From positions 90,830,001-90,894,000 of the forward strand of contig OX597817.1 of NCBI GenBank assembly GCA_951406725.2: a DNA stretch of 64,000 nucleotides, read 5' to 3'. Numbering within the stretch: the stretch's first letter is position 1; every line of letters begins with the position of its first letter. The DNA comes from Octopus vulgaris. Lineage: Eukaryota. Below are positions 1 through 64,000 of the stretch, piece after piece. A program made the position numbers and the translations under genes. The notes under the pieces are model-generated. The model saw nothing but the letters and a program-made list of their open reading frames with translations, was not told the DNA's origin and ran no database searches.

Positions 1-343
1 TTTATCTCTTAACTGTTAATTCAAAAGTTCATTTCATTTTTATTCTTCAAATTGTGTATTTAGCTTCATGTGTTTTTCCATATTATCTGCTGTAATGTTT
101 TGTCATGTATCATATTTTTGCTTGGTGGCCATTTTGAAAATGAAAATGCTGTGTGAGTAAATGAATAAGAAAAGTCTGTAAAAACAACCCACCTTCTAAT
201 TGTCTAATCCTAAATATCAAAGATGGGGTATTCCTCAGAGTATTATAATCCTTTTTAGCAAGTATGCCAAAGAATATTTCATTTAGTGATGCTATAAATG
301 GTCTAGCTTTGGAGTGAAATAAACATATGTGTACACTTCAAAA

Positions 344-375
<32 letters not shown>

Positions 376-384
376 TGTTGAATG

Positions 385-1450
385 CTGGGAAGATTGGTAT
401 AAACTGTGGTATTTTTCAATGTGATTCTCTATCACTAGTTCTTTGTTGCAAAACTCTCAGTCCCCTAAGCGAGCTGTTAAATAACACAAGACATGGATAG
501 AGATTATCAATCAATCACCTCTTTTGCATGGATGTTGTAAAGCCTTTTGCAAAAGGAGATCAACAACTGGAGCGGCTTTTAAGTATAGTAAAACAAGTTA
601 GGGGCAATATTGAAATGTCAGTTGGCTTTAATAAATGTGCTGAAGTTACATTCTTTAAAGGAAAAGTTTTGAAATCATTCAGTAAGAGGAGACTACCACA
701 ATAAAGAAATTAGATCCTGAAGAAAACTACAAAAAATATTCATGTGTGTGAGGGGATAGCATCCAGTACCCACAACTGCTACCATACTGTGAGAGATAGC
801 CTACAAAGCAAACTTAATGTGAGAAATAAAATTCATGCCATTAATACCCTGGTTATGCTTTAATATAAAATTGTTCATAAATGATATAAGTAGATATACA
901 AATATTCAGATTTCTCACAATGCACCAAAGGCAGATGTAGACAGACTATACGTTCTATGAAAGGAAGGAAAACAAGAACTGATGCAGTGATAACTGTCTT
1001 TGAAGACAGCAACCAAAGGGTTAGACACCTATCTCAGGAGCAAAACTGGATACTTGAATTGTTTGCAAGCTCAAGTATTCAGTACCAAAAAATTAAACTC
1101 AGTATCAAAAGAAGTAAACAAATAGATAAAGGAATTAAAGATCACTGAGATTAAAGCATATATAGAAACTGAAGAATACAGTGCAAACGCAAAGCAAATA
1201 AAAGCACAAGTCTAATCAAATGGAATTTCAGAGATGCATTATAAGTGGAAAAGTAAGGCATTACATAGTAAATACTCTATGAGAAACAGCAATTCTGATG
1301 GTGGTATATATGAGTCATGACTCATCAGTAGCTATCTTTACTGAGGCTTAAATCAGAAAAACAGGGCTCCACTATAGCAGCTGAACATCAGTACATGTTC
1401 ACTAGAAATTACCAATCCAATATTCTTAAAAGTCGTGTTGATATTTCCTG
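385..1450 (+). mobile_element. Decayed R4/Dong-like (RT-RLE) non-LTR retrotransposon, RT region
   Basis: Manual translation across frameshifts gives GIFQ.DSLSLV..PLSELLN, INHLFCMD(V)VKPFAK (YMDD box), FGFNKCA, NKIHAINT and LKSE...A...Q...TRNYQ, in the order expected for R4-clade ORFs. Preceded by (GAT)n. Confidence 0.75.
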
Positions 1451-1456
1451 TCACTG

Positions 1457-1670
1457 GGGTGACAAACTGACCAAATTATTGACATATTGGACAAAATGCT
1501 TAGCAGCATTTTGTGTGTCTTTATGTTTTAAGTTCAAATTCCACCAAAGTCAACTTTGCCTTTCCTCTCTTTCAGCGTTGTTGAAATACATACCAGTTGA
1601 GCACTGGGGTTGATGTAATCAACTTACCCACCTCCTCTAAAATTACTGGGCTGGTGCCAAAATTTGAAAC
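1457..1670 (+). mobile_element. SINE family A (tRNA-derived head, gtcgactttgcctttcatcc core, tail B)
   Basis: Diverged match to the copies at 2615-2830 and 15235-15477: aaatgcttagc, agttcaaattcc, caactttgcctttc, cactggggttgatgtaatc, gtgccaaaatttgaaac. Confidence 0.75.
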
Positions 1671-1739
1671 TGATATTTCCCATCATTTTAGTGGTACCAC
1701 CAGAGAAACAAGTAACCCTTCATCTCTGGGTGCTCAATG

Positions 1740-1960
1740 TTGGACTTGGTCACTTTTTGCACTGGATCATAGGGGTGGAGAAGAAGGATTGAGTAGAAGG
1801 TGATCATTGTGAGGCCTAGAGTGTACATGAAGAAAGAACTTTGGAATGAATGAGTAGAGATGACATAAGTCGGTTGTGAAGAGCAGAGGCCACTATAGAA
1901 GAGGTAGAGTGAAGAAACAGCATGTCTATAGTTAAGCATTGGATTGTGAGTTCATAGGTC
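1740..1960 (-). mobile_element. CR1/L2-group LINE ORF2 C-terminal fragment
   Basis: The minus-strand ORF reads YRHAVSSLYLFYSGLCSS, resembling the L.HRR.V.SL.LFY.Y..G.CS C-terminal motif. Confidence 0.45.
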
Positions 1961-2399
1961 TTGAGTTCAAATCAAATTATTGTACATTCAAGACATTGAA
2001 CATGTACAGTATAATAATAGAAAGTTGTCTGAAATCCAGGTTTGTGATGCAGTTTTGGTTCTTGGACAGTCTGGTTTACTTAATTTTGTTGCAAATATTT
2101 GGATCAAGACTCCAGTCTAAGGATAACTTCCTTCCTTCCTTCCTTCCTTCCTTCCTCCCTCCTTTCCTTCCATACCACCAGTCCCAGAGGTCCTAAATAA
2201 AGGTCAAGGCTGCCTCCTATATTCTTCTGACAAAAGCATTAAAAAATACATCACTGGGTTTTTTTCCACTGGTTGAAGTGATGAACACTTCTCACTCTCT
2301 TGTTCACATTCTTCAGAACCTTCCAATGTTGGACAAACAAAACCAAACATCCAGACTATTCAACACAACATTTCTTCATTTCATTATTATTATAATTTC

Positions 2400-2830
2400 A
2401 AAGCAGCAAGCTGGCAGAATCATTAGCACACTGGGCAAAATGCTTAGTGGAATTTCATCAGTCTTTTATGTTCTGAGTTCAACTTTACCTTTCATCCTTT
2501 TGAGGGTGATAAAATAAGTACCAGTAGAACACTTGGGTTGATGTAATCAACTGATCCCCTCTCCCAAAGTTGCTGCCCTTGTGGCAAAATTTAAAACTAT
2601 TATTATTATTATTTGAAGGTGGTGAGCTGGCAGAATCGTTAGCACACTTGACAAAATGCTTAGTGACATTCCATCCATCTTTACATTCTGAGTTCAAATT
2701 TCACTGAGGTCGACTTTGCCTTTCATCATTTCAGGATCAATAAATTAAGTACCAGTTGATTACTAGGATTGATGTAATCACATACCTTTCCGTTGAAATT
2801 GTCATCCTTGTGCCAAAAATTTGAAATCAT
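2400..2830 (+). mobile_element. Two head-to-tail SINE family A copies separated by (ATT)n
   Basis: gctggcagaatc.ttagcac...ctttcatc...gtaccag...caaaattt.aaa occurs at about 2410-2597 and 2625-2828. Confidence 0.85.
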
Positions 2831-3029
2831 TATTACAAGTTGCATTACACTTTGTATTACACCACCTTATCAAACCAAAGTGTTGATTATTGGGAGACTT
2901 ATCTGATATACATTGAAATTATATATTTTGACAGGAGAATTGAAAATTGAAATATTTCAATTGCTGATCACGTATTGTCTGTCAGTTATGCTACAGAAAA
3001 GTTAAATGGAAAAATTATGTAGCAATGAT

Positions 3030-3575
3030 TTACAGTAAGAGCACTATAACCCTAAATTGTAGTTTATTGGCATTGTAACACTAAAACTGAGATTTATTGA
3101 CACTATAACACCAAAACTGTGGCTTACTGACACCATAATCTTAAAATTAAGTCTTACTCATACTACTACTGATGCTTACTGATATTATGATACTAAAACT
3201 GAGCTTTACTAACCCTATAATTCTAAAACTGGGATTTACTGACACTATGCCACAAAAACTGATGCTTACTGATACTTATTTCTTTATTACCCACAAGGGG
3301 CTAAACATAGAGGGGACAAACAAAGACAGACATAGGTATTAAGTCGATTACATCGACCCCAGTGCGTAACTGGTGCTTAATTTATCGACCCCGAAAGGAT
3401 GAAAGGCAAAGTCGACCTCGGCGGAATTTGAACTCACAACGTAACGGCAGACGAAATACCGCAAAGCATTTACTATGACACTAAAACAGATTGACACAAC
3501 AACACTAAAACTTGAATTTATTAACACTATTACACTAAAATTGAGGTTTACTGTTACTATAAACACCTAAATCCT
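3030..3575. repeat. Degenerate ~30-bp minisatellite (ctgag.tttactgacactataacactaaaa), interrupted by a SINE
   Basis: About 8 units at 3035-3275 and 3-4 more at 3470-3570. Confidence 0.8.
3276..3470 (-). mobile_element. SINE family A, young copy with tail A (5'-truncated)
   Basis: Reverse complement of the family A core with CpGs retained (tcgaccccgaaaggatgaaaggcaaagtcgacctcggcgg). Tail reads ...ccccttgtgggtaataaagaaataa. Confidence 0.9.
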
Positions 3576-3664
3576 AACATTAAAATTTGGATAATATCAT
3601 GAACTGTGTAATGTATAATTCAATTTTATTCTTCACTAGGAGCACAACACCACAGTTAGCATAT

Positions 3665-4960
3665 ATCTTTTATCTTTTCCTTGTTTCAATCATTTGACTG
3701 CAACCATGCTAGAGCACAACCGTGAAGAATTTTTAGTCAAATGAATCAACCTCAGTACTTATTTATGTTAAGCCTGGTACTTATTCTATCAATCTCTTTT
3801 ACTGAACTAAGATATGGGGTCATAAACGTACCAACACTGGTTATCAAGCAGTGGTGGGGACAAATACAGACACAAACACACACACAAGAGGGTACTCAAA
3901 AGTAATCAGAAACATTCTCTGTGGGACAAGCCTGTTGTAGTTCATGCTTCTGCCACTAGAAGCCATTTGATGTGACCTTCAAGCATCAGTATGCTGACTG
4001 GTGTCATCGAGTGTAGTCCTACTGCCACATGATGTATCTTTGCTTTGCAGTACTTCTCCCCTGTTCATCAATTTTTGCTGAAATGAAGGAACAGTGTGTT
4101 TCTGTGAAATTCTGTTTCCTGCTGAGAAAAATGGTGGCTGAAACAATTGTCATGCTTCTAACAGCTTACAAGGACACTGCCATGAGCAAAACACATGTTT
4201 ATGAGTGGTTTTCATGCTTTAGGAATGGTCATTTGTCACTTGAAGATCAACCTCATTCAGGGCATCCATCGACCTCCTGAATGAATGAAAACATCATGAA
4301 AATTCATGAAATGATCTTGGCAGACCAGTACCAAACAATTGACATGGAGTGTTCTGGAACTCCTGTCAATGAATTTTGAGTGAGGAATTGCAAATGAAAA
4401 GAGTTACAGCAAAGCTTGTGCCTCACTTGCTCACAGAAGATCAAAAGCAGTCAGGAATGAATGTGTGTCATGAACTGGAAGAACAGTTGGAAATTGATCT
4501 GGACTTTCTTTTGAAGGTCATCACTGGTAATGAAAGCTGGTGCTACAGAATTTGCAGATGTGGAAGAGGTGAAGAAGAAAAAACAATGGGGACGTTAAAA
4601 GGTATCACTTTGCAAGAGTTCCAGCACCACTTCGAACAGTGGAAAATGTGTTTGAATGAATGCGTTGCTTCAAATGGAGAATAGTTTGAAGGTGATAAAA
4701 GTGTAAACATGTAAAACTAAGTGAATAAAATAATATTGCAAAATTTCATTTTCGTTTGGGTACCCCTTTGCATATATATATATATACATACATACACAAC
4801 AGGCTTGTTTCAGTTTCTCTCTACCAAATCCGCTCACATGGCTTTGTCAGCCCAAGGCTATAGCAGAAGATACTTGCCCAAGGTGCCATGCAGTGGGACT
4901 GAACCCAGAACTGTGAAATTGGGAAGCAAGCATCTTCCCTCACATCCACACCTGCATCTG
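3665..4960 (-). mobile_element. SINE family B split by a mariner insertion
   Basis: The tail half at 3665-3884 and the head half at 4790-4960 together match the intact copy at 9663-10080. Confidence 0.8.
3885..4770 (+). mobile_element. Internally deleted mariner transposon relic
   Basis: ORFs 4029-4280 and 4376-4684 give EQCVSVKFCF..., VYEWFSCFRNG..LEDQPHSGHPST, LVPHLLTEDQK (WVPHEL box), ITGNESWCY and CVASNGE.FEG. Imperfect TIRs are caagagggtactcaaa and tttgggtacccctttg. The catalytic core after the first D position is deleted. Confidence 0.9.
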
Positions 4961-5634
4961 CTTACAAACTTCTTTAAGAGAACATGTGATACATTTATAA
5001 AGTCTAAACAAAACTCAAATGTAAAGTAAAAATGTGCTAATTTAATTCTTAAGAGAAGAAGCAGAGCCTATGAACATTCTAAACCCTTCCAGACAAGTGA
5101 GACCAATGCACCTTATATGCATTTGAAGTTGTTTAATGACAATATCAGCAAATTGCAAGAAAAATTGGAGCTAGGAAGAAACTTCAGTGGGTGGTATTTT
5201 GGTGAAGGAGGATAAAGAAAAAAATGCATTTAGTGCAAGATGGTGGGTTGTGAGACAGAATAGAGATGTCAATGAGAAAAAACACAAGTTTCTGGAGAGT
5301 TTATGGGATGCAGATATAATGCATACAGCAAAGCAAAGTAGAGGCCATTATGTAGTGGTAGAAGAGACAGAGAAAAACAGTTTTAGATCTTTGATGCTTC
5401 TCTATATTGAATACGTAAATTAACTATTGTTATTCTCAGTAATGGTTATCATTAATCTTAGTCCTTAAATTTTTAAAATATGCTTATTTTCTACATCTAC
5501 ATGGATTCAATATTGTATATCTAATTAAGGATTATTTAATTACAACTTCAGCAAGTATAATGAAGTGTATATTTTGGTGAGGGGGGATAAATATTACTGA
5601 TCTGTTTAGAATTTTGTTCTTTACTTAGAATATT

Positions 5635-5850
5635 GGTCTCTAATTTTGGCACAAGGCCAGTAAGCTTAGGGGAGACATAAATTGATTACATCAATGCCAG
5701 TGCACAACTGGTTCTTAGTTTATTAACTGTAAAAGGGTGAAAAGCAAAGTCAACCTCAATAGAATTTGAACTCAGAATGTAAGAATGGATGAAATGCAGT
5801 TAAGTATTTTGCCCAGAGTGCTAATGATTCTGCCAGCTCACCACCTTACT
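5635..5850 (-). mobile_element. SINE family A (tail B)
   Basis: aattttggcacaaggccag...aaagtcaacctc...aatttgaactcagaa...gattctgccagctcaccacc. Confidence 0.8.
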
Positions 5851-6544
5851 TTACTCAGAATATCAAAATATATATTAAGGGAAACTCAATATCTTTTGTT
5901 AGTCCAGCTGACCACTGGGGTCAATGTAACTGACTTTTTCTTTTTCCCAAAATTGCTGGCCTTGTGTCAAAATTCGAAACCAATGTTGTAAGACACCAGA
6001 CAAATGTAAATAAATATCTTGCTATCTTTTCTGTTGACAGAAAATGGGAGAGCTACAGTTATGGTGGAGCACCACCATGAAGGGTTCTAAATGCTCACTT
6101 GTTTTAATGTGAACTCTATTTGTTGCAAAGGACATAAATGCAGACAGCATTTTTGTGAAATGTCTACATAACACATGCATAATCACACATGTATGCACAT
6201 GGACATATACACACCAAATACATCAAAACCATAGCCATCACTTGCAAGCAATAATGATTTAGTTACCATGTACTATTTGTTTCAGATATCAATTAGACAC
6301 TCACTCAGCTCTCCCATCCTTGACCAGCAGAACAGCTAGGGTGTGTCAGATGAGAGACAGAGACTACATAAGCATTAAGTTGGTACACGTTTTATCAAAG
6401 TAAAGTGAAGCAATGTGAAATGAAGATACTTTTTCAAGGACAGGAAAGTACTGGATTGTCTCAAATCACCGTACACACACACACACATAGACACACACAG
6501 AATAGTTTCCACACAGTTTAGTCAAAATATTTCAGACAAAAGCA

Positions 6545-6760
6545 TTTATTTCTTTATTGCCCACAGGGGGTTAAACATAGAGGGGACAAACAAGGAATTA
6601 AGTCAATTACATCGACCCCTGTGTATAACTGATACATATTTAATTAACCCCAAAAGGATGAAAGGCTAAGTTGACCTCAGTGGAATTTGAACTTAGAACA
6701 TAGCTGCAGACGAAATACCGCTAAGCAATTCACCCAGCATGCTAATGTTTCTGCCAGCAA
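6545..6760 (-). mobile_element. SINE family A (tail A)
   Basis: tttctttattgcccacaggggg...aaaggatgaaaggc...tttctgccagc. Confidence 0.85.
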
Positions 6761-7384
6761 ATGAAGTGTTATAGTAGAAGACATTCTCTCAAGACACAGT
6801 GAGGATTGAACCCAAGACCACATGGTTCTGAAGAGAACTTTTAATCTACACAGCTATGCCTGCACTCCTACATTTATTTGAAGTCTCTCAAAATTGGCTA
6901 ACACAACATTAAGTTTATCTCAAGACATATTTACAATTATCCATACATGCTGTTTTATGCAATTAATGATTAACTGATAAAATAGTAGTCATTGATATAT
7001 TGTCTTTTCTTCACCACGTAATTACTTCTAATTAAATTTTTGATGTTTATTACGTTAATCATATTAATACTAACTTAATTTTAACATGTTAGAATATTTT
7101 CATTTATAATCCCATAGTGAATATTTCATACTGTCTATGATTCTGTTTCTGTGTGTATGCTGCCAGTAATGGCAGGAAGGTTTTTGATGTGAGGTTTGTA
7201 TTTACATCCAGTAATCTTCCTACTGCTAAATGATAGAAGTGTTAGAACTTGGAACAAAAGCTTTATGGTAATTTTTCTGGCTTTTGTATGCTCTGAGTTC
7301 AAATCCCAAATGTTAACTTTACCTTTCATTATTTCAGAGTTGATAAATATAATAGCATTCAAGTATGAGTGATAATAATAATAA

Positions 7385-8990
7385 TCATTTCCCCATTACT
7401 ATTTGTATTGGCCATGATACAGCTCAATTTGATATTACGGAAAGTCAAAATAGCTTACGATTTGGGAAAAGGGTATGATCAGATAAATCATCTCCTTTTT
7501 ATGGATGGTTATAAAGCTTTATGTGAAAAATGAGAAGCAGCTAGAAAGTCTTGTACATACCGTTCACATTTTCTCAAATGATGTAGTTATGGAATTTGGG
7601 ACTGAAAAGTGTGCTATATTGATAATGAAATGAGGAAGACTTGAAGGAAGGCAGGGAATTGAAATGCTAAATTGGCAAACAATGAAAGTGGTTGAAAAGG
7701 GACAGTAGTAAAAGTATTTTGGAATATTGAAGGCAGTTGAGATAAAACATGAAGAGATGAAGTAGAGAGTATAGAAGGAAAGTGAGAGAAAATATTACAG
7801 CCAAGGTTGAACTCAAAAAATATTACTGAAACAATAAATTCAAGAGTAGTGTCAGGTATCAGATATGAAGCTGGAACTGTGTATTGGACAAAAAGTGATG
7901 GCAAAAAAGCTTCACAGAAAAATTAGGAAGTTGTTGATTATGTATGGAGCTTATCATAATGAAAGCTGATATTAATTGGTTGTACTTGAAGAGATACTAG
8001 GGTAGAGGTGGTTTAAATGGTGTGGAAGAGTGTGTGCAGATGGAATGAAACAGCTTACTAAATTATTTGGAGCACAGAGAACTTACTAAAAAAAGTTAAT
8101 GCAGGACAGGTGATCAAGTATGGAAAAGGGGAAAAGAATAAGAATAAGAATGAAATTAATTCAAAGAACATGTAAAGTAGGTTGATGAGTAACCTTTGCA
8201 TGGTCAGTTTTGGAAAATCACTAAGGATGTACAGGAAAAAAACTCCTGGGCTTGGTTGAAAAGGGAGCAATTGAAAAAAGAAACAGAGAGCTCAAAATTA
8301 GTTGTTGCAAAGAAACAATTTGAGAAAATATGTGTATGGGAGAAGGTGTTAGTAAAATGTAGAGTAAGTGGAATTGGGGCTGAAACAATGGCAGACATTG
8401 TTGCAGAATTCCCCAAGTTGTCCTAGGGAGAATATATGAAATGGAATCATGATCAAGTTGTGAAAGTTTTGCATTGGAAGTTTTGTCAGAAATTGAGGTT
8501 TGAAACTGGAAGTACATGATTTAATCATCTGGTAAAAAGAGTCTTTGAGTTAGAAAAATGTAAGATTTTGTGGGATTTTTCAATTCAAACAGATAAGAAG
8601 ATAAAAAATAACAAGCGAGATATAACAATAATAGACAAGGGAAAGTGAATTTGCTTACTGATTGATCCAGGACTGTGAAGAACGAAGATGGGAAGAATAC
8701 AATCCTTAAAATTTGAAAGGATTTAGAACATGAAATCTATAAAGGTGATAAGAGGAGCATGAGGGACTACGAGTAATGACAAAGGTAAATAGTTAAAGGA
8801 AATTGGAATGGAATGTCCTGAAGAGCTTCTACAGGAGACTTGCCTATTGAGAACAGGAAAGATCTTCAGAAGGGTTTTCAGCACTTAAAGGCTTATTGAA
8901 ATGTGGATATCTAACAATAACATGTAGTAACCTGCTATCATATAAATTCTATCAGGAATAAGATCAATCTTATTCATGTTGAATAATAAT
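7385..8990 (+). mobile_element. Decayed R4/Dong-like LINE, RT through RLE endonuclease
   Basis: ISPLLFVLAM, INHLLFMD, FGTEKCA, SWAWLKREQLKKETE, C...CR.......ETMADIVAE (CCHC knuckle remnant), HDQV, KILWDFSIQTD and DITIID (PD-D/ExK region). Flanked by (TAA)n and (GAT)n. Confidence 0.85.
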
Positions 8991-9039
8991 AATGATGATG
9001 ATGATGATGGTGCTAATTCTTAATATCATTGTTGTTATT

Positions 9040-9260
9040 AAGACAGCAGTCTGGCAGAATTATTTATACACCAGAGCAAATACTTAGCAACATTTATTCT
9101 TGCTTTGTACACTCTGTGTTCAAATGTTGCCAAGATCAACTTTTGCCTTTCAGCTTTGTAGGGCTGATAAAATAAATAAAATAAATGCCCTGGATTTGAA
9201 GAAATCAACCAATCCCCACCTCCCTAAAAATTTCTTGGCCTTGTGCCAAAATTTGAAATT
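9040..9260 (+). mobile_element. SINE family A (diverged)
   Basis: ctggcagaat...gttcaaatgttgcc...caacttttgcctttca...ggccttgtgccaaaatttgaaattattatt. Confidence 0.75.
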
Positions 9261-9289
9261 ATTATTATTATTGTTGTTGTTGTTCTCCA

Positions 9290-11010
9290 ACACCTTTTAC
9301 AGTCAGGTTTGCATGTAATTATGCCTCAGCTTCTGCCCGCAGCTCAAAGGTACAACACTTTTGTCAGCAAAAGATCCATTCCAAGCACCACAGCCATTTG
9401 TGCACTCTTTAATGTACCTGCTATGCCTAAGATCTCAGGTACAGCATCCAAATTCTTTGAAATTGTTCCTAGACTACCAATAACAAAAGGGATAGTTTTG
9501 ACTGTTACTTCATGTATTTCTCACACATGGCTTGCCAAATCTTGGTAGTTGTCTACTCTCACTCTCTCAGTGATTTCAACAGTCTAGTCAGCAGGAACAG
9601 TGAAGTCTATCATAGCCTATTCATGTGTGTCTTTGTGCACAATTGTAATATCAGGGTGATTATAGGCATAGGAGTGGCTGTGTGGTAAATAGCTTGCTTA
9701 CCAACCACATGGTTCCAGGTTCATTCCCACTGCGTGGCACCTTGGGCAAGTGTCTTCTAATATAGCCTTGGGCCGACCTAGGCCTTGTGAGTGCATTTGG
9801 TAGATGGAAACTGAAAGAAGCCTGTCGTATATAAGTATATATATGTATGTGTGTGTATATGTTTGTGTGCCTGTGTTTGTCCCTCCAGCATCGCTTAACA
9901 ACCGATGGTGGTGGTCTTACATCCCCGTAACTTAGTGGTTTGGCAAAAAAGACCGATAGAGTAAGTACTAGGCTTCCAACGTATAAGTCCTGGGGTTGAT
10001 TTGCTCAACTAAAGGTGGTATTCCAGCATAGCTGCAGTCAAATGACTGAAACAAGTAAAAGAGTAAAAGAGTAAAAGAGTATGCCTGCCTGTAAAGATGG
10101 TCATATCTCACATGGGCTTCACTCACTTATTCTCAACATTCTGTGGAATATGGTCATATCACTTATCTGTGCACAGAAGATCATATTTCTTGCAGAGTTC
10201 CCAGTGCACCTAAGATCGACTTTGTCATGTCGACGTCTGTTTTCTTTTTTGCACACTAGTTGTGAGCAGCCACTGATTATGTGATGTACAGTTTCAATCT
10301 CCTGCCAACACTTTCTGTACAATGGTGCCTCTGATGTGTGGTTGATAGAGTACTTGACAGAATTTGTTCTCAAGGCCTGCTCTTTTGGACAGCAAATATC
10401 ATCTCTTCAGCCTCTTTCTTCAGATACCCATTCCATAACCATCTCTATGACTCAGGTCCATCCAGCTTCTATGTTTCTTGTAAAAACATTTCATGCAGTT
10501 GCTTCTTTTTCCATAATGCCTCTTTCTCCTCATGCACCCTTTTCTTAAAATCAACCAAAGATTGTCCCTGCTAGTACCTTCTCATTCATTACTGCCTTCA
10601 GCATCCATGTGCAGCATGGCTGTAAATACGCATTCAATGAAATTCACTCTGATCTTACACATTCCTCCAGCCCAATTAACCCTTTTCCACCTCCATTATG
10701 GAGGAGGTACAGTCTAGCTACATTACCACATGAATTAAAACATCTGTTCATGGTCACTACACTTCTTGTTCTTCAATCTAAGCTGATCAAGTCCTCTTTT
10801 GTCCATTCCACAATGCCTGCATCATACTTTCTAAACCCCAATGCCCAGGCATTAATGGATTCAATCAGATTACCTTCATTCAGCTAAGATCTGCAAAATT
10901 TCTTCATATATCGAATGCACTCTTTTTTTATCGTCTTCTTTATTTTGCATTGAAGTTTTGTTCTAGCTGGTATATTCCCAGATATTTATATTCACCACAG
11001 TCCACTTTCT
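9290..11010 (-). mobile_element. R4/Dong-like LINE 3' portion, interrupted by a SINE
   Basis: The minus strand reads YRKCWQEIETVHHIISGCSQL...RRHDKV (zinc knuckle). After the SINE it continues PDITIVHK...IDFTVPAD...YQDLA...IPFVIGSLGTI (RLE domain). Confidence 0.85.
9663..10080 (+). mobile_element. SINE family B, near full length (tRNA-like head, caccttgggcaagt domain, internal TA/TG microsatellite, gtaaaaga tail repeats)
   Basis: A-box-like tggctgtgtggt and B-box-like ggttcattccc. It ends in (gtaaaaga)3 and has many paralogues in the window. Confidence 0.9.
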
Positions 11011-11384
11011 TTGTAGAGGAGTTCAATACCTGTGTTATACACTTTTCTACCTTTCACTGAGATCAACTTTGCTTCTCGTCTTTTCTGGGTCAATGAAATA
11101 ATTACAAGTTGAGCACTGGATGGGTTTCATGTAATTGACTTATCCCCACACTTAAAATTGCTGGTCTTGCACCAAAATTTGAAATCATTATTATTATCAG
11201 AAGTTGTAGCTTTTCTTCTTCCTTCAATTTTATTTTCATTTTTTGCCAAGTGTCTTCCCAACACCTACAGCAAAGAAACTCACTGTATATATTGATAAGC
11301 CATTGAAATAAATGCACCAGATTGACCATCAACAAAATCAAATAAAATTATGTAGGAAAAAAAATTATAGTGAAGGTTATCGTT

Positions 11385-11755
11385 CTCACAGCAACAATTC
11401 TCAGCTCATATATGCGCAGCACCACCTAAAACAATAATTTTCACTTCTTTCCGGAATGGTAAGCCAGGAATCATTCTCTGATAATTTTCAGTTCCTTTTT
11501 TGATCATTCCAAGAGCTCCTACAATCACTGGTATTATAATCGCCTTAAGATATCACATTTCTTTGATTTCAATGTGCAAATCTTTATATTTTCTGAGCTT
11601 GTCAAATTCTTTTGCTGAAATATTATGATCACAAGGGATACTCATGTCAAAAACAGACATTATTATTTTGGTCTTTTGCAACAGTATCCAGTTTATTAGC
11701 TTTGATAGTTCTGTCAGTATGTGCTGGAAATTCTCACACAACCATTACATTTTCT
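11385..11755 (-). mobile_element. R4/Dong-like LINE 3' RLE fragment
   Basis: DMSIPCDHNISAKEFDKLRKYKDLHIEI...IIPVIVGALGMIKKG. Confidence 0.85.
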
Positions 11756-11779
11756 CTCTCAATTACAGCATCAGGATGA

Positions 11780-11796
11780 TTCTTCTTCTTCTTCTT

Positions 11797-11889
<93 letters not shown>
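11780..11889. repeat. Compound trinucleotide microsatellite (TTC)n(CTA)n(TTA)n
   Basis: Read directly from the sequence. Confidence 0.95.
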
Positions 11890-12355
11890 ATTTTGGCTAT
11901 GGCAAAGGAAGTAGTGTGGTGAATGAGACAGAAAGGACTGAAGACTGATACTTTCTCTTCAGCCAAGCCCTCATCGACTTTTCCAAGTTCCACTTGAAAA
12001 GGGAAGTTCTGCTTCCTAGTAAATTTGTTGAAAGGTGGATGAGTGTAGCAAGGATGGCTCTTGTGAATGGGCCTACTCTGAACTTTCATTTGTAAACTGG
12101 AGGAGTTGAGAAGGAGAGAGGCACTTGCTGAGGTGCATTTGGCAGTCAGGATAACCAGGTTAAGTGGGGTTCTGCTACTGTTCCTGTGAGGAACTACCCC
12201 TTTTGGGGAATTTTTATTGTTTAATTGTTTTGTTATTTGCTTTTTGTTACTTATTATATACACAGCATTGTTCAACACCCCACTTGTTCCTTGTATTGTA
12301 TTGTCCCTATTTCTTGTGTGTTCAGCCTTTGTGGCCAATAAAAGAAAATAAAAGT
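11890..12355 (+). mobile_element. Tx1/L1-like LINE 3' end (ORF2 C-terminus plus 3' UTR) within (ATT)n
   Basis: LAMAKEVVW.MRQKGL...F.KFHLKRE...KFVERWM resembles Tx1 ORF2 C-termini. A T-rich UTR ends in aataaaagaaaataaaa, with (ATT)n on both sides. Confidence 0.55.
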
Positions 12356-12361
12356 ATTTTA

Positions 12362-12408
<47 letters not shown>

Positions 12409-12494
12409 CATCATCATCATTATTACTATTACTAAGGCAATGAGCTGGCAGAGTCATTAGCACACAGGGCAAAATGCTTAGCAAAATTAAACAA

Positions 12495-12860
12495 AAACAA
12501 GAGCATTCAGAGAGCGTAAACCTCTGCCAAGGCAACACCAGTGTCCTCTTAATGATTAGCCAGAGATGATTTTTAAAATGAGAATATCTGAAATAAACTC
12601 AGCTGCTCTCACAAACAAGAATACTAAAAATGAAACAGACCACTCTCAAAAATTAAGTAAAAAAAATAGGAAAAATACTCCAGAATCCTTGTCCAGTACC
12701 GGATCAAGCCTAAAATCTAATCAGTTTGTGCCAGTCATGAGGCCAAACATCCCTCAAAGTTTCATCTGAATCCATCCAGCAGTTCTTAAGATATCTTGTC
12801 CATGGACAAACAAACATGACTGGAAACAATACCTCCACCTTTGCTACGGTAAAGGTAATA
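12495..12860 (+). mobile_element. Non-autonomous HINE/DINE-like (Helentron-type) element
   Basis: 5' aaacaagagc...aaacctctgccaagg, internal aaagtttcatctgaatcc and acaaacaaac repeats, and a 3' imperfect hairpin acctccacc...ggtaaaggt. It directly follows a truncated SINE A head at 12435-12485. Confidence 0.55.
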
Positions 12861-13549
12861 ATTAACATATAGTACTCTATTATAAGATATTACTGGGATG
12901 CTATTTTAACAAAAATACACACAAAGTCCTAAATATCATTTGAACATTTTTATATTTAATTCTTTTCAGTTAATGTCATTCCTCAGCCGGGTGGAGTCTC
13001 TGCACTGTCTCTGATTTATGTGTACTGGTTGTAGACACACCAGTCTATACTAGACAATTACAGACAGTATAGGATGCTCTAATGGTCAGCATCTTAGCTC
13101 TGGCCATTGGTGTCTAAATGGAATTTAAACTGAAAATGCAAAGAAAGAGAGCAAATACCACAAGGCATTCTATCTAGTTACTGTCAAATTGGTAATTTAT
13201 ATTTTTCTATTATTTTCTCAGAATAATCTTATTTCCATGTCAGACTTTACTTAATTGTTTGTCAAGAATCTAATATTACTGAACATACAGTTTCATTCTA
13301 GCATTGGTTAGTGATTCTAAATGTATTCCAAGACTTTAGTGAGATTTTAACTGATATTGTGGTCTATAATTTTATGGTAGTGATGAAATATTGGTAATTT
13401 TCAGAATGGAGACAAACTAAAACTGTGTAAGCAATCAATCAATCATTTTAAATTCATTATGAAGCAAAAACAGAAAATAACAGAAGTATATATGGTATTT
13501 GAATGTACATACATGTGTGTATGTGTAAGTGGATCAACAATGAAAGAAA

Positions 13550-15220
13550 GTAGTACTCACTATATTTAGTTGACGTTGTAGGTATTTAATAACAAATTGA
13601 CTCAGCTCTACATTATTTAAGGCTTCATAAGCATAGAACATGTTCTCATCATGAAATGTATGGATACATTAAAAGAAATTTTAAATGGCTGCTAGGTGAG
13701 ATTATTAAAGCTTTTATGGATCAGTTCATGTCATGTAGGTATTTTAATTAATTTAGTGACAACAGTTTAGTCATTGCATGCTTCATATAGCCAAGCACAC
13801 AAAAAGCTTATGTCAGATAGTTGCCATTCTGTAGGGTATGCTATTTCAACAAAATAGTTCTCACATTACATGCACTGCATAATAGAACAGACAACATGTT
13901 AACATTGGTTAGTTAGCATTCTATAAGGCATGACATTTCAGTGATAACAGTTAGCATTCTAGAAAAATAACTGGTTTCATGGTATCAAGTTGTTTCAGTT
14001 TGCATGACATGCAACACTGACAAATGATAATAGGTTGTAATCTCTTTGTGAACAGCAGGGACTATATATATACTGCTATTCAGCTAGACCTAGGGTGGTA
14101 TTCCTGGGTCATTAGTGGCCAACATTTTGAAGTTCATTAACGAGGTGTGCCTCTAATGACAACCATAGGATAGGTTGATTTCCTTATTTATGGATGCTGC
14201 AAACTACTGGAATATCTGAAGTTCCCCATGGTTGTAGAGTTGGCAGTTTTGAGCTCTAGCTGATTAAAGGAGGGCTTTGTGTAATGAGAAGACTGTATGG
14301 AGGCATATTAACTCATGTTTTAATGAGCAATGTGAGAAACAATAGCATCTAAACATGAGTAGCTGACTTTCATGTTATAAGAATTAAAGGGTTTATAATA
14401 TCAATGGGTTCTTAGGAAATATTGTCAAATTGGTGTCAGTATGGGTAACCTAGTATATAACAATTTGACATACCACAGAAAGGTAGAGATAGCTTAGTAT
14501 TGAAGATGGAGAAATGCATAAATTTATCATGATAGTTAACTTACTAATACTCAAATTGAAATAATAGTTGTAATGATGAACCTGTATTGAAATCAGTTTT
14601 GCTTTCCTGTTGTAGTGCTGACCTACTCTAATTCTCTGTCAGCAGAAGATTCTAGTTTTCTCATCATTCCATATCAAAAAGGCAACCATTATGATATATA
14701 TGAATTCTTGAGAAATATTGTCTAATTAGAGGGAACATCTAGAATTAAATGAAGGATTAAACCAGATTACCTTTCTATTTCTAACTCTCTCTGAGTTTTG
14801 AGAGTAGGTTATCCTTCAAAATAGCAGTGAAGTTATGCCTTACTACTGCCTTATCATAAGTTGGGGTGATGGTGACTCTGTTGAAGATCTGCATGTCAGC
14901 AGAGAAATTAGAGATTTTTTTGCTACTACCTGTGACTAGGTTTCTAATTATAGTTGAAGTGTGATTGAAGTGACAATGAATATAAACACTTTCCTTTTTG
15001 TAGTGGTGGTACAAGCTTGTGTCAAGGTCTATGGTTTCATCCAGGAGGTTGATCTTCAGTAAGGTGGTGGTAGCAATGGAAATTAGGTCAAATGCTTTGA
15101 AGATATTCGTAAGATTCTTTCTAAACATATTTATGGTATGGGCTGTTCATATATCTTGTGAATGCCAAGCCATCATCTCTGTACAGGACTGAACTGTAGA
15201 GATGTTTACATCGACTGAAT
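13550..15220 (-). mobile_element. Decayed Penelope-like element (RT plus probable GIY-YIG remnant)
   Basis: The minus strand gives LYRDDGL (about 15165-15187), INLLDETIDL...Y..YKK..VYIHCHFNH..TIIRNL and KVSYSC (about 14352-14371). These are typical Penelope/Poseidon-group RT and linker motifs. Confidence 0.75.
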
Positions 15221-15234
15221 TATAGGGATGTTTA

Positions 15235-15477
15235 TAGGGAAGGTGGCGAGCTGGCAGAAACGTTAGCACGCTGGGTGAAATGCTTAGCTGTATTTTGTCT
15301 GCCGCTACATTCTGAGTTCAAATTCCGCCGAGGTTGACTTTGCCTTTCATCCTTTCGGGATCGATTAAATAAGTACCAATTATGCAGTGGGGTCGATATA
15401 ATCAACTTAATCTGTTTGTCTGTCCTTGTTTGTCCCCTCTGTGTGTAGCTCCTTGTGGGCAGTAAAGAAATAAGAAA
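15235..15477 (+). mobile_element. Full-length young SINE family A (tail A) with 14-bp TSD
   Basis: The TSD tatagggatgttta is at 15221-15234 and 15478-15491. A-box-like agctggcagaaacg and B-box gagttcaaattcc are present. Confidence 0.92.
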
Positions 15478-15519
15478 TATAGGGATGTTTACATGCTGAT
15501 GCACTGCCTTGAGGGGCTT

Positions 15520-16120
15520 AGTCAAACAAATAAATCCCAGTATGTATCTTTTAAGTCTGGTACTTATTCTATTGGTCTCTTTTGTTGAACTGCTATGTTA
15601 TGGGGGCATAAACAAATGAACACAAGTTGTCAAGTGGTAGCAGGGAACAAAAACAAACACACTTGTGCACATGCAAACATATACACACACATATGCATAT
15701 ATATATACATATAGCTTTTATATTTTACTTGTTTCAGTCAATGAACTGCAGCCATGCTGGGGAACCACCTGTTGGAGCGTTTTATAAGAGTGAGTTGCCT
15801 CCAGGACTTATTTTCTAAGCTTGGTGTTTATACTAAGGGCCTCTTATGTAAAACCACTGATATGGGGATGTAAACAAACCAACACTGGTTGTCAAGTGGC
15901 AGTGAAGGATGAACACAAACACAAACCCATACAGACATATATACCTATAAATGTATATGTATGATAGGCTTCTTTCAGTTTCTGCTCACAAAATCCATTC
16001 ACAAGACTTTAGTCAGCACAGGGCTATAGTAGTAGACACTTGCTTAAGGTACCTTACAGTGAGACTGAATATTGAACCATAAGGTTGGGAAGCAAACTGC
16101 CTACCACACAGCCATACCTG
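15520..16120 (-). mobile_element. SINE family B, one partial and one near-complete copy
   Basis: tacttattctattggtctcttttg at 15560. ttttacttgtttcagtc...ctaccacacagccatacctg spans 15722-16120. Confidence 0.8.
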
Positions 16121-16556
16121 TCCCAAATTTGTGTATAATATACATGTGTGTGTGTTTGTGTGTGTGCTGTATGCATATACATTCATTATACACACACACA
16201 CACTCATGTATAAATGTGTATACATGCATATGAGATAACTATAGAAGAGGTTATTCATTTATCTGAAGCTGAGGCTTCATTCCATTGCTTTTTTGATTTT
16301 CCAGCCATTCCTCACCTGACACTATATATATGTATGAGAGTGCATATATATACACAAACTCATGCATACTTGTGTATATGTATGTATGTATACATACATA
16401 CATACATACATACATAGTAATATAGGTGTAAAAAGGTTGAATGTAGATTCATCCTTTAATTTTGGAGGTTTCCAAAAGAGATTTCTAATGTTGATTCTTC
16501 ATACTTGCTGGTAGTTTACAGGCGTAAATTTGCGACGATATAAAAGTAATACTTGT

Positions 16557-16589
<33 letters not shown>

Positions 16590-17959
16590 ACCACACACAC
16601 TTGTGTATATGTATATAGACAGAGAGATAGAGATAGATATACAAGTGTGAACATTTTCTATAGTGTATTAAAAAAAAATTGCAAATCTTATAAGGCAAGA
16701 TATTTTGAATAGAACACTGACCCAAACCAGCATCAGATCTCAAAGCAAAATTGTCCTTTTCCTGATATTCTAGAGATAATTAAAGAGAATTCCTACTGTG
16801 AAGTTTTGTAGAAATTGTGAAGAACTCCACTATCAAAGTCAACAGTAGACACTTTTGAAGTCAGAGAGAAAATGCTAAATCCAGTGAGATTTTTAAAGTT
16901 ACTAAAACATGAGCAGAAGTTTAAGTATAGATATGGAATGAGAAAACAATATTAAATGTATTTACAGCATTAACAATTTCAAACATTAACAAGAACAAAA
17001 TAAAAAAAAAGGTACCATGAAAATATATGAAAATACAACTTTAAGACCTTTTTTGTACTTAGATTTGAGAGACAAAGAAGACAGATGAGAGAAGGAAGGA
17101 AAGAAGAAAAAGAAGACCGAATGATATAAAGATATAAGTATAGAAAGGATGAAAGACACAAAAAAGGAAAGAAAGAGAGAAAAAAAGCAGTTTTCCTGAA
17201 AGGGTTCAATTAAGGACAGGAATTTGGAACAGTAAAATATGGAATATTTTATCTATGATAATAATGAAAGAAGGAATTGGGAATTTATATTGTGTCAATG
17301 TCTTTTAGTATTCCATTGATGCAAAAGTGAGTAAGGTAATGTTACAGGGAGGTTAACATCAGAGAAAGTTAGAATTACCTGGAGGTAAACATTGCAAAGG
17401 TGTTACATAGCAGGGAGATAAGCACTTTTGGAGAATTAAGCAAGGTTAAACAATAGGGTTGAATAACAAAAGCAACTTCTTAACAAAATATTCAGTTTAA
17501 AGCAGTAACATAGTATAAATTTTATTCAAGTTCAAATTTCTGACAACACTATTAATACTATTGTATTAATATATCTAACTGATTTTCTACAAGACGATGA
17601 TGTACCTGTTGCCATCACTGTTCTTTTGAGAATGGTGTAATTGACACAGTTAATATTCCTCTTGATTGATTGGAAGTTCATGACTGCTGGGAAAATATGA
17701 GCATTATATAGAGTAACTATTGGTAAATGTTCACCTCTGAATTCTTGTGCCAATTCCCTTTGAAGGTGTTAACTGCTTTCTTATTAAAGTACAGTTTACT
17801 GTTGCTACTGTCATTTAGCCTTTGGTTAGTTCAGACTAACCAGACTTATGATGACTGGTTTTCCATTTACAATTGTTCCATCTACTTTCAGATAATATAT
17901 TAAGAACCACAACAGAATTGATATCCTAAAATCAAAGTGTCATTTATAAAGCATCGGTA

Positions 17960-18125
17960 TGGGTGCTGGTGCCAAGTAAAAAGCACTCAGTATACGCTGT
18001 AAAGTAGCTGTCATGAGCCAAAACAGACCATGAAACTTGGTGTGACACTTGGCCATGGCAATTCCTGTCAAGCCATCCAACCCATGCCAGCATGGAAAAT
18101 GGACATTTAATGTTGATGATGATGA
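17960..18125 (+). mobile_element. RTE 3' UTR-only (5'-truncated) copy
   Basis: taaaaagcac...tccaacccatgccagcatggaa...(gat)n, the same terminus as the RTE at 36055-38090. Confidence 0.75.
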
Positions 18126-19949
18126 CAATATTTTAATTAACACATGCACATGTAATTATACATAGATTTGATATTCTTTTATTCTTTTACTTGTTTTAAT
18201 CATTGGAGAGCAACCACTAGGGTACCACTTCAAAGGGCTTTAGTTGCTTAATTGATCCCATTACTAATTTTAAGAATGGTAATTCTTTTTCTCTTTCTTC
18301 TCAAATATATGAATGTAAATCAACTTTACACTGGTTGCCAAGCAGTAGGAGTTAAATACAAAGACACACACACACACACATACACACACACATGACCATA
18401 TGATATTGCATACACTATTCTGTATTAATAAAAACAAAATTCTGTCTGTCTATCTGGGACCCTTTGTATCTGTCTACATTTGCTCTATATAGACATATAA
18501 TACTCTTTTGGAATCAGGATGATCCCAGGATTGAAAATCTGCCCTTCATTAGGTTCGTGAACATCCAGCATTGGGATCTGGTTTAAAAGATTTTGGGTTG
18601 TTTTTTCTAGCAAGTAAAGCTTGGCTGATTCACACCATCTTGCTTGGCATTTTACAGATGACATCAGAGATCAAGGGGGAGGTAAATGGCATTCACTTTG
18701 TTAATTTTACATTATACATATATACATATATATATATACACATATACATATACATATATACATATACATATATTGTGAACAGTTATGAATGGACTTTGAC
18801 AAATAAACAAGTGAGTGATTGTTTAACCAGGACAGTAAACAAATGAGTGATTAGTAATTTAGATAGTTAACCAATTGACTAACAATAAAGAAGTGATATT
18901 CAACCAGTGCATGTGTTATTATTATTGGTGTAATGACCTTCCCAAGAGACCATAAGATTCGTTTGTCTAATAACCCTCCTATGAGACCACAAGATTTGTG
19001 TGTGTATACACACACACACAACATATATAGTTCTTGGCAATAGGACACAGTGTAACAAAAGGGGTAACTTGGTATTTAACAATACGACAGAGGTACAGAT
19101 AGTTTAGTATTTAAGATGGGGAAATACCAACCTCTTATAAATTTGTCATGATAATTAACTTACTAAATCTCAAACGAAAATAGCAATTGTAATGATGAAC
19201 CTGTATTGAAATCAATCTTATCTTCCTACTGTAGTACTGACCTACTCTAATTCTGTCAGCAGAAGATTCTAGTTTTCTTATCATTCTGTATCTAAAAGAC
19301 AACCATTATACCCAAAATGATAAAAAAAGAACAAAGTAAAACTAACTGAGAAAAGAATCGAACATACCAAAGTAGATAATGATAAAAACTGAAAATAGAT
19401 GAAAAAAAAACTTTTGTGTCTATTATTATTATTAAAGAAATCATTATATAAATAAAAGAAATCATTATTATTATCATCATCATCATCTACCATTGCACTA
19501 GAAATAGAGAAAAAAATAATCAGCCAATGCGAAGGCTTATAATATATTGGTGCGGGATTATTGATCTGCAGTAGATCTGCTGAGATTGGTTGGTTGAAGT
19601 GTTTTTTCATCAGTGAAGTACCAAGAGAAGATTATTGTAATTTTTGGCAACTGTGCCAAATGCAGAATTATCTCTATGTAGCAGCATGATATAGGCTGTT
19701 GTGGTAGCTGAAATATACCTTTATTGAATTTGTTGGGAGTGCGTGTGTGTGTGTATATATATATATTTAAAGTTACTTATATCTATCTTCTTTCCAGCTA
19801 CTCCTATCCACTCCGACATAATGTGAGGAAGCCATGTATCTCTTCTACAGCAAGATACTTGTGTTTGTCTGCCTATCATACTTTAGCATCTCAACACTTG
19901 GCATAAAGTCACCTCCTATTATGTGGCTGCTTCTTTTCCTTTAGCAAGT

Positions 19950-20810
19950 TACTTGGTAACCTTAACCTATACAAGTGTCATGTAAAAAGCACCCAGTACA
20001 CCCTGTAAAGGGGTTGGTGTTAAGAAGGACATCCAGCTCTGAGAAACCTTCCCAAAGTAGGCATTGGATTTTGATGCCATCCTTTGGCTCTTTGGATTCT
20101 ATCAAACTGTCCGACCTATGAAAGCATGGAGGACAGATGTTAACCCTTTAGATACCAACCTGCCTGAAACCGCCTTTGGTTCTATAATACAAACTTCCCA
20201 CTTTAAAGTGATCTAAATATAAACCTTCCATCAAAAATTTCATGCTAATTCATGTTCCAAACATCAGCTTAATATTGTCAGAGTTATTTTAATAAATTTT
20301 TTTATTGTTTTCAAATTTAATTGAAACAAAGGCAGTGTATTCCAACAGAAACATGGTAACAAAAGGGCTAAATGTAACTGATGATCATAAAAAGCATATA
20401 TATATATATATATTGTTGCCAGAGCAACAAGCTGGCCTCTGTGCCAGTGGCACGTAAAAAACACCATTCGAGCATGATCATTACCTGCGTCCCTTACTGG
20501 CATGTGAAAAACATTGGAGCAAGGTCGTTGCCAGAGCCGCTGGACTGGCTCCTGTGCAGGTGGCACATAAAAAGCACTATTTGAGCATTGCTGTTACCAG
20601 TACTACCTGACTAGCCCTCGTGCCAGTGGCACGTAAAAGCAACCCACTACACTTTCGGAGTGGTTGGTGTTAGAAAGGGCATCCAGCTATAGAAACTCTG
20701 CCAGATCAGATTGGTGTCTGGTTTGCCAGACCTCAGTGAAATCGTCCAACCCATGCTAGCATGGAAAGTGAATGTTAAATGATGATGATGATGATGATGA
20801 TGGTGATGAT
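19950..20810 (+). mobile_element. Two RTE 3' UTR fragments, the first interrupted by a MITE
   Basis: Repeats of gtgccagtggcacgtaaaaagcacc and the terminus tccaacccatgctagcatggaaag...(gat)n. Confidence 0.8.
20140..20371. mobile_element. piggyBac-type MITE (~230 bp)
   Basis: TTAA-ccctttagatacca ... tggtaacaaaaggg-CTAA shows CCC/GGG termini, imperfect TIRs and a TTAA-like TSD. Confidence 0.75.
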
Positions 20811-21599
20811 ATATATATCAGCATCAGTTAACGTCTGTTTTCCATGCTGGCGTAGATTAAATGGTTTGACAGGAGCTGTTAAACCAAAGGGCTGCACTAG
20901 ATTCCAGTTCTGTTTTGGCATGGTTTCTATGGATTAATGTCCTTTTTATATGGTACAAGCACAGGTGCTTTTTAGATGACACCAGCACAAGTGCCTTTTA
21001 TGGCAAGCCAGCACAGATGTCTTTTATGTGGCATCAACACTAATGGGGTCGCCAAGTAGCTTGCAAGATAAAAACCCCTCAGCTGAGAGAGGTATTGGAA
21101 TCAATGAAAGTGGTTGTGAGCCAGACAAGAGGTTAGAGTATAATAGAAGGACTGAGATGCTATAGAGGAAAAACTTGGCAGCTACAGTAGGACAAAGAAG
21201 TAGAGGGAGAGAGTTAGAAAGATAGAGAAACAGTTAGTGTGAAAGAGAGAGAAATAGATGATGTTGGAGATGTATTGAGGCCTACCCACAGGGAATAGTG
21301 GGCAGAGAATTAAGAAGTACACAGGGGGTAGAAGGCGAAGAGCCTTGAGAGTGTGAGGGGAGATGTTTAGAGATGGAAAGACATGACTGTAGTGAGTGAT
21401 AGTGAGAGAAATTGAAGTGGTTGGGAGGGAGTTATGGTAGATATGTGAGGGCATAGAGTGTGACTCAGCTTGTGGGTGAGGCACATGAGAGAGAGTGTAG
21501 AGGGAAGGCACCTGCCCTGGGTTATGGAGTAGTTTTGAAAGAGGATAGATTATGTGTGTCTTAGGTGGGGATACAGCTGTAAAGTAGATACTTGTATGT

Positions 21600-23080
21600 A
21601 TGGACAGTCCCATTTTACTTAGCTTGATGTGTCTTCTCAAGTACAGAAAATTGCCAGAAATCATGGTCCCTTGCCATCTCTGGGAGGCTCAACATTAGTG
21701 GATCATTTCTTTCCACTTTGTTCCACTTCTTCATGGGTCTACCTCTTCCACATGTTCCCCAATTAAGGCTTGGTAATTCTTTATGGAGCTATCCTCATCC
21801 ATAGGCATCACATGACCATACCAGTGCAATCTTCTCTCTTGGATGCTACAACTAATGCTTCTTATACCCAATTTTTCCCTTAAATCACTTACACTCTGAT
21901 GTACATGGCTTCATTTCTTTCAAGACTTCTCATATCCTCTGTAGTCAAAACCCATATCTCACTGCCACATAGCTGTTCATACACAGGCATTATACAATCT
22001 GCCTTTCACTCTGAAGGAGAGACCCTTTGTTACCAACAAGGGTAGCAGCTCTCTTAACTTTGACTAACCCATTCTTATTCAAGCAATTACTCTTTCAGAG
22101 CACCCTCCGCCACTGCTAACTTGGTCACCTAGGTACCGGAAGCTACCTACTACTTCTAAGGATCTCATCAAACATTTGAGGAATTGTATTTTCTGTACAG
22201 TCTTAATATTCAATGAACCAGCACATCTTCCACACAAAAAGACTACTTTCTCTGTTAACCTTCCTCTGATACTACTGCACCTACTAGGTGTCCATAGTTT
22301 ACATTGGGTGCACTGTATGGAATTTCTACCCACACCACTTTTACATTTCCTACTTACTAAGACTTTCGTCTTTGCTAAATTATCTCTAAGGCTCTTTGAT
22401 TCCAGACCTTCTTCTCTAGTTTTGGTAGTGATTTATCTAAAAGAACAAGGTCATCAGCCTAGAGGAGCTCCCAAGGGTAGCCTGTCTTAAATTCCTCTGC
22501 TATGACCCAGAGGTCTATGATAAACAGGGAGAGGCTAAGAACTAATCCTTAGTAAACTCCTACCAGTAAACTAAATTTGTTACTATACTCATTGCTGACT
22601 TTCACTTTACTAACAGCAACCCTGTACATGGCCTGTATAGATCTCACTAACTACCCATCTATCCTTAGCTTCAGCAACAACCACCAGATAAGGGAGTAGG
22701 GGACCTTGTCAAAGACTTTCTCTGTGTTGACAAAAGCCAAGTGCAGAGGTTTATTGCATGCCATATTACCAAGAAGTTAGCATCAGTAATGTTTCTCAAG
22801 AACCCTTACCAAGAAGTTAGCATTAGTAGTGCTTCTCTTTGGCACAAAACCAAATTACATCTCATCTAGACCAACTCTCTTCCTAATTAGTAGAGTTATG
22901 ATTTCCATGACCTGATCCAGTATTTTGATACCTCTGTAATTATTTCTGTCTATGGTGTCACTTTTACATTTGTAATTTAACTATAATGCTTCTACACAGT
23001 TCTTGAGTTTGACTCCCTCAAGGACAACCTGATTATCTACACAGGTGACTAGGCCATATTCTACTCCACCAGATATTTTA
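21600..23080 (-). mobile_element. Decayed RTE LINE (PHD-bearing family), RT region
   Basis: NYRGIKILDQV, FGFVPKRSTT, LAFVNTEKVFDKVP, GRNSIQCTQCKLW...CGRC, LEVVGSFRYLGD and WYGHVM. Colinear with the copy at 36.1-38.1 kb. Confidence 0.9.
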
Positions 23081-23869
23081 AGCCCCCCCCAAAAAAAAAA
23101 AGTGTGTGTTCTCCAATGAGAAGTAGAGGCTGTTTCTTTGAGTCCCTTTTACTTGAGTGAAAGGCAAGGTGAATGCAGGTAGTACATATTGTTCCACTAA
23201 GAAATATCTTATGGGAAGTATTGATTCCTGAGAAAGTTGGAGAATTATTACATCAAAATGCTTTTTTTACAAGAATAGACATCAATAGACGGTAGTTCCA
23301 GCAGGTTGCAAGTTATGTGTCGAGGGGATTAATCAAAGTAATTAGTACAGAGTTTGGTAGGCAGTGAAATGCACTAAAGAGGAGAGATACAAGTGTGTTG
23401 GATTAATTGAATGGAAAATATGGCATGCAATTAGGTAGATCAGAAAAGTAGTGGTAGAAGAGGTAGAGAGAGGAGGAATTTGTGAGCCACAGATTATAGT
23501 GTGTTGGTGATTCAAGAGAAATATCTTAAATGTACCAACAGCATAAATTTGGATAATTAAGTTAAAGATTATATCTATTGGATGCCCACCCCTTAACTTA
23601 ATTCCATGGTAAATAATTTATCCTAATAGTGAATTTGAACACAATTAGTTACCATGAGAATTTAATCAAATACAGACACACACACAGGACTGGCAAGCAG
23701 GCAGACATACACACACACAGTGCATACATGCAGACAAAGAACATACTTCATCAAGTCTCTTAGAAGACAAGACAAGTGTGTTACTTGAGAACAAGCTGCT
23801 TGATTTGAGCATTAAAAGAAACTAGAACAACTGCAAAACATTAAAAATAAAAAGAGGAAAAAAGCAAAC

Positions 23870-24090
23870 AAAACTGATGTGTTTAGATACTTAAAAAAGA
23901 CAAAGAGAAAGAATAAAATGGTAGCAAAAGATAAATGTGTTTAGATTCTTTAAAAGATAAACGTTGATGTGTTTTAAACAATGGGATAAATTGATCTGAT
24001 GTATTTAGATAATTAAAAAAATATGCAAATAGAAATTAAAAAAAAAGAAAGAAAAGAAAACCTACATGTGTTTAGATTGTTTAAAAAGAA
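23870..24090. repeat. Degenerate repeat of atgtgtttagat..ttaaaa separated by A-rich spacers
   Basis: Four to five motif copies near 23877, 23935, 23967, 24000 and 24066. Confidence 0.6.
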
Positions 24091-24429
24091 AAACAAAAAA
24101 AAATGGTTATTTCATTATATAAAAATCTTTTATTTAATAACAACTTGAAAATATAATAAAAAGAGGAGAGAAAAACAAACAAAACAAGAGCGTTAATTAG
24201 TTGTTGAATACCAAGCTAGACAATGATAGAAATGCTTTATTGTGATAGTGAAATGATTTCTGCTATTTTTATAAAGCAGGACCATCTTCTACAACAGCAA
24301 CAACTGATGGAACAGCTGGAATGGCAAGTTGTTTCAAGGACAGCAATAACGACAGCAACTGTAAGTGATTCCTGGTTTCTGTTTATAAATGTTTCTGTAG
24401 CCATTATAATTACTATTGACAAATTACAA

Positions 24430-25140
24430 TTGTATTTGCTGTTATTGTAGTTTTAACCTATTTCTGTGAACATCTCAATAAAAACTCTAAAATAAACAGC
24501 CAATGAGAGAAATTCATCCAAAATGGCCTTTGGAACTGAGATGGTAGGTTCTGGTAATATCATTTAAATGATCTGATGGGCTTTTAATTCTCTGTCACAG
24601 GACTGTTTTTCACAAGAAAAGGTGTTTAACCCTTTAGGTATGCTAATTTATGTTTGAGCATGTCACTAACTCTGACTTCAAAAATATTGTGAAAATTAAT
24701 ACTTTGAAATTGAATTTTTGTGCTTTTTATAAACAGCATGACAATCAAAATTGCTTATTGACAGCTTCTGTCTCTCTGCATACTTTTGGCATAATTAAAG
24801 GATTAATTAATATCTGAAAGACAAACATCTGCTGCTGCTTTTTCAAGGTCATTTAAAAATGTGGAAGCTTCTGAGTTGGAGTCTATGAGAAGAACATCAT
24901 CAACATAATCTGTATTTATGTAGTGGTTGAGTGATAAAGTAAGGTGGATTTTGTCAAAGTAAAGCTGAGCTCTAAACTTTTGTCAACTGATGTGCAAAGG
25001 ATATAGTTCAGGTGGGTTATAAATAGGAATGGTGTGAGGATATTGCTTTGTGAGACCCTGCACTGATATCAAAGAAAACAGTGCTTCCATCATGTGATTA
25101 GACTCTGGCTCTTGTGTTCTTGGAGAGCATCAATATTGTT
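24430..25140 (-). mobile_element. Old RTE LINE RT fragment (related to the 43.9-45.3 kb family)
   Basis: The minus strand gives DISAG.SQSNILTPFLFITHLNYILCTSVD and TDYVDDVLLIDSNSEASTFLNDLEKAA. Compare GILQGDTLAPFLFIIVVDYVLRMSVD and DFADDIVLISD in the younger copy. Confidence 0.75.
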
Positions 25141-25648
25141 GCTACTAATTCTTGGGGTATACTGTCTCTAAGAAGTCAGATGTAGAGGGTTTGTTGGATA
25201 CAGTGTGAGTCGACTGTTATCGTTAGGCCTAACTCCTCGTAAAGTAAATGTCACCATGACTGATATCCAGACTACTGTAGAAAAGGTTAGCCACTGGATT
25301 TGGTTAAAAAGAAACAATGAGTGATGGCTAGAAGAACATTGAGCTTTATTTAATAACCAGTTGATCTAGCAAGCAGGGCCTCATATCAGCGAGGGGTGGG
25401 GCAGTTTGCATTGATGCTGTCAAGTGTTAGGCCCCGAAACAGTACGCATTCTCTCCTGATGACCCCATACACTTGCTGGCTTCTGGCATGAGGAGTTCTC
25501 AACTAGTAGCACTTGCATGTGCAAAGTTCACTCACCAAACAGCTAGAGGTAAGACTTGACAGTACCGAAGTTATAAGCCATTCTGAACATATCATAGAAA
25601 AACCATTTGTCTAAACAGAGGCTGTATGGCCATCTTCTTGGAGTTGCC

Positions 25649-25712
<64 letters not shown>

Positions 25713-27923
25713 CAGACAGACAGACAGGCAGGCAGAGATATGTGTGTGTTTTGCAGAAAATTGTTGGAGAGCTAAGCAATAAGCCATTAGTGATACCCTA
25801 CTATAAATACTCCAATGTGATTATGCATGGGTTGGCCTTCCATCAAAAGCCTTTGTACAAATATGGGATGTTGTTCAGGTGACTTCCTGGATGCTATGCA
25901 GGATCATGATGGGTAATGGGGTCAAGTTGGAAAAATGTAAGTCTGCTTGGCCAGATACTAAATGTCCAAAAAATAAAAGAAATCAAAAATAAAGTAGGAT
26001 TTAAAGCTTTTTCTAAATTTCTGCCTATTTCTAATAAAAAGTCACTTGAGAATTTGTAACAAGTATGCACTCACAACTTAGATGGGTTTTTTCTTTTTTA
26101 AATAATATCCAAAATAATGAGGAATTTACAAATATTTTATCGTTCTCTAAATTCTTGTTTTGCTAACAAAAGTACAGTTATTGTGACTTGAATTAATATC
26201 TGGAGTATATAGTTTAAAGGAAGTTCTGAGACAAATTGACTTTAAAAAAAACACAAAGAATTAGATAATCATCATTGTCAAAATTGTGATGGAAACAACA
26301 ACTGCAATACTATAAAACAAGACTACTTCTGAATGGCTATTTGATCATAGTTTTACTAATCATAGTTTTACTAAGTTTCAATAAAAGACAGGATAACCAC
26401 AGCTGAAATCCTTCTGATCATAAGACATTTCAATTAAGGTTGACCTGGCATAAAGCAACAGCGGCAACAATCATAAATTTTCTACCAGTGAAATTCTATA
26501 CAATTATAGAACCTACTAGAAATAGAAGCCATATATCCATTTAATCATACATATAAGACTGGAAAGCTATCTTTGATCACAGATCTACTTCATCAGAGCT
26601 GACTTGGAGCTAAACAATGACAGCAGTAAATTTTACCACCTTGGAGTATCTACTTACAGCTAGATAGACTGAGCTATTGAGAGGTAAGAGTCCAGGCCAT
26701 GGACAAATGATAAATTTACACTCCATAAGAAAAACTGTCTCTAGCTCAGTGGTGCTTGCCACAGACTGACCAGGTAATTCTTCAAACTGATATAAATCTA
26801 TGACACAACCTATATGAATCCATTACAGACATATATATATATATATATATATATATTGTGATTGACTAGAGTGATTAACAATTAGAACAGGGAATATAAT
26901 GAGGATTAAAGGATGAAGTAAAAGTGAACCAGGAAGTACTGTAGATGTGTTGTTTTAGTGCACCAGCTGGGACTGAAAAGAAAATTGTCTTAAAGCCACA
27001 ACAATCACAGGTAAATAATTACTATGATAGTTATTTTTATTTTGGTAATTATTGATCTTAATTTAAATTCTATCACCCTATTATATTGATTACTGTGAGT
27101 TCAATAACTGTAACAGATGTTTGTTAATCACCAAGGGATTACAGAGATTAGTGTTATCTAAATAATGGGATGGACCCACTTCATAGGTTGATAACCCCAC
27201 AGAACACAGAAGAAAGCCTAAATTAAAATGCTTACCTAGTCCTCTGACACTCCACAGTTATATTTCATGGGATAAGTCAATGAGAGAGCTACTGTAAATT
27301 TGATCAACCTGTTACAAATAGCAGCTCAATCTCCCTCAGATCATTACTGGCTTGTCTTTAAAAAAGGAGCACAGATTGGAAAAAATAGCTTAACATACAC
27401 AAGTGTAATAGCTGGAATGTAGTTGATACTAGACCAACTCAATTTGGGTTGACCTGTGGCTAAACAACAACATTTTTATAAAAACGACAAGAGCCTTTGC
27501 AGTATTGCTAGGAATAGTGGCAAAATCTCCCAAGCTATCTTTAAAGAAAAAGGAAGGACATTGAAATATTATTTTAATCATATCAACCAGTTCAGTTATT
27601 AGACTGTGGCCATGCTTGGGCACCACCTTCAAGGATTTTAGTAGATTCTGTTGACCCCACTACTTTATTTGGCACTTTATTTAATGCTTCAGTCACAGTT
27701 GAGTAGCTAAATTCACCTAAGTCATGTTCATTTGAGAAGTTATCTTACCACAAGGAATTTACACCAATTTACACTAGTATAAACACACACACATGTGTGT
27801 GTGTGTGTATGAACATAAACTGCTGGTCTTCTATAAACAACCCTGCCCAGACTTGTGCCTCAGAAGGTAACTTTCTAGGTGCAATCACATGTTCATTCAT
27901 GTCTAAAGGAGGTCTTTATCCTT

Positions 27924-27978
<55 letters not shown>

Positions 27979-27984
27979 TTATCA

Positions 27985-28350
27985 TGTTGAGTGGTAAGCA
28001 GTTTGCTTCCCAACCACATGGTTCCAGGTTCAGTCCCACTGCATGACACCAGGGGCAAGTGTCTTCTTCTATAGCCTCGGTCCAACCAAAGCCTTGTGAG
28101 TGGATTTGGTAGATGGAGACTGGAAGCCTATCATGTGTATGTGTGTGTGTTTATGTCTGTGTTTCACAGATGGTATTGGTTTGTTTACATTCCTGTAACC
28201 TAGCGGTTCAACTAATGAATCTGATAGAATAAGTACCAGCCTTAAAAAAAATAAATAGCGGGGTCAATTCATTTGGCTAAAATTCTTCAAGGCAGTGCTC
28301 CAGCATGGCCATAGTCTAAGGACTAAAACAAATAAATGGTAAAAAATGAA
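27985..28350 (+). mobile_element. SINE family B
   Basis: gtggtaagcagtttgcttcccaaccacatggttccaggttcagtccc...ccagcatggcc. Confidence 0.88.
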
Positions 28351-28639
28351 AGATATGAACTAACAGCTGAAAGTCTAGTTTGAAATTGGTCAAACACTAA
28401 ATTGAAATGTGTTAGAAGTTATTGATTTCAGTTAGTTTGTAATGAGATTGAACAGAAATGAAGGTGTAAGCTATAGAATAATGAGCAGGGGTAGCTAAAG
28501 TACATGCTCCTGTTCCTGGCTGTACAACTCTTGATGATCCACCTGTGAAATATTGGAATTACTGAAAGAGGTACTATAATTGGAATCCTGTAGCTAACTG
28601 TTACCCCCAGTTTGGAACTTCATTATTCTATAACTTCAT

Positions 28640-29020
28640 TATAGGCACAGGTATGGCTGTTTTGTAAGAAGTTTGTTTCCCGACTACATGGTTGTGGGTT
28701 CAGTCCCATAGTATGGCACCTTGGGCAAGTGTCTTCGACTAAAGTCTTGTGAGTGAATTTGGTAGATGGAAACTGAAATAAGCCCACTGTGTGTGTGTGT
28801 GTGTGTCTTTGTGTTTGTGTTTGTCTGCCTCCACCACTTGACAACTGGTGTTGGAGTGTTTATGTCCCCATAACTTGGCAGTTCAGTAAAAGAAACCAAT
28901 AGAATAAGTACCACACTTAACAAAACATAAGTTGATTCATTCAACTAAAGTGCTTCAATGCAGTGCCCCAGCATGGCCACAGTCTAATGACTGAAGCAAG
29001 TAAAAGATAAAAAGATAAAA
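28640..29020 (+). mobile_element. SINE family B
   Basis: Same head, core and tail, ending gtaaaagataaaaagataaaa. Confidence 0.88.
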
Positions 29021-29149
29021 AATTATTTTTCCAATTTCAAATGTCAAAAACATTTTAGCTTTTTTCTATCTTTGTTATTCAAAAGAATTTTCTTAGTATT
29101 TACTGATATTCTCAAAAGTCTTCTTTACATACACATTTCAAAGGCATTT

Positions 29150-29360
29150 GACATTTGTGAAGTTAACATTGGAGAGTAGGGGACATTTTTGATGGGGTAC
29201 TGAGTCAATGAGGTTAACACTAAAGGACAGGGGACATTATCAATATGGTGATGAGTTGGTAGGGTTAGAACTGTAGGATAGGAGAAACTGCAGATGGAGT
29301 GCTGAGTTATTTGTTTAATACTTCAGAAAAGGGAAATTGCTAATGAGATATTGATTTGGT
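29150..29360. repeat. Degenerate ~59-bp tandem repeat
   Basis: gttaacatt...ggggacatt...gatgg...ctgagt recurs 3-4 times. Confidence 0.5.
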
Positions 29361-29514
29361 TGGTCATAATAGTGGCAGTAGACCAAAACAGTTTATGAAT
29401 CATTGATAATCTAGTGTGTGTGTATGTATGTGTGTGCATGTGTGTGTGTTTTTATAAGTAAATATATTTATATAAGTAAATAGTATTAGAAATTGTATAA
29501 AACAATTATTCTTA

Positions 29515-29900
29515 TATCCTTTTACTCTTTTACTTGTTTCAGTCATCTGACTGTGGCCAAGCTGGAGCACCACCTTAAAGTGTTTTAGCCAAAGAAATGA
29601 ATTCCAGGATTTATTCTTTGTAACCCTAGTACTTATTCGATTGGTCTCTTTTGCTGAACCACTAAGTTATAAGGACATCAGTTGTCAAGTGATGGCAGGG
29701 GTCAAACACTGATATATATACACATACACAAATATACACATTAGGCCTCTTTCAGTTTCCATCAACCAAATTCACTCACAAGACTTTGGTTGGCCAGAGG
29801 CTATAGTAGAAGACACTTGCCCAAGATGCCATGGAGTAGGACTGAACCTGGAACCATGTGGTTGGGAAGCAAGCTTCTTACCACACAGTCATGGCTATTT
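29515..29900 (-). mobile_element. SINE family B
   Basis: Reverse complement of the 9663-10080 element. Confidence 0.88.
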
Positions 29901-31479
29901 TGTGTGTTGTAGGAGTATAATCAATTCATTGCAGATATATTTTAATGGCAAAATCTTACATGGACCCCCAAAGGTCATATGGACCCTTGTTGAGGACCAC
30001 TGGAATAGTATAAGTAAAGAATTAAGATGTTGTAACACTGTAAAGAGTGAATGTGAGTGTCAATGTGAAATGTTGTACTATAGTATGAAATGAATGTGAA
30101 TGTAGGGGAGAGCTACAAGCAGTTCATAACAGAAAGGGACATCATACCATAGAATCAATATTAGTATAAATATTCTCTCCAAATATGTAAATATTCAAGT
30201 TTGCAGCTCCCTAAGCACTGTCCCACTAAAAGTAAAGAAACAAATGACCAAATCCAACTAAACTATCATGAAATAAAGACATTCCAAAAATTTGCTTCCA
30301 TTCTGACAATGTGATTTTTAAATATTGATTTGCGTGGTTATTTATCTACCATTTCTTCATTTATAATAACAAAACATTTTTCAAGACACTCAACCATTTA
30401 TTATCACCATTATCATCATCATTTTGTATTTATTGTTTCCATGCTGGCATGGGTTGGACAGGTTGTCAAAGACTGAGTCAATGTTTATTCATTTACTGAT
30501 TCCAAGATGGGTTAGTGATCATGCTTCACTCATATGCTCCCTTTTATCCTGCCAACTAGTTTACAAAGTATATTGTGTGCATTTTATAATAGCACTACAG
30601 ACGTTGTCTTGTCTCTATCAAAACTGAAGCATCCTTTCTACTCTATATTGTCTCTATCTGTTCAGTCATCTCTAAGGAGGAAGAACTGGCTCCTGTTCAT
30701 AGAAGAGAATAATAATGAAAGTAATTCAGAACAAGAGGAAATAAATGGAAGAGAACCAAACCAGTAGGAGTAAGAGAGTGATAATGAAAGATAGCACAAG
30801 AGAGAGAAAAAAGGACAGCCTGAGAGGCAAAGGGAAAGAGAGGATGGTGATTGTTGGTAAGGAGGTTCAATCGAAAGAGTACGAGTAATGTAATGGGGAA
30901 AATGATCACATTTTTATTGATATCCATAATTTTCTTACCATTTCCAATGTAACTATTTGTTATTTTCTGTCCCTGTTTCAATCTGTCTGATTGTCTATTT
31001 CTGTCTGTCTGTTTGTCTTTGTCTCTCTCTCTCTCTTCTGTCATTATTATTCTTTTATACTTCAAGTGGTAACCTTTTCCTTTCTCACCTGAGTTCAGCT
31101 TCTAAAATTGCTCTCCCTTCTATTTTATCGTATGAGATACAAAACAAACTCATAAGAGCTGATGCCATAATATAAAATGCAACCAGTATAAAGTAGTTGA
31201 AAACTGAATGGAGATGATATAGAGCCAAGAGGAACTTCAATCTTGTCTTGTCAAGAACATGGCAATTTTACCAATGCTAGTACCATAAGATGTACCCTGT
31301 ACACTCTGTAAATTGGCTAGTGTGAAGAAGGGTACCCAGCTGTAGAAACCATGCCAAAGTAAAACATTTGAGACATACACCCCAACACCTACAACTGATA
31401 CCAGCAGAGAAAGCAGACAAAATGCTATTACTGCTGATGATAATGATATACAATGAAAAGTGAGGAAATATGAAACAGA

Positions 31480-31900
31480 AATCAAAAGATTAATTGAAAT
31501 AGAAAATCATTTGAAAAATATGTCAAACATACTAACATCAAGAAACATTGATATTGAAATCAGGAAAATATTAAAATGTTATGTTTAACCTACTGTTACT
31601 ATATGGAACTGAAACATAGACATTAACTAAAGTATTACCAAATGGATTAGAAGTCTTTGAAATATTAACATAAAGAAGACTTTTGAGAATTTCATTATAA
31701 TATCAGCAAAAAAGTAAGAGAATTCTTTTAAACAACAAAGACAGAAAACTAAAATATTTTGGACACTTAATTAAAAAGAAATACTTTCAAAGTCTGTTAA
31801 TAGAAAGCAAAATGAATAGAAAGAGAGGAAGAGAAAACCAACAATTCTGTGAATGAATCATATCAAGAAGAGGACATACTTAAAACTGAATATATTAACA
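31480..31900 (+). mobile_element. RTE/BovB-like LINE 3' fragment
   Basis: RKILKCYV.PT.LYGTET.TLTK...LEVFE...RRLLRIS, KLKYFGHLI and LLIESKMNRKRGR. Confidence 0.75.
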
Positions 31901-33729
31901 ACAATTCAAGACTGAGACAGTGAGCTAAAGTACTGAGCCTGCTGAGAGCAGGTGATAACAATGATGATCCTGATATATAGACTTAAAATAATTTCCAACA
32001 TTAATATAAGGTCATAAATTTTAAAGGAGAGTACAGCTGATGAAATCAAACCCAGTAAATTGCCAGTATAGACTTGACTCCAGTTCAATAATTTTATGGA
32101 CTTGTCAAGATCACTTACTTCTGCTTGTTCTCAGATCCATTTTGTTGTTTCATCATTCTTCCACGTTATTCCAAACAAATTGTGTCCAAGAACACATTAA
32201 GTAGTTCTTAGCTTGTTTGTTAGATCTCCAGTTGAGTCCCATATTTCTGTACAATAAGGAAATTGTTGGGATGGCACATTTGTGGGAAAACTTGTCTTTT
32301 ATAGGGCATTTTGCTTTTAAAAAGGAACTTAAGCACCACCATTTTAAGGTAAATTGGCATTTTATTGCTTTACCTGGTTGTGTAGTTATAAGTTGGCCGA
32401 GATAGAAATAGATGTTTATTATTTGAAGGTATGTTTCTTCAGTTTTGATGCTAAGAGTTTCATCTACCAGTTTGTTGAACTAATAAATGAACTTTCAGAA
32501 CAGAGAGACTTCAATGTTTACTGTCTAGTTAATTTGTTTAGTTATGGATATTTTGGTTGGATGAAGATATTTAGATTGCTTGGTTTTCAATACCCAGGTC
32601 CTACATGTCATATAAGTAGTTTTTCTTTGTTATTGTTGTTGTTGTTGATACTGCTTCTGTTGTTGTTGTTCCTATTACTGCACCTCATATTTGTTTCATG
32701 TCAATGATTAACAAAGACCTATGAAATCCTTATTCCTCTCTTAACCAAGGTCATCTTGACAACGATGCCTCAGGCATGGACTCAAATGTTTGGTAATGCA
32801 ATCAACAGAAATCAGATTAAACTTGGTGAGTTGAAGTTCAAAGGCTTGACCAATTAGATATCTGTAATTACAATCAAGGGAAATATAATTGCAGTTGGTG
32901 GCTGTAATCCTCTTTACTGGTTTTTATACTCTTAATTCTAGGGTACCTTGGCAGATTAAATAGTGAGGCAATATGAAAGACTTACTAAAGAGTGTTGCAT
33001 GCATACTTACATTTGTATGTGTGTGCTTGCATGCTGTGTGTACATGTGTGTTTGTGTGTGTATGCATGTGTGTACAGGCATGTGTGTTTGTATGTCTGTG
33101 TATGCACATGTACAAGTGTGTATATAGCCTGAAGGGCTGATGCATGACTGAAAGTTATTTATCAAAAATCAAAAGAGGATTTCAGGTAAATCTATATTTA
33201 TATTTATGAAAATATAGGAAGATTCTTCATCATTAATGGATTTCAACATTTATATTTCTAACAATGATATTGTCACTCTTTGATAGAGAAGTTATGATCT
33301 GCAACCAGTTAACTGCAACTATCCTAAAACTCTTCATCTGCTATTATCATCAATGACCAGAACAGAATAAATTGAACTGAACTGATGACAATAGTAATTT
33401 TTCTCATTTGCAAATCTTCTATCACATGTATAATTACACACACATGCACACACATACACATTCATGTTCACACATACACACACGTATGCACACTCACACA
33501 CATTTCTGGGGCACTACTTTCATAAGTTTTAGTCGGTATTTGGCTGGTATTTATGCATGTGTATCTATGCTTTTCGACTTCCACCACTACTTCACAACAA
33601 ATATTGATCAATTTATATTACTCTAACAATAGGAATTCAACAAAAGAAACCAATAGAATAAGTCCCAAGCTTAAAAAATAAGTACTGTGGTAGATTTGTT
33701 TGGACTAAACCCTAGCATGTGTGCACACA

Positions 33730-33777
<48 letters not shown>

Positions 33778-33782
33778 CATAC

Positions 33783-34346
33783 ATAGGTGCAGGAATGGCT
33801 GTGTGGTAAGTAGCTTGCTTACCAACCACATGGTTCTGGGTTCAGTCCCACTGCATGGCACTTTGAGCAAGTGTCTTCTACTATAGCTGACCAAAGCCAT
33901 GTGAGTGGAGTTGGTAGATGGAAACTCAAAGAAGCCTGTGTGTGTGTTTGTCCCCACCCCACCATCACTTGACAACCAATGCTGGTGTGTTTACATCCCT
34001 ATAACCTAGCGGTTTGGCAAAAGAGACCTATAGAATAAGTACTAGGCTTACAAAGATTAAGCCCTGGGTTCGATTTGTTCGACTAAAGGTGGTCCAGCAT
34101 GGTCACAGTCAAATGACTGAAACAAATAAAAGAATAAAAGAATATGAGGTGAGCTGGTAGCAGAATCATTAGCTCAACAAGCAAATCCATTTTGTGTTTT
34201 AATGTTTTGACTTCAAATCCTACCGAGGTTGACTTTGCCTTTCATCCTTCCATGGGTAATAAAATAAGTACCAGCTGAGCACTCAGGTTGATTTCATCCA
34301 CTAAGTCCCTTCCATTGAAATTACTGACTTTGTGCCAAAGTTTGAA

Positions 34347-34348
<2 letters not shown>
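33783..34348 (+). mobile_element. SINE family B (33783-34143) directly followed by SINE family A (34147-34348)
   Basis: Both consensus sequences are recognisable end to end. Confidence 0.88.
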
Positions 34349-34402
<54 letters not shown>

Positions 34403-34613
34403 TTTTATTCTTTTACTATCTCAGTCATTTGACTGTAGCCATGTTGGAGCACTGCTTTTAGTCAAACATATCGACCCCAGGACTTATTCTTTGTAAGCCT
34501 AGTACTTATTCTACCAGTCTCTTTTGCTATACCACTAAGTTATGAGGACGTAAACACACCAACATCAGTTGTCAAGCAATGGTGGAGGGACAGACACACA
34601 AGCATACACACAC

Positions 34614-34652
<39 letters not shown>

Positions 34653-34653
<1 letters not shown>

Positions 34654-35463
34654 GAGAAAAGCGCCCATGCCCCGTCCAATGGATGGTGCTGAGTTGTCAA
34701 ACATTTAAACCAAATTTTCTCAAAACAACTTGTCCAACCGTCTCATAGGCCTCCCCTTTGAGAAACACTGATTTAACCTAAATTTGAGATATCAGCAAAA
34801 GAAGAAATAAAGATAGACTTTTTTTCTATTCCAAAGAAAGTCGATTTTATTCACAAAAATATGTAACCGAAGAGTTTAAAGTACCAGTAATGATAAGGCT
34901 GTTGACTGGGAGAACACAAACATGGTTTAAACAGTAAGCTTGGCAGGAAAGAAACGTGCCTTTAAGCAGTATAAAAACAACAAAAAATGGAAGATGCAGT
35001 TATGTACAGGTTGACGGAAGAAAAGCAGAACAAAAACAATGCATGCAAATGGGTTAGCCGGAGGTAAATCTAGATGGAAAAGCATGATGAATTTATGAGA
35101 ACGTACCTGGGACAATAATAAGTTTATCTGATAAAACATGTAGGAAATCAACTTGGGGCAATTTTTGATGAAAAGCAACAACCTAGGGAACTAAGTAACC
35201 AATTTTAAGCTAACTTACTTTACGGGATGTTCAAGGGCATGGAAAAGCTAGTGGCAACAGCTGATGTACTTGCGCTTACAAATGCACGTTCCCACGGTTT
35301 TATCGATCGCATTCTCACCTGGAATCGATTTTTGTAATTTTTTCAAGACTTATATAATCCCTGATACCATCGGTATCTACATATCAAATTTGAGCACAAC
35401 CGGATGGAGGATGCCTGAGATCCTAGAAGACACACACAGACAGAAAGGATTTTATATAATAGA
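34653..35463 (-). mobile_element. Non-autonomous Helitron-like element (~810 bp)
   Basis: The minus strand starts A|TCTATTATATAAAA and ends CTCG|T, after a GC-rich hairpin (plus strand ccgtcca-a-tggatgg). It sits between A and T with no TSD. Confidence 0.7.
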
Positions 35464-35467
35464 TATG

Positions 35468-35846
35468 TGGAGGTGCAATGGCCCAGTGGTTAGTGCAGTT
35501 GACTCGTGGTTGTAGGATCACGGTTTCAATTCCCATACTGGGTGTTGTGAGTGTTTATTAAGCAAAAACACCTAAAGCTCCACGAGACTCTGGCAGGGGG
35601 TGGGAACCCTGCATTACTCTTTCACCACAACTTTCTCTCACTCTTTCTTCCTGTTTCTGTTGTACTTGTATTTCAAAGGGCCAGCCTTGTCACACTCTGT
35701 GTTATGCTGAATTTGCTCGAGAACTACGTTAAGGGTACATGTGTCTGTGGAGTGCTCAGCCACTTGCATGCTAATTTCACTAGCAGGCTGTTCTGTTGAT
35801 CGGATCAACTGGAACCCTCATCGTCATTACTGACGGAGTGCCATGA
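35468..35846 (+). mobile_element. tRNA-derived SINE of a third family
   Basis: A box tggcccagtgg and B box ggtttcaattcc at tRNA-like spacing, followed by a ~300-bp tRNA-unrelated body. Confidence 0.75.
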
Positions 35847-36013
35847 CAATAGATATATACGACAGGTTTGTTTCAGTTTCTGTCAACAAAATCCACTCAC
35901 AAGGCTTTGGTTGTCCTGAGGCTATAGTAGAAGACACTTGCCCAAGGTGCCATGCAGTAGGACTGAACCTGGAACCATGTGGTTGGTAGGCAAGCTAGTT
36001 ACCACACAGCCAC

Positions 36014-36045
<32 letters not shown>

Positions 36046-36054
36046 ATATATAAT

Positions 36055-38090
36055 CATCATCATCGTCGTCATCGTCATTGTTTAACGTCCGCTTTCCATG
36101 CTGGCATGGGTTGGACAGTTTGACTGAGGACTGGCGATCCAGAGGGCTGCACCATACTCCAATCTGATATGGCAAAGTTTCTACAGCTGGATACCCTTCC
36201 TAACACCAACCACTCCGAGAGTATAGTGGGTGCTTTTACATGCCACTGGCATGAGGGCCAGTCAGGCAGTTCTGGCAACGACCACACTCAAAAGGTGTTT
36301 TTTATGTGCTACCTGCACAGGAGCCAGTCTGGTGGCACTGGCAATAACCATGCTTGAATTTTTTTTTCATGTGCCACTAGCACATGTGTGAGTAAGGCAA
36401 CACTGGCAATAATCACGCATGAATGGTGCTTTTTACATTCCAATCAGCAGCCCTGGCAACAATCATGCTTGGATGGTGCTTTTAATGTTCCAATGGTACA
36501 AGTGCCAACCATGCAGTACTGTCATCAGCCACGTCGGTGATTTTAATTTTGATTTCACTTGCCTCAACAGGTCTTCACAAGCAAAGTTTCTTGTCTAATG
36601 AATGAGGGGTACTCATAAGTGGGCTGGTTGCACCCACTAGCACAGGCCACAGGTTATGGTCTAACTTGGCCTGTCAGGTCTTCTCAAGCACAACATATCT
36701 CCAACATATCTCTTGACCACTAGTCATTGCCTCGGTGAGGCCCAATGTTCGAAGGTCATGCTTCACCACCTCATCCCAGATCTTCCTGGCTCTACCTCTC
36801 CCACAGGTTCCCTCTACTGCTAGGATGTGACACTTTTGCACACAGCTGTCCTCATTCATTTGCAACACATGACCATACCAGCACAGTCATCTCTCTTGCA
36901 CACCACATCTGATGCTTCTTGAATCCAACTTTTCTCTCAGGGCACTTATACTCTGTTGTGTATGCTCACTGACATTACACATCCAGTGGAGCATATTGGT
37001 TTCATTCCTTGCAAGCTTACTCATGTCATCAGCAGTCATGGCCAATGTTTCACTGCTATGTAGCATGGCTGTTTGTACACATGCATCATACAGTCTACCT
37101 TTTACCCTGAGTGAGAGGCCCCTTGTCACAAGCAGAGGTAGGAGCTCTCTGAACTTTGTCTAGGCTATTCTTATTCTAGCAGCTACACTTTCAGAACATC
37201 CACCCCCACTACTGATTTGGTCACCTAGGTAACAGAAGCTATCAACTACTTGCAATTTTTCCCCCTGGAATGTGACGGAAGCTGTTCTCTGCACATCTTC
37301 AGTGTTTATAGCACCTGAGCATTTGCCACATACAAAAACTATCTTCCCAGTTAGCCTTCCTTTGATATTGCTGCACCTCTTATGTTTCCATAGCTTACAC
37401 TGGGTATAAACTTATGGAGTTTTTACCTACGCCTTTTTCTACAGATTAAGCAGGGCCATCTACCTGAAGGGATTTGTGGTTTGACTGCCTTCTTATTTAT
37501 TAAGACTTTGGTTTTAGCTAGGTTGACTCTAAGGCCCTTCGATTCTAATTCTTGTTTCCACACCTGAAACTTTTCCTCTAGTCCTGATAGTGACTCAGCA
37601 ATTAGAGCAAGGTCATCAGCATAGAGGAGCTCCCAGGGGCATTCTGTCATGAATTCCTCTGTTATTGCCTGGAGGACTAGGATGAATAAGAGGGGGCTGA
37701 GGACTGATCCTTGGTTGACCTCTACCCCTACCTGGAATTCTTCAGTGTACTCATTGTCAATCCTCACCTTACTGACAGCATCTCTGTATATGGCTTGCAC
37801 AGCTCTCACTAAACACTCATCTATCCCTAGTTTCCTCATTGACCACCAGATAAGGGATCAGGGGACCTTGTTAAACACTTTCTCCGTGTTAATGAAAGCC
37901 AGGTACAGAGGTTTATCTTTGGCTAGGTATTTCTCCTGCAGCTGTCTTACTAGAAATATAGCGCCAGTGGTGCTTTTCTCTGGTACGAACCGAAACTGCA
38001 TCTCATCTAGACTGACCCTCTCTCTAATTAGTTGGGCTATGACCCTCTCCATGAACTTAATAACCTGATCCAAGAACTTGATACCTCGTG
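36055..38090 (-). mobile_element. 5'-truncated RTE LINE with PHD-like insert, repeat-rich 3' UTR and (GAT)n tail
   Basis: QFRFVPEKSTTGAIFLVRQLQEK, AFINTEKVFNKVP, VNQGSVLSPLLF, LLYADDL, GLRVNLAKTKVL, KGRLYDACVQTAMLHSSETL and GRGRARKIWDEVV. Several frameshifts and stops. Confidence 0.95.
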
Positions 38091-38799
38091 CGTGAGTTGT
38101 CTAAGAGATCAAAAGTCAAGAAAAAGAGGCACTCATATATTTGTCAAAGTTTACCTCTTTCTTCATAGTTTGAAAATAAGGACCATTTAGAGCAACTCTG
38201 TCAATGATTCTGGTCTCATATTAAAGCAATCATCAAAGCTGAAGTTACTGAATATGTCCTTAAATACCTCTCACACCTTGTATAGTTCAAGATACACAAT
38301 GCCTGAAGTCTAAAAAAACAACAAAAAAAGAAGATATGGTAACAGCTGGTTTAGCTTTGATTAATCATGAGTCTGATTATTCAGAGTTCATATGGGCTTA
38401 ACCACCACCAGCACTAACACCACCACCACCTCCTGCAACAACAATAACTACAGCTACTGTTGCTGCATGTGTGTGCCGATTGTCATACAATATCACTGTT
38501 CTGATTTATATCTGATAATCTAAAGTTTATATAAACAGAGATCTTTGTGTTATGTGTCTACATATGAGTTGATCTATCAATTTGAAATAAATAGTTATAC
38601 TGAGACATTACAGAAACTAAAATTGTCATATAGTGGCAGGGTTATAGTGGAATATTACACTCACTAAATAACTTGTAATATTCTTTTGGTTATTTAAAAT
38701 GCCAATAGGAATACCTTGGTAGATGACTGAGACCATCCTTTTTGGCACGTCATTCACATCCTACACACAACAAAACTTCAGTCCCCTAAATAGTTTATC

Positions 38800-40300
38800 T
38801 GTAACTGTGCAACAGCTATTCAGGCAGAAAATATGACTTACAATAGTGGGAGAATCTTATCCTCTCTTCAAAACTGTGAAGCATTCACACAGCAGTGCAA
38901 CTTTTATTCAACCTTTGGTGCACAAAGGATGCCTTTTGTGCATAGCATGACCCTCAAGCTTTCCCAACTCCCAAACTACAGCTGGCTCTTTTGGTCCCTA
39001 GCCAGAAAAATCTTCACCAAATTTGTAAAATCCTCTTTCCCTCCTCTTCTAAACAATACTGGTTCTGTAAGCTGTGCCCCTATAGAGAAAACCTCCATTT
39101 TCACTTTCCACTTTGCATACAACTCCACACTACACATCCTTAGACAATCTCCTTCAAATCTACACCAATCCACTCCAATAGGCTGCCTACTCTGCATGCA
39201 TGCATTCATACATACATACAAACACACACACAGACACACACACAGACACACATACATACCATGTACAGAAATATCTCTAATTGCTTCAAATAAACAAAGA
39301 CTTTAGCTGACAATACCCCATCCCTTGTACTCAAAATTTGCACCCCCAACCTTACTCTTTCACATAATTCTACTTTTCAGTCTTTCCTTCTCTATGGGAG
39401 ACCTTGACACACCTTTGTGCATCTCTTCCAAAAGAATGGTAAGTTCTCTGATCTAGCCAACTATCACACTCTTTTACTCAACTCTGACATTTCTAAGGTA
39501 ATGGAGATAGTTATTAGCAATGACATTCTCCAACACTTTGCATCTTTCATGTTCTCTCTTCACCTCTCTCTTCCCTCAGTGACCACAGAGCCAGATCTAC
39601 AGGCAACCTGTTCTCTCATGTTACTCACTAGTGGGATCTCACTTCAAATAAGATTAGTGAAAGCAATGTTGTTGATTTTCAAAGTGATATTTGCATGCCA
39701 GATGTTGTTTGGCATACAAATCTCCTTCCAAACTTCTGTCCTATGGGCTCTACCCACGTCTCATCTCTTGGATTAGTAGTTTCCAATCTGATTTCACCAT
39801 TGTGACATGTGTTGATGGAACACTTTTTACCAAATTCTGAATCAGTTTTAGTATTTCACAGGGTTTGGTTTTGTCCCCTTTTCTCTTCTTTCTACTTACC
39901 ACCACCTCAAACAATGTCAACTGTTATGTAGACAACACAACCCTTCATTTTTCCCTAACTTTCCTCAAACATGCATCATCCTGATGTAACCTAGATACTA
40001 CATGCCAAGCCTGCATCAATTACATAAATGAAAGCTTTTAGAGAATCCTTCAGAGGGGCCATAACAATCTTGTCTTTTTTCACAACACAAAAACTCAAGC
40101 ACTACTCATGACAAGAAGCACTTGTGTATCACCATCTATTGAATATGAACTGCACTCAGTCAGAGCCCTCATAGTTACTCCAAAAGCAGGGCCTCATGTG
40201 TATTACTGGGGATCTCTCTTGGTGAAAGCACATCTTTAACATAGGTAGCACAGAATCTCAAAGACTGATTCTTCTCTTCAGAGCCAGAAGATGTTTCAAG
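38800..40300 (+). mobile_element. Highly decayed CR1/L2/Crack-group LINE RT
   Basis: QKNGKFSDLANYHTLLLNSDISKVME (KKG..S...NYRPISL), ISQGLVLSPFLF, YVDNTTL (YADD) and NTKTQ. Confidence 0.75.
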
Positions 40301-40619
40301 AATAATGTGAATATTGGGACCAGCAGATGTTTGGTCTAGGTACTAGCATGAGGGTGAACTCTCCTAAAGATCAAGTATCAGGGTAGTAGTGTTGGTAATA
40401 ATGGTGTCACACCTACTCCCAACCTATGACCACAATATTGGTGTGACAGTTTTAGTAAGAACTCCATTTAATCCCATCTAAGTGATATATCTATAGTGGT
40501 GTGTTAATGTCGTTGATCAGTCTTTGATTGGCTTTTATTACCTGCATTATAGATTTGCTGCTGAAGAACCTACCACTAATAACAGCATCAACATGAGTAC
40601 CAACATGAACATGAAAGAC

Positions 40620-41020
40620 AATTGGCCAAAGTGAGCATCTAAATGACAGTTCAATCTTCAAGAAATGGAAACCAAATACCCAAATCATATTGTTGTCTTA
40701 AAAAGAAGGCAGGAAACATTGAATAATGTAGTTCTAGATGTGCTATTTCTGGAAACAGGATATAGTGGTCATGGTTGGAAAGCTTTTGAACATAGGTGCA
40801 AACAATTAACTGATAAAACAGCATATCAATGCAAGACCTTCTACATGGTGTCTTGATTTCCTACAAACACCACCCAAATCTCCCTCATATCATGCACCAA
40901 AGCATCTTAAATAGGAATAACACACAAGATAATGTCATTCTAGAAACACTGTATAAGATTTGAGAAGGTCATGTCTGGAATGTCGTTCATCATAGGATCA
41001 CCTGAGTGTAAACAATATCA
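40620..41020 (+). repeat. Dispersed repeat family, two adjacent diverged units
   Basis: The motif ccaaatctccctca.atca...gataatgt..ttctaga...ggtcatg.ctggaa.g..tt.gatcatagg is also at about 26340-26620, 27310-27470, 38210-38400 and, reversed, 58830-59000. Confidence 0.6.
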
Positions 41021-42916
41021 TCATCCCCATCTCCAAGCCCTCAAACAAGCATGGAGTTTGGACAACACAAAGGTGAGTTAAACAAGCAGATTGAAAGCTT
41101 GTGTTTATTGCTAAATTACATAAACACAGCCACTGCAATGCTAAAAGTATTCACCACATAATAACTACAAAAACCAAAACCAAATAATAAAAAAATAAAA
41201 AGAACGTTTTAATGAAATTAGCCAGTTGGAAATAGAAATGAGGAAATAATCATGCTTTAATAGGATTTCAGATCTATTGTCTTCGGTAAAAGAATGAAAT
41301 TCTATACCAAAATGTTACCATAACAAATTCTATTGTGCTACTCATTATGAAAACATTACTACAGTTCTGTGAGGAATTTATAAAGTCCTCTATCACACTT
41401 TGTAGTAATTGTCTGAACACTGAAAGTTCAAGCTAAAGCAGATAACATTTATGGAGATTCTGGCTTGTCAAAAATTCTTTAGTTTTTTATTTTTATTTTT
41501 TTTTACACAGCTGGTTAAGTCAACAGGGAATGGTTATAATTGATGAAAGAATTGGTTTATATTGGTGCTAAGCTATCCATAGAACTGTGATACAATAGCT
41601 GTTGTTGTTTGGTCTACATTACCCTTGATCTACAAACTTATTCCAGCTATGACCACCCTGCCTTCTTTTCTAGGTATAATGAACCTAAGACCATATCATT
41701 CAGTCCAGTGTACTATTCAGGGGAATATGATGTTCTTTGAAGAAAGATAATGGACAGAATCTTTGTAGTTTGATTAATATTACATTTACCCACATATTCA
41801 CATACAAATGTGTATGTGCGTGTGTGGGTTTGGGTGTACATATACGTAAATGATCAACCAGACTCCAAACAAGGCTAGAGTTGGTCTGTGTAGGCAAGAC
41901 TTATATTATGAAGTAAAAGAGTACAATAAAAAGAGTACAGTGAAGTTACTGTGGGGAGTGGAAAGTCCAATGTTTTGGACAATAGCCATTCTTCAGACAC
42001 AGTTTTGCATACCAACACCCTGATCTCACTAACCAATGCCACTATACTTATACCTCTGTAAACAAACATCTCACTTATTTCCATGCAAATATATTAATAT
42101 TAAAAAATTTCTATGTATGCAAACCTCTGTCATTGTGAAAACTATCTTTAAAATAGCATGTCAGTACTAGTGTATGGCCTTGTGTGTGTGTGGTTTCAAA
42201 AGAAAGAGGTGGCTTCATAGTACATATACCAATGGATTTTAAACTGTCCACGGCATTTACTGAAACTTGAGCATGAAAAATACTATATTCACACTTTAGC
42301 AAGAAAAAAAGAAACAAAGTAATCACACAAAAAATGTGAAAGAATGACAGAAAGAAAAAAAACAGGAATTCAAGCTTCAAGCTTTACAATGTTTCTCAAC
42401 TAAAGAATTTTCATGTCAGGTGTCTTTCGTGATTTGAAAGCCCTATACAGACATCCAGACAAAAATCTACCGAAGTTGACTGACATCCTTCTTTCTCTAT
42501 GCAACTGCCAAAAGAAGATTACTGTCGCTGAAACTCAATTGATGTGTAGTTGTAGAATTTGTCTTTCAGTTCCATCTCAATTTTCTCTCTGTCATATAAG
42601 TATGTGTGTATGTATGCATGTATATCATTAATTGATGTACATTGGTGGAGGATATAAACATCAGTAAGGTGGGAAAATAGTACTTTCTTAATGAAATCCC
42701 ATGTAATATTCACTCAATACCAAATTTCACACACTCCCTTGTCACTCTCACTGTCAGAAATGCAGCGAAACCATGATTAGTCCATCAGCACTGGTGTAAA
42801 ATAAATGAAACACAAAAAAAGACAAGTCCATGAAACAAGCTGTGGCACATGACAAAGAGATTGTAATCTTTTGCATAGAAAGACACAATGTATTCTATTC
42901 TGTTGTGGAGTTAGCT

Positions 42917-42961
<45 letters not shown>

Positions 42962-43870
42962 GTACATATGTGTATGTGTGTGTATGTGAATGTGTGTAAG
43001 ACTTACTATCTCTATCTTGAATCTCTGTCCCACAATTCTCCATTTCTTTCAACTCTCTCAACATTTGTCTTCATGTGGAAGTCCTATCACGTCACTGGTA
43101 TCATAACCAAAAGTGAATAGTGATGGAAATAATATAGATATGTTACAGAAATACAAACATACACAGGTCTTTCACATGTACAAACACAGTTGTTCAGCAT
43201 TTCTACATAGATACATATCTTCTTCCTATATGCGCGCGCACACACACACACACACACACACAAGCTCTCACACGCTTCTGTTCAAAAAACAAAATTTCTC
43301 ATCTAATCTTCAACAATCTCCGTTTAACAGAAATGAAACCTTGACTTGTGATTTTAACCATTTTCAGAAGACATGGAAATGTTGATAATCATTTCAGTCT
43401 TAGAATGATCCAAATTTTACAATACCAATGATTAATCTAACACTTAAAGTGTAAATCTGGAATCTTCAGCTTCATTATCATAGCACTAAAATTTGTAGAA
43501 CATTAAGAATAATAAATAATTAAAACATCATTACTTAAATACTTTGCTTTTGGTTTTTAGTCACTGATAACATCTCGCTTATTGCAATAACATAATTAAT
43601 AATGACAGAAGCAGTATTAATACCAAAATATAATATTAATCCCAATTTAGAAGTGGATGTTGTGTAAGAACACGGAATACTGCATTAGTTACCCAAAGAG
43701 AACCTTTCATATGGAATGGCACAAATTATCACTCATGTTTATAACGCTAGTGGGAGATAATCATGCACCATCACTGCCAAGAGTACCAGATCACATGATT
43801 TCAACTCTCCTTGGCTTTGTCAATAGTAGATACCCAAAGCTAAGGTAGCAGCAATAAGTATAGAATCTTC

Positions 43871-45256
43871 ATAATCAACAACAATGATGAAAAGAAATGG
43901 GGCGAGTGTGTCTCCCTGCAGTATTCCAGCTTTGATTGAGAAAGATGATGTTTCTCCGTCAGGGGTTAAGATGGTTGAAGACGTATCTGTGTAGAGGACC
44001 TTGATGGCAGAAATGATTTTGTCTGGTATCACATAGAGCTTAAGGATTTCAAACATCTTGTACCTATCTACAGAATCGAACGCTTTAGAAAAGTCTACAA
44101 ATACCATTGCAAGATTGTGATTAAATGCTTTTGATTCTTTAATAAGTCTGCGTAGGCATAGTATCTGGCTCAGCGTTGAGCGCCCATGTCTGAATCCATT
44201 TTGGTTCTTTCGGAGCAAAGGTTCAACAAAAAGGACAAGACGATTTAGGATCAGTTTGTTGTACAGTTTTGCAGCAATTGACATTAGAGATATACCCCTG
44301 TAGTTGGTGACGAGGGATAAATCGCCTTTTTTGGGTCAAAGCCGGAATACTGCAGGGAGACACACTCGCCCCATTTCTTTTCATCATTGTTGTTGATTAT
44401 GTGCTACGTATGTCAGTTGATACCATCTCTGGCAAGGGCTTTGAAATAAAACCAAGAAGTTCCAGACACCCAGCTGAGTACTTGACAGACACTGACTTTG
44501 CTGACGACATCGTTCTTATCAGTGATTCTCTCTCCAATGCCCAGTCTCTTTTACAATCTCTTGAACAAGCCTCAAATTGTGTAGGTCTTTACCTCAATGA
44601 GGCCAAGACTGAATACATAAACAAGTGTCTGTCCAACAGTGATTGCATCATCCATACTCTCAACAATGCGCCCTTAAATATGGTTTCTGATTACAAATAT
44701 CTTGGGTCATACATATCATCATCTGGAAATGACTTTCTAACTAGAAAGGGTATAAGATCTGGTAATGACATGCATAAGATCTGGTCATCAAATCTAAGTA
44801 GAGACTTCAAACTTGAAATCTTCAAAGCCACAGTCGAACCAATTCTACTATATGGCTCAGAAACCTGGACGTTATCAAAGAAGCTTGAGAGGTGGTTGGA
44901 TGGAACCTACACTCGCCTCCTTATGAGAGATCAAAATCTCTCGTGGAAGTGCCATCCAACCAAAATGCAAATATATGGGAAACTACCACCTGTGTCATCT
45001 CTTGTGAAAGGTAAGAGAGTCCAGTTTGCTGGACATTGTTGTAGAGCTGAAAAAGAGGTAAATTCTACTCTTCTCCTCTGGAAGCCATCTACTCGCAATA
45101 CCAGAGGGCGCACACTCTCCTACCCTGATGTAATCTCCAGGGATACAGACATCCAGCAACAGGACCTCCGTAATGCCATGATGGACCGTGAAGTCTGGTA
45201 AATTCCAGCATGGTAAATTCCATTGTCTCGACCACGGTTGAACAATGATGATGATG
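43871..45256 (+). mobile_element. Young RTE LINE insertion with 5' inversion and 11-bp TSD
   Basis: The inverted segment 43871-44335 reads PKKGDLSLVTNYRGISLMS...QNGFR...FVDFSKAFDSV...GILQGDTLAP. The sense segment 44336-45256 reads GILQGDTLAP...DFADD...YKYLGS...LLYGSETW...FAGHC and ends in (ATG)n. The TSD atagaatcttc is at 43860-43870 and 45257-45267. Confidence 0.95.
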
Positions 45257-45391
45257 ATAGAATCTTCGTGTGGAATCAGGCACTGGTGTTGTAAATAGTG
45301 ACATTTATAATAACATTTGCCTATTAGACTCAGCATTAACTTCAAATTAATATTATTATCGCTGTTATCATTTTATTACTATTATTATTAC

Positions 45392-46110
45392 CAAGGCAGT
45401 GAGCTGGCAGGATCATTAGAATGATGAGCAAAAGGCTTAGCGGTTAGTCAATCTTCACATTCTGGGTTCAAATTTTGCTGAGGCTGATTTTGCCTTTCAT
45501 CCTTTCAGGGTTAAGAAAATAAGTATCAGCTGAACACTGGGGTCGATGTAATCAACTTACCCCTCACACCAAAATTGCTGGCCTTGTGCCTAAATTCAAA
45601 ACTATCATTATTGTAATTGCTGTTATTATTATTATTATCATCATCATCAAGGAGGTGAGCTGACAGAATCGTTAGCATCTGTCTTGACGTTCTGAGTTCA
45701 AATTTCACCGAGATTGACTTTGCCTTTCATCCTTTTGGGGTTGATAAAATAAGTACCTCTCAAGTACTGGGGTCGATATAATTGACTTATCCCCCTTCCC
45801 CAAATCCCAGGCCTTGTGCCTATAATAGACAGGAGTCTGGTACAGCCCCTCAGCTTACCAGCCCTAGTCAAACCATCCAACCCATGCCAGCATGAATAAC
45901 GGATGTTAAATGATGATAATGATTACTAATCAAGTACAGGGGAAAATATTGTCTAACCCATTCCACTTAGAATTGCATACCTGCAAGGTTGACTTTGCCT
46001 TTCATCTTTTGGGATCAATAAAATAAATTAAGTACCAATTGATCCCTGGGATTGATGTAATTTACTTACACCCCCCCCTAAAGTTACTGACCTGTGCCAA
46101 AATTTAAAAT
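45392..46110 (+). mobile_element. Cluster of three SINE family A copies plus an RTE tail fragment (45830-45920)
   Basis: The core tttgcctttcatc is at about 45489, 45718 and 45994, with (ATT)n linkers. Confidence 0.85.
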
Positions 46111-47104
46111 CATTATTATAGCTATTATTTATTGTTATTATATTTGGCAGAATATTACAGGACTAGTGTGACCTGTAAATATTTCATGGAATTAATGATA
46201 AACCTATTGGGTTGTTTCTGGAAACTTTATCCAAAAAACCTGAATGTGCAGCTTGTGTTGTGTCTGTATGGAAAGATAGTCAATCATTTGATACTCATAT
46301 AAAAGTGAAAGAAATTGGAATACGATGATTACTTAATGCACTTTATATAAAAATTTTATATATTTTATGTACAATTTTATAGACTTAATACACAGCACTC
46401 ATAAAATAAATATTGACTCTTATTTTTCAAATTTTCCCATAAACAAAAAAATATCCTGTACATATGATACAACCTTTAGTTAAATTGCATATATCTGCCA
46501 TGTAAATAAGCATGAATATTTCATGGAATTGCACTTATGCACAAGTGTTAAGTGATAGGTGATAAAAAAAAACTTAGTTCAATAAAAAAAAAATACACTT
46601 TTCACTATCCAATCTCCACCACCTCCATCTCTCTCTCTCTCTCTTGCTTTAACCTCACCATCAGAACATCACCCCTCTGCTAAAATTATCTTTTTAACTC
46701 TCTTCTTCTACCTTTAACACTTTAACCATGTAATAAATATTATGTCAGGGACTCTTCTCTCTCCCTCTTTTTTGTTTCTCCCTCTTTCTGTCTCAGTCTT
46801 CACCTTATCCTCCTTTTTTTCTCTCCTCTCTTTCCCTTCAAATAATCACATGAAAGTATTACAATTACATTCCCTCTACCTCACATCGTGGATGCTTCTC
46901 ACTCTCACTTTTTCTCCCTCCCTCTTTTTCTTTCTCCCCCTTTTTCGCTAATCATGTGAAAGCATTACCCACAGGCTAAGTAATGCAATGACAAGCAGAA
47001 TTATTATAAGATTGAACAAACTACCTTGCAGTATTTTGCTCCATTCTAAGTTGAAATCCCACTGAAGTCAACTTTATCCTTCATTTCTCTATAACAAAAT
47101 CTTT

Positions 47105-47158
<54 letters not shown>

Positions 47159-47639
47159 AAGAGTGTGTGTGTGTATGTGTGTGTGCGCATGTGATTATCG
47201 TTTTTGTCAACCATATTGCTAAGCTCACTCTCAACAAAGAAAGGTCAATATTTTTTCATTCCAAAGATCATGTATTTTGCTGCAAAATATTTTGGTAAGT
47301 CTTCTTTTTCTTTTACTACTTAAATCCATGGAAACGCATTTTCCTTCAATATGGTTGTTTTGGTAGATGTTTCACTTTGCCATTTAATGCATGCATGTAA
47401 ACTAGATTTTTAAAAAAATTGTGTAACAAATTTTTTTTATTATTGTATTTTTTACTTTTTGCCTAAATCTTGTATAGGCAGACTTTTGATAGTCAGGTAC
47501 TCTGTGTATGAAATAAATTCTGCTATGAAGTTAAAACTTGTTAGAATCCACCCTTGGTGTACAATATCAAAAACACATCTGGAAAGGTGATTAAATAGTA
47601 AAAATGAAATTACTACAATTATTAATAATAATATTAGTT

Positions 47640-47860
47640 TCAAATTTTGGCAGAAAAACAGTACTTTCAGAGGTGGAGGATAAGTCGATTATCCCCACCA
47701 TCCACCCCAGTATTCAGCTGGTACTTATTTTATTGACCCAAAAAGGATGAAAGGCAAAGTTAATCTCAGCAGAATTTGAACTCAGAATTTAAAGATGGAT
47801 GAAATGCCACTAAACATTTTGCCTGGCATCTTAACAATTCTGTCAGCTTGTTGCCTTAAC
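47640..47860 (-). mobile_element. SINE family A
   Basis: ggtacttattttattgacccaaaaaggatgaaaggcaaagt...aatttgaactcag. Confidence 0.85.
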
Positions 47861-48154
47861 TACTAATAATAATATTAATAATTGTTTCTAACATAAGCAC
47901 AAGGCCAGAAATTTTCTGGAGGAGAACAATCGATTATATTATCGCCTGAACTTGAGAAGTATTTTATTATTTTCAGGGGCCTATGATTGAAATATTTACA
48001 ATACTGACACACATTTGGATTTCATCACATTTTCTATTGATATAGGGCTGGAGTTTGACCACAGGAAGTGTCCATATTTAACAAGTGAACATTGAAAAAC
48101 TGTTCTCTAAACTCAAAATCTTAACATCAGTAGTCTCTCTTTCTCTCTCTCTTG

Positions 48155-49050
48155 TTCCACAAAAGAAGTGCTACAAATATGTAGGTATTGATGAAAATAT
48201 ATGATACAAAGGTAGGAACAAAAATAGAGTAAACATAGAAATTACAGCAGACTGGAAAATATGTGGAAGCCAGAGTTTTCCTCTTACATGACAACATCCC
48301 ACAATGCATTTGCAGTGCCCATAACCGATACCAACATTTTTGATACCCAACTGTTCTATAGAAAAAATCCTTTCCAAAGATTCTAACATCAACAGCAAAT
48401 TTTACTAAAACAGTGATATTGACAGACACTGTCTTCGAAGAAAAGAGAGTGCCTTTGAGTGTCATGTGATATCACAGTGCTATATTGACCAGATCCTAAG
48501 ACCTCAAATCGTGCCCTTTTTTGCATGTCACCATAGTCACGTGTCCCAGCAGGACAATACTCCCTCCCACACAACCAGGGTCACCATGGACTTCCTGCGG
48601 CAGCACAACATGAGAACCATGACGTGGCCAGTTCTCAGCCTGGATGTGAGCCCAACTGAACACCTGTGGGATGAAATCCAGAGACAGCTGAACCAGGTGG
48701 TCCCAAGGCTGGTAACTCATGTGGAGCTGGAGCCAGCTTTCCTCAGAGTGTGGACAAAGGTGCCAATGGCTTTAGTGAACTGCTTCATGCACTCCATGTA
48801 CCAACAGTGTAGGGTCATTTTGAACACTCAGGGAGGGCATACACGGTATTGAACCTGTCATGCCCTACAATCTCGATTTGCTGGATCTGCCCACTACCAG
48901 AACACATGACAATGACCCATAGACTATAGACAAAGTGCATCCAAGAAATTGACTTTATCAGATTTATCAAAATTTATATCTGACATAATGAAATTAAAAC
49001 ATATTTCAGTCACAATCGTATCACGCATTTCTTTTGTATTTCAGTGTATA
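48155..49050 (+). mobile_element. Tc1-family transposon relic (C-terminal DD34E region)
   Basis: ORF 48466-48852 reads YIDQILRPQIVPF...QQDNTPSHT...WPVLSLDVSPTEHLWDEI...GGHTRY. A partial TIR pair is caaaagaagtgc (48160) and gcatttcttttg...cagtgTA (49025-49050). Confidence 0.88.
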
Positions 49051-49052
49051 AC

Positions 49053-49190
49053 TTAGTCGACTGTCAGGGTGGTAATCATGTACCCTACTTCATTGAAAAT
49101 TTTGAACATCTCCACAACTATCCCTGATGAACCTGCAGCTTTCCTTCTTTTCATGTTCTCAATTGCTTTATCCACCATGTGTACCATGGT
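49053..49190 (-). mobile_element. Short RTE RT N-terminal fragment
   Basis: MVDKAIENMKRRKAAGSSGIVVEMFK matches the (V..AI..MK.GKA.GP.GI..EMLK) motif. Confidence 0.7.
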
Positions 49191-49863
49191 ACAATGTTAG
49201 CTGTGGCTCAGCTGCATCAGTGTACACATTTTCTGCTCTTTAGTCCAAAAAAGGGGATGACCAGGTTGCCAAAATGAATTTTCTTTCACAACAGCAGCAA
49301 CAAAATATTTTGCTTTTTGAACTATATATTCACCTGCAGTATAAAAGAGGGTTTGCATTTCTGGCCAGCATGTCTGAAGAGGCATTGACAAGTGAAATAG
49401 GTGTGAAAGAGTTGCAGTTATATGCCATAACCAAGAATATATTTCTCAACACCATGAGAGAATATACATATGTATAACACACACAAACATAGATGCATAT
49501 TTATCTATCTTCATGTGTATGTGTGTATACATACATATATATATAGTTCAAATTTAGAGAAAAACAAAGATGAAGACAAGAAAGTGTATTAATTTGACAC
49601 TTGGGAAAAATGGAAATGTCTTTTACATTTCGAACCTGCACTCTTCGACGGAAAAGAATAAGAGGAAATAGAAAGTGAATGAAAAATCTGTGTTGAGTTT
49701 TGGTTGTCCAATATCTATCTCTGTATGTATGTGTGTGTGTATATATATATATATACATACATATATATATATATATATGTAGGTCCTGGGTTGAGTCGGG
49801 GTTAACCACAGTAAATAAGGTACTCAATACATAGCAGAGTAAATTAATTTATTTTATAGAAGG

Positions 49864-49914
49864 AACTTCTACAGGACTAGAACTGTTTCATTCAAATGAA
49901 ATCATCAGGAAGCT
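49864..49914 (-). ncRNA. Type I hammerhead ribozyme fold (left arm)
   Basis: AGCUUC-CUGAUGA-U.UUC(AUUU)GAA.U-GAAA-CAG(UUCUAGUC)CUG-U-A/GAAGUU. The core is intact and stems I-III can form. Confidence 0.75.
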
Positions 49915-50105
49915 TGCTGTCAAAATAAGTTTTGGCATTTATACATTTAGGCAGGTTTAATGGGGTGGTGGTGGGGGACATTTTTTGGGTAAGCAGGGCA
50001 CAAACTGTCTTTCTTAGGGGAGTGGTCAAAAGAATCAGTGATAAAGTAAATAAATGAATAAATAGAATAATTGAATAGAGTTTTAGGTAAATAAGAAGAC
50101 TATCG

Positions 50106-50145
<40 letters not shown>

Positions 50146-51006
50146 TACATACACATACATACACACACATACACATACATACACACACACATATATATAC
50201 ATACACACATATATACAAATACACATACACATACATGCCAACACGCAAACACACGCACACATATATCTACACATATATAAATAAATATATACACCCATAC
50301 ACACACACATATATATATATGTATATATACATACATATACACACACATTTTTATATACATATATACACACATATATATACACACATATATATATATATAC
50401 ATATATACACACATACATATATATATATATACATATATACACACATACATATACTCATATATATATATACATATATACACACACATACATATACTCATAC
50501 ATACACACATGTGTGTGTATGTATGAGTATATATATATGTGTGTGTATATATGTGTGTATATATATGTGTGTATATATGTATATAAAAATGTGTGTGTAT
50601 ATGTATATATACATATATATATATGTGTGTGTGTATGGGTGTGTATATTTATTTGTATATGTGTAGATATATGTGTGCATGTGTTTGCATGTTGGCATGT
50701 ATGTGTATGTGTATTTGTATATATGTGTATGTATATATATGTGTGTGTATATGTATGTGTATGTGTGTGTATGTATGTGTATGTATATATGTGTATATAT
50801 ATATATATATATAAGCGATAGTCTTCTTATTTACCTAAAACTCTATTCAATTATTCTATTTATTCATTTATTTACTTCATCACTGATTCTTTTGACCACT
50901 CCCCTAAGAAAGACAGTTTGTGCCCTGCTTACCCAAAAAATGTCCCCCACCACCACCCCATTAAACCTGCCTAAATGTATAAATGCCAAAACTTATTTTG
51001 ACAGCA

Positions 51007-51057
51007 AGCTTCCTGATGATTTCATTTGAATGAAACAGTTCTAGTCCTGTAGAGGCT
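51007..51057 (+). ncRNA. Type I hammerhead ribozyme fold (right arm)
   Basis: AGCUUC-CUGAUGA-U.UUC(AUUU)GAA.U-GAAA-CAG(UUCUAGUC)CUG-U-A/GAGGCU, with predicted cleavage after A51051. Confidence 0.75.
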
Positions 51058-51323
51058 CCTTCTATAAAATAAATATATATATATATATATAATGTTAATA
51101 ATAAGGAGGATGGAGATTTGTACATCGATAATTCAGTTTACAGTCATACACAGCATATTACCATGACTTATATGTGTTTGCACTGCAACTGTACACCATT
51201 GCAGATGCAACCTTGCAACAATGTCAGTGCAGTTTCATCAGGGTCTGTATATTAGATCCACTTTGAATTAAACTCTGCTCACAGAGCAAATACAGTATCC
51301 ACCTGGATAATGTATCCCTGCAA

Positions 51324-51367
<44 letters not shown>

Positions 51368-51415
51368 TACACACACACACATATATCTCTACACTTATCT
51401 ATACCTACCTACCTA

Positions 51416-51460
<45 letters not shown>

Positions 51461-52899
51461 ACACACACATACATAAACACACATACATACATGCAAGGAT
51501 ATAGTTGAAGATACTTGCTCAAGGTACCATGCAGCGATCGAAGTCAGAATCATGTGGTAGTGAGGTGAAATTCTTAACCTCACACCCATGCCTTTACCTA
51601 TGCTAATTATATCAAACCACTGAAAAGCTAATTAAAAACAAATGTACCATGAAGAAAAAGCACATATTAGATAATGACTGCTAATATTTTCATATTTCTA
51701 TAACATATTTCATTATTTTCACATTATAAGCATAATATACTTTTATGCTCTATTGCTATCTATTTCACATTTTCTGCACGCTATTCAGGCATTTAAACAT
51801 ATGTAATTAATTTTTTAAAGTAATTCACTGCATTAACTTATATTTATGTTTATAAAGTATAGAATATACTAATGACATCTTACATTGTTAGCTGCAAATA
51901 TTTGGTACTTCCCATTTCAGAACTTGGCGTTTAGCACTCTTGGGGAATCTAATGATTTTCAAAGTCATTTTGTTCTTTCTTTTTTTCTTCTTTTTTTGAT
52001 GCAACAATATAAGCAAGTTCAAAAATAACAAATAATAAAAATAGTTTTTTTTTTTAATTAGATAATAAACCACATATATGCACAAAAAAATATCAAAAGA
52101 TGAACAATTAAAAAATATAAACAAAGATAAAAATAAAAATAATTTTAAAATATTACAAAATCATTAATTTATTCCGATGGGATAAAAAAAACTTGAAGTT
52201 GTTAATTGCTATTATATATTAACCATGACGAGACTAAGAATATAAAATTGTTCCGTTTTGAAAGTCATAATCAATAAATTGCAAAACTGGTCATTAAAAA
52301 TAATTTTATTTAGAGTTTATTTTAAAACTTTTATTTTAAAATCTGATTCAACATAGAAATAATATAGAAAGACAAAACTGCTGATGTTTAAGTTTTCAAG
52401 AGTGTAAAAAAAAAATGTGGTGTGTATGTGTGTGTGTGTAGAAAAATTTTCAAGATTGTTAAAGGGAGATGAATATTTAATGAGATATTACTGGAAAAAA
52501 ATAAAGTAAACCTGCCACTTATTGTTAGCTTTAAATACATAGAACCACACATCCATATAGATAAACACTATTCCTTACAGAGAAGGAATGCTGCAGTCAT
52601 GTGTGTGTGTGTGTGTAGAAACACATACACATACACACAACTTTCTACAGAGATCTAAATATTTAAAAACACATACAGATAAATATATACACACCTTCAT
52701 GATAAATACAAATGCGCACTCACACATACAGGATAATGGGCCTTGTAATGACTTCAACAATCATTGCACTACATCAACTAAACTACCTACCCATTTATGC
52801 CTACCCAGTGTAAATAAATGGATATACCACACAAGAACAACAATACAGTTATTATTTTCAGGGAGCATCAGCATGGCTCTATACAGGATAAAGTTATAA

Positions 52900-55800
52900 A
52901 CACACTCATAGCCTCAGTGTGCCATATTATTAGATATTGTGTCTGACTCTCTCATACATAGATCATCATCATCTGTTAAGGTCAGTTCTCCATTCTGGCA
53001 TGAGTTGGATGGTTTGCCACCTCTCCTCTTCAACATATTCAAGCACAGCATTAGCAATCAGTCTCTGTTCATCAGTAAGTGTTGCAATGCCTGGATGATT
53101 GAGGTCTTCATGATGGCCAAGATGCAGTACTCCAATAAGTTCAGGCAGCCCAATTGCTAAACAATTAATGCCATTATCTATCAGAATTGCATCAATTGAG
53201 TGCAGTGCCATGTTTTCTGTGTGTTCTGCATTAAAACCTTGGTGCAAGATATCTTCAATCATGGATTCCTTGTAAGTGGTCTACAGGTGAAGAGCATTTG
53301 CAGAGTTCATATACATGCACAGGGCAGCAAACATAACATGCAACTGTAAGGGCATCCGACAGGCAGCAGCTTCTAGCAATGCATGTTCCAGTGTGTCATC
53401 ATTTGAGAGAAGACCATATCTCAGGCATGCTGCCTTAACTATTGGCAAGATTTCTCCTTCTACAGTGTGCAAATCCTGGAAGTTCATGGCGCCTGAAACA
53501 TGCAGCAGCAACATTCACAAGTGAATTTTTTCTGTGTCTCTAGGGCTCACTGTATACATTCTACTGATGATATTAGTATTCCTTTGCCTTGATGTCCATG
53601 TTCTAGTGCGCTCATTAAACACATAACACAGCGGAATGTCAGTGTGGAAGTGGTTCCTTGCATCATCATTGTCAAGCTCATTCAGTTTGAACCATGCAGT
53701 GAGGGTAGTGTCATGGTCCCTCTCTGCTTGAGCAGCTTGCTGAGTGCTGTCTCTGTGAAAGTAAACTCTTTGCTGGCCTTCAAGATGTACTGCAAGTCTG
53801 TAGACAGTGTGAGATGCATCAGGTAGCTTGAACTCTGACAGTTTCCACATAGCTTCCAGAGAAGAAACATATCGGCAAGCAAGATAATTAGTAATTTCAT
53901 TGTGAGCTTGATTCTGCTTATGATCCGCTACTGTCTCTTACTTCAACAGAAGCACAGTTATGTCCCTTGTACATGTATTTGAAGATATATTTAAGGCTTT
54001 TCACGGATAAACAAATTTCTACATTAATGTGAGCTCTGGGCTTTTTCAATAGGTAGGCACTGTATGGCACAACGTTCCTGTTGTCAACTGAGTGATGTCA
54101 AACTTGAGCTGTGATTCCAGTATAGCATCTTCTGTACTCTAGATAGCTATTCAAATTCAGAAGCATTTCATCTCTGTAGTTCTTTGGGAATTTCTTTTGA
54201 TATGAACCATTTTCCATGCAAGGGGAGGAAGGATTATCTGTTCCACAAGGGCCATGTGTCATGCATTTTTTTTCTAAATCATGCAAGAGTGGATCATCAT
54301 TGGCATCAGGGATTTCAGCTGTCACGATCCTATCTATGTCATCACTGTTTCTGAGTTTGTCCTCGTTTCTCAACACTACCAACATGTGGCAGTGGGGAAG
54401 ACCTCTCTTCTGAAACTCAATGACATGGACATGAGCCACTGGCACTGCAAAAATGTGTCTATCCTTTATGTCCCTCATAAGTTCTGCAAGGTGTGACTTC
54501 TGCACTCGGGCAACTAAATCTGGCCTATGTTCAGGTGTTTCATTTTGCTGTAGATTATCAACTATCTCAAGGCACTTCAAATTGCAAGTGTAAGGGATGA
54601 ACAAATCTAGCTTAGCACATTTTGAAACAATTAACATGACATCCTGAAAATATTAGTGCATATTCTTTGGACTGCCTGTGAATGAGGAAGGCAGTATCAC
54701 TTGCACTCCTGGTTCAATATTCTCATCTACTCCTGTGTTCAAATAGTCCATCAATCTGTTGTACCTTTTCACTCACAACTAGGTTGGATTGTTCCTAAGA
54801 TATTGCAACCTGCAATCTTCAACCTTGACATATACATCTACAACATACTATTGAAATAATTTTTCAGCTCTATGAATAACACTAAGCCCATCTCTGAATG
54901 TCAGACGATAGCTGTAGTATTCTTGCACTGTCAGACGATTACGCACACATGTCTGGTGTTCCTCAACATGTTGCATCTCAAAATGCCATCCAAATTCCCA
55001 TGGGGAAACAGAATTGGGTAGCTCATAGTGTCAAGTGGCACGACGAGTAAATTATTTTTTTCAGGAGGAGCATCTCTGGAATGCACAATAATGTCTCTAT
55101 TTTCAGGAGGGGCACCAATTTTCTCCAGCAAACATTGTTGCTATTTCATTGCTGATAGGGAAATTGTAGCGTCTAATATCGGATCCTCTCCTGAAACGTA
55201 ACTCAAGTCTCCATATTGGCACGTTGTCTCTTCTGGCTCTCTCCTCTCCTTATTTAACTGCATGCATTTTCTTGTACAATTCTGCATAAGGATTAATTTG
55301 GTGGATAACAACACTTATTTTTCTCATAGTAACAGGGGAACACTCAGAATTTTGAGGTGCATCCATCCTGTGCTGCAGAGCTTCATCCGCATCAATGATG
55401 TATAACTGGCAGTATTGCAGTTGAGCATTAGCAGGATGTAGGTTTGTCATTGTGTGGTTAGTTTGGCCCTGAATGCAGAAGCAATATGGATCCCTTCCTG
55501 GAAGTGCTTCAAGTTTGACTCCAAATGACGCAAAGGAGAAGGTACAATTGTAATTTCTGATATTTCTACGGAATGAAATAAACTCTTGATCAATTCCCTC
55601 AAATAAATTTTTGAGTGTCTCTTGATATGGTTGCAGTGCAGGTATGTTCACTTTTCCATTGAGGCAACAACTGTTATTTTCATTTCTAAACCTAAGCGCA
55701 CCACAGTATTCACATATAATGTTCATTTCTCCTCTGTTAAATTGTTCAGCACTGGCCTATGTCTTCTCACATACTGTCGCTGTATCTGATGCCTCCTTAA

Positions 55801-56750
55801 ATTTTCAATTTCACCAGCATTCATATTTTGAACTCTTTCTCGATATCTTCCCTTTTGGTTTTGCTGATAAATAACCCTATCATGATGACTAATGTTTTCT
55901 ACTCTTTGCTGAAATAAGTTTCTCTACTGCTTATGGTACTGTGCATGCTATTCCTCATTCATATTTTCTCATCTTATTTGTTGTCTCCTCCTATCATGAT
56001 GCAGGTGTTCCTCATGTTGTTCATCCTCCATTGATGCTCATCTCAGCTGCTAGTGTTGCCCGTCTCTCTTTAGGATTTCCTGTCTCTGCTCTTCCCTTAT
56101 CCTCTGTCTGTAGAGCCTCATTCTCGTGCAAGCAGCTTCCAGTTTTTGTTGCCAGTTCATGATGAATGCAGTTTATAAGCACAAAAGAAATACACGATAA
56201 AATGTATACAAAACACAAAAAAATTGATAGAAATGGACTTTTATAGGCAATATAGTTCTTCAATGTTTCACTCAACCCCCCACCTCCTTTAATTTTACTC
56301 AGATTGTTTTCAATTTTGGTGTATCAATGCAGTTCTGAATTTTGATTATTCTCAGGTAATTACATTATCTTGTAAATTAAGAATCTGATGTTATTTAGAA
56401 TTAAAGTTTGAAAATTTGGGTAATTTTAGCCCATCATCAGACAGCAAAGCATTAACAGTTTGTTACCATGACAACTGCATGTTGTTTCTGGATGTGTGCA
56501 CCCACACAAGTCAGAGGCACCCGCGATAAAAAAAAAACCTCCACATTTTGAGTAACATTTTATTTCAATTTCAAAATTGTTTTATTTATTTATTTTATTA
56601 GATAGATATATTTTTCCAAAGTAGATTACATTTGAATAACATTTGATTTGAATTTCAAAATTTGTTTCATTAGATATATAGATAAAAATCCCATCCCTGA
56701 TTTACAGTTTATACATATCTAAACATGTATGTATAGATATATGTCACACG

Positions 56751-56797
<47 letters not shown>

Positions 56798-57283
56798 TCT
56801 ATCACCACTCTCTCTCTCCCTCTGACTCTTTCTCTCTCACTACCTTTCTGTCCCTCCTTTGTATTGAAAAGTAAAAGTAACATCGAAAATTTACTGTGGT
56901 TATTTCTCTTTGATTTAACAATGTGTCGATATATTTATCTATCTACTCGTCTTCTGTTTCACACACATGCACACTTTCTATCACCCCTCTCTCTCCCTCT
57001 CCCTCGCACTCTGACTCTTTCTCTCTCACTACCTCTCTGTCCCTCCTCTACTGAAAAGTATAAGTAACATTGACACATTATTAAATCAAAGACAAATTAC
57101 CACAGTAAATTTTCGATGTCATTTTTACTTTTCAAAACAGAGGAGGGATAGAGAGGTAGTGAAAGAATGTGCAACATTCTGTGTGTGTTTATAGATAGAG
57201 AGAGACACACATATTTATATGAAGAGCGTAATGGATGGACGAACTAAGTAACTAAGGAAGGAACAAACAGAATTATAATACGA
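52900..57283 (-). mobile_element. Decayed Helitron: Rep (HUH) region pseudogene, helicase domain not found
   Basis: Fragmented ORFs in order: CEYCGALRF...CCLNGKV, FRRNIRNYNCTFSFASFG, QLYIID, INPYA, YPILFPHG, VILPSSFTGSP, RPDLVARV, VIEFQKRGLPHCHML (HUH), HGPCG, HINVEIC, YIFKYMYKG (Y2 motif), RLAVHLE, TTLTAWFKLN and SRMYTVSP. The putative 5' end is A|TCGTATTATAATT at 57283. The 3' end was not located. Confidence 0.93.
56790..57165. repeat. Two direct and one inverted copy of a ~100-bp unit in the Helitron 5' region
   Basis: ctctcactacct.tctgtccctcct....tgaaaagta.aagtaacat is at about 56835 and 57023, with the reverse complement at about 57095-57165. Confidence 0.8.
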
Positions 57284-57286
57284 TGG

Positions 57287-57375
57287 TGGTGAGTGATGGG
57301 AACCTCAGCTAGAGTGACGGGATCCTCAACTCAAGTGATGGGATTCTCAACTCGAGTGATGGGACCCTCAACTCT
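57287..57375. repeat. ~21-bp tandem repeat x4 (gagtgatggga.cctcaactc)
   Basis: Read directly; it abuts the putative Helitron 5' end. Confidence 0.85.
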
Positions 57376-58091
57376 TGAAGTCTTGCAGTGGTTCAGTCAG
57401 GACATACAATGTGTGCGTCTGGAGCATTTTAAATCTTCTTGAGCCACACTCCAGATTAACACACAACAAACTAGTATTCACGAATCAAAATGCAAAGAGC
57501 AACAAGAGGAATGTAAAGCATCTGACACTTCCCAGGGGCTTAGTTTTAGGAGTGTCAGCTCTGCTTGACAGATAGAGGAAGACCAGGGTCAAGAAGCACA
57601 CCACAATGCCCAGAGCCTCTCTGCTCAACTCACTCAATGTACAAAAAGAGTGGATGAACTTGAAAGCCCCAAAGGCTTCAAGAAGAAACCACTGCTGAAT
57701 TTGTCATCAGTGATAGATCTAAGAAAGCCATCAAGGAGATAGGCTTGGTAGTTCAAACTAGCTCAAGGTAGCAATGGTTAATAAGAGACTTCAAGTGGAA
57801 CCTTTCCAACAATGAAAACGAGTTCAGTCCTCCCTATCCAACTCAGGCAAAGCATACAAGTTGAGAGGTGAAAGGCTTGTGACCTTGAGATTTCTGATGA
57901 TACAAAAGGGCTTCCAGCTTTGTGATGGATTTAGAAGAGCACCTTTAATTTATATTATAATAAAACGGTAAACTAGTTATCCTGTTTTATTCAGCCCTCA
58001 TATATATATATAAATATATACCACAGTGAAAATATAAGTGTGAAACAAGGTGGAAAAAAGAGTACTCAAATACCAGGGGCAGAGTAATATG

Positions 58092-58201
<110 letters not shown>

Positions 58202-59427
58202 TAAAAATACACTTTAGAAACAAAATAGAACAATGAAGGTTCAACAATACATTGGTACTTTTAATAGGAGAGAACTGTCAATACAAATAATTACACATGA
58301 ATGTATTTGCAATTATATGTCAGTGTGTGCCTGTATATATGTGTATATATGTATATATATATATGTATATGTATATATATGTATATATAAGGATATATAT
58401 ATATATATATGTGTGTGTGTGTATGTGTATATATATATATATATATAGGTACACACATGCACTCATACTCACACACACAACATTGCACCATGGCAGTAGA
58501 TTTATTCCCTGACCCTCGCATATGAAGCTTTGCTTTTCTATATTCTAGTATTTGTTTATTGCATTCAAGTCACTTCATCATCGCCACTGCCACCAATAAC
58601 AACAACAACAATACTCTAACTTCCTCTGCCTCAAAGACTTCATGTAACAAAGAATTTACCGAAGAAAGTTTTTTGGTAAAGCTCATTGGTTCCTGTCTAA
58701 AAGGTTAGATAATTTCCAGAACAATAGATACAGTTATAATGTAATATATATATAGCTGTATTGATTAGAATGAAATCAACAGGATCAATATATGTAGTTA
58801 TATAACCCTAGGACAGAACTAATTGAGCAGATATGTGACCAAAAACATTCTATCTCTGAACATCCTCACTTTTACTAACATGCAGGAACTCGGGAATACA
58901 TTATTCAATATATCCACTGTGTTCTTTTTATGAGATGGTAATGTGTGATTTGAGCAAGATGTAGTAGCTATTTTTAGCAAGTAGAATGACCACATAAAGG
59001 CTTTCCCATTGGTTTGAAGATATTCATATTTAGGTAGATTATATAAATTCACAGAAAACTCATTCTAAATTAATATTAGAAATAATAGCTGACAAGATTT
59101 CTGAGGAGAAATCAACAGATAATTAAACACACATACGTACATATATTAATTTTTTGCAGGTTCCAATTGAATCAAGGTATTTTAATAATAAGTATACCAA
59201 GGTAGGGTCGAGAACAGTATCTCTGTGTATCAACAGTATCTATGGATGCTCATATACGGACTTACCATTTTACTAATATAAATATTCATATGGACAGATC
59301 AAATATACTCAACAATATAAGTACAGATATACATGTAAAATCACATGCAGGGATACTCAGGCATGCAGTTCCCAGTCCACTTTAAGCACCAGGTTCAACA
59401 TAGGGAAGACTCTGGGGGAATTGTTAG

Positions 59428-59468
<41 letters not shown>

Positions 59469-59469
59469 C

Positions 59470-59635
59470 ACGACAGGCTTCTTCCAGTTACCATATACAA
59501 AATCTACTCACAAGGCTTTGGTCAGTCTGAAGCTATAATAGAAGACACTCACCCAAGGTTCCATGCAGTGGGACTGAACTCAGAATCATGTTGTTGGAAA
59601 GCAAGCTTCTTACCACAGAGCCACACTTGCACTCA
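59470..59635 (-). mobile_element. SINE family B head half
   Basis: cgacaggcttct...actcacaaggctttgg...gcagtgggactgaac...cttaccacagagccac. Confidence 0.8.
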
Positions 59636-59930
59636 TTTGCTTTTTTTTTTTTTTGCTTTTTTCTATCTTTCAAATGGTGTTTGCTACATTCCAGATATAG
59701 GTACATTCCCAAAGAAAGAGTTCTGGCACAGTTTCAGACAGAAGGTAGACTCATTCCTTTTGTGCATCCATATTTGGATCAGGGTCACTGACTCTCTATT
59801 TGACACAGTTTGTGGGCTGGAGGTGTATATGTATAAATTTGTTCTGATGATCTGTGCACTGATTTTAACCCCCACCAATGTATCTTTTGCCAGTATCAAT
59901 AAATATACAAATCAAGTTATGATCTTCAAT

Positions 59931-60001
<71 letters not shown>

Positions 60002-61289
60002 CAGCAATATTGTGTATTACAGATTTTGAGAGATCATTCACTATATTGCTTTCCCTAGAAATAGTGGATGATTGAGTGTGGGACTAGCAAGCTTTTATGA
60101 TAGAAAAGCTGATACAATGCAAAGATAGACCAATGTGTAGTACAGCACAGAATAGCAATGACAATATAATATAAAAATAGCATAATATAAAATATATAAC
60201 TTTCTTTAAAGCTCTAATATATGAACATTATTTACAATCCACTCTCCACTATATTGGATTTCTCAAATGGTTAAATAATACATTAAGAAACATAAGGTGA
60301 GATAAAAATATTAGAGAATGAGTTGAGTTCATATATTTTCTCTCTCTAATTTATTTTGAGATTTTAGATCAATACTTAATCTCAAATTGCTTATAGATTC
60401 TTGATTTGAGTATCAGTTTGGGGGCTAATCAAATTGATATTCAAACTAATCAGTTTATTTTCAATTAACTATAAGAGGACTTCATTTTTCAAAATACAAT
60501 CAGCCTTACTGATTTAGAACAGAAAAACAGAAATCAAATTAGTATAACGAAGCATATATGAATATATACATATATACACAACACACACATAAATATATAC
60601 ACATATATACATACATGCATACAAATATGTATATATATACACACAAACACACATATGCACATACATACAAATATATATTCACACACACACATATCAGTAT
60701 TTGTGTATGTGTATTTATGTGCGTGTTTATATATGCACACATGTACACATTGTAATAATGCACAAACCAGGATTGGGCAGAAACTCAGTGTATTCTTAAC
60801 ACACTATTCAGCATTAATTCCTGAGTATCTACATCCTTATACTGGAACTTAGAAAATAATTACAAGTCCACTGGTGCAGGAACCTATAGTATCTTAATAG
60901 TAAAGCTAATGCTTAAGTATTTCAAACGGTAACATGTAAAATAAAGAGAAAAAAAAAGAGTAAATTTAGCATAACTTTAACATGAGTTACAATTGTTTCT
61001 GTAGCATTCTGTTTCAAACCACATTGCATGTAAAAGATTCCATGTGAAAAATTATCACAATATGCATGATTTAATATGCTGGAGTAGCATTTCTAGCATT
61101 AAGAGATATGATTTAATATTAATCTGATAACATGTCACTTCAGCATAATGAATCAAGCATATTGCATAATCTTTCACACAGGATACTTTACATGTAATGT
61201 GGTTAGAAAGGGAGTCATAGAGAAGCAATTGTAATGAATATCAAAATTATGCTAAATTCACACACACACACACACACACACACACGTGA

Positions 61290-61480
61290 AAGCACATGGC
61301 TGGTGCTAAGCTGTATCAGCCTTTGTGTTTCCCTTGGACAACATCGGTCATGTGGAGAGGGGAGAGTAGTATTCATGGTGACTTCTGGTCTTCCACAGAC
61401 AACCTTGCCCAAACTTGTGCCTCAGAGAGGAACCTTCTAGGTGTAATCCCATGGTCATTCATGACTGAAGGAGGTCCTTA
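61290..61480 (+). repeat. Dispersed repeat (SINE/LINE tail-like), also at 27830-27918
   Basis: aacc.tgccca.acttgtgcctcaga..g.aac.ttctaggtg.aatc.catg.tcattcatg.ct.aaggaggtc is shared between both loci. Confidence 0.7.
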
Positions 61481-63568
61481 TATATATATATCCTTGCAAA
61501 CACACCCATCCTTTCATGGTATTTTTTGTCACTAAATAATTGAACTACTGAGAAGATTTATGAGTAGCATGGCAATCTGTTTCTGATTAACCTACGAATG
61601 GAAAATCAAACTGAAGGCTGGCTATTGTGGAGGTCATTGCAGTTTAATGATCATAGAACATATAAGTTTGCAAGCAATGCAAAGTAGAGCTACTGAAGTA
61701 TTTTGGGAGTGGATAACTGATAAATACTACAAAATATAGTTGTTTTACATGAAAGCGAAATTTCTTGTCAGACACAGCTACATACTTGGTGTAAGGAAAT
61801 TGGAGGAAGACATTGAAACTTCCCCTCTGCAAGTTTTTTGGGTTTTTTTCAACAGCAAAGGGAGCTATTTTTGTTGAGAGATAAGCTAACAAAAGCCCCT
61901 TTATTCTGTCTCCCCACATAAACAGTGAATGCCATATAAAATTAAACTGGTATGGAGCTTTCTGAAAGATACATATAGCTTTCGCTAGAAGAAGCAAAAC
62001 ACTTATTTAAAGTTTGATTCTTTGGGATAAATTATACGTCATTATTTAAAAAGGGCTAGAATGACAATGCTAAAACATATTTGAAACAATGGACAACAGT
62101 CAAAATATCATAATGGATGGGTAAATAAGCATCCTTAAAGTGAAACAATGATATCAAATGTAAACAAAGGTATCAACAAATAGAAGAGAGGGAAGGGAAC
62201 ATCACTTTTCAAGTAACCCAGAAAAGGTAAAGGTAAGCTTGCCAAAATTTAATGCAGTTTAAATATGTAGATTACGATAGTTTGGTATTGGATATTCAAC
62301 ATGTACAGTGTTCTTCGTCACTTGAATCACTGTTGTAGGTGGACAGAAGAAATAAATAAACAAAATCCTTTCACTTTTATAAAAAGATTTATATATAGAG
62401 ATTAGAAACGTATGGAAGACCCTACATACAAAAAGAACTATGTCCAATTACGTGGGAGCTCTGGGCAAAATGTTATAGTGCATGACCATTGTTGAGACAT
62501 AAGTAATGTGTGTGTAAAGTTTGGTGAAAATCAATTGAGGATTGTGGAAATGTGTTAGTCATTATACATACACATACTATGATTTATATAGGTGGACAGT
62601 GCAAATAAATAAATAGACAAAATGATTTTAACATGAACGTATTAATTTTTTTCTGTCTGCAGAGAAATGGCTAAAATTTGTCCTGTTTATAATTATACCA
62701 TATGTTACATATATATATATGTGTGTGTGTGTGTGTGTATACACACATATTCACACAGATTTAAATATGCATATATATAAAGTAGACAACAATCTAGGCT
62801 CCATCACTAACCCTATTCTATCTGTTATAGTCTTACGAGCCATCACAGAGGAATTTAAGACAGGCTGCCTATAGGGACACCTTACTTCTCAGTAGACTCT
62901 ATAGTGGATTTAGAGAGGAAAATGCAGAAGCAAAAGCCAAAACTAATCATGAGGCCTGAAGGTAAATCTATCAAAGATTTTAAAATTGGACACACTACAA
63001 TTACTGCCCTGCTCCTGCACAAACACCAGCCCCATACCACTCATAGCTGAACCCGAAACTCATGTTGTAGGCAATCATCCCTTACGCCACAAAAACACCC
63101 TGACCTTTGAGCAAGGGGCATAACTCTAGATGAATTTTCTCTCAGAACTTTTCCCCACAGGTTTTTCCAGTTTGTTACAACACACACAAACCAAATGCAA
63201 CATATCCTGACCTGCAGTAGCAGAGAGCTGTCACCATACTCTTCACACCAGCTCTTCTGATGAGCACTGGGGTAGGGTTTTCTCCTAATTCTAATGTGCA
63301 AAACTTATTGGTAAAATCATTTGAAATGGATCTGTATTGCAGCACTGTAAAGATATTAATATGCACACACAAACATACATACACACACACATACCAGTGT
63401 GCCAGCATGGCCACAGCCTTTGGGCTGAAACATATAAAAGAAAATGTGTGTGTGTGTGCACATACGCATGCACATACATACATACCCATATGTATACTTA
63501 TATGTGTGCATGTGTATATTTTATATATATATATATGTATATATATATCATCATATATCATCATATAT

Positions 63569-63701
<133 letters not shown>

Positions 63702-64000
63702 AACTTGAAATAATTGAAGAAGTATAATAAAACTTAAACAACAACACTTCACTGCCAGCACAACCACCACCAACCATAGTAATAAAACGTACACTAAACT
63801 GAAGTGCCATGAGCCATGGAAGATCTGAAGACGTGATTTCTTTTATTCTGATTTCTACCCAGAGGGCCTACAAAAGGCAAGTTACAATCTGCCATCCGTT
63901 TTCAATGCTGATAGGAACATTTTTTAAACACCACTATCACCACCACCACCACCACTATTATCAGCACTACCAACATCATTACAAATACTGCCATCACTAC

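Follow-up and report, generated by a model that had tools for sequence, protein, structure and literature searches.

A putatively RTE-type LINE copy in Octopus vulgaris whose 5' inversion probably arose by twin priming

A retrotransposon insertion was analysed in a window of 64 kb, by which we mean the whole stretch of DNA under study. From left to right, the left flank was followed by ATAGAATCTTC, 465 bp of inverted reverse transcriptase (RT) sequence, 921 bp in sense orientation with the (ATG)n tail, and ATAGAATCTTC again (Table 1). The initial annotation had described a target-site duplication (TSD), an inverted 465-bp piece and a sense 3' piece with an (ATG)n tail, and its coordinates were correct. 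ATAGAATCTTC occurred only twice in the 64-kb window, counting either strand. The chance of such a match was ~7e-7 for a given 11-mer and 6e-6 for the 9 bases that were not common to the tail. The first two TSD bases (AT) could be assigned to the (ATG)n tail as well, so the TSD was 9-11 bp long. The inverted piece matched RVT_1 in Pfam (E=2e-22) and corresponded to aa 606-760 of a full-length relative, P0006. The sense piece was open over 287 aa, also matched RVT_1 (E=5e-10), and corresponded to approximately aa 740-1029 of the same protein. The 65 bp reported earlier to occur twice with one mismatch were recovered as inverted-repeat arms at 43870-43935 and 44336-44401 (66 nt, 98%), which comprised the 65-bp overlap and one base common with the TSD end. 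The single mismatch was synonymous. It lay in the inverted copy alone, as a CpG transition, and the family majority had the letter of the sense copy (29143/29478 of the summed depth in the short-read run X2). No second copy of the RTE-type family was found elsewhere in the 64-kb window. The copy is dead, and nothing at the locus points to a function.

Table 1. Positions of the parts of the insertion in the window
Feature	Position	Strand	Remark
5' target-site duplication (TSD), 11 bp	43860..43870	+	final base C shared with the element (1-nt microhomology)
Inverted 5' segment, 465 bp	43871..44335	-	N-terminal half of the RT, 155 aa without a stop
Inverted copy of the 65-bp overlap	43871..43935	-	private CpG C>T at 43928
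Inversion junction	44336..44336	.	T compatible with either piece (1-nt microhomology)
Sense 3' segment, 921 bp	44336..45256	+	remaining RT, C-terminal region, tail
Sense copy of the 65-bp overlap	44336..44400	+	KAGILQGDTLAPFLFIIVVDY
Local templated replacement 1	44754..44763	+	10 nt from 22 nt downstream, net -6 nt
Local templated replacement 2	45199..45207	+	copied from 14 nt downstream, net +5 nt, early stop at 45199-45201
(ATG)n microsatellite tail	45245..45256	+	adjoins the natural stop codon, like the tails of most close relatives
3' TSD	45257..45267	+	ATAGAATCTTC

Other repeats were observed in the window. An abundant SINE-like repeat, which matched the window at many places, was present in several copies to the right of the insertion at 45346-46141. 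Short matches on the minus strand at 37423-38109, 22079-22941 and 24818-25050 were old LINE fragments of other families with 26-43% identity to P0006. ORF fragments at 52969-55756 (minus strand) resembled a Helitron Rep/helicase, and those at 4373-4684 and 48409-48852 (plus strand) resembled Tc1/mariner transposases. A near-palindrome of 1.2 kb at 49847-51074 was 91% self-complementary and rich in (CA/TA) repeats, and it was either a fold-back duplication or an assembly artefact.

The identity of the element was examined through its relatives. The homologue search returned 438 proteins; 60 of the 120 relatives listed were at least 1,000 aa long, and the full-length ones measured 1,006-1,061 aa. 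The window copy itself lacked the 5' half, and the anatomy was tested on relatives at 50-81% identity. Exo_endo_phos and RVT_1, corresponding to an APE endonuclease and an RT, were present in all three full-length relatives scanned. An open stretch of more than 60 aa was absent from the 253-484 nt upstream in all five near-complete metagenome loci. No CCHC or C2H2 pattern was found in the last 200 aa of the 60 full-length relatives among those listed. The (ATG)n repeat started at the stop codon in the window copy and in 11 of the 13 relatives printed, and the other two ended in (GTT)n. L1-clade elements are marked by ORF1 and an ORF2 with a C-terminal CCHC motif, and by a poly(A) tail. These features were absent here, with no CCHC motif, no long upstream ORF and no poly(A). 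In addition, the TSD of 9-11 bp, which in its 11-bp reading started with AT and was preceded by T, had an RTE-like length and start.

The accessible text of earlier studies describes the RTE clade as having a single ORF of ~1,000-1,100 aa with an APE endonuclease and an RT (PMC1291365, PMC13174262). The 3' UTR of the clade is very short and consists of AT-rich trimer or tetramer repeats. Animal RTE TSDs are given there as 7-15 bp with a peak at 10-12 bp and with A (then T) as the first base (PMC6007223, PMC13295347). The window family was similar to RTE-clade LINEs such as C. elegans RTE-1, Bov-B and schistosome SR3, as far as the available portions of the papers describe them (PMC1291365, PMC6007223, PMC13295347), in its single APE+RT ORF of ~1,050 aa, its very short 3' UTR of trimer repeats, its TSD within 7-15 bp starting with AT and its strong 5' truncation. 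In contrast to those LINEs, the window copy had no T-stretch ~10 nt upstream of the TSD, and no T run was present at 43845-43855. This stretch is a population tendency that is weak in animal RTE LINEs and not obligatory for each copy. The octopus element RTE-2_OV, described in the accessible part of its paper with 1,109 aa, a zinc finger and UTRs of ~600 nt (PMC9115989), differed in anatomy from the window family. Judged on anatomy rather than on an RT tree, the element would be an RTE-type LINE, with RTEX or a neighbouring clade also compatible. The RTE assignment of the initial annotation agreed with the ORF, domains, tail and TSD, as a clade placement by anatomy alone.

Independent short-read runs, chosen from 24 listed, were compared with the window, namely X2 (organism label B), X17 (organism label F) and X20. 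In X2, a contig at 43608-43899 ran from unique flank through the TSD into inverted RT sequence, with one difference and a depth of 48.1 (flank, 52.2). It reached 29 bases past 43870 (40 past the TSD start), which was below the 31-base bridging rule of the tool at that point, and it ended at a position at which a 31-mer graph is expected to branch into other family copies. The 3' junction was found in X2 (45232-45345, depth 51.6) and in X17 (45234-45345, depth 11.9), both with 0 differences. A single flank site distinguished X2 from the window, and at five or more sites inside the element the window letter was missing from X2. X2 is therefore likely to be another individual. These results confirmed that the insertion is real and shared, also in its inverted left end. 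In X20, family sequence was present and the flanks were almost absent. No contig crossed the central junction among the 24 contig pieces listed (17,375 further). The summed contig depth rose approximately 30-fold from the N-terminal half of the RT to the 3' end; this fits 5' truncation and is not a copy number. Two further observations concerned contig joints. Contigs at many times single-copy depth joined 45118 to 44887, 45240 to 45098, and 45234-45236 to 45016-45093. These joints in 44887-45240, for which the strand was not given, probably belong to non-autonomous elements that derive from the 3' end, carry internal duplications and exist in multiple copies. The left flank at 43590-43840 held another repeat family, and one contig in both X2 and X17 joined 43641 to 45063; this probably reflects a different, 5'-truncated copy of the RTE-type element that lies within a member of that repeat family elsewhere.

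The divergence of the two halves was measured against the family majority, where a difference was a site at which at least 80% of the X2 depth differed; 40 of the 106 difference rows were listed. The copy differed at 15 or more of 1,386 bases overall, with at least 6/465 (1.3%) in the inverted half and at least 9/921 (1.0%) in the sense half (Fisher p=0.59). The values against X20 contigs were 10/439 and 12/613, respectively (p=0.83). Since the halves were equally diverged from the family, there was no sign of the two subfamilies that the initial annotation had proposed to look for. CpG transitions made up 5 of the 15 differences from the family majority. It had also been argued earlier that the copy was young because both pieces were still ORFs. 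This was only partly right and overstated the youth of the copy. The inverted piece was open over 155 aa, but the copy carried later mutations and a frameshift; the sense frame had lost two codons near 44754-44763 and met a stop ~14 codons before the end of the relatives. The replacement at 44754-44763 was missing from the X2 and X17 contigs (other depth equalled all depth at 44757 and 44760) and is therefore likely to be later than the insertion. The two templated replacements had the same polarity, each with 9-10 nt copied from 14-22 nt downstream, and resembled products of synthesis-dependent microhomology repair. The copy is fairly recent and not pristine, being ~1% diverged and common to runs with two organism labels.

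Ostertag and Kazazian reportedly proposed in 2001 the twin-priming model for 5'-inverted mammalian L1. The window copy showed this geometry, with an inverted upstream piece and a sense tailed piece inside one TSD pair. The two pieces were adjacent in element coordinates and joined with a 65-bp duplication. Because the breakpoint coincided with the TSD edge to the base, the inversion was coupled to the insertion event. In addition, 400 of the 465 inverted bases were absent from the sense piece. A sense-strand template was therefore needed, for which the RNA of the insertion complex is the simplest choice. The twin-priming geometry given by the initial annotation held, with the inversion at the TSD edge, overlapping halves and equal divergence. 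These results suggested that the locus is a 5'-truncated RTE-type copy whose front 465 bases were probably inverted as it inserted, through twin priming on one RNA molecule.

In such an event, the endonuclease would first nick the bottom strand, and the freed end would pair AT with the (ATG)n tail and prime cDNA 1. The top strand would then be cut 9-11 nt away, and its 3' end would prime cDNA 2 inside the RNA, at a site just after the IIVVDY codons, from which 465 nt would be copied toward the 5' end. The polymerase for cDNA 2 could be the element's RT or a host polymerase, the sequence being compatible with either. cDNA 1 would run 65 nt beyond the internal priming site, presumably displacing cDNA 2, and would thereby produce the duplication. 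Host repair would then join the ends of the two cDNAs, which overlap by 1 nt, and fill them in. CpG decay and the two small templated repair scars would accumulate later.

The junctions were inspected for microhomology. At the left junction, the last base of the TSD formed a pair with the one that comes directly behind the overlap (1 nt), and the next positions were a mismatch and a G:T; the 3' end of the primer would pair with the RNA at only one Watson-Crick position before the mismatch. At the central junction, an X2 loose end behind 44336 was the upstream sequence of the family and extended the inverted piece by one base, and the fit of T44336 to both pieces agreed with the protein alignment. 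At the right end, 2 nt were common to the tail and the target. The 1-nt microhomology at each of the two inversion junctions was within the published range, and chance gives each of them 1/4 of the time. RNA folding around the internal priming site showed nothing special (z=+0.91). For L1, the accessible texts report 2-5 bp of microhomology at the 5' junction in ~70% of inversions (PMC2912911) and 1-9 bp at the TSD junction (bioRxiv 2021.12.20.472354).

Insertion-coupled host repair was considered as another origin of the inverted piece. Here, the free top-strand end would be extended by a polymerase theta-type activity, or a broken-off double-stranded cDNA would be captured in inverted orientation, with RNA, second-strand DNA or another genomic copy as the template. 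The microhomologies of only 1 nt and the two templated-insertion scars in the window copy speak for it, and alternative NHEJ and polymerase theta are proposed to act even in L1 inversions, according to the available part of one study (bioRxiv 2021.12.20.472354). However, 465 nt would have to be synthesised on a template unless a second break occurred, and the template must happen to overlap the cDNA end; moreover, one of the scars was missing from X2 and X17 and so likely later than the insertion. We consider this origin unlikely.

The inversion might also have followed the insertion, if the front of an ordinary 5'-truncated copy had been inverted later via staggered breaks that duplicated 65 bp. 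Staggered-break inversions give rise to inverted duplications, as work on Drosophila has shown, and this counts for such an origin. Rearrangements of this kind do occur, as in a distant RTE-like copy (L035, described below) with an internal inversion, filler and no TSD. However, one break would have had to land exactly on the TSD edge, and the inverted junction in X2 was at flank-like depth. Among the joints listed (15 of 23), there was no joint from the flank to 44335, no uninverted allele and no empty-site joint. The initial annotation had proposed to look for both a non-inverted allele and an empty site, and neither was observed among these joints. We regard a later rearrangement as very improbable.

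Two RNAs or two insertions could give a similar locus if a second, tail-less fragment had entered in antisense at the 5' junction of the first. Twin priming with two RNAs is described for snRNA/L1 chimeras in the accessible text of PMC4476161. However, the pieces overlapped in element coordinates, and two independent pieces abut within 100 nt in only ~6% of cases under a uniform model. There was a single TSD pair, the halves were equally diverged, and the overlap copies were identical save one CpG change, which left this origin even less credible than a later rearrangement. A fold-back read or mis-join in the assembly might be suspected from the 1.2-kb palindrome elsewhere in the window and from the central junction, which was not among the contig pieces listed, but both outer junctions, the left one inverted, were in short-read contigs of another individual or, for the right one, of X17 as well, and an assembly artefact is therefore of negligible probability.

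The window copy was compared with L1, for which the figures below come from the accessible parts of the sources. It resembled twin-primed mammalian L1 in its order (TSD, inverted upstream piece, sense 3' piece, tail, TSD), in the inversion at the TSD edge, in the duplication, in sizes and ratio within the L1 range, and in microhomology at both inversion junctions. Junction duplications were present in 17% of L1 inversions (283/1,703) with a median of 22 bp in one study (bioRxiv 2024.08.27.596794) and in 33% (89/273) in another, where the inverted piece had a median of 666 bp (bioRxiv 2021.12.20.472354). The medians for the inverted piece ranged over 540-666 bp in these two studies. The forward piece averaged 2.6 times the inverted one in L1 (bioRxiv 2024.08.27.596794), and the ratio in the window copy was 2.0. 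The duplication in L1 is explained by tail-primed cDNA that overruns the internal priming site (bioRxiv 2024.08.27.596794). All measures of the window copy lay within the L1 twin-priming ranges. In contrast to L1, the window family had a single ORF of ~1,040 aa, no upstream ORF, no CCHC motif and (ATG)n instead of poly(A). In addition, the TSD was 9-11 bp compared with ~15 bp, the microhomology lay at the lower end of the range with 1 nt, and 65 bp were duplicated against a median of 22 bp. We weighed the evidence against twin priming, namely the single event, the chance-level microhomology, a duplication of three times the L1 median, the repair scars inside the copy, the near restriction of 5' inversion to L1 in human cells in cell assays, and the lack of an empty site, of a contig over the central junction and of any other inversion among the joints (15 of 23) and pieces (24) listed.

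Other LINEs were also compared, again from the available parts of the publications. 5' inversions were obtained only with L1 in human cells, save one insert of zebrafish Nimb-2_DR, and were linked to TSDs of 10-20 bp (PMC4245944). This Nimb-2_DR insert (I group, TSD ~12 bp), the single 5'-inverted one in chicken DT40 cells, was like the window copy in being a rare inversion of a non-L1 LINE with a TSD of at least 10 bp (PMC4245944). However, Nimb-2_DR belongs to a different clade with two ORFs and the event took place in cell culture, whereas the window copy is germline. L2 and RTE elements are described as forming U6 chimeras by template switching only (PMC4476161). The snap-back of R2 cDNA also joins antisense element sequence to the upstream target, but it copies only sequence that is already in the cDNA (PMC11371274). 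Such a snap-back was tried as an explanation and rejected, since 400 of the 465 inverted bases lay outside the sense piece.

The frequency of inversion was then considered. In L1, inversions make up 19-31% of insertions according to accessible texts including PMC2912911 and bioRxiv 2021.12.20.472354. In the window family, seven of the 15 joints listed (of 23) lay wholly in the element; all seven were same-strand skips, and none linked the two halves. No other inverted copy of the family was found among the joints listed (15 of 23; 15 of 1,094 loose-end rows). These results hinted that, unlike in L1, inversions are uncommon in the window family, as seen in short contigs and a partial listing. 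Among metagenome relatives, one of 35 loci had strand-discordant hits, and this was L035, one of nine copies of a distant family; many close metagenome loci were element-sized contigs and probably collapsed, which made this a weak test of inversion. In L035 (672-2069), a sense 5' part was followed by 11-13 nt of filler copied from close to the 3' end and by an inverted stretch of 179 bp; ~590 bp were deleted, and a tailed 3' stub of 54 bp remained. It was rejected as a case of twin priming because it was an internal inversion without a TSD in a distant family. Both its sense part and the inverted piece of the window ended at the IIVVD codons, which may be a coincidence.

The search listings and the accessible text of open papers contained no description of twin priming by an RTE element. 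The accessible portions of the papers on RTE-1, Bov-B and SR3 (PMC1291365, PMC6007223, PMC13295347) made no mention of 5' inversion, and in those of PMC5389967 and PMC13367326 the term twin priming stood in the reference lists alone. The earlier statement that such events are less documented than for L1 was in line with this search, in which one non-L1 case, Nimb-2_DR, was published and no RTE report was found. What we describe is probably a known mechanism in a clade for which we found no report of it.

It has been proposed that 5' inversion depends on properties of L1 as well as on factors of the host, and that the overhang must measure at least 10 nt, as stated in the available text of PMC4245944. 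An RTE copy from the germline that has a TSD of 9-11 bp and a complete inversion-duplication like those of L1 supports overhang length over L1 identity as the deciding factor. It also enables a cross-clade test of the inversion rate against TSD length, with RTE at 10-12 bp, L1 at ~15 bp and L2/CR1 at 3-5 bp. Such halves are joined by at least one annotation tool only when its option for mammalian L1 is chosen, according to the accessible description (PMC11484939), and copies elsewhere may be miscounted. With the chances evenly balanced in our view, twin priming may not be confined to L1 or to mammalian cells but within reach of every APE-type LINE whose cuts produce at least ~10 nt of overhang, without the need for ORF1p, poly(A) or a zinc knuckle, and RTE elements may undergo it repeatedly, at a low, countable rate, in invertebrate germlines.

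Follow-up and report, generated by a model that had tools for sequence, protein, structure and literature searches.

RESULTS

A palindrome of two unequal arms lies in a (TA)n tract

We analyzed a window of 64,000 nucleotides of the Octopus vulgaris genome (contig OX597817.1, positions 90,830,001 to 90,894,000, forward strand); positions given without a sequence name refer to this window. A palindrome occupies 49779-51074, and its features are listed in Table 1. The two arms differ by 3 transitions in 263 bp (at 49865/51056, 49867/51054, and 50043/50878), in line with a first-pass annotation of this DNA. When the arms and the mirrored microsatellite between them are compared together, 9 substitutions, every one a transition, are found over 528 aligned bases, with 19 gap columns besides. 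The center is the self-complementary ACACATGTGT, and nothing foreign lies between the arms, again as the annotation had described. The annotation also placed the arms correctly but overlooked their asymmetry, as the left arm carries a 68-bp outer tail and approximately 90 more inner-repeat bases. This tail extends to a (TA)n tract on the left, whereas on the right the arm itself abuts (TA)n. The mirrored microsatellite is a component of the element and recurs in many copies, and the flanks of the palindrome are different unique sequences.

Table 1. Features of the palindrome and its borders in window coordinates
Feature	Position	Strand	Remarks
(TA)n target microsatellite, left end	49740-49778		Called by TRF; almost all family ends abut (TA)n
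68-bp outer tail; putative RT start site T	49779-49846	-	In full copies, lies between pseudo-LTR and ORF start; copy L103 runs from tail into ORF
Left pseudo-LTR arm, 3' end of Hydra-clade PLE	49847-50109	-
Left type I hammerhead fold; predicted cut after 49870	49864-49914	-	Layout as in the Hydra-clade motifs of File S2 of PMC8557442
TATAAAT box, 29 bp upstream of first hammerhead base; predicted outward-facing promoter	49937-49943	-	Spacing of 29 in 88/92 arms; promoter activity putative
Left microsatellite-like 3' UTR copy, 5'-truncated	50110-50509	-	Degenerate repeat words common to other copies, also between ORF and arm
Head-to-head junction at ACACATGTGT; putative microhomology join	50505-50514
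Right microsatellite-like 3' UTR copy, 5'-truncated	50510-50811	+
Right pseudo-LTR arm; inner, tail-less end is putative RT start site S	50812-51074	+
TATAAAT box, 29 bp upstream of first hammerhead base; predicted outward-facing promoter	50978-50984	+
Right type I hammerhead fold; predicted cut after 51051	51007-51057	+
(TA)n target microsatellite, right end; no readable target-site duplication	51075-51091

The palindrome could in principle be a product of assembly, through a fold-back read or a chimeric join in the microsatellite. Four public contig runs compared with 50820-51320 gave enormous depth on the arm and right flank in three; none bridges the right junction, and on C23 a related arm runs up to a gap. 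Against such an origin, mirrored flanks and identical arms would be expected from a fold-back read, and neither is seen here. The ends of the palindrome also obey the tail/no-tail rule of the family described below, and the layout recurs at 50 sampled loci. We therefore regard an assembly artifact as extremely improbable.

A Pfam scan of 173 ORF segments of the window (25 long and 148 of 159 shorter ones) recognized transposon domains only and no host exon; because short exons escape such a scan, an intronic position of the locus is possible. Elsewhere in the window, two back-to-back RVT_1 fragments (43823-44335 on the minus strand and 44311-45198 on the plus strand) each match one half of the profile, the first and the second in turn, an arrangement like that of a 5'-inverted LINE copy. 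Further matches are a Helitron (54101-54652, minus), a weak DDE_3 (48409-48849, plus), a Mos1 HTH (4017-4277, plus), and another RVT_1 fragment (37426-37857, minus).

Each arm carries a predicted type I hammerhead

The first-pass annotation reported a complete hammerhead fold in each arm, and the core and three stems are indeed present on both strands. As modeled from the arm sequences, the pseudo-LTR holds a canonical type I hammerhead with the core CTGATGA-T...T-GAAA, stem III ACAG/CTGT, and the triplet GTA, and self-cleavage is predicted. In stem I, AGCTTC pairs with GAGGCT in the right arm or with GAAGTT in the left arm; two of the three differences between the unique arms sit in this stem, with pairing kept. 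The A-to-G change in stem I of the right arm has 10 matches genome-wide and is no hotspot. The T.T pair that closes stem II and the stem III sequence ACAG/CTGT-A agree with the Hydra-clade hammerheads compiled in File S2 of PMC8557442. An Rfam scan returned no hammerhead at E values up to 1, and its 97 hits were microRNA and snoRNA models on the microsatellite. Folded alone, the right-arm motif favors a stem II extended into the GAAA core (-9.2 versus -7.1 kcal/mol).

The annotation had further proposed that a transcript of the unit would be a long double-stranded RNA (dsRNA) whose fold competes with the ribozyme. The predicted fold of a whole-unit read-through RNA agrees, with 517 long-range pairs and a buried ribozyme core. 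The predicted promoters of the element, however, point outward, and with RNA starts at the hammerheads they would not produce read-through RNA of the palindrome. Dicer or ADAR action on such an RNA is possible. Between the arms, we detected no signal of ADAR-type bias, as the 9 transitions run both ways and two of them are CpG decays.

The arms match the 3' end of a Hydra-clade Penelope-like element

Arm copies that are long enough run inward into an ORF with RT and GIY-YIG parts on the same strand, forming continuous RT-EN-3' UTR-arm copies. One copy (L103) is complete and consists of a pseudo-LTR with tail, a 722-codon open frame, a 3' UTR, and a second pseudo-LTR with tail. Its frame contains the motifs RWR (residue 47), DKT (residue 125), RDD, CNCx5C (CNCPDKTTC, residue 576), CxxCxxE (CDLCISE, residue 676), and CxH (CMH, residue 704); judged by eye, a CCHH finger is absent. 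Pfam recognized neither RT nor GIY-YIG in this ORF, and a PDB sequence search with it gave 0 hits.

Hydra-clade Penelope-like elements (PLEs) are described as having RWK, DKT, CxCX5C, CxxC, and CxH motifs, no CCHH finger, and a size that is typically, although not by definition, below ~3 kb (PMC8557442). The octopus element has RT followed by a C-terminal GIY-YIG in a single ORF linked to the pseudo-LTR, as judged from motifs and a by-eye match to the published alignment. It has DKT in place of DKG, with RWR a conservative change from RWK; it also has the CxCX5C linker, CxxC and CxH motifs flanking the catalytic E and N, and insertion into (TA)n. Its size departs from the clade, at 4.8-5.7 kb from arm to arm in L103, L118, L119, and L120. 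On these motifs and the by-eye alignment match, the arm is almost certainly the pseudo-LTR end of a Hydra-clade PLE, and by the same signs the palindrome is two 5'-truncated 3' ends of this retrotransposon placed head to head in (TA)n. The first-pass view of a noncoding unit made by PLE machinery, with hammerheads in pseudo-LTRs, is borne out by this identity of the arm with the 3' end of RT-GIY-YIG copies. As an insertion, the locus is ordinary, a new Hydra-clade member in an already known layout, and it is probably a neutral relic.

Several related sequences were encountered in the same searches. At L119 and L120, the full element forms direct tandem arrays with a period of ~5.2 kb, as expected of source loci. 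The minus strand of L041 holds pieces of another Hydra-like ORF for RT and endonuclease, which has diverged. Next to a Hydra palindrome, within its (TA)n tract, lies a GC-rich PLE ORF of a different type, whose linker is C-x4-C-x2-C (L037:5111-6586, plus strand); it gives weak Pfam RVT_1 and GIY-YIG matches, and from its linker motif we take it to be Neptune-like. Near-identical flanks at L011 (C25) and L012 (C11), and at L150 and L151 (C8), mark segmental or assembly duplications rather than independent insertions.

Most insertions of the family are two-armed

A genome-wide search with the arm, as the first-pass annotation had suggested, listed 40 matches of 93-100% identity among 1,075 candidates. 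Exact copies of a hammerhead 32-mer number 7,648 genome-wide, compared with 0 for the reversed control. Among 34 other loci selected by similarity, 15 have an inverted partner within the 3-10 kb examined. As a less biased set, we took the first 100 matches of the 32-mer in positional order on C1. These include 22 outward-facing pairs less than 300 bp apart and 9 at 1.8-9.7 kb, with just 3 inward-facing neighbors within 10 kb. Each of the 31 pairs was examined, together with 28 of the 38 matches that had seemed to be single; 17 of these 28 have a partner that the exact pattern missed, 2 have a tail-only partner, and 9 have no partner within 3 kb. In total, 50 of 59 sampled insertions are two-armed, mostly of ~200 bp. 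A typical insertion of the family (L165-L186 and L187-L224, C1) comprises ~200 bp of tail, hammerhead, and inverted hammerhead. Rough extrapolation from the sample to the 7,648 matches suggests that a few thousand two-armed units are likely present genome-wide.

The search thus found inverted pairs to be common and copies to adjoin PLE ORFs. The annotation had allowed that every other copy might be a solo arm, which is not the case, and what it had taken for a special fold-back unit is an inverted 5'-truncated insertion of a known kind.

Paired arms combine two fixed ends and share variants

Copies terminate at either of two fixed sites ~68 nt apart, S (tail-less) or T (tailed), both downstream of the ribozyme cut. 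In the similarity-selected set, where 51 of 100 readable arms are tailed, one S end is combined with one T end in 27 of the 28 pairs that could be read (binomial P = 1e-7); this count leaves aside the palindrome at C18:66587694-66601341, whose left end is broken by other insertions, and the C23 pair, one end of which runs into N. The sole exception to the one-tail rule, C18:62339375, has a tail at neither end. In the position-ordered sample, an S end is combined with a T end in every one of the 50 two-armed units (43/43 upon rescoring by script, with 3 not parsed).

One tail per pair is exactly what a fold-back (snap-back) would yield, in which one tail-primed cDNA or antisense RNA would snap back on itself at a self-complementary stretch and then be copied as far as the inner end. 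The arms would be identical at birth, many junctions are palindromic, the window locus and most short units are near-symmetric, and the palindromic junctions of rotifer Penelope elements have been interpreted as self-priming (PMC3846280). Because the window locus is near-symmetric with the tailed arm the longer, fold-back at its center, which the first-pass annotation had raised as template switching, fits this locus taken alone. Under fold-back, however, a tailed arm shorter than its partner should never occur. Of 27 pairs, 15 carry the tail on the longer arm and 12 on the shorter, so that fold-back fails across the family; in pairs with more than twofold length asymmetry, the tailed arm is shorter in 8 of 16. 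Moreover, at L201, L223, and one L219 unit, an arm consisting only of a tail piece is joined to a longer tail-less arm holding sequence absent from the tailed one. A single folded cDNA or antisense RNA cannot make these units; as a general mechanism, fold-back was rejected on arm lengths and tail-only arms, and we consider it an unlikely explanation overall.

The two arms of a unit are also related to one another. In 17 young pairs, within-pair divergence is 2.2%, compared with 3.9% for shuffled partners (0/20,000 shuffles), and in several pairs both arms have variants found in no other arm. Subfamily marks are concordant within 42/43, 41/42, and 33/34 units, where chance rates are 0.53, 0.62, and 0.45. 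Two further pairs diverge at 9/251 and 10/249 sites (~4%). Inter-arm gene conversion or one dominant source per burst could also account for the likeness of arms.

These data bear on a second alternative, two-ended priming by two separate RNPs with different RNA molecules. The C23 pair speaks for it. Its copy at C23:41375846 differs from its own partner, which belongs to another subfamily, at 11/251 sites, and it shares with the window's right arm, and not with the window's left arm, a stem I variant (10 genome-wide matches) and a microsatellite variant (2 genome-wide matches). Some pairs, possibly including the one in the window, may thus stem from two RNAs, conversion, or misassembly; the C23 copy itself may reflect conversion, a daughter copy, a two-RNA event, or misassembly. 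This copy (L041/L002, C23:41375106-41376108) abuts a run of 100 N. Independent RNPs alone would leave unexplained that 77 of 78 scored pairs have one S and one T end, and the arms agree far above chance. Separate RNPs are in our judgment a doubtful explanation of the pairs in general.

In our view, the two ends of the cut target probably both prime RT on a single element RNA, one at each of two fixed sites, and the resulting cDNAs probably meet and join where a short sequence is self-complementary. In such a scheme, the endonuclease would cut both (TA)n strands; one RT would prime at S and the other at T of the same RNA; both would copy toward the RNA 5' end; and host microhomology joining would close the gap between the cDNAs. 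Priming at the downstream pseudo-LTR would give long arms, as at the window locus.

Short units end near a predicted RNA 5' end

The abundant short units have a sharp size mode of 112-116 bp between outer anchors, and 32 of 37 span at most 116 bp, the length of a unit centered on the first hammerhead bases. In 88 of 92 arms, a TATAAAT box precedes the first hammerhead base by 29 bp, a spacing kept while the spacer sequence itself varies between subfamilies. Short units mostly end 29 bp downstream of this conserved box. Priming at the upstream pseudo-LTR, with run-off at the predicted RNA start, would produce such 200-bp double-hammerhead units in abundance. The self-complementary AGCT alone, rather than an RNA 5' end, could also cause the size peak.

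Their very high copy number and sharp mode might instead suggest a self-propagating nonautonomous family (a retro-MITE, or retrozyme-like) copied as whole hairpins, of which the window locus would be a longer, possibly functional source of hairpin RNA. Yet the junctions of short units differ from copy to copy and are found in every subfamily, tracking full-length elements, and the TATA context is retained at just 1 of 37 short-unit loci. Propagation as whole hairpins is therefore very improbable. Two other classes were considered and rejected: a non-LTR retrozyme, a class with a circular RNA intermediate and a type I hammerhead in each direct tandem repeat, because the units are inverted pairs; and a MITE or foldback DNA transposon, a class with matched terminal inverted repeats, a target-site duplication, and a transposase partner, because the octopus ends are unequal (S and T), truncation differs from arm to arm, and inward the arms lead into an RT-endonuclease ORF.

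Deletions cluster at the predicted ribozyme cut

When positions +1 to +4 after the predicted cut were left free in the search pattern, 13 of the first 100 matches (C1, first 28 Mb) were variant, 12 of them by deletion; when four adjacent bases were freed instead as a control, none of 100 matches was variant (Fisher P = 1.6e-4). Genome-wide, the two patterns match 8,017 and 7,582 times, respectively, which implies that at least 435 arms are scarred at the cut site. For 12 scarred arms the partner can be seen, and each time it is unscarred. The scars would fit RT crossing cut or rejoined RNA; base-calling artifacts in hairpins could also create them.

DISCUSSION

The palindrome in the window belongs to a family whose pairing rules, taken together, are best read as support for priming at two sites of one RNA: one S and one T end per unit, a tail on an arm of either length, matched subfamilies, and short units that stop at the predicted RNA start. 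Points against it are the near-symmetry of the window locus, the mismatched C23 pair, the tail-less C18:62339375 unit, and, by analogy, the PLE Poseidon of Anolis carolinensis (PAc), whose in vitro start sites are described without a strand difference (PMC11167929). Tentatively, the family may be a genomic fossil record of Penelope insertion, in which a paired enzyme would make a double-strand cut and both ends would be primed on one RNA 68 nt apart. Most events would then copy the hammerhead only and run off the RNA 5' end, leaving thousands of 200-bp double-hammerhead hairpins, and roughly 1 arm in 10-20 would be scarred by RT crossing ribozyme-cut RNA. If this is true, the scars are in vivo evidence of PLE hammerheads firing during retrotransposition.

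The family touches two questions listed as open for PLEs, the origin of complex inverted structures and the role of the hammerhead (PMC8557442). The pairing of S with T, the ending of short units where the RNA is predicted to begin, and the cut-site scars all yield sharp predictions for the existing in vitro system (PMC11167929). Where intronic, the short perfect hairpins could supply dsRNA for ADAR or Dicer. Our literature searches found no paper on this family, on coupled S/T priming, or on cut-site scars; older Drosophila Penelope papers may discuss such models.

In L1 twin priming, both nicked target strands prime on one RNA, each cDNA copies a separate part of it, and microhomology joins them into an inversion. 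The octopus arms, in contrast, start ~68 nt apart and copy one and the same region, so that a duplicated inverted repeat results.

Among PLEs, the closest relatives are those of the Hydra clade. Like Penelope-13_HM and Hydra-1_Obim as described in PMC8557442, the octopus element has RT then GIY-YIG in one ORF, the DKT, CxCX5C, CxxC, and CxH motifs, a (TA)n target, and a hammerhead of the CTGATGAT...TGAA-ACAG...CTGT-A type. The likeness to Penelope-13_HM extends to an inverted 5'-truncated copy with hammerheads on both strands; the Hydra-clade table records for that element an inverted 5' copy and one hammerhead per strand (PMC8557442). The octopus family differs from the published descriptions in having RWR where theirs is RWK, a unit of 4.8-5.7 kb (because its microsatellite-like 3' UTR is 2-3 kb) where theirs is < ~3 kb, and a tail of 68 bp where theirs is 30-40 (PMC8557442). 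It also has very many 200-bp two-armed units, and by-eye comparison indicates that its hammerhead and protein are different from those of Hydra-1_Obim.

The Penelope families of Adineta vaga share inverted pseudo-LTRs, a tail that is optional on one of them, palindromic junctions, and a TATA box inside the pseudo-LTR, although the described families have few copies and readable target-site duplications (PMC3846280). Their inverted copies were attributed to self-priming on an antisense template (PMC3846280), an account that, as a general rule, is contradicted by the octopus arm lengths.

PAc offers the nearest biochemical parallel. Both strands are cut and extended in vitro, RT starts at two internal sites that bound the tail, a dimer is predicted, and RNA with an uncut ribozyme is the main template (PMC11167929). 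The octopus family likewise has two fixed ends bounding a tail downstream of the hammerhead cut and an AT-rich target, and its template, too, would mostly be copied with the ribozyme uncut. PAc belongs to another clade (Poseidon) and, as reported, has no strand bias in its start site; the main text of that paper does not treat inverted insertions, its lone "inverted" referring to a primer block (PMC11167929).

Non-LTR retrozymes resemble the short octopus units in being noncoding, in carrying a type I hammerhead, and in their origin from PLE pseudo-LTRs, but they are described as direct tandem arrays, whereas the octopus units are inverted pairs (bioRxiv 10.64898/2026.07.22.740005). Inverted arms with a tail at one end have been described as typical of PLEs (PMC8557442, PMC3846280). 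Judged against these accounts, the inverted layout with a one-sided tail was already known in PLEs, and what the octopus family adds is a set of pairing rules at the level of the family.

Follow-up and report, generated by a model that had tools for sequence, protein, structure and literature searches.

Two hammerhead motifs lie near the outer ends of an inverted pair

The window (the whole 64-kb stretch of DNA analysed here) has about 35% GC, is animal-like and contains many microsatellites and decayed transposons. It holds two type I hammerhead motifs on opposite strands, one towards each outer end of an inverted pair whose ~600-bp arms are arranged head to head (49847-51074). The features of the locus are the following, with ends given as nucleotides after the predicted cleavage site (cut+n):

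49740-49778, no strand: (TA)n of the left flank, likely half of the target site
49779-50509, minus strand: left arm, comprising the right-arm sequence plus a tail and ending at cut+91
49779-49846, minus strand: tail of 68 nt, part of the element, present on the left arm only and covered by contigs of 4/4 public runs
49820-49840, minus strand: tail hairpin with a 4-bp outer stem, a 2-nt 3' bulge and a short inner stem, starting at cut+29
49864-49914, minus strand: left copy of the type I hammerhead, mirror of the right copy
50108-50813, no strand: (TA/TG)n simple-repeat interior, common to both arms in detail
50489-50532, no strand: centre of symmetry, with exact 21-bp inverted arms and 2 nt between them, within the simple repeat
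50512-51074, plus strand: right arm, comprising the simple-repeat part, ~195 nt of unique non-coding sequence and the hammerhead, ending tail-less at cut+23
51007-51057, plus strand: right copy of the type I hammerhead, with a predicted cut after 51051
51007-51012 / 51052-51057, plus strand: stem I, 6 bp
51013-51019, plus strand: CUGAUGA core
51020 and 51031, plus strand: U10.1 and U11.1
51021-51023 / 51028-51030, plus strand: stem II (UUC/GAA), 3 bp, loop AUUU
51032-51035, plus strand: GAAA
51035-51038 / 51047-51050, plus strand: stem III (ACAG/CUGU), 4 bp, with an 8-nt loop holding CUAG
51049-51051, plus strand: GUA triplet, predicted cleavage 3' of 51051
51074-51091, no strand: (TA)9 of the right flank, likely the remaining half of that target site

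Elsewhere in the window, an RT-bearing LINE is found at 43820-45201 in two opposite halves, as expected from 5' inversion, with an inverted overlap of 66 bp that is 98% identical (43870-43935 / 44336-44401). A Helitron remnant occupies 53515-55756 on the minus strand (Helitron_like_N, E 9.5e-23), and a MITE-like imperfect palindrome of 300 bp (74%) occupies 60960-61261.

The CUGAUGA/GAAA core, the ACAG/CUGU stem III, the CUAG in its loop and the GUA triplet, all reported by the initial annotation, were recovered at the positions listed above, and the 3-bp stem II closed by U-U is present in both copies. The core is that of a full type I hammerhead (C3 U4 G5 A6 N7 G8 A9, G12 A13 A14, A15.1-U16.1, H17), and the helices comprise 6, 3 (plus U.U) and 4 bp, stem I being open-ended. 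With an intact core, three helices and a U.U closure, the motif is a variant type I hammerhead, as had been proposed. A descriptor scan of both strands of the window, requiring at least 6 bp in stem I and at least 3 bp in each of stems II and III, returned the right and the left copy only. None of 150 block-wise dinucleotide shuffles yielded the motif at this stringency, and looser hammerhead descriptors gave a mean of 0.02-0.06 matches per shuffle. The hammerhead motif at 51007-51057 is confirmed as real.

The check with hammerhead covariance models that had been suggested for it came out negative. The Rfam scan of the window returned no family at the gathering score, the Rfam hammerhead models gave no match to 50960-51073 at a threshold of E ≤ 10, and only simple-repeat miRNA noise appeared at 49700-51200. 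Of seven further loci that share this stem II, one alone (L040) matched an Rfam hammerhead model, below the gathering score; the Rfam hammerhead models thus miss the UUC/GAA U.U form. The folding energy of the motif is level with that of shuffled sequences (z 0.05 and 0.13).

The non-repetitive parts of the two arms are the same except at 3 of 261 positions (50878/50043, 51054/49867 and 51056/49865), an identity of 98.9%. The earlier count of three inter-arm substitutions, two of them in the 3' strand of stem I, holds for this part and not for the whole alignment, which has nine substitutions (columns 121-654), all transitions, and 16 gap columns. The left arm has, in addition, about 100 nt of simple-repeat units near the centre. 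For arms that started out identical in an octopus-like host, 3/261 would translate into a crude age of about 1.6 Myr with the rate given for octopus in PMC13282606. Both flanks of the pair are (TA)n, and they are not mirrored. Every reading frame of the arm is closed or lacks a Pfam match, and a comparison of five Hydra proteins with the window revealed no ORF of a Penelope-like element (PLE) near 49-52 kb. We have found no direct copy of the arm (pLTR or partial tandem) in the window, such a copy not being required for truncated insertions, and no head-to-tail tandem hammerhead units at the locus.

The repeat belongs to a family with two 3' ends

Part of the right arm is present in 20 of the 24 public runs listed, and at least half of its words occur in seven of them, from four organisms; the best-matching run may be the window's own source. 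Contigs matching 49785-50105 were collected from four of the 20 runs (5971, 1172, 227 and 175 contigs) and aligned, at a likeness of 80%, to the left arm together with the adjoining flank, variants being listed at 3% or more. Contig depth does not rank the parts of this stretch, and its differences along the stretch are not taken to reflect 5' truncation or copy number. The contigs show no RNA ends, no RNA run appears among those listed with the arm, and run X10, which may be RNA, entered as contigs and is uninformative on transcription.

The tail (49788-49846) is covered by contigs in all four runs. Among the loose ends listed, three of the runs have contigs that pass into (TA)n, with the transition at 49788 (48, 23 and 2 records), and other contigs end at 49843-49847 and then pass into (TA)n, like the right arm (among the 24 loose ends listed of 184). 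Two alternative 3' ends of the element, at cut+23 and cut+91, follow from this, and the inverted pair in the window carries one of each. No head-to-tail joint was present among the joints listed for the family contigs.

The contigs also gave the family state of stem I. The initial annotation had proposed GAAGCU as the ancestral 3' strand, around which both changes give G-U pairs (A>G at 51054, U.G; C>U at 49865, G.U), and this was borne out in the four runs: the position matching 49865 is C in 99.6-100% of the depth (112, 75, 38 and 20 contigs), and no variant is listed for 49867, so that the G of the right copy is absent from the listing. Because GAAGCU is the family state, the wobbles are private mutations and not covariation. 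Their reading as a sign of selection on stem I was not sustained, each being private to one arm and stem I having no family variant at 3% or more besides the window's own change at 49865. Two of three changes would fall at most 5 nt apart by chance in 11% of cases (0.13% for one named 6-nt window), and, by inspection, three of the six possible transitions on the 3' strand preserve a pair.

Within the 51-nt motif, four places vary at 3% or more, namely 49865 (the window's own change), N7 and two places in loop II. Two of the N7 and loop II variants have nearly equal shares (41/43, 42/43, 61/62 and 66/65%), so they probably reflect a single split into subfamilies, which leaves the nominal p of 0.014 for variation being confined to free positions weak. 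U10.1 and U11.1 have no variant among the family contigs, and the U.U closure is therefore a family trait. Variable places listed amount to 1/76 in the tail region vs. 4/51 in the ribozyme; low variation is thus not specific to the ribozyme, as the tail is equally invariant.

Predicted fold and ribozyme competence

The initial annotation had considered the hammerhead possibly dimer-dependent. A stem III duplex is feasible, with a predicted energy of -12.8 kcal/mol for the dimer vs. -1.4 kcal/mol for the monomer hairpin, and all six Hydra stem III segments tested folded only as dimers in prediction. The part of the proposal that does not stand concerns the present locus, where a cis dimer of the left and right ribozymes is precluded by their location on opposite strands. 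The active fold lies 2.1 kcal/mol above the predicted minimum, and a register-shifted hairpin burying G12-A14 has a probability of 0.72 vs. 0.02 for the active stem II. As regards a tertiary contact between loops I and II, a distal stem with an internal loop is predicted in the right copy, but its 5' strand falls in the family's most variable stretch (12/22 places). The right ribozyme would be wholly paired with the left arm in a read-through transcript, as predicted by folding. The two genomic copies, each with one private wobble, are likely passive relics.

Low activity was described for PLE hammerheads (PMC4209133), and one of nine elements cleaved in a retrozyme preprint (bioRxiv 10.64898/2026.07.22.740005). 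The view of the U-U closure as unusual found no support: U stands on both sides of stem II in 14 of the 25 Hydra-clade hammerhead families of PMC8557442 (File S2), the closure also occurs in axolotl HHR_Amex2, and it is described as tolerated in PMC3088659.

The exact 24-nt core pattern was found in no metagenome contig. A relaxed pattern was matched 68 times over 65 metagenome loci, with eight complete hammerheads in four groups (null mean 0.49), and in seven loci of viral contigs, two of them complete. These matches lie in phage-like or unrelated animal contexts and have only the motif in common with the window; since they were chosen by the letters of stem II, all that can be learned from them is the recurrence of U.U-closed hammerheads. 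The shifted hairpin reaches a probability of 0.03-0.31 in six metagenome motifs, less than in the window. Complete U.U-closed UUC/GAA type I hammerheads lie between short phage-like ORFs in three sets of loci (L008, L054 and L057; L033, L069 and L072; L045), L054 having two copies 705 bp apart, and Rfam misses the phage-like ones tested. In L040 (1509-1580; also L047 and L051) a U.U-closed hammerhead resembles HH9 at 33 bits, below gathering, and is located about 470 nt downstream of an ORF, which we take to be scramblase-like.

The tail hairpin is common to the window and Hydra-clade 3' ends

A decayed, frameshifted RT remnant of a Hydra-clade PLE is located at 14678-15186 on the minus strand (tblastn E 1e-18 to P0004; no Pfam match), and this is the only place in the window matched by five Hydra proteins. 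It shows that the Hydra clade was once present in this genome. The remnant did not emerge as a partner of the repeat, no 3' end recognisably like that of the repeat being seen for it (local alignment score 37 vs. 44 on the wrong strand). A 250-bp repeat of 80% identity occurs at 14443-14692, directly downstream of the remnant, and at 19062-19309.

A phmmer search started from the remnant returned 209 proteins, and a word-index protein search with it returned nothing. The 11 Hydra proteins aligned have RWR/RWK and DKT, with the CxC..C linker in the three full-length ones; Pfam recognised none of the four Hydra proteins submitted to it, and the protein alignment found nothing in viral contigs. 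By protein alignment we have fetched 14 Hydra loci from five prokaryote-labelled assemblies, nine of them from a single assembly. Being animal-type with (TA)n flanks, these PLEs in bacteria-labelled assemblies are likely host DNA contamination (L073-L086). The loci gave 25 descriptor matches, 20 of them of Hydra type, of which five are U.U-closed and ten have a hairpin at cut+40 to +61.

This tail hairpin is common to the window and the Hydra-clade 3' ends, the window having A-U in place of the outer G-C. In the Hydra loci it takes the form GCUC-stem-loop-stem-UU-GAGC. Over 12 aligned Hydra hairpins, six pairs are kept in 98.5% of cells with eight two-sided changes, and none of 500 shuffles reached this level of pairing, a kind of test that relatedness inflates. 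The support for the hairpin amounts to four independent sources, because a single assembly contributed nine of the 14 loci. The whole tail of the window folds no better than shuffles (z -0.30), vs. z -2.28 for the hairpin alone. Tail length is 68 nt in the window, about 60 nt in the fetched Hydra loci and 30-40 bp in the PLE description of PMC8557442.

A covariance model built from the Hydra loci only (R1) placed 49810-49850 at the top of the window, with 17.3 bits and E 0.029, its training loci scoring far above this (26.9-44.3 bits). The model gave nine matches in the 128 kb searched; its calibration is rough, and its boundaries were chosen with the window's motif already in view. A hairpin pattern drawn up with the window's letters in view had one match and none in 100 shuffles, and does not count as a test. 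The joint alignment of hammerhead and tail was too poor for a model. The second R1 match (58052-58095, E 0.46) falls within a lone tail-like piece of ~85 nt at 58012-58096 on the minus strand, which has the same hairpin, lies between (TA)n runs and has no hammerhead upstream; it is probably the tail of a related family.

Clear inverted pairs were present in two of the loci, L075 and L076 (n = 4), with the tail on one arm in three pairs, on neither arm in one and on both arms in none. In L075 the 758-bp arms are 100% identical, and there, as in two pairs of L076, the hairpin is on one arm. The tail-less arms of these loci end within a few bases of the hairpin start. The window has the same layout, with the hairpin on one arm and the other arm ending just before it. 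The tail hairpin likely marks the start of element copying. We have found no literature description of a tail hairpin in Hydra elements, and the term "stem-loop" is absent from the main text of PMC8557442.

Other arrangements of these ends were seen as well. Nested clusters of PLE ends, with up to seven hammerheads in 7 kb, occur in L076, L079, L081 and L082; the tail hairpin is doubled in succession in L074 (837-919) and L078 (2371-2477); and in L083 it is also found at the 5' end of the element, ahead of the ORF.

Origin of the inverted pair

The context that explains the motif went unmentioned in the initial annotation: the 3' end of what is probably a Penelope-like element, with its tail on one arm only. 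With a probability that we put at about 0.8, the locus represents the 3' end of a Hydra-type PLE, without an ORF, which inserted in the form of an inverted pair. The repeat would likely be a 5'-truncated or non-autonomous Hydra-type PLE. Inverted 5'-truncated copies, a one-sided tail of 30-40 bp and (TA)n targets have been described for PLEs (PMC8557442), and a PLE protein nicks and extends both strands of AT-rich DNA (PMC11167929). In the latter system two RT start sites bracket the tail, and hammerhead cleavage is protein-assisted and dispensable for insertion in vitro.

By analogy with PMC11167929, a Hydra RT/GIY-YIG protein acting in trans may bind the RNA near the tail hairpin and nick (TA)n on both strands. 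Reverse transcription could then begin at either of two alternative sites, the tail end (cut+91) or a site just before the hairpin (cut+23), and if each target strand were primed from a different site, the tail would be left on one arm only. The two 5'-truncated cDNAs would join in the simple repeat; a single cDNA folded back at its 5' end, or at the central hairpin, would fit equally. In the donor family the ribozyme might cut the precursor RNA after GUA, slowly and best as a dimer or with the help of protein.

A more specific version would make the covarying tail hairpin the RT landing pad that sets both RT starts, so that one arm has the tail and the other stops before the hairpin. It would further hold that the genome carries a very abundant ORF-less parasite of the Hydra system, whose hammerhead gained an 8-nt loop III and thereby became able to cut as a monomer, and that the shifted stem II hairpin is an off state released by the RT protein. 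We offer this version tentatively and consider it somewhat doubtful.

Alternatively, one ordinary insertion might later have been copied in inverted orientation at the DNA level, by folding back or switching template within the simple repeat, the inversion then being uninformative on retrotransposition. The exact 21-bp hairpin around 2 nt at the centre would be compatible with such an event, as would the simple repeat shared by the arms in detail and the 98.9% identity of their unique part. What makes it unlikely is the end of the right arm, which coincides with the point where other family copies end before (TA)n and lies just before the hairpin, like the tail-less arms of L075 and L076; a random end would not be expected there.

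The copies could also be dispersed monomers of a non-LTR retrozyme, with tandem units of 170-400 nt and circular RNA. The repeat is indeed non-coding, has a high copy number and carries a type I hammerhead, HHR_Amex2 has the U.U as well (PMC7229834), and the two readings overlap inasmuch as retrozymes have been proposed to be PLE derivatives (bioRxiv 10.64898/2026.07.22.740005). Yet there is no head-to-tail copy in the window and no such joint among those listed for the contigs, while the one-sided tail and the inversion are marks of PLE insertion, and we hold a retrozyme to be very improbable.

Even less weight is due to the idea that host selection keeps the ribozyme at this locus and is reflected in the wobbles. 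Pairing is preserved by both stem I changes, and a single 6-nt strand holds two of the three changes (p 0.0013 if that 6-nt window is named); selection would, however, lower the number of changes in stem I instead of raising it, each change is private to its arm, and a read-through RNA would form a ~600-bp duplex masking the ribozyme. A chance motif or an assembly fold-back artefact, to which the lack of an Rfam match and the shuffle-level folding energy might point, is most unlikely, since the motif arose in 0/150 shuffles, and the flanks lack mirror symmetry, nine positions distinguish the arms and both ends are typical of the family.

For the preferred reading, insertion of a Hydra-type 3' end as an inverted pair, a hammerhead is only to be expected at such an end, and the value of the locus lies in the surrounding anatomy. 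How PLEs come to form inverted copies and one-sided tails has yet to be explained (PMC8557442, PMC11167929). The short, covarying hairpin, placed precisely at the point where copies lacking the tail stop, supplies a defined RNA target for mutation, the family, with its high copy number and two kinds of end, offers thousands of natural junctions to count, and the longer loop III provides a natural test of monomer vs. dimer cleavage.

Comparison with known systems

The repeat is most like the Hydra-clade PLEs of PMC8557442. Penelope-13_HM, Hydra-1_Amil, Hydra-2_Ajap and Hydra-1_Obim all have a type I hammerhead near the 3' end, as the repeat does at 23 and 91 nt from its two ends; the hammerhead of Hydra-1_Obim differs in sequence from that of the window. 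Insertion into (TA)n, the target of 26 of 27 Hydra families (PMC8557442), is seen at both flanks and at the loose ends of other copies. Penelope-13_HM shows, like the window, an inverted 5'-truncated copy with an antisense hammerhead, here giving inverted terminal repeats, and a tail hairpin can be made out by eye in Hydra-2_Amil and Hydra-2_Ajap. Unlike these elements, the window repeat has no ORF, has an A-U-rich stem II of 3 bp only and has a tail of 68 nt. The single ORF with RT and C-terminal GIY-YIG, RWK, DKT and CxCX5C is absent in cis, and the repeat is therefore a Hydra-type 3' end and not an autonomous member of the clade.

The ACAG/CUGU stem III occurs in 4 of the 25 families of File S2 (PMC8557442), in which loop III is never longer than 3 nt. 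Loop III has 8 nt in the window vs. 2-3 nt in the relatives, none of the 25 published and 20 fetched hammerheads reaching 8 nt; the spacing from GAAA to UH is, likewise, 14 nt vs. 7-8 nt in 20 copies from the Hydra loci. The family motif was not found in the PMC8557442 supplement, where line breaks could hide a match.

PAc, a Poseidon element of Anolis (PMC11167929), resembles the window in its terminal-repeat hammerhead, optional tail and AT-rich target. Its RT starts at cut+85-92 (111-118 minus 26), vs. cut+91 for the window's long end. PAc belongs to another clade, and its ORF begins inside the hammerhead, whereas the three frames of the window's hammerhead are closed.

In the axolotl retrozyme HHR_Amex2 (PMC7229834), likewise of type I, U.U forms the base of helix II, as in the window; it differs in its tandem 350-bp repeats, circular RNA and 2-bp helix III with a tetraloop. 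Its cleavage reached 22% in 1 h as a monomer and was better as a dimer (PMC7229834). The minimal PLE hammerheads of PMC4209133 share with the window their place in PLE terminal repeats and a palindromic stem III region, and Schistosoma has opposite-strand hammerhead pairs 100-700 bp apart (PMC4209133). They have G10.1-C11.1, with one more base following A9, and their helix II is long and their helix III nearly absent, whereas the window's U.U closure and 4-bp helix III with an 8-nt loop set it apart from the minimal form.

The giant squid genome paper mentions 235 hammerhead-1 matches, without detail, and the work of Lunse et al. on dimeric PLE hammerheads, as cited in the review PMC6765202, may cover similar variants. 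We have found no description of an octopus hammerhead repeat of this kind in the papers searched. U.U closure, hammerheads at PLE ends and inverted copies are thus already known; the 8-nt loop III and the tail hairpin are the new details.
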